This document shows, one piece after another, positions 1 through 64,000 of a stretch of 64,000 bases of DNA. Under the pieces are notes generated by a model that was given only the letters and a program-made list of their open reading frames with translations, was not told the DNA's origin and did no database searches. The stretch's first letter is position 1. Each line of letters opens with the position of its first letter. This DNA comes from Pseudomonadota bacterium (GTDB lineage: Bacteria > Pseudomonadota > Alphaproteobacteria > Rhodobacterales > Rhodobacteraceae). The translations under genes and the position numbers were made by a program. The stretch is taken from NCBI GenBank assembly GCA_039822785.1, contig JBCBMO010000006.1:212412-276411 (forward strand). The letters run 5' to 3'.

Positions 1-81
1 AGGTCTGCTTTCCGGAACGCAGCCGGCCCGGCCCCCGGAGGGCATCGGGGCCGCAGGTCGCTCTGCTATGGGCGCGTTCAC

Positions 82-789
82 TCAATCCGGTGTCAGCATA
101 TAGCCCGCCCCGCGCACGGTCTGTAGGAAGCGCGGGGTCTTCGGATCACTTTCGATCTTGCGGCGCAGGCGGGTGATCTGGACGTCCACCGCCCGCTCCT
201 GCACCTCACCGGCCGAGCCGCCCAATTCCTCCGCCAGGCGGGAGCGGCTGACCGGCTCGTTCGGCTGGCGGGCAAAGACCCGCATCAGCGCCTGCTCCGA
301 GGACGTCAGCCGGATGGTGATCCCGGCACGCTCCAGCGAGCCACGCGCCAGATCGTAGAGCGTATCGCCGAGCACGATCTCGGTCGGTTCTGCGGGGGCG
401 GGGGCCGCCGGTACCGCCCGGCGCAGGATGGCATTGATGCGCAAGAGCAGTTCGCGCGGCTCGAAGGGCTTGGCGAGATAGTCGTCCGCCCCGGCCTCGA
501 GCCCCTCGATCCGATCCTCGGTCTCACCCCGGGCGGTCAGCAGCAAGATCGGCGCGTCGATGGCCGCGCGCATGCGCCGGGTGAAGGCGACGCCGTTCTC
601 CCCCTCCATCATCACGTCCAGGACAATGAGGTCGAAGGCGAGGTTGACCAGCAGCCGTTCGGCATGAGCGGCATCGCGGGCAGCGGTGACCAGAAAGCCA
701 TTCTTCACCAGGAAGCGCTTCAGCAGTTCCCGGATGCGAAGGTCGTCGTCGACGACGAGGATATGCGGCGCCGCCTCCGCGAGGCTCAT
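82..789 (-). CDS. petR: OmpR-family two-component response regulator (PetR-like)
   Basis: Receiver domain (ILVVDDD, DLIVLDVMM, GADDYLAKPF) plus winged-helix (RAVDVQITRLRRKIE, TVRGAGY). Coupled to the upstream MarR gene, as in the Rhodobacterales petP-petR pair. Confidence 0.9.
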   Translation of the reverse strand: MSLAEAAPHILVVDDDLRIRELLKRFLVKNGFLVTAARDAAHAERLLVNLAFDLIVLDVMMEGENGVAFTRRMRAAIDAPILLLTARGETEDRIEGLEAGADDYLAKPFEPRELLLRINAILRRAVPAAPAPAEPTEIVLGDTLYDLARGSLERAGITIRLTSSEQALMRVFARQPNEPVSRSRLAEELGGSAGEVQERAVDVQITRLRRKIESDPKTPRFLQTVRGAGYMLTPD

Positions 790-1313
790 CGAGGGTCACG
801 CTCCACCAAACTGAGGACCGCCTCCCGACCCTCGGCGTCGAGCATACGTTGCAATACTTCACGAAAGCCAGCGACGGATTCGGGACCCGCTTCCGAAAAG
901 GCGCGGCGAAGGCGCTCACGCTGGGGCGCGGAGAGGGCACGCTCCAGCGTCTCCCCGGCCTCGGTCAGGCTGAGATGGCGCTGGCGGCGGTCGACGGTGC
1001 CGGTTGCGCTGTCCACCAGCCCGTCCTCCACCAGTTGGCGCAGCACGCGATTGAGGGACTGCTTGGTGACCTTCAGGATATCGAGCAGCCCCTGCACCGT
1101 GATGCCCGGCCGGCGCTTGATGAAGTGGATCGCCCGGTGGTGCGCCCGGCCATAGCCGCGCTCGGCCAGCACCGCGTCGGGGTCCGAGGTGAAATCTCGA
1201 TAGGCGAAGAACATCAGCTCGATGCCCTGGCGCAGCTGTTCCTCGGTCAGGAACAGGAGCTGGTCCGCCCCCCGGCCGACCGCCCGCCGATCCTGTCCTC
1301 CCTTGCCGCTCAT
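786..1313 (-). CDS. petP: MarR-family transcriptional regulator (PetP-like)
   Basis: LFLTEEQLRQGIELMFFAYRDFT, GRAHHRAIHFI and VTKQSLNRVLRQL motifs. ATG at 1313 chosen; the ORF track starts at GTG 1328. Confidence 0.88.
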   Translation of the reverse strand: MSGKGGQDRRAVGRGADQLLFLTEEQLRQGIELMFFAYRDFTSDPDAVLAERGYGRAHHRAIHFIKRRPGITVQGLLDILKVTKQSLNRVLRQLVEDGLVDSATGTVDRRQRHLSLTEAGETLERALSAPQRERLRRAFSEAGPESVAGFREVLQRMLDAEGREAVLSLVERDPR

Positions 1314-1354
1314 GACTGTCTCCCTCACGCAGCCCGCCGTCAGATGAAATATAT

Positions 1355-1369
1355 GTCAGTCAGGTTGAC
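1355..1369. promoter_or_regulatory. GTCA-N7-TGAC inverted repeat in the petP/ilvE divergent region; overlaps a TTGACC -35-like hexamer
   Basis: Sequence GTCAGTCAGGTTGAC. Candidate MarR operator by position only. Confidence 0.3.
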
Positions 1370-1497
1370 CGATAGCAATCGCAATGATACCCGCTGTTCC
1401 GCGAGGCGTGGCGGCAGATTCTGTCGCGAGCATGCCCGTGACGCGCAATAAACGGAAATCGGGTGCCGGAATCTGGCACCCCTGAAGGAGACGACCC

Positions 1498-2379
1498 ATG
1501 GCCCCCGGCAGTGGCTACGACGACCGCGACGGCTTCATCTGGATGGACGGCAACCTTGTGGAGTGGCGCAAGGCGAACGTGCACGTCCTCACCCACGGGC
1601 TGCACTATGCCTCTGCGGTATTCGAGGGCGAGCGGGCCTACGGTGGGCGGATCTTCAAGTCGGAAGAGCACTCCAAGCGGCTGCTGGCCAGCGGCATGGC
1701 GATGGACATCCCGGTTCCCTACACGGTCGAGGAGATCGAGGAGGCCAAGGCCGTCACGATGCGCGCCAACAACCTGGGCGATGCCTATGTCCGGGTCATC
1801 TGTTGGCGCGCGGCGGGGCCGGATATGGGTGTCGCCTCGGCGCGCAACCCGATCCGCATGGCCGTCGCGACCTGGGAATGGGGCGCGTACTACGGCGACG
1901 CGAAGATGAAGGGCGCGAAGCTCGACATTTCGCAGTGGAAACGCCCGAGCCCGGAGACGATCCCCTGCAAGGCCAAGGCCTCGGGTCTCTATATGATCTG
2001 CACCATGTCGAAGCACGCCGCCGAGGCGAAGGGCTGCTCGGATGCGCTGATGTTCGACTATCGCGGCTATGTGGCGGAGGCGACGGGCGCCAACATCTTC
2101 TTCGTCAAGGACGGCGCGGTGCATACGCCCGACCCGGATTGTTTCCTGGACGGCATCACCCGGCAGACGGTCATCGGGATGCTGCAGGAGCGTGGCGTGC
2201 CCGTCATCGAGCGGCACATCATGCCGGAGGAGTTGGAGAGCTTCGAGCAGTGCTGGCTGACCGGCACCGCGGCGGAGGTCACGCCGGTGGGCCAGATCGG
2301 CAGCTACAACTTCGAGGTCGGCGCGCTGGCCAAAGAGATCGCGACGGGCTACGAGCGCGTCGTGCGCGGCAACCACTGA
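1498..2379 (+). CDS. ilvE: Branched-chain amino acid aminotransferase (PLP class IV)
   Basis: HGLHYASAVFEGERAY, KAKASGLY, EATGANIFF, LDGITRQTV and GTAAEVTPV motifs. Confidence 0.95.
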   Translation: MAPGSGYDDRDGFIWMDGNLVEWRKANVHVLTHGLHYASAVFEGERAYGGRIFKSEEHSKRLLASGMAMDIPVPYTVEEIEEAKAVTMRANNLGDAYVRVICWRAAGPDMGVASARNPIRMAVATWEWGAYYGDAKMKGAKLDISQWKRPSPETIPCKAKASGLYMICTMSKHAAEAKGCSDALMFDYRGYVAEATGANIFFVKDGAVHTPDPDCFLDGITRQTVIGMLQERGVPVIERHIMPEELESFEQCWLTGTAAEVTPVGQIGSYNFEVGALAKEIATGYERVVRGNH

Positions 2380-2396
2380 CGCCACAGCCCCAAGGG

Positions 2397-2425
2397 CGAT
2401 CGCCGCTCCCTGTCGGCGGCGATCG
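2397..2425. terminator. 10-bp perfect hairpin downstream of ilvE
   Basis: CGATCGCCGC-N9-GCGGCGATCG. No U-tract follows on the + strand, so termination function is uncertain. Confidence 0.4.
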
Positions 2426-2593
2426 ATAAAACCCGGCGGCCTGCCCTGCCGCAGGCTTAAGCAGGCGTTGACCAGGACTTGAGCGCAATGCCGCCATCCG
2501 CTACCTTTGGGGTGTCATCACGGCCGTCTTTCCGGTCCCGCTGGGGGACCGGCGGCCCGACGACGGAGGTCCGTTCTGTCTGAACCGATCGCG

Positions 2594-2998
2594 ATGAGCG
2601 CCGCGCGCGCTCCGACGCAGGGTCCCGCAGGGACGAGCGAAACCGAGGTTATGGGTGGCAAACCCCTCCTCGATCTGATCCTGAAATCGCTGGACGACGA
2701 CAGCGCCGAGGAGATCGTGGACATCGATCTCGCAGGCAAGTCGGACATGGCCGATTTCATGGTCGTGGCCAGCGGCCGCTCCACCCGCCATGTGGCGGCG
2801 GTGGCGGAGAAGCTGATCGAGCGGCTGAAGCGCGACGCCCGCGTCGTCGCGAAGACCGAGGGGCGGGAGACCGCCGACTGGGTGCTGATTGACGCCGGCG
2901 ATGTGATCGTCCATCTCTTTCGCCCTGAGGTACGCGAGTACTATCAGATCGAGAAGATGTGGCAGTCCCAGCCCGACGCTGCCGCCAAGCGCGCCTGA
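2594..2998 (+). CDS. rsfS: Ribosome silencing factor RsfS (Iojap family)
   Basis: SLDDDSAEEIVDIDL, VVASGRSTRHV, WVLIDAGDVIVHLFRPEVREYYQIEKMW. Start uncertain (2594 or 2651). Confidence 0.93.
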   Translation: MSAARAPTQGPAGTSETEVMGGKPLLDLILKSLDDDSAEEIVDIDLAGKSDMADFMVVASGRSTRHVAAVAEKLIERLKRDARVVAKTEGRETADWVLIDAGDVIVHLFRPEVREYYQIEKMWQSQPDAAAKRA

Positions 2999-3008
2999 CC
3001 GGCCTCTA

Positions 3009-3473
3009 TTGGACCTGCTGATCGCCGCCGTCGGCCGTCTGCGCGGCGCGGAGGCGGATCTGTGTGCCGACTACGCTGCGCGCACCGGTCAGACCGGGCG
3101 GTCGCTCGGCCTCGGCCCGCTCCGCATCGAGGAAGTGGACGACCGGCGCGCCCGCGATGACACGAGCCAGGCCGCCCGGCTCATCGCCCTGTCCGAGGGC
3201 GCCTTTCGGGTGGTCCTCGACGAACGCGGGGTGAGCCTGTCGAGCCCCGACCTGGCTGAGCGGATCGGGGGCCAACGCGATGGCGGCACCCGGCGGATGG
3301 CCTTTCTGATCGGCGGGGCGGACGGGCATGCGCAGACGACCCGCGCCGCGGCGGATCTGACGCTGTCGCTGGGGCCCATGGTCTGGCCGCATGCCCTGGT
3401 CCGGGTGATGGTGGCTGAGCAGCTCTACCGCGCCGTCTCGATCCTGGCGGGCACGCCCTATCACCGTGAGTAA
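3009..3473 (+). CDS. rlmH: 23S rRNA pseudouridine-1915 N3-methyltransferase RlmH
   Basis: LDERG, FLIGGADG, LSLGPMVWPHALVRVMVAEQLYRA and GTPYHRE. TTG start; follows rsfS as usual. Confidence 0.93.
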   Translation: MDLLIAAVGRLRGAEADLCADYAARTGQTGRSLGLGPLRIEEVDDRRARDDTSQAARLIALSEGAFRVVLDERGVSLSSPDLAERIGGQRDGGTRRMAFLIGGADGHAQTTRAAADLTLSLGPMVWPHALVRVMVAEQLYRAVSILAGTPYHRE

Positions 3474-3551
3474 CCCAGCCCCCGCAAGCGCCTTGACGGC
3501 GCGTACCCGAACCCCGAAGTAGGTCCTTAAGTTTCGAAACGGGAGCAGGCC

Positions 3552-5204
3552 ATGTCAGAGCCGACCGACGGTCAGCCCCACCGCCCCAGTACCGACCCCA
3601 GTACCGACCGCGGCCCGGGCCACCGCCCGGTCGTCCTCTGCATCCTCGACGGCTGGGGCGTGCGCGAGGGCGGCGCCGACAATGCGCCTGCGCTTGCCGC
3701 GACACCGACCTTCGACAGCCTGCGTGCCACCCGGCACTACACGACCCTCGAAGCCTCGGGCGAGGATGTGGGGCTGCCGCCGGGCCAGATCGGCAATTCC
3801 GAGGTCGGGCACACCAACATCGGTGCGGGCCGCGTGGTCTGGATGGACCTGCCGCGCATCGACCGCGCCATTGACGACGGCAGCTTTGCGGCGAACCCCG
3901 CCCTCGGGCGTTTCGCGGAAACCCTGCGCGGCACCGGCGGGACCGCCCATGTCATCGGCCTCGCCAGCCCCGGCGGCGTGCATGCCCATCAACGCCACAT
4001 GGTCGAGACGGCGCGCGCCCTCTCCGCCGCCGGTGTGCCGGTGGCGCTGCATCTGCTGACCGATGGGCGGGATGTCGGGCCGCGCACCGCGCGCGACCAG
4101 GTGGCAACCTTGCTCTCGGACCTGGAGGGCGTCGATGGGGTCGAGATCGCCTCGGTGATCGGCCGCTTCTATGCGATGGACCGCGACAAGCGCTGGGACC
4201 GGGTGCGCCTGGCCGCGGCGACCATTGCCAACCGCGCGAGTGCCGCTGGGGCGCCGGCCGCCAGCGCCATGGACGCCATCGACGCCGCCTATGACCGCGG
4301 CGAGAGCGACGAGTTCATCCTGCCCACCGCCATCGACGGGCCCACGGGGCCCATCGGTGCCGCGGACGGCGTGCTCTGCATGAATTTCCGTACCGATCGC
4401 GTGCGCGAGATCCTCGGCGCTCTGGTCGACCCGGACTTCGAAGGCGAGCGCGACGCCTTCACCCGGCCCGCCGCCGCGCTCGGCATCGTGCGCTACTCCG
4501 AGACCCTCGATCGTTACATGGACCGGATGTTCGAGGATCAGGACATCCCCGACACCCTGGGCGAGGTGGTCGCGGCCGCGGGCCTTACCCAGCTCCGCCT
4601 CGCCGAGACCGAGAAGTATCCCCATGTGACCTTCTTCCTGAACGGCGGGCGGGAGGCACCGGCGCCGGGTGAGCGGCGGCACATGGCCCCCAGCCCCAAG
4701 GTGCGGACCTATGACGAGGCGCCGGAGATGGCCGCCGCGGAGGTGACCGAAGTGCTGGTGGAGGCGATCCGCGCCGGCACGGACCTGATCGTCTGCAACT
4801 ACGCCAACCCGGATATGGTCGGGCATACCGGCAGCCTGGATGCCGCCATGCGGGCCTGCGCGGCGGTGGACCGGGGCCTCGGCGCGGCGGTTGCGGCGCT
4901 GGAGGAGGTCGGCGGCGCGATGCTGGTCATCGCCGATCACGGCAACTGCGAGCAGATGGTCGATCCGGTCACCGGCGGCGCCCATACCGCGCATACCCTG
5001 AACCCAGTGCCGGCAATCCTGATCGAAACCGGACCGGCCGCTGCGGGGCATGGGCTTCACACGGGACGGCTCGCCGATGTGGCGCCGACCCTGTTGGCGC
5101 TCCTGGGCCTGGGGCAGCCCGCCGCGATGACGGGGCGCTCCCTCCTGACCCCCGCCGCGGAGAGCGGCCTGACGCCGGAGACGGCGGAGGCGACGGTCGG
5201 TTGA
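3552..5204 (+). CDS. gpmI: 2,3-bisphosphoglycerate-independent phosphoglycerate mutase
   Basis: LCILDGWG, GNSEVGH, GRFYAMDRDKRW, NFRTDR, AETEKYPHVTFF, NPDMVGHTG and ADHGNCE. Confidence 0.97.
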   Translation: MSEPTDGQPHRPSTDPSTDRGPGHRPVVLCILDGWGVREGGADNAPALAATPTFDSLRATRHYTTLEASGEDVGLPPGQIGNSEVGHTNIGAGRVVWMDLPRIDRAIDDGSFAANPALGRFAETLRGTGGTAHVIGLASPGGVHAHQRHMVETARALSAAGVPVALHLLTDGRDVGPRTARDQVATLLSDLEGVDGVEIASVIGRFYAMDRDKRWDRVRLAAATIANRASAAGAPAASAMDAIDAAYDRGESDEFILPTAIDGPTGPIGAADGVLCMNFRTDRVREILGALVDPDFEGERDAFTRPAAALGIVRYSETLDRYMDRMFEDQDIPDTLGEVVAAAGLTQLRLAETEKYPHVTFFLNGGREAPAPGERRHMAPSPKVRTYDEAPEMAAAEVTEVLVEAIRAGTDLIVCNYANPDMVGHTGSLDAAMRACAAVDRGLGAAVAALEEVGGAMLVIADHGNCEQMVDPVTGGAHTAHTLNPVPAILIETGPAAAGHGLHTGRLADVAPTLLALLGLGQPAAMTGRSLLTPAAESGLTPETAEATVG

Positions 5205-6418
5205 GACCGGCGCCTGCCTCCTCGCCCCTGAGGCGCAGGCTCGCGACCGTCTTGCCGATCTTCGCCATGGTCTGGGTCGTGGTCGGGGCCGTGGTCTGGC
5301 CCGGCGGCCCGCTCACCCCAGCCCGCGCCGACGATCCGGTCGCCACGCTCGAGCAGGCGGTGACCGCCCTCAGCGACGCAGAAGCGGCCCTGGCCGCCGC
5401 GACCGACGGCAGCGAGCGTCTCGCCGCCCTGGGCCTGGCGATCCGCGCGCAGGAGGCGGCGCTGGCGGCCTATCGGCGCGCGATGCGGCTGGTGGCCGGG
5501 CGCGCGGACATCATCGACACGCGCATCGAGACCGGGGGCGCCCAGGTCTCGCGCCTTTTGGCCTCGCTGCAGTCGCTGTCGACCGCGCCAAAGTCCGCCC
5601 TGTTCGCCTATCCCGGCGGACCGCTGCGGGCGGCGCGGGCGCAGATGCTGCTGGCCGCCGTGACGCCAGCGCTGGAGCAGCAGCGCATCGCCCTGGCGGC
5701 GGAGTTGAGCGGTCTGCAGACGCTGCGCGCCGAGCAGAACGCCGCCGGCGACGGTGCCCGCACGGCCCTGGCGGGGCTGCAGGATCTGAGGGCCGAGACG
5801 GCGATCGCGCTCGACGAACGCCGCCGGTCGCTGCCGCCGCGCCGGCTGATGCGCCAACAGGCCGAGGCGGCGCGGGCCACGGCCGATGACCTGGGCGCGC
5901 TGTCCGAGAACATCGCCACGACCCTGACCGAGGTTCCCGGCGCCGCGCAGGGCACGGCGGGGGCGCTGGCGCTGCCCTTCTCCGCCGTCCAGGGCCGCCT
6001 GCCCCTGCCGGTGGAAGGCAGCGTGACCGGCCGCTTCGGCGACCCCGACCCCTTCGGCAACGCAGGCGCGGGCATGACGATCAGCGCCCCGGCCTATGCC
6101 ACGGTCACCGCACCCCTGCGCGCCACCGTCCGCTTCGCCGGCCAGCTTACGGGCTTCGGCACCATCGTCATTCTCGAGCCGGAGGCGGGCTGGTTGATCA
6201 CCCTGGCGGGCCTTGCCCGCGCCGACCGGGAGATCGGCGAGGTGCTGGCGACGGGCGAGACGATCGGTGTCATGGACGAAACCTTGCCCGAACCGAACGA
6301 GATTTTACTTGCACACATGGATGAGCGTGGTCTGATCGGAAACAGAAAGCTCTACGTGGAACTCAGGCGAGACGGCGTGCCGATCGATCCGGTGCCGTGG
6401 TTCGCCGGTTTGGAATGA
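5201..6418 (+). CDS. envC: Murein hydrolase activator EnvC-like protein (coiled coil plus degenerate M23 domain)
   Basis: Hydrophobic N-terminal segment, long coiled coil, GRLPLPVEG and LYVELRRDGVPIDP. Conserved position between gpmI and the S41 peptidase. Confidence 0.8.
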   Translation: MRPAPASSPLRRRLATVLPIFAMVWVVVGAVVWPGGPLTPARADDPVATLEQAVTALSDAEAALAAATDGSERLAALGLAIRAQEAALAAYRRAMRLVAGRADIIDTRIETGGAQVSRLLASLQSLSTAPKSALFAYPGGPLRAARAQMLLAAVTPALEQQRIALAAELSGLQTLRAEQNAAGDGARTALAGLQDLRAETAIALDERRRSLPPRRLMRQQAEAARATADDLGALSENIATTLTEVPGAAQGTAGALALPFSAVQGRLPLPVEGSVTGRFGDPDPFGNAGAGMTISAPAYATVTAPLRATVRFAGQLTGFGTIVILEPEAGWLITLAGLARADREIGEVLATGETIGVMDETLPEPNEILLAHMDERGLIGNRKLYVELRRDGVPIDPVPWFAGLE

Positions 6419-7749
6419 TGCGGATCAGGAAAGATATGCGGAAAACGATGATGGCGCTGGCGGCGGGGGCAGCGCTCGGCGCGGCCCTGCCGCAGATCGC
6501 AACGGTGACCCATGCGCAGGACAGCGCCCGGTCGACCTACGAGAACCTCGACCTCTTCGGCGATATCTTCGAGCGGGTGCGCAGCGCCTACGTGGAGGAT
6601 GTCGATGAGCAGGAGCTCATCGAGGCGGCGATCAACGGGATGCTCGCCTCGCTCGACCCCCACTCCTCCTATCTGCCGCCGCAGAACTTCGCGGACATCC
6701 GCGAACAGACGCAGGGCAAGTTCGGCGGGCTCGGGATCGAGGTCACGATGGAGAACGGCTTCGTCAAGGTCGTGGCCCCCATCGACGACACCCCGGCCGC
6801 GGAGGCGGGCGTCGAGGCCGGTGACTTCATCACCCATATCGACGGCGAGAGCGTGCTCGGCCTCACCCTCTCCGATGCGGTGGAGCGGATGCGCGGCGTG
6901 GTCGGCTCCTCGATCACCATCACGATCAGCCGTGAGAGCGCCGAAGAGCCCTTCGACATCGAGATCACCCGCGACACGATTACGATCCGCGCCGTGCGCT
7001 CGCGCACCGAGGGGAACGTGGGCGTCCTGCGCGTGACGACCTTCAACGAGCAGACCTACCGCAACCTGGAGCAGGGGATCGAGGAGATCCGCGAGGAGCT
7101 GGGCGAGGATGTCGCCGGCTACATCGTCGACCTGCGCAACAACCCAGGCGGTCTGCTGTCGCAGGCGATCGAGGTTTCCGACGCCTTCCTTGAGACCGGG
7201 GAGATCGTGTCGACCCGCGGCCGCGACCTGGACGAGGCGGAGCGCGTCAACGCCCGCCCGGGTGACCTCACCGAGGGCAAGCCCATCGTCGTGCTGATCA
7301 ACGAGGGGTCGGCCTCAGCCTCCGAGATCGTCGCGGGTGCCCTGCAGGACCACCGCCGCGCGATCGTCGTGGGCGCCAAGAGCTTCGGCAAGGGCTCGGT
7401 CCAGACGATCATGCGTCTGGGCGACAAGGGCGCGATCAAGCTGACGACGGCGCGCTACTACACGCCCTCGGGCCGCTCGATCCAGGCGCTGGGCATCGAG
7501 CCCGATATCCTGGTCGAAGAGCGGCGCATCGCCTCGGCTGAGGGTGAGGAGAGCCGGCCCGGCCGGTCGGAGGCCGATCTGCGGGGCAGCCTGCAGAGCG
7601 ATCTGTCCGAGGACGAGCGTAAGCAGCTCGACGACGAACGGGCCCGCCACGAGGCGACCGCCCGCCTGCGGGCCGAGGACTTCCAGCTCGCCTATGCCCT
7701 GGATCTGCTCACCGGTCTGTCCGTCTACGACCGCCAGGCGGAGAACTGA
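6415..7749 (+). CDS. ctpA: Carboxyl-terminal processing protease (S41 family, PDZ)
   Basis: LDPHSSY, FGGLGIEV, DLRNNPGGLL, GSASASEIVAGALQD, SFGKGSVQT and TTARYYTPSG. ATGA overlap with the envC stop. Confidence 0.95.
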   Translation: MMRIRKDMRKTMMALAAGAALGAALPQIATVTHAQDSARSTYENLDLFGDIFERVRSAYVEDVDEQELIEAAINGMLASLDPHSSYLPPQNFADIREQTQGKFGGLGIEVTMENGFVKVVAPIDDTPAAEAGVEAGDFITHIDGESVLGLTLSDAVERMRGVVGSSITITISRESAEEPFDIEITRDTITIRAVRSRTEGNVGVLRVTTFNEQTYRNLEQGIEEIREELGEDVAGYIVDLRNNPGGLLSQAIEVSDAFLETGEIVSTRGRDLDEAERVNARPGDLTEGKPIVVLINEGSASASEIVAGALQDHRRAIVVGAKSFGKGSVQTIMRLGDKGAIKLTTARYYTPSGRSIQALGIEPDILVEERRIASAEGEESRPGRSEADLRGSLQSDLSEDERKQLDDERARHEATARLRAEDFQLAYALDLLTGLSVYDRQAEN

Positions 7750-7826
7750 GATCGGCTGACGCGCCCCTGACGCCGGCCTGACCGGCGTGGGGGCGCGTCT
7801 GGCCCTTCCGAATGTGAACGACGTTC

Positions 7827-8321
7827 ATGACCGACCGTTCCTCTGCCAGCGCGCACCTGCCCTATCGGCCCTGCGTGGGGATCGTCCTTCTGAACCGGGA
7901 GGGCGAGATCTTCGCGGGACAGCGCGTCGACTCGAGCCAGGACGCCTGGCAGATGCCGCAAGGCGGGATCGACCCGGGCGAAAGCCCCCGCGAGGCCGCG
8001 CTACGCGAACTGCGGGAGGAGACGGGCGTCCACCCGGACAAGGCGGAGATCCTGCGCGAGAGCGCACAGTGGCTCGACTACGACCTGCCGGCGCATCTGA
8101 TCGGCCGGCTCTGGGGCGGGCGCTACCGCGGCCAGAGCCAGCGCTGGTTCGCCATCCGCTTCGAGGGCGAGGACAGCGACATCGACCTCGACGCCCATGA
8201 GCGCGAGTTCCGCCAATGGGCCTGGATGGCGCCGGACGAGCTGATCATGCGGATCGTGCCCTTCAAGCGCGACACCTACGGCGCCGTCTTCAAGGAATTC
8301 GAGGACCTGCTCCGCCGGTAA
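7827..8321 (+). CDS. rppH: RNA pyrophosphohydrolase (Nudix)
   Basis: YRPCVG, WQMPQGGID, REAALRELREETG, YRGQSQRWF and IVPFKRDTY. Confidence 0.95.
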   Translation: MTDRSSASAHLPYRPCVGIVLLNREGEIFAGQRVDSSQDAWQMPQGGIDPGESPREAALRELREETGVHPDKAEILRESAQWLDYDLPAHLIGRLWGGRYRGQSQRWFAIRFEGEDSDIDLDAHEREFRQWAWMAPDELIMRIVPFKRDTYGAVFKEFEDLLRR

Positions 8322-8324
8322 GGC

Positions 8325-8756
8325 TCAAAGGGACTGCGTGTTTCCCTCACTTACGGTGACGTAGATTTCCGTGACCTCGCCGCGTGATCCATTGGCGTAG
8401 ATGAACCAGTGTCCGCCGTCACCGGCCGGGTAGACCCGTGAACAACCGTAGCCGCCGCCTGCCCAGTCATTCTCCCAGTCACGACAGTAGAGCCCGTCTT
8501 CCGTCACCTCCCACACGCCGTCGGCCGTCTCGCTGCCACCGTTCCAGACAGCTCGCCCTGTTAGTCGACCACTTGCGTCGATGAAGGTATCGTGAGTCCA
8601 GCCGTCCCCTTTGGTGGAGAGTGTGTTACCGGAGACGAGCGCCGAGACTTCAGGGCCGGTCAGGGGAACTACCCCGTCAGCAACGAGCCTTTCCTCTGTG
8701 GACGTGCATGACATAAGCACAATTAAAGAGATAGTTGATAAGGCACGCATGGACAT
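8325..8756 (-). CDS. Predicted lipoprotein, DUF995-like beta protein (lower-GC copy)
   Basis: GGAGGA RBS 7 nt before ATG 8756, lipobox LMSC, and GVWEVTEDGLYCRDWENDWAGGGYGCSRVY, paralogous to the next gene. Confidence 0.7.
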   Translation of the reverse strand: MSMRALSTISLIVLMSCTSTEERLVADGVVPLTGPEVSALVSGNTLSTKGDGWTHDTFIDASGRLTGRAVWNGGSETADGVWEVTEDGLYCRDWENDWAGGGYGCSRVYPAGDGGHWFIYANGSRGEVTEIYVTVSEGNTQSL

Positions 8757-8910
8757 AACATTGTCCTCCATTCTACTGTACTGATATATCGTAAAGTATA
8801 CACAAAATAATGATTGCCGTCTCCTCCGAGGGCGGCGGCCGAGTTTGATGGTGATTACTCAGGTTTGAACGACTGCCCATGCGCAAAGCGCTCAACCGGG
8901 TCAAGTCAGC

Positions 8911-9378
8911 TCAGAGGACGTTTTCGCTGTTGCCGGGGGTGCGGGTTCGGCGGATGGCTTCCTCCAGGGGCGTGCCATCGGGAACGAAGCTGTACTGGCT
9001 GCCGAAGCGGTAGACCTGGGCACAGCCCTGAGTGCCGCCGGACCAATCGCCGTCCCACTGGCGGCAGATCTGGCCATCGGGCTGCACGAACCAACTGCCG
9101 CGGGCGCGTTCCTCGCCGCCCGTCACGGTCTCCGACAGGCCATAGAGCATGCCGTCCTCGGCGAGATAGACGTGCCAAATGCGGTCCTCGCCCGCATGGC
9201 TGAGGGTGCTGTCACTCAGAAACACCCGCACCTGCGCCTCGGAGAGCGGTTTGATCCCCCGGTCCACCAGATCCTCACCCTCCGCCGGGCTGGACCCGTC
9301 GAGGTCGAGATCGCTGCTTTCGCAGGCGGCGAGCAAACCAGCGGCGATTAACACTGAGACGGCGGCGCTGCCCCGCAT
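8911..9378 (-). CDS. Predicted lipoprotein, DUF995-like beta protein
   Basis: Lipobox LAAC and GSWFVQPDGQICRQWDGDWSGGTQGCAQVY. Confidence 0.72.
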   Translation of the reverse strand: MRGSAAVSVLIAAGLLAACESSDLDLDGSSPAEGEDLVDRGIKPLSEAQVRVFLSDSTLSHAGEDRIWHVYLAEDGMLYGLSETVTGGEERARGSWFVQPDGQICRQWDGDWSGGTQGCAQVYRFGSQYSFVPDGTPLEEAIRRTRTPGNSENVL

Positions 9379-9408
9379 GCCAGTTTCCCCCTGAAACGGA
9401 CCTACCGC

Positions 9409-9813
9409 TCAGACACTGAGGAGTTGCGGCAGAAAGCGCAAGTCGGCGAGGGCCTGCATGGCGGCCGGGCGACGCTCGTCATCCTCGCCGAGTGCTTCGA
9501 TGGCCTTCTCCGCCGCCTCGATCCGCTCGTCGATCCAGGCCTGGTCGACGGCCTCGGCGGGTGCGGCATCCTCGGCCAGCACGCCAACCTCGGTCGGCAG
9601 GATCTCGACGAAGCCGCCCGTGACCACATAACGGCCCGGCTTGTCGCCGCCGGTCACCGTGATCACGCCGGGGCGGAGCGCGGAGAGGAAGGGCGCATGG
9701 TTCGCCATGGCCGTCAGATCGCCCTCCACCGCCGGGACGGTCACCGCCTCGGCCTGGGCATCGGCGAGCTTGCTCGAGGGGCTCACCAGCGCGAAATGAA
9801 TGGTCTCGGCCAT
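9409..9813 (-). CDS. atpC: ATP synthase F1 epsilon subunit
   Basis: FALVSP, VPAVEGDLTAMANHAPFLSALRPG and GGFVEI. Last gene of atpHAGDC. Confidence 0.95.
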   Translation of the reverse strand: MAETIHFALVSPSSKLADAQAEAVTVPAVEGDLTAMANHAPFLSALRPGVITVTGGDKPGRYVVTGGFVEILPTEVGVLAEDAAPAEAVDQAWIDERIEAAEKAIEALGEDDERRPAAMQALADLRFLPQLLSV

Positions 9814-9870
9814 GGGTCAGGCTCCGGTAGGGGGCGCCGGGCCATGGCGGCCCGGCTTATGGCGTGCGGC

Positions 9871-11304
<1,434 letters not shown>

Positions 11305-12177
11305 TCAGAGCGCTTCGGCGCCCGAGATAATCTCGATGAGTTCCTTGGTGATCGCAGCCTGGCGCGAGCGGTTGTACTCGAGGTTCAGCTTGTCGATCAT
11401 CTCACCCGCATTGCGGGTCGCGTTGTCCATGGCGGCCATGCGGGCGCCCTGCTCGGACGCGGCGTTCTCCAGCAGTGCGGTAAAGATCTGGGTGGCCATG
11501 TTCTTGGGGAGCAGGACCTTGAGGATCTCCTCCTCGTCCGGCTCGTAGTCGTAAATGACGCCTTCCTCGGCCTCCGCCTCCGGCACCTCCGGCGGGATCA
11601 GGCGCAGCGGCGTGGGGACCTGGCTGATCACCGACTGGAACTTGGAGTAGATCAGCGTGCAGACGTCGAACTCGCCCTCGAAAAAGCGGTTCTGGACGTC
11701 GACGGCGATGCCTGCGGCCTGGTCGTAGCCAATGCGCTTGATCCCCGCGAGGTCCACATGGCCGACGAAGCTGTCGGGGTAGAAGCGCTTGAGCTGATCG
11801 CGCCCCTTGCGCCCGACGGTCAGGACCTTGACCGTCTTGCCCTCCCCCTCCAGCCGCGCGATCTCGGCGCGGGCGAGGCGGACGATAGAGCTGTTGAAGC
11901 CGCCGCAAAGACCTCGCTCCGCGGTGCAGACGACCAGCAGATGCGTGTCGTCCTTGCCCGTGCCGGTCAGCAGCTTGGGCGCCGTCGGGCTGTCTTTGGC
12001 GAACAGCGCCAGGGTGCCCATCATGGCGTTCATGCGCTCGGCATAGGGGCGCGCAGCCTCGGCGGCCTCCTGCGCGCGGCGCAGCTTGGCGGCGGCGACC
12101 ATCTGCATGGCCTTGGTGATCTTCCGGGTCGATTTGACCGAGGAGATCCGGTTCTTGAGGTCCTTGAGGCTCGGCAT
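11305..12177 (-). CDS. atpG: ATP synthase F1 gamma subunit
   Basis: [25 protein letters not shown] and [19 protein letters not shown]. Confidence 0.99.
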
Positions 12178-12219
12178 CGCGGGCTCTCCCTAGGGTGTCG
12201 TGTCAGGTCTTCTCGCGGT

Positions 12220-13757
<1,538 letters not shown>

Positions 13758-13758
<1 letters not shown>

Positions 13759-14318
13759 CAGCCGGCCTCTTTCATGGTGTTCTGCAGGCGGGTGAGCTGG
13801 GAGCGGATCGAGGTATCGATCATCCTGGAGCCTACCCGTACGACGAGCCCGCCGATGATGCTGTCATCGACGGTGATATCGAGTTTGACGTCACGCCCGG
13901 TGGCCGTCTTCAGCCGCTCGGCCAGCGCACCCTGCTGCTGGTCGCTAAGCGGACGGGCGGCCACCACCTCGGCGGTGATTTCGCCGCGGTACTCGGCCAC
14001 GCGGCGGCGGAACAGCGTGAGCATGTCGCGCGTCACGAACAGGCGCCGCTTGGCGGCCATGACGGCGAGCGTGTTGGCGGTCAGCACCCCTAGACCCATG
14101 GCTTGGCCGAGGGCGGCGATGGCCTTGCCCTGCGCCTCCCGCGAGAAAAGCGGGCTTTCCAGCATGGTCTTCAGATCGTCACTGTCGTCGATGGCGCTAG
14201 CCAGGGCGTTGACGTCGGTCTCAACGCTCTCAATCGCGTTGCGCTGCAGCGCCAGATCGAACAGCGCGGTTGCATACCGCTCAGCGACCCCGGCGTTCGA
14301 CACAGAGCTTTCGGCCAC
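13758..14318 (-). CDS. atpH: ATP synthase F1 delta subunit
   Basis: [11 protein letters not shown] and [22 protein letters not shown] start at 14318 with an AAAGG RBS gives 186 aa; the ORF track starts at 14384. Confidence 0.96.
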
Positions 14319-14509
14319 AACCAACCTTTCACAGTGAGCGGCGGCAGGAGGCGGGCCGCGCAGGGGATTGTCGGCATCGGGCACGCCGAAAGGCCGCCTC
14401 GCCTGAGTTGCCGGTCAGCTAGCACGCCGGTTTCGGCCTTGCAACATTCCCGGCCGCCCATGCCACGCCTTGGGCGGAATCGCCTCACCATGGCAGCGAA
14501 ACGGCCCGC

Positions 14510-14974
14510 TCAGGCCCGATCGACGCGGCATTGGAAGCAGTTGTTGGTGGCGGAGCGGACATGGACGAAGGCGATCGCGGGGTCCGCGAGGCGTGCTGCC
14601 GCGGCAGCCTCCAGCTTGTCCGCCGCGACACTTTCGCCGCTGCCGTAAACGATCCGCTCGTCGGTGCCGTAGCCGCGCATCAGATAGCGTGGGCTGGTGG
14701 CCAGGATCGGCGGCGGGCCCGCTCCGGCCCAGGGCGCACAGGCCTCGGCACACAGAAACACCGGCCCGACCTCGGCATAGGGCTGCACGGTCGCGAAGGG
14801 CCGCCAGGCCAGGATCAGCATTTCTCGCCCCGCGGGAATGTCACACAGGCAATGGCGGCACGGATTGCCCTCACCGTCCGAGAGCGCACGCTCGGCCGGC
14901 TGGCCATTGGCGTCGAGGCCGCCTTGGCGCAGCGCCTCGGCGGCGGCGGTGGGGATAGGGGTGAAGCGGATCAT
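14510..14974 (-). CDS. DUF1203-family protein
   Basis: GNPCRHCL, QPYAEVGPVFLCAEAC and FVHVRSATNNCFQCRVDR are recognisable family motifs. Confidence 0.85.
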   Translation of the reverse strand: MIRFTPIPTAAAEALRQGGLDANGQPAERALSDGEGNPCRHCLCDIPAGREMLILAWRPFATVQPYAEVGPVFLCAEACAPWAGAGPPPILATSPRYLMRGYGTDERIVYGSGESVAADKLEAAAAARLADPAIAFVHVRSATNNCFQCRVDRA

Positions 14975-15047
14975 GAACGTCCTCCTGCCGGTTGCAGGGC
15001 GGAGGGTGGCGTGGGCGCGTCCCAGGGGCGACCCGTTTCCTGCGCGC

Positions 15048-17270
15048 TCACAGGAAGCTCTGAGGATCGACGTCGATGGTGACGCGGACGGCGGAGGGCA
15101 CCTTTACGGCGGCCAGCCAGTCGCGGATGGCGGCCTGCAGCGGCGCGCCCTTGGCAGCCTTGATCAGCAGGCGGAAGCGAATGCGGCCGCGCAGCCGCGC
15201 GATGGGCGCAGGGGCGGGGCCGAGAACATCGATCCCGCGGTCCGTCAGCACCGGCGCCGCCTGACCCAGGGCGCGGGCCACTGCGGCGGTCTTGTCCTCG
15301 TCCTCTCCCGACACGATCACCCCCGCGAGCCGGCCATAGGGCGGCAGGCCGAGGGCATGGCGCTCATCGGCGAGGCCGCGCCAAAACCCCTCCGCGTCGC
15401 CCGAGAGCATGGCGCGGAACACCGCGTGGTCGGGGTTGGTGGTTTGCACCAGCGCAGCCCCAGGGCGGTCGGCCCGCCCCGCCCGGCCGGAGACCTGGTA
15501 GAGAAGCTGAAACGTCCGCTCCGCCGCGCGCAGATCCCCGCCCTGCAGCCCCATGTCGGCGTCGACGACCCCCACCAGGGTCAGCAGCGGGAAGTTATGG
15601 CCCTTGGCCACCATCTGGGTGCCGATGACGATATCGACCTCCCCCGCCGCGATTGCGGCCAGGCGCAGCTTGAGCGCCGCCGGCCCCTCGGTGGTGTCGG
15701 AGGAGAGCACCTCGATCCGGGCGTCGGGGAACCGCTCCGCCGCTTCCTCCGCCAGCCTTTCCACCCCGGGGCCGCAGGCGGCGAGGCGGTCGTCGCGCCC
15801 ACAGGCAGGGCAGGCCGGCGGGATCGGCTCGGTGTGGCCGCACTGGTGGCAGATCAGCCGCTCGCGGAAGCGGTGCGTCACCAGCCAGGCATCGCACTGG
15901 GGACAGCCGAAGCGCGCCCCGCAGGCGCGGCACAGCATCAGCGGCGCATAGCCCCGGCGGTTGAGGAACAACAGCGACTGTTCGCCCGCCGCCAGCCGCG
16001 CCTCCACGGCCTGTACCAAGGGCTCGGTCAGCCAGCGATCGCGCCCGGGATACTCCGCGCGCATGTCGACCATGGCGATCCGTGGCAGGACGGCGGCGCC
16101 ATAGCGCTCGGGCAGGTCGATCCGCTTGTACTTGCCCGCCGCCGCATTGGCCCAGGTCTCGAGCGAGGGCGTGGCGGAGGCGAGGACGACCGCCGCTCCC
16201 TCGATCGAGGCGCGCAGGACCGCCATGTCGCGGGCGTTGTAGAGGACCATATCCTCCTGCTTGAAGGAGGCCTCGTGCTCCTCGTCGACGACGATCAGCC
16301 CGAGGTCGGCGAAGGGCAGGAAAAGCGACGAGCGCGCGCCCACGACCAACTGCGCCCGCCCCTCCGCCACACCGCGCCAGACGCGGCGGCGCTCGGGGCC
16401 CGCCACACCGTGGTGCCATTCTGCCGGGCGGGCGCCGAAGCGGGCCTCGACCCGGGCGAGGAAACCGGGGGTCAGCGCCACCTCGGGGATCAGGACCAGC
16501 GCCTGGCGCCCGGCGGCGAGGCATTCGGCGACAGCCTCCAGGTAGACCTCGGTCTTGCCCGACCCCGTGACGCCGTAGAGCAGCGTGGCAGAGAACGCCG
16601 CCGCTGAGACCGCCGCCCGCAGGCTAGCCGCCGCCTCCGCCTGGGCCTCGGACAGTGTCTCGGAGCGGGGCTGGCCGAAGAGCGGGGCGAACGGCGGCTC
16701 CGCCGCCACATGGCGCTCGGCCAGCGCCCCCGCCTCGACCAGGCCCTTGAGGACGCCCGTGCCGACCCCCGCCTCCCGCGCCAGATCCGCGGGGAGGAGA
16801 GCGTGGCCGCCCAGCGCCACGGCGGCGTCGAGGACGCGCTGGCGTGCCTCCGTCATCCGCACGGGCGCCGTGCCGGTCAGGTCCAGCACCCGGCGCAGGC
16901 GCGGCCGCGCCGCGGGGTCGGGCACTCGGGTCGCGAGGCGCAGCATCATGCCCAGCGGCGTCAGCGTATAGTCGGCCGCGCGTTCCACGAACCGTCGCAT
17001 GCCCTCGCTCATGGGCGGCAGGTCCAGCCGGTCGATCACGGGCTTCAGGCGCGTCGCCGCCATGCTGCCCTCGCCCGGCCCCCAGACCATGCCCAGGGTG
17101 CGGCGTGGACCAAGCTCGACGATCACCAGATCGCCGGGGGTGAGCATCAACCCCTCCGGCACCAGGTAATCGAGCGGCGTGTCGAAGGGCATGGGCACCA
17201 CCACGCCCACCCGGTCGCCGGGCGCATAGGCCCCGGTCATGGCCGCCTGTGCTGCTGCGCTCACAGCCAC
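15048..17270 (-). CDS. priA: Primosomal protein N' (replication restart helicase)
   Basis: [41 protein letters not shown] zinc motifs, [10 protein letters not shown] and GPAPAP. Confidence 0.97.
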
Positions 17271-17396
17271 GCGCGGCCCGCCGGATCGGCCCCGGGACGC
17301 CTTGGCGCGCGGACATGCTTCGGATTAGGGTCCGCGCGACCGGGCGCCGGGCACGGCCGCCCCCCCTTATCCCCCTCGACCGCCGGAGTGCGCGCC

Positions 17397-18053
17397 ATGA
17401 AGTTCTTCGTCGACACCGCCGACATCGCCGAGATCCGCGACCTGGCCGCGACCGGCATGGTGGACGGCGTCACCACCAACCCCTCGCTCATCGCCAAATC
17501 CGGCCGCGATTTCATCGAGGTCACCAAGGAAATCTGCGAGATCATCTCCGGCCCCGTCTCGGCCGAGGTCACGGCGACCGAGCATGAGGCGATGATCGCC
17601 GAGGGTCGCCACCTGGCCAAGATCGCCCCCAACATCGCGGTCAAGGTCCCGCTCACCTGGGCGGGGCTGCGCGCCTGCAAGGTGCTGTCGGACGAGGGGA
17701 CCATGGTCAATGTCACGCTCTGCTTCACCGCCAACCAGGCGCTCTTGGCTGCCAAGGCCGGCGCCACGTTCATTTCACCCTTCATCGGGCGGCTCGACGA
17801 CATCGCGCTGGATGGGATGGAACTGATCGCTGACATCCGCGAGGTCTACGACAACTACCCCGCCTTCGGCACGCAGATCCTCGCCGCCTCCATCCGCCAT
17901 GTCGGCCATGTGACCGAGGCTGCCAAGATCGGCGCCGATGTCGCCACCCTGCCGCCTGCGGTGTTGCGCAAGCTGGCCGATCACCCGCTGACCGACAAGG
18001 GGCTGGAGGCGTTTCTCGCCGACTGGGCCAAGACCGGGCAGACCATCCTGTGA
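17397..18053 (+). CDS. fsa: Transaldolase / fructose-6-phosphate aldolase (short TalC/Fsa type)
   Basis: [29 protein letters not shown] and [10 protein letters not shown]. This is the C-terminal part of ORF 16710..18053. Confidence 0.95.
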
Positions 18054-18820
18054 TGGATCTGGAGGAAGGCGCGGGCACCGTGACGCTCGATGGCGAGGAG
18101 CGCGAGCTCATCCGCTCGCTGATCCTGACCGACCCGGAGCTGGTGCTGGCGGACGACCAGGTCATGCGCGCCCTGATCCGCGCGACCGGCCCGCTCGAAC
18201 GCAAGGTCGTCGATCTGCGCGACAAGCTGGTGGAGCGGCTGGAGACGCGGCTGTCGCGGCTGGTGTCGCAGAACCGCTCCATGATCGCGGCGGCCTACGA
18301 GAACGTGGCTTCGACCGATGCGGTCCATGCCGCCGTGCTCTCGGTGATGGAGGCCGGCGACCTGCCGGGCCTCGCGCGGGCGCTGGCCGATGTCCTGCCG
18401 CCCAGGGTCGCCATCGAGGCCGCGCGTCTGGGCGTGGAGGCCGAGGTCGACGATATCCATGCCGCTACCGCGCTGGGGCCGGGCGGGGAGGCGCTGCTCC
18501 TGCTGCCCAAGGGCACCGTGCAGCGGTACCTGCAGGTGGAGACCGGCATGCAGGAGGACGCGGCGCTCCAGACGATCGTCCTGCGCGCCGCGCCGCCCGA
18601 GGCCGAGACCTTCTATGAGCGCAGCGCCATCGCGTCGGAGGCACTGCTGCCGCTGACTCTGGACGGCACGGTGGGGCTGCTCGCCCTCGGCTCCGCCGAC
18701 CCCGAGCGGTTCACGCCGGAGCAGGGGACCGACCTGCTGGGCTTCCTACGCCGGGTGACGGAACTGCAGACGCAGCGCCATCTCGCCGCCTATGACGCCG
18801 CTGCCTTCGACGGGCTATGA
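18050..18820 (+). CDS. DUF484-family protein (GAF-like)
   Basis: [19 protein letters not shown] and [21 protein letters not shown]. Conserved position upstream of xerC. Confidence 0.85.
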
Positions 18821-19752
18821 GCGGGGCGGCAGCGGTCTTGGAGGACGCGCCGGCGGCACTGCTGGCTCGCTGGCTCGACTATCTGACGGCCGTGCGCGGT
18901 CGGGCGCCGCTGACGCGTGAGGCCTATGCCACCACGCTGCGGGGCTTTCTGCTGTTCATCGCGCAGCACGGCGGGGAGACCCCGACGGCGGCGCGGCTGG
19001 CGGCGCTGAGCACGGCGGAGTTTCGGGCCTGGATGGCGGCGCGGCGGCGGGCGGGCATCAAGGCGCGCACCCTGCGGCGCGAGCTGGCGGCGGTGCGCGG
19101 CTTTTTCGCCTGGCTCGAGGAGGCGGAGGGCCTGCACTGCCCCGCGCTCCTCACCCTCGCCACGCCCAAGACCGCACCCGGCCTGCCCAGGCCCATCGCG
19201 GCCGAGGATGCCCGCGCCGTGATCGCCGCCGTCGGTGCGCATCATGAGCCCTGGATCGCCGCCCGCGACGTGGCAGCACTGACGCTGATCTGGGGCGCTG
19301 GCCTCAGGATCTCCGAGGCCTTGGGCCTGCGCTGGCGCGATGCCCCGCTAAGCCCGGCGGTGCGGGTCATCGGCAAGGGCGGCAAGGAGCGTGAGTTGCC
19401 CGTCCTGCCCGTGAGCGCGGAGGCGGTGGAGCGGTATCGCGCCCTCTGCCCCCATCGCCCGGCGCCGGAGGGGCCGTTGTTCCTGGCCCCGCGCGGCGGC
19501 CCACTGCATCGCTCGCAACTGGCGGCCTCGATGGCGACGGCGCGCCGGGCGCTCGGTCTGCCGGATAGCGCCACGCCCCATGCGCTGCGCCATGCCTTCG
19601 CCACGCAGCTCCTGGCGGCCGGCGGCGATCTGCGGACCATCCAGGCCCTGCTCGGCCATGCCTCGCTGTCCACGACCCAGGTCTACACCAGTGTCGACGA
19701 CGCGCGCTTGCGCGCCGTCCATGCCGCCGCCCATCCGCGCCGCGAGGGCTGA
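18817..19752 (+). CDS. xerC: Tyrosine recombinase XerC
   Basis: GAGLRISE, GKGGKER, TPHALRHAFAT, LGHASLSTTQVY. The DUF484-xerC context marks the chromosomal gene. Confidence 0.92.
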   Translation: MSGAAAVLEDAPAALLARWLDYLTAVRGRAPLTREAYATTLRGFLLFIAQHGGETPTAARLAALSTAEFRAWMAARRRAGIKARTLRRELAAVRGFFAWLEEAEGLHCPALLTLATPKTAPGLPRPIAAEDARAVIAAVGAHHEPWIAARDVAALTLIWGAGLRISEALGLRWRDAPLSPAVRVIGKGGKERELPVLPVSAEAVERYRALCPHRPAPEGPLFLAPRGGPLHRSQLAASMATARRALGLPDSATPHALRHAFATQLLAAGGDLRTIQALLGHASLSTTQVYTSVDDARLRAVHAAAHPRREG

Positions 19753-19756
19753 GCGC

Positions 19757-20281
19757 TCAGATCGCGGCCTTCAGCGCGTCCATCTTCTTGGTGAGGAAGG
19801 TGAAGGTCGCCTCGTCCGACAGGGTGCCATCGTCGGCGAACTTGGTGCCGGCCCGGCCCACGAAGACCTCCGGGTTGAAGACCATCTTCATGTTGAAGGG
19901 CACGAGCATCAGGTAGAGCGCCGAGGTCGACCGCTCGCCCCCCGCATTGCCCGCGGTGGCCGAGATGACCGCACAGGGCTTGCCGGCGGTGCGCACCGGA
20001 TGCACGCGGCTGATCCAGTCCAGCGCGTTCTTCATCACCCCCGGCGGGGCCTTGTTGTACTCCGGCGTCGAGATCACGACGGCATCCGCCGCCTCGATCT
20101 GCCCGACCAGCGTGGTCACGCTCTCGGGCATCCCCTCCGCCTCAAGGTCCTCGTTGAAGAGCGGCAGGTTGAGGTCGGCCAGCACGAACTCGCTCGGCGC
20201 GAAGGCACGGGCGGCCTCCTTCACCAGCTTGGTGTTGACACTGTCGCGGCGCAGCGACCCAGAGATGCCGAGCAGTTTCAT
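19757..20281 (-). CDS. NAD(P)H-dependent FMN / quinone reductase (flavodoxin-like, ChrR type)
   Basis: MKLLGISGSLRRDSVN and ISTPEYNKAPPGVMKNALDWISR. ATG at 20281. Confidence 0.9.
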   Translation of the reverse strand: MKLLGISGSLRRDSVNTKLVKEAARAFAPSEFVLADLNLPLFNEDLEAEGMPESVTTLVGQIEAADAVVISTPEYNKAPPGVMKNALDWISRVHPVRTAGKPCAVISATAGNAGGERSTSALYLMLVPFNMKMVFNPEVFVGRAGTKFADDGTLSDEATFTFLTKKMDALKAAI

Positions 20282-20468
20282 GGCGTGCCTTTCGTCATGG
20301 GGATCCGGGCCAGAGGCTAACGGGGCATCGCCCACGATCCAGTCATCTATCGAGACTTTGATCCCCGATCCCGCCAGGCAGGCACGATCCAGCGCGAGAA
20401 CGACAAGATCATCCGCCGTGCTACCCTGCCCCGGCACCGGCACCGGGGAGGACCGCGGAGGGAAGGCC

Positions 20469-21512
20469 ATGGCCGACGGCGCAGAACCGCTCGATCTGGC
20501 GGACAGGGCCCGCGATACGGTCGTGCCGCCGGCGCGGCGGCGCGTGATGCCAGCGACGCGCGGCGCAGGTGCCGAGCCTGCGTTCGACCTCTACCACTTC
20601 GGCTTCTCCATCTGCTCGCACAAGGTGCGCCTGGTGCTCCAGGAGCTTGGGCACGGCTGGCTATCGCTCGAACTCGATCCCAGGAAGCTTGAGAACTACG
20701 CGCCCGACTACGTGCGCCTGCGCCTCGCCTCGTCCGCAGCGCAGGGCGCGCGCCCGGCCACCGGATGGGACGGCGGTTCCTCGGTGGCGGATGCCGGCTT
20801 CGATGCGCTGGCCGTGCCGACACTGGTCGATCGGCAGGCGCAGACAGTCGTGGCGGACTCGCTGCGGATCTGCCTGCATCTCGCAGAGCGCCATCGGGGG
20901 GAGACGGATCTCGTGCCGGCGGAGGTGGAGGCCGAGGTGCGGGCTCAATTGGCCCATGTGGATCGTACCCCGCATGTCGCCTTGCTCTATGGCCTCGATC
21001 CGGCGGGGGATCATCGGCCCTGGATCATCCGCCTCGCCCTTCGCGGGGCGCATCGGCGCAAGGCCAGCGCCGTCGAGGCGCAGTGGGACCAGGTGCGGGG
21101 CAGCGACACTGCGCTGGACACCGCCTATGCCGCGAAGCTGGCGAAGGAGCGCGCGGGCGCCCGTTTCGTCGCTTCAGCCGAGCGGATGCAGGGCGCCATC
21201 GACACGACCGAGGGGCTTTTGCGCGCCTTCGCCGCGGATCTCGCCCAGCACCAAGGACCCTGGCTGTTCGGTGAGCGGGCGACCCTCGCCGACCTTTTCT
21301 GGGCCGTCAGCCTCTTTCGTCTCCAGTGGCTCGGCTACGACCGGCTGTGGCGGGGGATGGGCCCCGTCGAGCGCTTTGCCGCGGCGGCCTTCGAGCGGCC
21401 CACGCTGCAACAGGCGGTCACCAAATGGCCCAGCCACCCCTGGTCGCGGCCGGCGTCACCATGGATGCGCCGGCCATCGCTGATCGATCGCCTCTCAGGC
21501 CTCGGCTCCTGA
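20469..21512 (+). CDS. linD: Glutathione S-transferase-fold protein, LinD-like reductive dehalogenase
   Basis: LYHFGFSICSHKVR, ENYAPDYVRLRL, GFDALAVPTLVD, TPHVALLYG, GPWLFG..TLADLFWAVSL and WPSHP match Sphingobium LinD as I recall it. 347 aa. Homology call; substrate unproven. Confidence 0.8.
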   Translation: MADGAEPLDLADRARDTVVPPARRRVMPATRGAGAEPAFDLYHFGFSICSHKVRLVLQELGHGWLSLELDPRKLENYAPDYVRLRLASSAAQGARPATGWDGGSSVADAGFDALAVPTLVDRQAQTVVADSLRICLHLAERHRGETDLVPAEVEAEVRAQLAHVDRTPHVALLYGLDPAGDHRPWIIRLALRGAHRRKASAVEAQWDQVRGSDTALDTAYAAKLAKERAGARFVASAERMQGAIDTTEGLLRAFAADLAQHQGPWLFGERATLADLFWAVSLFRLQWLGYDRLWRGMGPVERFAAAAFERPTLQQAVTKWPSHPWSRPASPWMRRPSLIDRLSGLGS

Positions 21513-21532
21513 CGCGCCGCCCTTGGGTGGGC

Positions 21533-22918
21533 TCAGGCGTGGATCGCGCCCACGCCGCAGGCAAGCGCCGCCTCCCGCACCGCCTCGGAGTAGGTCGGGT
21601 GGGCATGGCAGGTCATCGCCAGATCCTCGGCCGAGGCGCCGAACTCCATGGCCATGCAGACCTCGTGGATCAGGTCGCCCGCGCCGGGGCCGATGATATG
21701 CGCGCCCAGGATCCGGTCGGTGGCCTTGTCCGCCAGGATCTTGACGAAGCCCTCGGCCGCCAGGTTCGCCTTGGCCCGGCCGTTGGCCATGAAGGGGAAC
21801 TTGCCGACCTTATAGGCGCGCCCGGCCTGCTTCAGGCTCTCCTCGGTCTCGCCCACGCTCGCCACCTCGGGTGCCGTGTAGATCACGCCGGGGATGACGC
21901 CATAGTTCACATGGCCATGCTTTCCGGCGATCTGATCGGCGACCGCGACGCCCTCGTCCTCGGCCTTATGCGCCAGCATCGGCCCCGCGATCACGTCGCC
22001 GATGGCCCAGATGCCCGGCACATTGGTGCGCCAATGCCCGTCGGTCTTCACCTGACCGCGGTCCGTCATCTCCACGCCTGCCCGGTCGAGCCCCAGGCCG
22101 GCGGTATAGGGTCGCCGCCCGGTCGCCAGCAGCACGATATCGGCGTCGATCTCATGCGCCTCGTCGTCCTTGCGGGTCTTGTAGTGCACCGTCAGCGCAT
22201 TGCCCTTGTCGACCGACTGCACCGCGGCGCCCAGGACGAACTTGATCCCCTGCTTGGTCAGGATCTTCTGGAACTGGCGCTGCACCTCGGCGTCGTTGCC
22301 GGGGATGATGTGGTCGAGGAACTCGATCACCGTCACCTCCGCCCCCAGGCGGCGCCAGACCGAGCCGAGTTCGAGACCGATCACCCCGCCGCCGATCACG
22401 ACCATCCGCTGCGGCACGGCATTCAGCTCCAGCGCGCCGGTCGAGGTCACGACGCGCTTCTCGTCGACCTCCACCCCCGGCAGCGTCGCGGGCTCGGAGC
22501 CCGTCGCGATGACGATGTTCTTGGTCTCCAGCACCTGCTCGCCGACTTTGACCTGGGTGGGCGAGACGATCTCCCCCCAGCCCTGCACATATTCGACCTT
22601 GTTCTTCTTGAAGAGGAACTCGATCCCTTGGGTGTTGCTGTCGATGGCCTGCTGCTTGAACTTCAGCATCTGGGGGACGTCGATCTCGATCTCCTTGGCC
22701 TTGATCCCCATGGTCTTGAAGTTGCCCTCGGCCTCATGGACCAGCTCCGAGGCATGGAGCAGCGCCTTGGAGGGGATGCAGCCCACGTTCAGACAGGTGC
22801 CGCCGAGCGCGCCGCGGCCCTCGACGCAGGCGACCTTTAGCCCGCGTTGCGCCGCGCGGATCGCGCAGACATAGCCGCCGGGGCCACCCCCGATGATCAC
22901 CACGTCATAGTCAGCCAT
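21533..22918 (-). CDS. lpdA: Dihydrolipoamide dehydrogenase (E3)
   Basis: [31 protein letters not shown] and HAHPTYSE. Confidence 0.98.
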
Positions 22919-22969
22919 GTCGGTCTCCCAAGGTGTCGGCGGGCCCGTCGCATGAGGGCCGGAAATCGG

Positions 22970-23365
22970 TCAGAGCAGCGCCGCCAGTAGCATCACCAGC
23001 GTCGCCAACATGCCCACGCCCCAGATGGCGGAGCGCAGCCACGGAATGCCCGCCCAATAGACCGGGGCATAGGCGATCCGCGCGATGAGGTAGATGATCG
23101 CGGCCCCCTCGGTCAGCGGCGAGGAGGCAGCCCCGGCCACCACCACCGCCGCCGCGATGGCAAAGAGGATCAGCCCCTCGATGTGGTTGTTGAAGGCCCG
23201 CTGCATCCGCCCGCAGAGCGCCGACATCTCCTTCGGCATCGGCGTGTCGCGCGGCCCGACCAGCCAGCTTTGCGGCAGTTCCCGGTTGGCAACGGCGGAA
23301 AAGATCACAAGCTGCACGATCGCCAGCACCCCGGCCCAGCCGAGAACCTGCAGCTCGACCGCCAT
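22970..23365 (-). CDS. MAPEG-family membrane protein
   Basis: GPRD, RMQRAFNNHIEGLILF and ARIAYAPVYWAGIPWLRSAIW; four hydrophobic segments. Confidence 0.85.
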   Translation of the reverse strand: MAVELQVLGWAGVLAIVQLVIFSAVANRELPQSWLVGPRDTPMPKEMSALCGRMQRAFNNHIEGLILFAIAAAVVVAGAASSPLTEGAAIIYLIARIAYAPVYWAGIPWLRSAIWGVGMLATLVMLLAALL

Positions 23366-23986
23366 CTACCGCTCTGCCAGGGCGAGGCGCAGTCCGAAAC
23401 CGGCAAAGGCACCCGCCACCGTGCGCCGAACCCAGGTCATGATCGCGGGGCGGCGCCTCAGCCCGTCCCGCACCTGCGCGGCGAAAAAGCCATAGAGCAG
23501 GAAGACCCCCAGCGTCATCGCCATGAAGACAGCGGTCAGCCCCGCCATCTGCAGCGCGACGCCACCCGCCTTCGCATCGATGAACTGCGGCAGGAAGGCC
23601 ATGAAGAAGATCGACAGCTTCGGGTTGAGGACGTTGATCAAGAAGCCCGCGCGCGCGATCTGAAACAGCCCCCGCGTCGTCGGCGCGTTGTCGTCAAAGC
23701 GCAGCGGGCCGCGGTCGGTCAGGGTCATCCAGGCCAGATAGAGCAGGTAGACAACGCCTGCGATCTTGACCGCCTGAAACAGGAGCGCGCTTGCATGGAC
23801 CAGGGCGGCCAGACCCAGGATCGCCGCGAGCGCGCCGGGCACGATCCCCAGCGTGCAGCCGGCGGCAGCAGCGGCGCTGGCCCGCGGACCGTGCGCCAGC
23901 CCGGTGGCAACCGTGTAGATCACGCCTGTGCCCGGGGCGATCACGACGACCAGCGCCGTCAGCAGAAAGTCGATGCCTAAGACCAT
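23366..23986 (-). CDS. LysE/RhtB-family exporter
   Basis: APGTGV, GVVYLLYLAW and GFLINVLNPKLSIFFMAFLPQF. Confidence 0.92.
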   Translation of the reverse strand: MVLGIDFLLTALVVVIAPGTGVIYTVATGLAHGPRASAAAAAGCTLGIVPGALAAILGLAALVHASALLFQAVKIAGVVYLLYLAWMTLTDRGPLRFDDNAPTTRGLFQIARAGFLINVLNPKLSIFFMAFLPQFIDAKAGGVALQMAGLTAVFMAMTLGVFLLYGFFAAQVRDGLRRRPAIMTWVRRTVAGAFAGFGLRLALAER

Positions 23987-23992
23987 AGGCCG

Positions 23993-37109: not shown

Positions 37110-37670
37110 ATGTTCCTCCTTATCCTCGGCCTCGCGCTCTTTGCGGCGCTGCACTTGCCCAAGCCCATGGCCCTGCCCCAACGCGCCGCCCTGGTGGAGA
37201 AGATCGGGGATGGCGGCGTCAAAGGGGTCTTCGCCCTCAGCCTCGTGCTCTCGGTCGTGCTGATGACGATCGGCTACCAGAGCGCCACCTTCGTGAATGT
37301 CTGGTTCCCGCCCACCTTCTTCACCGGCATCAACAACCTGCTGATGATCTTCGCCATCGGGATCTTCATCGCCGGCGGCATCCCCGGCCATGTGCGCCAC
37401 TGGATCCGCCACCCCCAGTTGGTGGGCTTCAAGCTCTGGGCCGTGGCGCATCTGCTGGTGAACGGGGATCTGGCCTCGATCATCCTCTTTGGCGGCCTGC
37501 TCGCCTGGGCGGTCGTCACGCTGATCATGATCAACAAGCGCGACGGCAAGGGCCCGAAACCCGCGCCGCAGGGGCTGATGCCGAACCTCATCCACGGCGG
37601 CGTGACGGTCGTCGCCTTCCTCGGCGCCACCGCCGCGCACAACTGGCTGGGAGTATACCCCTTTGGCTGA
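37110..37670 (+). CDS. nnrU: NnrU-family membrane protein
   Basis: LILGLALFAALH, IRHPQLVGFKLWAVAHLLVNGDLAS and HNWLGVYPFG. Confidence 0.85.
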   Translation: MFLLILGLALFAALHLPKPMALPQRAALVEKIGDGGVKGVFALSLVLSVVLMTIGYQSATFVNVWFPPTFFTGINNLLMIFAIGIFIAGGIPGHVRHWIRHPQLVGFKLWAVAHLLVNGDLASIILFGGLLAWAVVTLIMINKRDGKGPKPAPQGLMPNLIHGGVTVVAFLGATAAHNWLGVYPFG

Positions 37671-38724
37671 GGCCGCCGCCGAAACCCCCACCAAGACGGA
37701 TCCAGGCCGGTTCTTCGAGGACTATGGCCTGGGCGAGACCCTGATCCATGCCACGCCGCGCACCGTCACGGCGGCGGAGCGGGCCTTGGCCACCGCGCTC
37801 TATCCCAACCGCTTCGCCATCGACAGCGCCGATACCTTCGCCCAGGCCTGCGGGCTGAAGGCGAGCCCGATCGATCCGCTCACGGTCTTCCACGTCGTCT
37901 TCGGCAAGACCGTGCCCGATGTGTCGATCAATGCCATCGCGAACCTCGGCTACGCGGAGGGGCGCTTTCTTGCGCCCGTCTGGCCCGGCGATACGCTCTC
38001 GGCGCGCTCCGAGGTGATCGGCCTGCGCCAGACCGGCAAGGGCGACAGCGGTATCGTCTGGGTGCGCACCACCGGCACGAACCAGCACGGCGAGGCGGTC
38101 CTGACTTACGTCCGCTGGGTCCTGGTCAAGAAGCGCGACGCCGCCGCCCCGGCGCCCGAGACCGTGGTGCCGGCGCTCGCCGAAGCCGTGGCACCGGCCG
38201 ATCTCGCCCTGCCCCCCGGCCTGAATTTTCACGACTACGACACGGCCGCCGCCGGCAGCCCGCACCGCTGGGGCGACTACGCGGTCGGCGAAAGGATCGA
38301 CCACGTCGACGGCGCGATGATCGAGGAGGCCGAGCACATGATGGCCACGCGCCTGTGGCAGAACACCGCCAAGGTGCATTTCGATCCCGCCGCCCGCGGC
38401 GGCCAGCCCCGGCTCATCTACGGCGGCCATGTCATCTCGCTCGCCCGAGGGCTGTCGGTGAACGGTCTGGCCAATGCGCAGCTCATCGCGGGGATCAACG
38501 CGGGCACCCACGCAGCACCCTGCTTTGCCGGCGACACCGTCTATGCCTGGTCCGAAGTGCTCGACAGCGCGGAGACGCCCGAGCCCAGCGTTGGCGCCCT
38601 GCGCCTGCGCCTGGTCGCGGTCAAGAACACCCCGGCCACGGGTTTCCTGCATCGCGGCGCGGATGGAAAGCATCACGCGAGCGTGATCCTGGACCTCGAC
38701 TACTGGGCCCTGGTGCCGCGATAG
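37663..38724 (+). CDS. mch: Mesaconyl-CoA hydratase (double MaoC domain, ethylmalonyl-CoA pathway)
   Basis: GRFFEDY, VFGKTVPDVSINAIANLGYAEGRF, MATRLWQNTAKVHFD, YGGHVISLAR and LDLDYWALVPR. Confidence 0.9.
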   Translation: MAEAAAETPTKTDPGRFFEDYGLGETLIHATPRTVTAAERALATALYPNRFAIDSADTFAQACGLKASPIDPLTVFHVVFGKTVPDVSINAIANLGYAEGRFLAPVWPGDTLSARSEVIGLRQTGKGDSGIVWVRTTGTNQHGEAVLTYVRWVLVKKRDAAAPAPETVVPALAEAVAPADLALPPGLNFHDYDTAAAGSPHRWGDYAVGERIDHVDGAMIEEAEHMMATRLWQNTAKVHFDPAARGGQPRLIYGGHVISLARGLSVNGLANAQLIAGINAGTHAAPCFAGDTVYAWSEVLDSAETPEPSVGALRLRLVAVKNTPATGFLHRGADGKHHASVILDLDYWALVPR

Positions 38725-38732
38725 TCGGCACG

Positions 38733-39683
38733 ATGGACGTCCTCGACAGCATTCTCGACACCCTTGCGCTGCGCGGCGTCGTCTATTTTCGCAGCGATTT
38801 CAGCGGGCCCTGGGCCGTGCGGGTCCCCCCGCTGGTCCCGGCGGCCCGGTTCCACCTGGTGCTGCAGGGCAGTTGCCATATCGAGATCGAGGATGGCCCC
38901 AGTCTGACGCTCGGCCCGGGCGACATGGTGCTGGTCCCGCGCGGGCGAAGCCACATGCTGGCCGATCGGCCGGGCCGACGCGCGGCGCCGCTCGAGACGG
39001 TGCTGCAGGAGGCGGGCTTCACCGGGCGCGGCACACTGACCATCGGCAAGGGCGACCCGGAGGCTGCGACGCGGACCTTTTGCGGCCATTTCGCCTTTCG
39101 CCCCATGGCCGCCCATCCGCTGATCGATGCGCTGCCCCCCTGCATCCTGATCACCGCAGAGCAGCGGCGCCGCCACCCCTGGCTCGACGCGGTGCTCGAC
39201 CTGCTCGGCCAGCGCGCCCTCTCGGCCGACGCAGGGGCCGAGGCCACGCTCATTCGCCTGTCCGAGGTCGTCTTTCTCGAAACCCTGCGCGCCGGCGTGT
39301 CCGCCGATCCCGCTCTCTCGGCGCTCGTCTCGGGCCTGGCCGATCCGCAGGTGGGCCGGGCCGTCGCCGCGATCCACGCCGATCCCGCCGCCGGGTGGAG
39401 CGTCGCCAGCCTGGTGGTGGAGGCCGGGATGTCCCGCAGCGTCTTCGCCGAACGCTTTGCCGAGGTGATCGGGCAGCCGCCCATGACCTATCTGGCCGAA
39501 TGGCGGATGCAGCGCGCGCTCGCCCTGCTCGAGGACCGGCGCCTCGGCGTCCAGCAGGTGGCGGCGGGCGTCGGCTATGCCTCTGCCGCCGCCTTCAGCC
39601 GCGCCTTCGCTGGGCGCTTCGGCCTCTCCCCCAGCGCCTACCGCCAGGGGCCGGACGATGCCGACCTAGGCGAGGTGGGCTAA
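38733..39683 (+). CDS. AraC-family regulator with cupin_6 N-terminal domain
   Basis: MDVLDSILDTL, FHLVLQGSC, GDMVLVPRGRSH, AGMSRSVFAERF, YLAEWRM and VGYASAAAFSRAF. ATG at 38733. Confidence 0.92.
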   Translation: MDVLDSILDTLALRGVVYFRSDFSGPWAVRVPPLVPAARFHLVLQGSCHIEIEDGPSLTLGPGDMVLVPRGRSHMLADRPGRRAAPLETVLQEAGFTGRGTLTIGKGDPEAATRTFCGHFAFRPMAAHPLIDALPPCILITAEQRRRHPWLDAVLDLLGQRALSADAGAEATLIRLSEVVFLETLRAGVSADPALSALVSGLADPQVGRAVAAIHADPAAGWSVASLVVEAGMSRSVFAERFAEVIGQPPMTYLAEWRMQRALALLEDRRLGVQQVAAGVGYASAAAFSRAFAGRFGLSPSAYRQGPDDADLGEVG

Positions 39684-39817
39684 GCCGCACCCTCCGTCCG
39701 CCAGAGATTGCAGCGCGTCCGAGGTTTCAACCCCGGCGGTTCGCTGCCGTGGGCAGCGCGTCACTCTGCAAACGCCGCTCCCTGCCGGGCGGCCATCCGA
39801 GAAGGAAGGGATCTCCC

Positions 39818-40306
39818 ATGCTGAAATCGACCGTCCTCGCTTCCATTGTCACTGCCGCCCTGGTCGTCGCCCCGCTCGCTGCGGCCCTGGCGGCGGACGA
39901 GTACAACGTCTCCTCAGGCCTCACCGCAGCCGGTGCGCCGCTCGGCCTGCACGGCGTCGACACCGTCGCCCTGTCCAAGACCGCGACGCCCGCCGATGGC
40001 GCTGCGGCGCATACCGCGGTGCATGACGGCGTCGCCTATTACTTCGCCGAAGCGGCCTCCAAGGCCGCGTTCCAGGCGGATCCGGCGGCCTTCCTGCCGC
40101 AGAACGGCGGGTTCTGTACCTTCGGTGTCTCCAAGGGCAAGAAGTTCGACGGCGACCCGGATTTCGCCGCCGTGGTCGACGGCAAGCTCTACGTGTTCCT
40201 GAACGCGGAGGTCTTCGCCGCCTTCGAGGCGGACCGCGAAGGGACCATCGCCAAGGCCGCGGCGAACTGGCCCTCCATCCGCAGCGTGCCCGCCGGCGAT
40301 CTCTGA
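39818..40306 (+). CDS. Secreted YHS-domain protein
   Basis: GAAGGAAGG RBS, signal peptide, GLHGVDTV, YYFAE, FLPQNGGFCTFG, VVDGKLYVF and AAANWP. Confidence 0.88.
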   Translation: MLKSTVLASIVTAALVVAPLAAALAADEYNVSSGLTAAGAPLGLHGVDTVALSKTATPADGAAAHTAVHDGVAYYFAEAASKAAFQADPAAFLPQNGGFCTFGVSKGKKFDGDPDFAAVVDGKLYVFLNAEVFAAFEADREGTIAKAAANWPSIRSVPAGDL

Positions 40307-40401
40307 GGGCGCGGCCCCTAGGGGGCGGCCCTTGGGGGGGGCAGCCGGGCGGGTCGGCGTTCCGCGCGCGCCAGCGGGCGGGACCAGACCCGTCGGCCGC
40401 C

Positions 40402-41145
40402 TCACCGCATCGCCGTGGCGAGCATGCCCTTCGGCGCGGGCTTCGCATCCGCCGCATCATCCTTGGGCGGAGCCAGGTGGCGCAGATACCGCCGCTCGAT
40501 CAGCCGGAACACGCCGACCAGGGCGAAGGTGATCACCATGTAAAGCAGCGCCGCCGCAATCAGCCCCTCATAGACCACATAGTAGCGCGCGTTCAGCCAG
40601 CGCCCGGCGCCCAGAATGTCTTGGATCGTGATCACGCTCGCCACCACCGAGCCGTGCAGCATGAACACCGTCTCGTTGCCGTACTGCGGCAGGGCGCGGC
40701 GCAGGGACGAGGGCAGGAGCACCATCCAGGTCACCAGGCGCTCGCTCAAGCCCAGCGCCTTGCCCCCCTCGATCTCGCCGCGCGGCGTCGTGGCGAAGGC
40801 CCCGCGCAGGATCTCCGCCTGATAGGCCGCCGAATTGAGCGAAAAGGCGATGAGCGCGCACCACCAGGCCTCTCGCAGGATGAGCCACCAGGGCCCGCCG
40901 CGCACCCACTCGAACTGGCTGAGGCCATAGTAGATGAGGTAGGTCTGCACCAGGAGCGGCGTACCCCGGAAGACATAGACGAAGCCGCGTGCAAAGGGCG
41001 CCGCCCTGCTGCCGCGGTACATCGCCAGCGCCATGGGCAGGGCCAGCAGAAACCCGATCGCCAGCGCCAGCGCCGTCAGATGCAGCGAGATCCAGACCCC
41101 TTCGATGAACTTATCCCAGTTCTCCAGGACCAGATGCCACTTCAT
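40402..41145 (-). CDS. Polar amino-acid ABC transporter permease (HisM/ArtM type)
   Basis: FRGTPLLVQ, LNSAAYQAEILRG and EGGKALG. Confidence 0.92.
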   Translation of the reverse strand: MKWHLVLENWDKFIEGVWISLHLTALALAIGFLLALPMALAMYRGSRAAPFARGFVYVFRGTPLLVQTYLIYYGLSQFEWVRGGPWWLILREAWWCALIAFSLNSAAYQAEILRGAFATTPRGEIEGGKALGLSERLVTWMVLLPSSLRRALPQYGNETVFMLHGSVVASVITIQDILGAGRWLNARYYVVYEGLIAAALLYMVITFALVGVFRLIERRYLRHLAPPKDDAADAKPAPKGMLATAMR

Positions 41146-41825
41146 CGTACCATCCCCCGATTGGCCCGCTTTTCGGCCCGCGCAAACAGGAACTCAGACA
41201 CCGCGGTGATCGCGAGATAGACCAGCAGGACCGCGAGGAAGAAGGTGAAGGTCTGCCGGGTCGATTTGCCGGCCTTATCGGCGATGCCCACCAGATCGGC
41301 GAGCCCGATCACCGACACCACGGCGGTGGATTTGACCAGCACCATCCAGACGTTGGCATAGCCGGACAGCGCGAACCGCACGAGCTGCGGGATCTGCACG
41401 TTCCACAGGATCGCCCCGCGCGACAGGCCCAGGGCGAAACCGGCCTCTCTCTGGCCCTTCGGCACCGACTGATAGGCGCCGCGAAAGGTCTCGGTGAGGT
41501 AGGCGCCGTAGATGAAGCCAATGGCGAAGACCCCCGCCCAAAAGGCCGAGATTTCAATGTACTCGAAGCCCAGCGCCCCGCCGACGGTGTTCACTAGGCG
41601 CTGACCGCCAAAATAGATGAGCAGGATGAGCACCAAGTCAGGCACGCCACGCACCAGGGTGGTGTAGCCGCGCGCCGTCCAGTCCGCCGCCAACATGCCT
41701 GACAATTTCGCCGCCGCGCCAAGGGCACCGAGTGCGGTCGCAAGCGCCAGTGAGAGCACGGCGAGCGCCACCGTGACGCCCGTGCCCTCGGCAAGCAGAG
41801 GCGCGTACTCGATCAGCGCCTGCAT
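41142..41825 (-). CDS. Polar amino-acid ABC transporter permease (HisQ/ArtQ type)
   Basis: YTTLVRGVPDLV, GAYLTETFRGA, VPKGQREAG and VLVKSTAVVSVIG. Confidence 0.92.
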   Translation of the reverse strand: MQALIEYAPLLAEGTGVTVALAVLSLALATALGALGAAAKLSGMLAADWTARGYTTLVRGVPDLVLILLIYFGGQRLVNTVGGALGFEYIEISAFWAGVFAIGFIYGAYLTETFRGAYQSVPKGQREAGFALGLSRGAILWNVQIPQLVRFALSGYANVWMVLVKSTAVVSVIGLADLVGIADKAGKSTRQTFTFFLAVLLVYLAITAVSEFLFARAEKRANRGMVR

Positions 41826-41889
41826 TGCCGCGCCTCCCCACAGGGCCCACGCCGATCAGATCGGCGCGGGCATAGTTCGAGCCGGGGGA

Positions 41890-42651
41890 TCAGACGCCCG
41901 AGCCGTAGATATCGAAGTCGAAGTACTTCGCCTGGATCTTCTGATACTCGCCGCTGGCGCGGATGGCCTCAATCGCCGCCGACAGGGCGTCGCGCAGTTC
42001 CTCCTCACCCTGGCGCACGCCGATGCCCGCGCCCTCCCCGTGGTACTTCGGGATCGAGAAGGGTTCGCCGAAGAACGCGAAGTCCTTGCCGTCTTCGGTA
42101 CGGAGGAAGCCGTAATCCATGACGACCGAGTCAGCCATGATCGCATCCACCCGGCCCGCGACGAGGTCCAGATAGGCCTCATCCTGCGTGCCGTAGAGCC
42201 GTAGCTCGACGTCGGGGAATTCGCCCTCCATGAACTGCTGGTGGGTGGTCGCGCGCTGCACGCCCACGACCTTGTCGGCCAGCGACTCTGCCGTGCTGTC
42301 GAGCCCGGCATCGGCCCGGGCAAGGAAGCTCGCCGGCGTCTGGTAGTACTTTTCCGAAAAGTCGATGACCTGCTTGCGCTCCTCAGTGATCGACATGGAC
42401 GCGATGATCGCGTCGCACTTACCTTCGAGCAGCGCGGGGATGATGCCGTCCCACTCGGTCGGAACGATCTCACAGCTCTTGCCCATCTCGGTGCAGAGCG
42501 CGTTGGCGATATCGATGTCGAAGCCGATCACGTCGCCCGCGGGCGTGGTCTCGGAGAACGGCGGATAGGCTCCCTCAACGCAGATGTCGACGTCGGCGGC
42601 AAGCGCCGGCGTGGCGGCGATGCACAGGATGGCGGCAAGCGTGCGCTTCAT
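41890..42651 (-). CDS. Polar amino-acid ABC transporter substrate-binding protein (family 3, ArgT/HisJ type)
   Basis: Signal peptide MKRTLAAILCIAATPALA, EGAYPPF, GFDIDIA, EWDGIIPALL, ITEERK and GVQRATTH. Confidence 0.93.
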   Translation of the reverse strand: MKRTLAAILCIAATPALAADVDICVEGAYPPFSETTPAGDVIGFDIDIANALCTEMGKSCEIVPTEWDGIIPALLEGKCDAIIASMSITEERKQVIDFSEKYYQTPASFLARADAGLDSTAESLADKVVGVQRATTHQQFMEGEFPDVELRLYGTQDEAYLDLVAGRVDAIMADSVVMDYGFLRTEDGKDFAFFGEPFSIPKYHGEGAGIGVRQGEEELRDALSAAIEAIRASGEYQKIQAKYFDFDIYGSGV

Positions 42652-42726
42652 GCCCAGATATCTCCCAGTTGCCATGATCACTGCGTGCAATTCAGACAGC
42701 CCCCAAGGCCCCCCGTCAACATCCAG

Positions 42727-42764
42727 CGGTCGTCTCGGCGCAGCCTTGCGCGCCGGGACGACCG
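42727..42764. terminator. 15-bp hairpin between the SDR gene end and the ABC binding-protein promoter
   Basis: CGGTCGTCTCGGCGC-N8-GCGCCGGGACGACCG, with one wobble pair. Confidence 0.45.
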
Positions 42765-42787
42765 GTTATTAAGGGGCGAAGATCGCC

Positions 42788-43546
42788 TCAGACGTTCATG
42801 TAGCCACCGTCGACCACCACGTCGGAGCCTGCCATGTAGCTGCTGTCGTCGCTGGCGAGGAAGACGGCGGCCCGCGCGATCTCCTCCGGCGCCCCCTCAC
42901 GGCGCAGCGGCGATGCCTCGATCACCGAGCGAATGAAGGCCTCCGAGGCCTCGTCGACCATCCCTGCACGTTCCTGGAACCCAGTCCGCACGACGCCGGG
43001 ACTTAGCGCATTCACGCGAATGCCCTGCGGGCCAAGTTCCGCGGCGAGACTGCGCGCGAAGGAGCGCACGGCTGCCTTGGTTGCGAAGTAGAGACTGGCG
43101 CCCGGCGCGCCCTTGGCGTTCACGCCGGAGGCGATGAGCACGATGCTGCCGCCCGCCCCGATCAGCGGGAGCAGTGCCTGAACCGAGAAGAAGACGCCCT
43201 TCACGTTGATGTCGAATTGGCGATCGAACGCTGCCGGCGTGACGTCGGCGATCGGCGCAAAGACCCCGATCCCGGCGTTCGCGACGAGGACATCGAGGCC
43301 GCCCCAACGCCGCCGCACATGCTCGGCCAGCGCGCCGAGTTGGGCGTGGTCGCGGACGTCGGCGACGACGCCTTCGGCGCCGATCTCGGCAGCGGCCGCA
43401 GCGGTCCGCTCGGGGTTGGAGCCGGTGATGATCACCTCGGCGCCCTCGGCGATGTAGCGGCGCGCCATCTCGAGGCCGAGGCCGCTGGTCCCGCCCGTGA
43501 TCACGGCACGCTTGCCGGCAAGGCGGAGAGTGTTCAGGTCGGTCAT
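42788..43546 (-). CDS. Short-chain dehydrogenase/reductase
   Basis: TGGTSGLG, LVANAG, YFATK catalytic YxxxK, RVNALSPG and GSDVVVDGG. Confidence 0.93.
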   Translation of the reverse strand: MTDLNTLRLAGKRAVITGGTSGLGLEMARRYIAEGAEVIITGSNPERTAAAAAEIGAEGVVADVRDHAQLGALAEHVRRRWGGLDVLVANAGIGVFAPIADVTPAAFDRQFDINVKGVFFSVQALLPLIGAGGSIVLIASGVNAKGAPGASLYFATKAAVRSFARSLAAELGPQGIRVNALSPGVVRTGFQERAGMVDEASEAFIRSVIEASPLRREGAPEEIARAAVFLASDDSSYMAGSDVVVDGGYMNV

Positions 43547-43611
43547 GGGTCTTTCTCCTGTGCGCAGGCGCCAGCCCGTCGCCGGCGCCGTTGCGGAGAA
43601 CCTGCTCATCT

Positions 43612-43643
43612 TTGACTGATCATTCAATTGACTGATCAGTCAA
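43612..43643. promoter_or_regulatory. Tandem palindromic TetR-type operators
   Basis: TTGACTGATCATTCAA (43612-43627, one mismatch) abutting the perfect palindrome TTGACTGATCAGTCAA (43628-43643), between the divergent SDR and TetR genes. Confidence 0.75.
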
Positions 43644-43683
43644 AGATTATTACCCCACCGGCAACGCGCACGGGGAGCATGGC

Positions 43684-44259
43684 ATGGCCGGAAAAAAGGG
43701 TTTCGTGACGGACGGAGCGGTCGCGGCGCTGATGCACGTGTTCTGGGAGAAGGGCTATGAGGGCACTTCGATCGCCGACCTCGAGGCGGCGACAGGACTG
43801 AAACGCGGCAGCCTCTACAACGCCTTCGGTGGGAAGGAGGCGATGTTCGCGATCGCCTTCTCCCGCTACGCCCAGCAGGTCGAGGAAGCCAACCTCTCCC
43901 AGCTGGACACCGTGCCGCTGGCCGAAGGTGTGGCGGCCTACCTTCGGTTTTTGATCGAGGGGGCGGGGGAAGATCATCCGCCGGGTTGCCTCATCAGCCG
44001 CAGCGCGGCGGAACTGGCGTCCAAGGACGGCGACCTCGGCGCCCTGGTCCGCGACAGGCTCAAGACCACAGCCATGGCACTGCAGCGCCGCTTCGAACGG
44101 GCAGCCGCTGCCGGAGAGCTGCCGGAGGGCGCCGATCCCGCCCTGCTGGCGCAGACGCTGGCCGCGGGGACCCGCGGGCTCAGCCTCATGGCCGGCGCCG
44201 GCCAGCCGCAGGCCGCATGGGCCCTTGCCACGTCTCTCAAACGCCTGGTCCTCGGCTGA
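43684..44259 (+). CDS. TetR/AcrR-family regulator (NemR/ComR-like)
   Basis: FWEKGYEGTSIADLEAATGLKRGSLYNAFGGKE and PGCLI. Confidence 0.93.
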   Translation: MAGKKGFVTDGAVAALMHVFWEKGYEGTSIADLEAATGLKRGSLYNAFGGKEAMFAIAFSRYAQQVEEANLSQLDTVPLAEGVAAYLRFLIEGAGEDHPPGCLISRSAAELASKDGDLGALVRDRLKTTAMALQRRFERAAAAGELPEGADPALLAQTLAAGTRGLSLMAGAGQPQAAWALATSLKRLVLG

Positions 44260-44389
44260 TCCGGCCCTCAGGTCACACCCGCGATCGCCGATACGTGTGC
44301 ACGTGCGTCAAATGTGGGGATGGCGGGCCCCTGGGCTGCGGGTCTACCTAAACGAAAGGAAATTGCCGTCGATTTTGGGAGGGCCTTCC

Positions 44390-44773
44390 ATGGCCGACGT
44401 GAACCGGGGCAACCGCCCTCTCTCGCCGCATCTGCAGATCTACAAACCGCAGCTTCACAGCGCGATGTCGATCTTCTTTCGCATCACCGGGGTCGGCCTG
44501 GCCGTCGGCGGCCTGGCGATGGTCTGGTGGTTCCTCGCCGCCGCCACGGGGCCCGAGTACTTCGCCACCGTGGACGGGATCGTGACCAGCTTCCTGGGCG
44601 ATCTGGTGATGTTCGGCTCGCTCGCGGCGCTGATCTATCACACGCTGAACGGCATTCGGCACCTGTGGTGGGACTTCGGCTACGGCTTCGAGCTGGAGAA
44701 AGTGCGCCAGTCGGGCTTCGTCGTCCTCGGCGCCACCGCCGCCTGCACGCTTCTCGTCGCCGTCATCGCCTGA
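44390..44773 (+). CDS. sdhC: Succinate dehydrogenase cytochrome b556 subunit
   Basis: NRPLSPHLQIYK, SIFFRITG and YHTLNGIRHLWWD. Confidence 0.96.
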   Translation: MADVNRGNRPLSPHLQIYKPQLHSAMSIFFRITGVGLAVGGLAMVWWFLAAATGPEYFATVDGIVTSFLGDLVMFGSLAALIYHTLNGIRHLWWDFGYGFELEKVRQSGFVVLGATAACTLLVAVIA

Positions 44774-44784
44774 GGGAGGGCCCC

Positions 44785-45165
44785 ATGAGCTTTCGCACCC
44801 CCCGCGCCCGCGCCGCCTGGCTGGGTACTGCCCATGGCGGCACGCACCACTGGACGCAGATCAACCTCACCGGGATCCTGCTGGTGCCGCTGACCGTCCT
44901 CTTCATCTTCCCCTTCGCCGGCGCGCTGGGGTCGAGCCATGAGGAGGTGCTGGAGATCTACCGCAGCCCCTTCAACGCCATCGTCGCCGCATTGTTCATC
45001 GGTGTGGCGTTTCACCACCTCTATCAAGGGCTGCAGGTGGTGATCGAGGACTATGTTCATCACAAGGGCTGGCTGGTCGGCGCGCTGGTCGCCAATGCGC
45101 TGGTCTGCGGCGCAGCCGGTTTCGCCGGGGTCTTCTCGGTGCTGAAGATCGCCTTCAAGGCCTGA
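44785..45165 (+). CDS. sdhD: Succinate dehydrogenase membrane anchor
   Basis: MSFRTP, GTAHGGTHHW and HLYQGLQVVIEDYVH. Confidence 0.95.
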   Translation: MSFRTPRARAAWLGTAHGGTHHWTQINLTGILLVPLTVLFIFPFAGALGSSHEEVLEIYRSPFNAIVAALFIGVAFHHLYQGLQVVIEDYVHHKGWLVGALVANALVCGAAGFAGVFSVLKIAFKA

Positions 45166-45186
45166 TCGAGACGAGGAAAAGACGGA

Positions 45187-46995
45187 ATGTCCGCATATAC
45201 TTACGTCGATCATAAATACGATGTCGTCGTGGTCGGAGCCGGGGGCGCCGGCTTGCGCGCGACGCTCGGCATGGCCGAGCAGGGGCTCAAGACGGCGTGC
45301 ATCACCAAGGTTTTTCCCACCCGCTCGCACACGGTCGCCGCACAGGGCGGGATCGCAGCCAGCCTGGGGAACATGGGGCCGGATAACTGGCAGTGGCACA
45401 TGTACGACACCGTGAAGGGGTCGGACTGGCTCGGCGATGCCGACGCGATGGAGTATCTGGCGCGCGAGGCGCCCAAGGCCGTCTACGAGCTTGAGCACTA
45501 CGGCGTGCCGTTCTCGCGCACCGAGGAGGGCAAGATCTACCAGCGCCCCTTCGGCGGCCATACCACCCAATACGGTGAGGGCCCGCCGGTGCAGCGCACC
45601 TGTGCCGCGGCCGACCGTACGGGCCACGCGATCCTGCACACCCTCTATGGCCAGTCGCTGAAGAACAACGCGGAGTTCTTCATCGAGTATTTCGCCACCG
45701 ATCTGCTGATGTCCGACGACGGAGAGTGCCAGGGCTGCATCGCCTGGAACCTGGACGACGGCACGATCCACCGCTTCGCCGCCAAGATGGTCGTGCTGGC
45801 CACAGGCGGCTACGGGCGGGCCTATTTCTCCGCCACCTCCGCCCACACCTGCACCGGCGACGGCGGGGGCATGGTCGCCCGCGCGGGCCTGCCGCTGCAG
45901 GATATGGAGTTCGTGCAGTTCCACCCCACCGGCATCTACGGCGCAGGCTGCCTGATCACCGAGGGCGCGCGCGGCGAGGGCGGCTATCTGACCAACTCCG
46001 AGGGCGAGCGCTTCATGGAGCGCTATGCACCGACCTACAAGGACCTCGCCTCCCGCGATGTGGTCAGCCGCTGCATGACCATGGAGATCCGCGACGGTCG
46101 CGGCGTGGGCAAGGAGAAGGATCACATCTTCCTTCACCTCAACCACCTGCCGCCCGAGACGCTGAAGGAGCGCCTGCCGGGGATCTCGGAGTCGGCGCGC
46201 ATCTTCGCCGGCGTCGACGTCACCAAGGAGCCGATCCCGGTGCTGCCGACCGTGCACTACAACATGGGCGGCATCCCCACGAACTATTGGGGCGAGGTGC
46301 TGAAGCCCACCGCCGACAACCCGGATGGCATCGTCCCCGGCCTGATGGCCGTGGGCGAGGCGGGCTGCGCCAGCGTGCATGGGGCAAACCGCCTCGGCTC
46401 TAACTCCCTCATCGATCTCGTGGTGTTCGGCCGTGCCGCCGCAATCAAGGCGGGCAAGACGGTCGATCGCGACAGCGCCGTGCCGGAGATCTCGGAGCGC
46501 GAGAGCGACAAGCACATGGACCGCTTTGACAGCCTGCGCCACGCCAAGGGCGCGACCGGCACGGCCTCGCTCCGTCTCAGCCTGCAGCGCGCGATGCAGG
46601 AGGACGCGGCCGTCTTCCGAACCGCCGAGACGCTCCAATCGGGCTGCGCGCGGGTCGCCAAGGTCAACAGCCTGTTCGACGACGTGAGCGTCACGGACCG
46701 CTCGATGATCTGGAACTCCGACCTGATGGAGACGCTGGAGTTCTCGAACCTGCTGCCGAATGCGCTGGCCACCGTCTACTCGGCCGAGGCGCGCAAGGAG
46801 AGCCGCGGCGCCCATGCGCGCGAGGACTTCACCGAGCGTGACGACGTGAACTGGCGCGAGCACTCGCTCGCCTGGCTCGACGAGCATGGCAACGTCACCC
46901 TCGGTCTGCGCCCGGTGCACACCGATCCGCTGACCGGGGAGAACGCGGGCGGCATCCCGCTGGCCAGGATCGCGCCCAAGGCACGCGTCTACTGA
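45187..46995 (+). CDS. sdhA: Succinate dehydrogenase flavoprotein
   Basis: [31 protein letters not shown] and [11 protein letters not shown]. Confidence 0.99.
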
Positions 46996-47294
46996 TGGGC
47001 GGTATCCTGGTCTCCATCGCCGTCGCTGCCCTCGTCGCCCTGCAGGCGGCGTCGGCCGGCGCGGGGATGCGGATCGTGGTGCCGGTCGCCGCCGGCATGG
47101 CGGGGATCATGTCGGCCTTCTGGACGCTCGCGATCGAGACCCTGTTTCCCAAGCCGGATCTTTGGTCGGTGCTGCCCGGCCTGATGGTGCAGAACGGCGT
47201 GATTGCGGCCCTCGGCGGCGCGGGCTTCGTCTATGCAGCGGCCCGGCTGATCGCCAAGATCCGCGAGTTCAAAGAGAAGTACCCGGACCGGTGA
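46995..47294 (+). CDS. Hypothetical small membrane protein (about 3 TM)
   Basis: Start overlaps the sdhA stop and its stop overlaps the next start; hydrophobic with a basic C-terminal tail. Confidence 0.65.
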   Translation: MGGILVSIAVAALVALQAASAGAGMRIVVPVAAGMAGIMSAFWTLAIETLFPKPDLWSVLPGLMVQNGVIAALGGAGFVYAAARLIAKIREFKEKYPDR

Positions 47295-48046
47295 GCCACC
47301 GCACCGAGCCGCCCTGGTCAGCACCCTCGGCGCGAACGGTCGAGGAGCGCGCCGCGATCCACCGCTTTCGCATCGAGCGCGCAAAGACCTGGTTCAAGGA
47401 GACGGCGAAGGCCGCGCCCGACCGGCTGTGCCCCATCTGCGGCTACGAGGGCGCCTTCAGCCCCGTGCGCCACAAGATCGGCACCTGGTGCCCCGGCTGC
47501 GACAGCCGCCCGCGCCACCGGCTGATGCGCCTCTGGCTCGACCGCCATGGCGCGCTTGCCCCCGGCCTCAGGGTCCTGCACTTCGCCGCCGAGGGATGGG
47601 CCCGCGCGGTCTTCGAGACCGCCGGCTGCGCCTATGAGACCGCCGATATCAACGGCCAATTCGATCTCACGCTCGACATCACCGCCATCGCCCTGCCCGA
47701 CGCCAGCCGCGATCTGGTCATCGCCAACCACGTGCTGGAGCATGTGGACGACGCCAAGGCGCTGGGCGAGATCGCCCGGATCCTGTCCCCCGGTGGCCGG
47801 GCCGTCCTCAGCGTGCCGATCATCGAGGGCTGGGACGAGACGCTGGAGGCCCAAGGTCACACCAGCCCGGACACCCGCCGCCGCCTCTTCGGCGACCCGG
47901 ACCACCTGCGCTTCTACGGCCGCGACCTGCGCGACCGGATCGCCGCGGCGGGTCTGTCGCTGGAGGAATTCCCGGCGCTGGAGCCCGACGTCTCGACCTA
48001 TGCGCTGAACCGGGGCGAGCGCCTCTTCATCGGTCGAAAGGCTTAG
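47291..48046 (+). CDS. Class I SAM-dependent methyltransferase with CxxC...CxxC
   Basis: CPICG...CPGCDSRPRHR, VLHFAAE, DITAIALPDASRDLVIANHVLEHV, LSPGG and DHLRFYG. GTG start at 47291. Confidence 0.83.
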   Translation: MSHRTEPPWSAPSARTVEERAAIHRFRIERAKTWFKETAKAAPDRLCPICGYEGAFSPVRHKIGTWCPGCDSRPRHRLMRLWLDRHGALAPGLRVLHFAAEGWARAVFETAGCAYETADINGQFDLTLDITAIALPDASRDLVIANHVLEHVDDAKALGEIARILSPGGRAVLSVPIIEGWDETLEAQGHTSPDTRRRLFGDPDHLRFYGRDLRDRIAAAGLSLEEFPALEPDVSTYALNRGERLFIGRKA

Positions 48047-48162
48047 CGCGCTTGGGCTAACAGCGCCGCGCCGGACGTTTCGACACATGCCAACCGGGGC
48101 CCCGAGCGCCTATTCATGACCCCAGCGACCCGAACCATGCACGTGTGAGCGACGAGGCAGCC

Positions 48163-48942
48163 ATGGCGGAATTCACCCTTCCCGCGAATTCGAAGATCAC
48201 CAAGGGCAAGACCTGGCCGAAGCCCGAAGGCGCCACCAACCTGCGCGAGTTCCAGATCTACCGCTGGAACCCGGACGACGGGGCGAACCCGCGCGTGGAC
48301 ACCTATTTCATCGACCTCGACGACTGCGGCCCGATGATCCTGGACGCGATCATCAAGATCAAAAACGAGATCGATCCGACGCTGACCTTCCGCCGCTCCT
48401 GCCGCGAGGGGATCTGCGGCTCCTGTGCCATGAACATCGACGGCACCAACACGCTCGCCTGCCTCAAGGGCATGGACGAGGTTGCGGGCACGGTGAAGAT
48501 CTATCCGCTGCCCCACATGCCGGTGGTCAAGGACCTGATCCCGGACCTCACGCATTGGTACGCCCAGCACGCCTCGATCAAGCCCTGGCTCGAGACCAAG
48601 ACCCCGACCCCGGCGACCGAGTGGAAGCAGACGCCGGCGGATCGCGCGAAGCTCGACGGGCTCTATGAGTGCGTGATGTGCGCCTGCTGCTCGACGTCCT
48701 GTCCGTCCTACTGGTGGAACGGCGACCGCTACCTGGGCCCGGCGACGCTGCTGCATGCCTATCGCTGGATCATCGACAGCCGCGACGAGGCGACGGGCGA
48801 GCGGTTGGACCACCTGGAGGACCCCTTCCGCCTCTACCGCTGCCACACCATCATGAACTGCGCCTCCACCTGCCCCAAAGGCCTCAACCCCGCCAAGGCC
48901 ATCGCGGAGATCAAGAAACTCATGGTCGAACGCACTCTCTGA
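48163..48942 (+). CDS. sdhB: Succinate dehydrogenase iron-sulfur subunit
   Basis: [27 protein letters not shown] and [17 protein letters not shown]. Confidence 0.99.
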
Positions 48943-49840
48943 TTTCCCATTCCTGGCGGATGCTCAAGCTTTTCACATCGAGGACGGCTTCGAGGTCATC
49001 CTTCAGAGTTTGCAGGACGAGGTTGCCGTTGAGCTCACTGCTATGCAAGGGGAATTGGAGCACCTTAATTTCATTCCCCTTTGTCTATCTTACTTGTCTG
49101 CCACAATATTTTAATTCTCCTCCACAGCCTCTCTCTATACTCAAACATAGCCAGTGAAACACTTACCAAAACAAATAAGGGCTCAGCGCTTTCAAGAGTG
49201 GGCTCCTCACTTTCATTGCACCCACCAGACTCAAGACACCACACAATCAATATGAAGCTACCGACACAAATATATCCGATTTCAAACCACAATGACAAAA
49301 AGGCCATTGTTGATTGCCGTATTCTTCCTGATATAGCATGAAAAACGTAAATTATGTGAGGAACAAACAATGTGAATGTCAGATTCATAAGGCCACTTTC
49401 TTGAGGAGTAAGTCCAAATCTATTTTTGCCAGACCAAATCTGGCCTAAAGTTAATTCATATGAAAAATAAAATGAGAAGCCAATGTACACAAATATCGTC
49501 GCTGTTGGAAGCGTGCTCAGAAATGTACTTGAATATTCGTCGAAAACACTCTTCATTTTGAAGATGATCCTTGTATTTTACACGGACAAATAGCGCAATT
49601 ACATCCCACCACTATTCTCATTTCTACTTTAATGCACTAGCAGAGCTCATGGCGGCGTCAGACCTGAAGGAGTAATAACGAAGCATTTAATTATAACATG
49701 TGCTTGGACCGAGTTTGAGAGTCCAAAGATGCTCGGATGTCATGACGAGGTCCAAATTTGGTTCGGGACATGTGTCTAAGGAAGCTTGGTCGACATAAAC
49801 TCCGCGCAACTATCCTCCACGCTGTTGGCATCAATGTCAC
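48943..49840. other. AT-rich foreign islet between sdhB and zapE
   Basis: Spot GC counts of 30% and 38% against about 70% in the flanks; abrupt boundaries at the two convergent stop codons. Confidence 0.8.
49071..49556 (-). CDS. Hypothetical 161-aa membrane protein (about 4 TM)
   Basis: Only long ORF in the islet; AAGGA upstream of the ATG; four hydrophobic segments and a basic C-terminus. No family recognised. Confidence 0.6.
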   Translation of the reverse strand: MKSVFDEYSSTFLSTLPTATIFVYIGFSFYFSYELTLGQIWSGKNRFGLTPQESGLMNLTFTLFVPHIIYVFHAISGRIRQSTMAFLSLWFEIGYICVGSFILIVWCLESGGCNESEEPTLESAEPLFVLVSVSLAMFEYRERLWRRIKILWQTSKIDKGE

Positions 49841-50980
49841 CTAAAGCGCGTTGTGCGCACCATCCACCGTCATTTCGGCGAGGCGGGAGGCGGTGCGGGC
49901 GAATTCGAAAGAGCCTTTGCCTTCGGTGTAGAGGGCCTCGGCGGGGACCTCGGCGCTGAGGTAGAGGCGGGTCTTGGCCTCGTAGAGGGCGTCGATCAGG
50001 GTGACGAAGCGCTTGGCCTCGTTGTTCTTGTCCCAGGTCAGGCGCGGCACCCCCTCCACGAAGAACACCGAAAAGCGCGAGGCGATCTCCAGGTAGTCGC
50101 TGGGGCCGAGCGGCACCTCGCAGAGCGCCTCGAACCCGGCACGCCCCGCCTCCTCGGTCGCCTGCTCGATGCGCACCCGGCGGCCATGGACCGAGATCGT
50201 GATGGGCCCCGGATGCTCCCCGGCGGTCTCGGCGGTCCAGGCGGCCTCCAGCGCCGCCGCGGTCTCGGGGCCCAGCGGGGTGAAATAGCGGCTGGCCCCC
50301 ACGCGGCCCTGGCGATAGTCGGTCTCGGAGACCAGCTCGACCACGTCGAGGCGCTGTTTCAACAGGTCGATGAAGGGCAGGAAGAGCCCGCGGTTGAGCC
50401 CGTCCTTGTACAGGTCGTCCGGCGGGCGGTTGGAGGTGGCCACCACCACCACGCCCCGGTCGAAGAGCGCCTCGAACAGCCGGCCCAGGATCATGGCATC
50501 GGTGATGTCGCTCACCTGGAACTCGTCGAAGCACAGCAGCGTCGCCCCCTCGGCCACCTCGTCCGCCACGGGCTGGATGGGGTCGGGGACGTTGCTTTCG
50601 CGCGCGATGTGCACGCCGACATGGATCTCTCGCATGAAGGCGTGGAAGTGGACGCGGCGTTTGCGCGGGATCGGCGCGCCCTCGAAGAACAGGTCCATGA
50701 GCATGGACTTGCCGCGCCCCACGCCGCCGTAGAGGTAGAGGCCCGTGAGCGGCACCATCTTGTGCGGCGCGCCCTTGGCGAAGCCGAACCAGCCGCGGGC
50801 GACCCGCTTGCCGCGCGCCGGCTGATAGTCGCGCAGGCGCATGTGCAAAAGCTGCAGCTTCTCCACCGCCGCGCGCTGCGCCGTGTCCGCCCGGATCTCG
50901 CCGCCGGCGACGAGCGCGCGGTACCGCGGCATCGGCCCCGCGGCGACGGGCGTGGTGCTGGCTGGTGCGCCTTCCGGCAT
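49841..50980 (-). CDS. zapE: AFG1/ZapE-family ATPase
   Basis: GLYLYGGVGRGKSMLMDLFF, RRVHFHAFM, LCFDEFQV, TSNRPPDDLY, RFVTLID and FARTASRLAEM. Start at 50980 or 50932. Confidence 0.95.
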   Translation of the reverse strand: MPEGAPASTTPVAAGPMPRYRALVAGGEIRADTAQRAAVEKLQLLHMRLRDYQPARGKRVARGWFGFAKGAPHKMVPLTGLYLYGGVGRGKSMLMDLFFEGAPIPRKRRVHFHAFMREIHVGVHIARESNVPDPIQPVADEVAEGATLLCFDEFQVSDITDAMILGRLFEALFDRGVVVVATSNRPPDDLYKDGLNRGLFLPFIDLLKQRLDVVELVSETDYRQGRVGASRYFTPLGPETAAALEAAWTAETAGEHPGPITISVHGRRVRIEQATEEAGRAGFEALCEVPLGPSDYLEIASRFSVFFVEGVPRLTWDKNNEAKRFVTLIDALYEAKTRLYLSAEVPAEALYTEGKGSFEFARTASRLAEMTVDGAHNAL

Positions 50981-51176
50981 TCGGAACCCCTTGCCGTTTC
51001 GCATCGGGTTATGCCGCAAAGCCGCTGCCCACGGAACGCCCGCTCCTGCGGCCTGTCGCTGCGGCGCGGCAGTTGGTGCACTGCCGCATAAGCGGTCCTT
51101 GCGTGAGCGCTCACGAAAACTCGTTTGACCGGCACCTGCGGCCCCGCCGATGGTGACCCCGACGAGGAGGTCGCCC

Positions 51177-52385
51177 ATGTCGAAGCTCTCACCCACCAGC
51201 GTCATCATCGCCGCCGGAGCCGTGGTGCTCGCGCTCAGTTTCGGGGTGCGGTCGGTCTTTGGGATCGTGCTCGACCCGATCTCCGAGACCTATGACTGGC
51301 CGATCGCCACCTTCTCGTTGTCGATCGCGATCCAGAACATGGTCTGGGGGCTGGCGCAGCCGTTCTTTGGGATGATCGCGGACCGCTACGGCGACCGCCG
51401 GGCGCTGTGGCTGGGGCTCGGGCTCTACGTCGCGGGCATGGCGCTGTCGGTGGTGGGCTTCATGCCCTGGATGCAGCACCTGGGTGCAGGCCTGCTGGTG
51501 GGCATGGGCATCGCGGGCACGGCCTTTGGCATCGTCCTCAGCGTCGTGGGCCGCGCGGTAGCGGAGGAGAAGCGCTCACAGGCCCTGGCGCTGACCGCCG
51601 CGCTGGGTGCCTTCGGGCAGGTGGCCATGCCGCTGATGGCGGGTTGGCTGACCGAGGTCTATGGCTGGCAGACGACGCTGATTGTCATGACGGCGCTGCT
51701 GTTGCCCATGGCGGCCTGCATCCCGATGCTGAACCCGCGGACCGAGGGCAGCGCCAACCCCGCCGCGACGGCCGAGGTCGCGCTGGGCGCCATGGTGAAG
51801 GATGCGCTCGGCCACCCGTCCTACGTGCTGCTCGCGCTGGGGTTCTTCGTCTGCGGCTTTCACATCGCGTTCCTGACGGCGCATTTCCCGGCCTTCGTGG
51901 CGGAGATGTGCAACTCGGTGACCCTGGGCGCCACGGCGCTGGCCATCATCGGGCTCGCCAATGTGGGTGGCACGCTGCTGGCGGGCCAACTGGGGGCGCG
52001 CTACCCCAAGCCCTATATCCTGGCGGCGATCTATGCGCTGCGGGCGGTGGTGATCCTGGTCTTCATCTCGCTGCCGATCACCCCGGTCAGCGTGGTCATC
52101 TTCTCCGGCGTCATCGGGATCCTGTGGCTGTCGACGGTGCCGCTTACCTCGGCGCTGGTGGCGACGATGTTCGGGCCGCGCGCGCTCGGCACGCTCTATG
52201 GCATCGTCTTCATGAGCCATCAGATCGGCAGCTTCCTGGGCGTCTACCTGGGGGGCAAGGTCTACGACGCCACCGGCAGCTACGACCTGATCTGGTATGC
52301 GGCCATCGCGCTCGGCGTGTTCTCGGCGATCGTGCACCTTGGCGTGCAGGACCGCCCCTATGCCCACCGCCCCGCCGTCGCCTGA
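51177..52385 (+). CDS. MFS transporter
   Basis: GAGGAGG RBS; about 12 TM; GMIADRYGDRR, GFFVCGFH and SHQIGSFLG. Confidence 0.93.
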   Translation: MSKLSPTSVIIAAGAVVLALSFGVRSVFGIVLDPISETYDWPIATFSLSIAIQNMVWGLAQPFFGMIADRYGDRRALWLGLGLYVAGMALSVVGFMPWMQHLGAGLLVGMGIAGTAFGIVLSVVGRAVAEEKRSQALALTAALGAFGQVAMPLMAGWLTEVYGWQTTLIVMTALLLPMAACIPMLNPRTEGSANPAATAEVALGAMVKDALGHPSYVLLALGFFVCGFHIAFLTAHFPAFVAEMCNSVTLGATALAIIGLANVGGTLLAGQLGARYPKPYILAAIYALRAVVILVFISLPITPVSVVIFSGVIGILWLSTVPLTSALVATMFGPRALGTLYGIVFMSHQIGSFLGVYLGGKVYDATGSYDLIWYAAIALGVFSAIVHLGVQDRPYAHRPAVA

Positions 52386-52487
52386 GCGCATCACCGGCGA
52401 ATCCGCGAAACCGGATGATTGCCCCCAGGGCAGAGACATGGTTCGCTCGCGCGTGAATGGTGGGTGCTGGGCAGGGTGGGGCATGCG

Positions 52488-53021
52488 ATGAAAACGATCG
52501 AGAACACGCCGACGCGGCTGGTGATGGAGGCAAAGCCCAAGACCGGGAGGATGATCGCCCTGGTGCTGGGCATCGGCCTCGTCGCCGGCTGCCTCGCCTA
52601 TGCGGCGGCGCAGCCAGACGGCTTGGCCCATCCGGATGCCGGCGCGGTGCTGGGCGGCGTGGTCGGCCTCTTCATTCTGATCGCGAGCTGCAAGCTCAAG
52701 GACTTTCGCCTGGTCCTGGACAAGGAGAAGGGCGAGGCCTCGATCTCCGTCGCGGAGTTTCACGGCACGAAGCACCAGGAGACGGTCGTCCCGCTCGGCA
52801 CGGTCGCCTCGGTGGGGCGGCGAATCCGTGTCTCCAAGGGCCAGACGACGACGGACATCCAGTACAAGAAAACGAGCTTCGAGGCGCCTGACGTCACCAA
52901 CTACACCCCGCTCTTGCGGCTGAGTGACGGGACCGAGCACGAGTTTTCCCGCGACTATGCCGACGAGGAGGCCGCCGCCATCGTGGAGACGGTGCGCGTC
53001 TGGATGAATGCCGCCAAGTAG
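52488..53021 (+). CDS. Hypothetical protein, two N-terminal TM helices plus a beta-rich (PH-like?) domain
   Basis: Typical codon usage; two hydrophobic segments followed by a soluble beta-strand-rich region. Confidence 0.65.
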   Translation: MKTIENTPTRLVMEAKPKTGRMIALVLGIGLVAGCLAYAAAQPDGLAHPDAGAVLGGVVGLFILIASCKLKDFRLVLDKEKGEASISVAEFHGTKHQETVVPLGTVASVGRRIRVSKGQTTTDIQYKKTSFEAPDVTNYTPLLRLSDGTEHEFSRDYADEEAAAIVETVRVWMNAAK

Positions 53022-53085
53022 GGCGGCCAAACCCTGCGTGACGTGCTATAAGACCTAAGGGTTAGCGAGCGGAGAGAGGCAGCCA

Positions 53086-54528
53086 ATGCGGCGGCGGCTC
53101 ACCACGATCATGGCTGCGGACGTCGTTGGGTTCTCCCGCTTGATGAGCGAGGAGGAGGTCCGGACCTTTGTCCGCGTGACCGAGTGTCTCGAGGGGCTGG
53201 TGCGGACCCGGGTCGAGGCTGAAGGCGGCCGTATCTTCAAACTCATGGGCGACGGGCTGCTGGCGGAGTTTCCCAGCGTGATCTCCGCCGTCCAGGCCGC
53301 CATCGCCGTGCAGCGGGCGATGGAGGAGGATCCGGCCACCGCCGACCCTGCCTCGCCGCTGCAGCTTAGGATCGGCATCTCGCTCGGCGATATGATCCCG
53401 CATGGGCAGGACCTGTTCGGCGAGGGCGTGAACGTCGCAGCCCGGGTCGAGGCACTGACGCCGCCGGGCGGCATCTGCGTGACACGCGCGGTGCACGATC
53501 AGATCCTCGGCAAGATCAAGGTCGCGACCCAGGACTGGGGCGAGATCCCGGTCAAAAACATCAAACGACCGGTCCATGTCTTCCGGATCCTGCACGACAA
53601 CGAAGAGATGCCGGCCCTGGCCGCGCCCGAGCCGCCGCGCAGCGGTCGCCGTTGGCGCGTGGTGGCGGCATCGGCAGCGGCGCTCGCGGCGCTGGCACTT
53701 TGGCCCACGAGCGACCAGGGCCTGCCGACCGCGACAGCGCCCGGACCGGTAGCAAGCGCCGAGACCGCGGCATCGCCCACGACGCCAAGGATCGAAGCCG
53801 CGGAGGCGGCGGCGACCGTGCGGACCGCGGCGCGGCTGCGCGCAGCGCCGACCACCCGCAGCGCGGTGGTGGGAGGCCTCGCGAAGGGCATGCCCGTGCG
53901 CGTCACCGGCACCGTGGGTTCGGGGAACGACCGATGGCTGCAGGTCCAACGGCCAAGCGGGCGGACGGCGTTTCTGCATGCAAGCCTTGCGGAGTTCGGC
54001 GAAGCGGAGAGGGTCGACAGCCCTCGGTCAGAGCCGAGCATCAGCACGGGGATCGACGCGGCCATGGCAGGGGGCGCAGAGGTGCTGGCACTTGCGATCC
54101 CGGTGGAACCGGCGGCGCCTGAGACCCGCGATGAGGGCCCCGTCACCTCCGCCGACCAACTCGCGCTCCGCGTCAGCCTGGTGACCAGCCCGGCTGCCTG
54201 GACGTCCTGCATCTCCCTCGATGACGCCAACAGGCAGATGATGGACATGGCCGGCGGCGGCTCCTGGCAGCGGGTGCATCTCTTCAGTTCCGCGGCCCAG
54301 CCCATCAGGGCACGCGTTGAGACGAAGGGCGATGGCGCGCGGATCCAGGTGCTGCCCTATGCCGACAGCTGGGGCGAGGGCGACGCGATCACCCTCGACC
54401 TGCCGGCGCTGACGCCGGGCACCAAGGCGCGGGCCTTCTCCAGCCGCCGTGCGCCGCCGCCCTACACCGGCTGCGGGCGCTTCGTCGCCTATGTCGAGGT
54501 CCTGGATCCGGCGACGCTGACCGAGTGA
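53086..54528 (+). CDS. Class III adenylate cyclase with a TM helix, SH3b-like domain and unknown C-terminal domain
   Basis: IMAADVVGFS, IFKLMGDG, LRIGI, DLFGEGVNVAARVE; TM WRVVAASAAALAALALWP; SH3b-like ARLRAAPTTRSAVVGGLAKGMPVRV...WLQV...AFLHASL. Confidence 0.85.
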   Translation: MRRRLTTIMAADVVGFSRLMSEEEVRTFVRVTECLEGLVRTRVEAEGGRIFKLMGDGLLAEFPSVISAVQAAIAVQRAMEEDPATADPASPLQLRIGISLGDMIPHGQDLFGEGVNVAARVEALTPPGGICVTRAVHDQILGKIKVATQDWGEIPVKNIKRPVHVFRILHDNEEMPALAAPEPPRSGRRWRVVAASAAALAALALWPTSDQGLPTATAPGPVASAETAASPTTPRIEAAEAAATVRTAARLRAAPTTRSAVVGGLAKGMPVRVTGTVGSGNDRWLQVQRPSGRTAFLHASLAEFGEAERVDSPRSEPSISTGIDAAMAGGAEVLALAIPVEPAAPETRDEGPVTSADQLALRVSLVTSPAAWTSCISLDDANRQMMDMAGGGSWQRVHLFSSAAQPIRARVETKGDGARIQVLPYADSWGEGDAITLDLPALTPGTKARAFSSRRAPPPYTGCGRFVAYVEVLDPATLTE

Positions 54529-54546
54529 TCTCCTGCTTGGGGAACG

Positions 54547-54575
54547 TTGACACGCGCAAGGGGCCGGCATAGCCA
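54547..54575 (+). promoter_or_regulatory. Sigma70-type promoter for ffh
   Basis: TTGACA at 54547-54552, 17-nt spacer, then TAGCCA (weak -10). Confidence 0.5.
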
Positions 54576-54577
54576 GC

Positions 54578-54645
54578 GTCCCACGCCGGTCAGCGAGGAT
54601 TCGCCCACCGGCGTTTTTGGCGTTATGGCGGCCCTACAGCCATCA
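54578..54645 (+). ncRNA. Structured ffh 5' leader (candidate alphaproteobacterial ffh RNA motif)
   Basis: Stem ACGCCGGT/ACCGGCGT with inner GCGA/TCGC stem and repeated CCCAC, then a T-tract, then an ATGGC/GCCAT stem before the RBS. An ffh leader motif is known in Alphaproteobacteria. Confidence 0.6.
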
Positions 54646-54658
54646 AAAGGGATAGGTC

Positions 54659-56188
54659 ATGTTCGAGGCGCTGTCAGACCGGCTGAGTGCCACGCTCGAA
54701 AAGCTCAAGGGCAAGGGCGCGCTCACCGAGGAGGACGTCAAGGCCGCGATGCGCGAGGTGCGCGTCGCGCTGCTGGAGGCTGACGTCTCGCTGCCCATCG
54801 CCCGCAGCTTCATCAAGCGCGTCTCGGAGAAGGCGACCGGCCAGACGGTGCTGAAATCGGTCACCCCGGGCCAGATGGTCATCAAGATCGTCCACGACGA
54901 GCTGATCACCGTGCTGGCGGGCGAGGGTGAGGACCCCACCAGCCTCAAGATCGACAACCCGCCGGCCACGATCATGATGGTGGGCCTCCAGGGCTCGGGT
55001 AAGACGACGACCACCGGCAAGCTCGCCAAACGGCTGAAGGAGCGCGAGGGCAAGAAGGTCCTCATGGCCTCCCTCGACACCCGCCGCCCCGCCGCGATGG
55101 AACAGTTGGCGGTGCTGGGCCAGCAGATCGGTGTCGATACGCTGGCCATCCAGCCGGGCCAGACCCCGGTGCAGATCGCCAAGCGGGCCAAGACCCAGGC
55201 CAGCCTCGCCGGCTATGACGTGGTCATGCTCGACACCGCCGGGCGCCTCAGCATCGACGAGGAGTTGATGGCCGAGGTCGAGGCGGTGCGCGACGAGGCC
55301 CGCCCGCGCGAGACCCTGCTGGTCGTCGACGGCCTGACCGGTCAGGACGCGGTCAACACCGCCGAGAACTTCGACGGGCGCATTGGCATCTCCGGCTGCA
55401 TCCTGACGCGCATGGACGGCGACGGGCGCGGCGGTGCGGCCCTATCGATGCGCGCGGTCACCGGCAAGCCCATCAAGTTCGTCGGCCTCGGCGAGAAGAT
55501 GGACGCGCTGGAGGAATTCCATCCCCAGCGCATCGCCGGGCGCATCCTCGGCATGGGCGACATCGTCAGCCTGGTCGAGAAGGCGCAGGAGACGATGGAG
55601 GCCGAGCAGGCCGAGCGCATGATGAAGCGGTTCCAGAAGGGCCGCTTCGACATGAACGACCTTCGGATGCAGCTCGAGCAGATGCTCAAGCTCGGCGGCA
55701 TGCAGGGCATGATGAGCATGATGCCCGGCATGGGGAAGATGGCGAAGCAGATGGACGCCGCGCAGATGGACGACAAGGTCCTGCGCCGCCAGATCGCCAT
55801 CATCCAGTCCATGACCAAGGAGGAGCGGAAGAAGCCCGATCTCATGGCCGCCAGCCGGAAGAAGCGCGTGGCCGCCGGTGCCGGCATGGAGGTGCAGGAC
55901 GTCAACAAGCTGCTGAAGATGCAGCGCCAGATGGCCGACATGATGAAGAAGATGGGCAAGATGGGCGGCAAGGGCGCCATGCGCGGCATGCTGGGCCAGA
56001 TGATGGGCAAGGGCGGCGGCATGCCCCCGGGCGGCCCCGGTGCCCTGCCCCCCGGCGCGCTGCCGCCCGGCATGGGTCCCGGCGGCGCGGCGCCCGGCAA
56101 GCTGCCCCCGATGCCCGGTGGCCTGCCCGGTCTTGGCGGCGGCCCCGCCCTGCCCCCCGGCCTGGGCGGATTCGGCAAGAAGAAATGA
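54659..56188 (+). CDS. ffh: Signal recognition particle protein Ffh
   Basis: MFEALSDRL, GLQGSGKTTT, DTAGRL, TRMDGDGRGG, RILGMGD and IIQSMT; Pro/Gly-rich tail. Confidence 0.99.
   Translation: MFEALSDRLSATLEKLKGKGALTEEDVKAAMREVRVALLEADVSLPIARSFIKRVSEKATGQTVLKSVTPGQMVIKIVHDELITVLAGEGEDPTSLKIDNPPATIMMVGLQGSGKTTTTGKLAKRLKEREGKKVLMASLDTRRPAAMEQLAVLGQQIGVDTLAIQPGQTPVQIAKRAKTQASLAGYDVVMLDTAGRLSIDEELMAEVEAVRDEARPRETLLVVDGLTGQDAVNTAENFDGRIGISGCILTRMDGDGRGGAALSMRAVTGKPIKFVGLGEKMDALEEFHPQRIAGRILGMGDIVSLVEKAQETMEAEQAERMMKRFQKGRFDMNDLRMQLEQMLKLGGMQGMMSMMPGMGKMAKQMDAAQMDDKVLRRQIAIIQSMTKEERKKPDLMAASRKKRVAAGAGMEVQDVNKLLKMQRQMADMMKKMGKMGGKGAMRGMLGQMMGKGGGMPPGGPGALPPGALPPGMGPGGAAPGKLPPMPGGLPGLGGGPALPPGLGGFGKKK

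Positions 56189-64000: not shown

Follow-up and report, generated by a model that had tools for sequence, protein, structure and literature searches.

LinD is a glutathione-dependent reductive dechlorinase (PMC4478539, PMC3318906), and in a 2011 description no aromatic reductive dehalogenases of aerobes were known besides it and PcpC (PMC3318906). Identity between the two proteins is 25%, and an independent recruitment of each is assumed; Copley and colleagues likened both active sites to those of maleylpyruvate isomerases and called the progenitor function of LinD and PcpC 'not clear' (PMC3318906). In PcpC and in DrcA, an active-site cysteine resolves the glutathionyl-aromatic conjugate, giving the dehalogenated product and GSSG (PMC3205185). 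A structural homology between LinD and GDAP1 was noted in a 2026 paper, where GDAP1 is proposed to bind thapsic acid in a non-canonical pocket (PMC13524606). The LinD family itself is small, and the 2,5-dichlorohydroquinone reductive dechlorinase is its sole characterised member; reductive dechlorination is the only activity demonstrated within it (PMC4478539).

The window analysed here, that is, the whole stretch of 64,000 nucleotides, carries a gene for a further member of this family, whose product we call P0001. The gene and its surroundings comprise the following features:

18817-19752, plus strand: tyrosine recombinase of the XerC/XerD type, with Phage_integrase domains (TIGR02224, 263.5 bits, short of its equivalog cutoff, 335)
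19757-20281, minus strand: NAD(P)H-dependent FMN/quinone reductase, 174 aa (Pfam families Flavodoxin_2/FMN_red; weak NCBIfam FMN reductase matches)
20282-20468, no strand: divergent intergenic region of 187 bp between the FMN reductase gene and the LinD-like gene (GGAGG at 20457-20461; direct repeat CACGATCCAG)
20469-21512, plus strand: LinD-family (GDAP1-related) glutathione transferase gene, P0001, 347 aa (open frame, LinD homology, GST fold in the AF2 model)
21533-22918, minus strand: lpdA, dihydrolipoyl dehydrogenase, end of the sucAB cluster (TIGR01350, 573.9 bits against a cutoff of 408.8), convergent with the LinD-like gene across a 20-bp gap

An independent gene call on the identical public contig gave the same 347-aa product, and the GGAGG Shine-Dalgarno sequence lies 7 nt 5' of the P0001 ATG. 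The sequence-only reading had described a 347-aa GST-fold protein by a set of quoted motifs; the frame is indeed open and every motif was found, namely SICSHKVR at residues 47-54, ENYAPDYVRLRL at 75-86, GFDALAVPTLVD at 110-121, TPHVALLYGLDPAGDHRP at 167-184, GPWLFGERATLADLFWAVSLFRLQWLGY at 263-290 and WPSHP at 320-324. Its placement of the gene between xerC and lpdA, divergent from a flavin/quinone reductase, agrees with the gene coordinates and families above. These neighbours likewise bear out that the gene lies outside any lin/pcp cluster, and the absence of a nearby ring-cleavage dioxygenase holds as well; no LinE-like gene occurs in the window. Upstream of the gene, the promoter scan of 20282-20468 revealed no sigma-70 consensus, and promoter and terminator scans around the gene gave no informative signal. 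The same region contains an exact 10-nt direct repeat, CACGATCCAG, at 20333-20342 and 20383-20392 with a spacing of 50 bp and several GATCC motifs around it; the repeat could be an operator or could have arisen by chance.

General annotation resources say little about P0001. Only generic GST N-terminal domains scored above threshold in Pfam, and no fitting NCBIfam model was found; public pipelines name such proteins either 'glutathione S-transferase family protein' or '2,5-dichlorohydroquinone reductive dechlorinase'. Direct comparison with LinD was far more telling. Pairwise BLASTP of P0001 against LinD of Sphingobium indicum/japonicum UT26 (P0034, 346 aa, plasmid pCHQ1) gave 145 identities over 317 residues (46%) with an E value of 9e-89, a similarity far greater than chance would give. 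Tblastn against plasmids matched the annotated linD in eight Sphingobium/Sphingomonas plasmid records, among them Sphingobium UT26, B90A, MI1205 and TKS and Sphingomonas MM-1, at 46% identity, 90% coverage and an E value of 2e-75. Every motif block of P0001 aligned with a LinD counterpart, and the order of the blocks was unchanged. The resemblance to LinD in blocks, order and length that the sequence-only reading had put forward was therefore correct.

To place this similarity in the family as a whole, 1.84 billion 50%-identity clusters were considered, of which 338 representatives belong to the LinD family at E<=1e-3 and 51 at E<=1e-30. Most members come from metagenome-assembled genomes (MAGs) of uncultured Pseudomonadota and Cyanobacteria, with the alga Aureoumbra in addition, and lindane degraders make up a tiny fraction. 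Named relatives include Roseobacter, Yoonia, Jannaschia, Ruegeria, Pseudohaliea and Hoeflea, all of which we take to be marine genera. In a maximum-likelihood tree, P0001 fell into a clade of 29 rows (SH-aLRT 98) apart from LinD, whose other members are MAG proteins of Proteobacteria and Cyanobacteria and one algal protein. LinD grouped with P0028, which is 69% identical to it, and with P0053. When the tree was rooted on GDAP1-like sequences, the query clade (12 rows, SH-aLRT 98) became the sister of the LinD-containing group, and both lineages lay inside a crown clade of 24 rows (98) with several deeper branches outside it. Both trees are quick searches with SH-aLRT support only, and the identity of the GDAP1-like outgroup was checked. 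Because deeper branches exist and the query clade is derived, as sister to the LinD group, it is not basal, and the earlier suggestion that this gene represents the ancestral role of the LinD family is not supported by the phylogeny. P0001 does not share a subclade with LinD and is thus not its ortholog in the same-subclade sense. Judged by alignment and tree placement, P0001 is a genuine full-length LinD-family GST that is non-orthologous to LinD. Within the bacterial subclade of the query nests P0027, a 359-aa protein of the pelagophyte alga Aureoumbra lagunensis, which shares the C-terminal tail motif; its placement could be due to horizontal transfer or to a transcriptome contaminated with bacterial sequence.

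Residue conservation was compared across the family. Among 119 aligned homologues, 17 columns never vary (S47, C49, S50, K52, Y77, R85, G110, V116, P117, D165, Y174, D181, R183, K223, D275, W278 and R284), and P0001 keeps all 17. Many further columns are at least 90% conserved, D130 and S131 among them, and both of these residues are also kept in P0001. Three groups of codons correspond to the predicted active and glutathione sites:

20607-20630, plus strand: codons S47-I-C49-S50-H-K52-V-R54, predicted Ser/Cys catalytic motif, N-terminal end of helix alpha1 (S47, C49, S50 and K52 invariant in 119 members, R54 in 118/119)
20814-20822, plus strand: codons V116-P117-T118, cis-Pro loop of the predicted glutathione site (V116 and P117 invariant, T118 in 118/119)
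20856-20861, plus strand: codons D130-S131, predicted gamma-glutamyl-binding pair at the start of helix alpha3 (D in 110/119 with N in 9/119, S in 117/119)

The AF2 model of P0001 (pLDDT 95.6, pTM 0.94) shows the canonical GST order of secondary structure. Strand beta1 (39-44) is followed by helix alpha1 (48-60) with S47-x-C49 at its N-terminus, V116-P117 directly precedes strand beta3 (118-121), and D130-S131 opens helix alpha3 (131-141). Based on established GST topology, the model suggests that these elements are, respectively, the position of the catalytic residue, the cis-proline loop and the gamma-glutamyl pair. PcpC has a Ser-x-Cys arrangement at the start of helix alpha1, and S47 and C49 may correspond to its Ser11 and Cys13, as judged from this spacing and from the fold match to 2v6k. 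In a Foldseek search with the model, only GST folds were returned; the top match was this structure, a zeta-class maleylpyruvate isomerase, and GDAP1 was also listed. In sequence, P0001 stayed far below the curated cutoff of the zeta-class model TIGR01262 (maiA), with 19.7 bits against 171.05 and only residues 251-279 matched. Both in sequence and in the model, the C-terminus of P0001 is polar with two short helices only, and a hydrophobic C-terminal anchor is absent. P0001 is probably a soluble GST with predicted catalytic competence. The genome also encodes glutathione synthetase (gshB) and a gamma-glutamylcysteine ligase of the plant/alphaproteobacterial type, both above curated cutoffs, so the cofactor would be available.

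Among solved structures, GDAP1 was the closest by sequence, with an E value of 2e-7 for the single sequence and 4e-28 for the family profile, and the next GST in the family-profile search stood at 3.7e-10. As far as profile comparison can tell, the LinD family is specifically related to eukaryotic GDAP1, a protein anchored in the mitochondrial outer membrane and regarded as lacking canonical GST activity. The GDAP1-like outgroup proteins P0232, P0241 and P0261 keep the S-x-C-S-x-K-V-R motif; the assignment rests on an E value of about 1e-16 to human GDAP1 for P0232 and on the match pattern only for P0241 and P0261. The predicted catalytic cysteine thus appears to be ancestral to the LinD and GDAP1 group and to have been lost in human GDAP1.

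We compared the locus with those of relatives from the same genus. The FMN reductase gene was found in 30 of the 31 genomes of the genus and is thus a core gene, not part of the insertion. The LinD-like gene was absent from all nine relatives' loci examined. In the five relatives whose loci span both neighbours, lpdA is followed directly by the reductase gene with a spacer of 145-476 bp. Since this spacer lacks the LinD-like gene in genus relatives, the gene is a single-gene insertion into it, in opposite orientation. A homologue was found in only one of 24 other genus genomes searched, where it is 59% identical and sits at a different locus beside proA/proB/obg. A mobile-element signature was not detected at the locus, as there were no notable flanking repeats, no integrase besides the conserved XerC-type gene and no GC anomaly. 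The overall GC content of the gene (70.6%, against 68.1% for the window) agrees with the host-like GC described earlier, and its GC3 is somewhat lower than that of adjacent genes (0.83 versus 0.89-0.94); the native status that such composition might imply did not hold, the gene being a single-gene insertion. Surrounded by housekeeping genes, the LinD-like gene stands alone and is accessory. We considered a functional coupling to the adjacent FMN reductase and rejected it as evidence, as the reductase is core and lies beside lpdA in relatives; the pairing was not seen at other loci. The adjacency arose by insertion beside a core gene and may be coincidental. Between sucB and lpdA, on the minus strand at 22970-23986 of the window, we also observed an exporter of the LysE/RhtB type (206 aa) and an ORF of 131 aa without family match.

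To compare gene contexts, every ORF lying up to 8 kb from any of 80 homologous loci was clustered together with those of the window. In the query clade no conserved neighbours emerged, antisense shadow ORFs alone recurring, so the context gives no substrate. One member of the clade lies in a detoxification-type context, beside a divergent MarR gene and followed by genes for a flavoprotein reductase and an RND efflux pump; a cyanobacterial member adjoins a small GST_N protein, and further members are found among unrelated genes. Another subfamily, 37-43% identical to the query, occupies a conserved cluster (L096:4532-15372; also L055, L060, L062, L070, L076, L078 and L095). This cluster encodes a VOC extradiol-type dioxygenase, a TetR regulator, an FAD-type aromatic-ring hydroxylase (PRK06126, 521 bits; cutoff 445), the LinD-like GST, an FAH-family hydrolase and a 219-aa GST, together with an MFS transporter, cytochrome b561 and alpha/beta hydrolases. 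Its VOC dioxygenase was tried as a LinE-like protein and rejected, the BLASTP E value being 0.07. The cluster looks like an uncharacterised catabolic pathway for (halo)phenols or quinols in proteobacterial MAGs. The nearest relatives of LinD are encoded amid genes for dioxygenases and a PcpB-like hydroxylase, along with regulators of the LysR/AraC types, YCII proteins and further GSTs. Two fusion proteins were also seen. P0147 (639 aa) joins a LinD-like GST domain to an intradiol dioxygenase of the catechol/hydroxyquinol type (Dioxygenase_N and Dioxygenase_C), a Rosetta-stone link, and P0194 (573 aa) joins a Coq4 domain of ubiquinone biosynthesis to a GST distantly related to the LinD family (E 5e-19).

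A search of the genome for LinE/PcpA-like dioxygenases, as the sequence-only reading had proposed, yielded one two-domain VOC protein of the LinE/PcpA type, 35% identical to LinE, encoded on the minus strand of another contig (G000:C7:277916-278914; L006:9914-10915). Its gene is followed by that of an Abhydrolase_2 carboxylesterase, the two lying between trpS and a Usp gene, and the pair resembles the hydroquinone dioxygenase/esterase pairing of the Bacillus mhq operons. The LinE-like VOC gene occurs in 11-13 of 31 genus genomes; a linkage to the LinD-like gene was rejected, as none of the nine carriers that were also searched for a LinD-like gene has one. Neither an intradiol dioxygenase nor a lin- or pcp-type pathway was found in the genome, and no gentisate/homogentisate pathway genes were found near the LinD-like gene.

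For the reaction mechanism, substrate class and physiological role of P0001, we infer the following by analogy with characterised GSTs. With its invariant Ser-x-Cys motif and intact glutathione site, P0001 most likely follows a two-step chemistry of the PcpC/DrcA kind. Just nine positions consistently separate the query clade from the LinD clade, most of them by conservative changes; the active site is therefore likely to be very similar, which speaks for similar chemistry in both clades. Glutathione would be held by the cis-Pro117 loop and Asp130/Ser131, activated near Ser47, and would add to a quinone or to a tautomerised (halo)hydroquinone-type electrophile. Cys49 would then attack the sulfur of the glutathionyl conjugate, releasing the reduced (dehalogenated or deglutathionylated) aromatic and leaving a Cys49-SG mixed disulfide, from which a second glutathione would restore the enzyme with formation of GSSG. 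At the level of the family, ties to aromatic or quinol chemistry are provided by the L096-type cluster, the catabolic contexts of LinD relatives and the dioxygenase fusion. As the gene stands alone, detoxification of quinones or hydroquinones from the environment, perhaps halogenated ones among them, is favoured over a step in a catabolic pathway. P0001 would most likely be a glutathione-dependent, cysteine-resolved reductase of (halo)quinone/hydroquinone electrophiles with a detoxifying rather than a pathway role, a reading that we hold with slightly better than even confidence.

A narrower assignment, as a dedicated reductive dehalogenase for natural halogenated hydroquinones whose ancestral function LinD was recruited from, appears rather unlikely, although several observations agree with it. 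Reductive dechlorination is the sole activity demonstrated in the family, in LinD (PMC4478539). The predicted catalytic residues are conserved throughout, and the two clades differ consistently at no more than the 9 positions mentioned above. The relatives include the presumably marine genera named above, cyanobacterial MAGs and an alga, and bromo- and chlorophenolics of natural origin are a common feature of marine settings. However, in the rooted tree the clade is derived and not basal, no halogenase, hydroxylase or ring-cleavage gene lies nearby, and the context of the clade is not conserved. The hydroxylase/dioxygenase clusters offer a better progenitor context, since the closest non-lin relatives of LinD, at 69% identity, are already found there. 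A related idea, to which we attach slightly less weight again, is that the query clade, with its many presumably marine genera and a pelagophyte alga, might have detoxification as its dedicated role, dehalogenating naturally occurring hydroquinones and quinones that carry bromine or chlorine, and, together with the hydroxylase/dioxygenase clusters of sister subfamilies, might reveal the pre-pesticide function behind LinD.

That P0001 is instead a glutathione-dependent isomerase of the maleylpyruvate/maleylacetoacetate type, or has another non-redox GST activity, we consider quite improbable. The structural match to 2v6k is in its favour, as are the resemblance of the LinD and PcpC active sites to maleylpyruvate isomerases (PMC3318906) and the adjacency of the LinD-like gene to an FAH-family hydrolase in another subfamily. 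On the other hand, the TIGR01262 score is far below its cutoff, gentisate/homogentisate pathway genes are absent near the query, and in the FAH-containing clusters the separate 219-aa GST, which is maiA/GstA-like, could supply the isomerase. Least probable of all, and only barely credible to us, is a non-catalytic, GDAP1-like ligand-binding or regulatory GST-fold protein: GDAP1 provides the closest solved structures by sequence profile, and GST-fold regulators of the SspA type are among the weak matches, but Cys49 is invariant where GDAP1 has Ser, all glutathione-site residues are kept, the hydrophobic C-terminal anchor is absent, and LinD itself is an enzyme. The cysteine-resolved, glutathione-dependent reductase described above is the assignment that we prefer for P0001.

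Taken as a family, these proteins show that LinD belongs to a small but real group that exists independently of pesticide exposure, to which P0001 adds one uncharacterised, stand-alone, non-orthologous member. More useful leads lie at the family level, in the hydroxylase/dioxygenase clusters, the dioxygenase fusion and the link to GDAP1; these contexts are testable natural settings for LinD-type chemistry and bear on the question of the LinD progenitor.

Compared with the known systems, PcpC, the tetrachlorohydroquinone dehalogenase of Sphingobium chlorophenolicum and a zeta-class-like GST, is a mechanistic analogue of P0001 through its glutathione-dependent reductive dehalogenation (PMC3205185), with kinship at the superfamily level only. 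DrcA, the DIF-1 reductive dechlorinase of Dictyostelium, belongs to the Ure2p/Nu-like class and has no specific sequence kinship with P0001, yet it is an example of an active-site-cysteine GST acting as an efficient dehalogenase of a natural chlorinated aromatic (PMC3205185). With GDAP1, P0001 has in common an enlarged GST fold with extra helical insertions; human GDAP1 carries Ser at the position of the invariant Cys49, and P0001 has neither this GDAP1-class Ser nor the C-terminal membrane anchor. LinD is the closest counterpart, sharing with P0001 the N-terminal extension, both insertions, the order of the blocks, an identical S-x-C-S-x-K-V-R motif and identical glutathione-site residues. 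A C-terminal tail (consensus WPSHPWS.P...WMR.PSL.DR..GLGS) is specific to the query clade and missing from LinD. Unlike LinD, whose gene lies in a plasmid catabolic cluster with neighbours of the linE (dioxygenase) and linR (LysR regulator) type, P0001 has none of these and is encoded on the chromosome among TCA-cycle and housekeeping genes.
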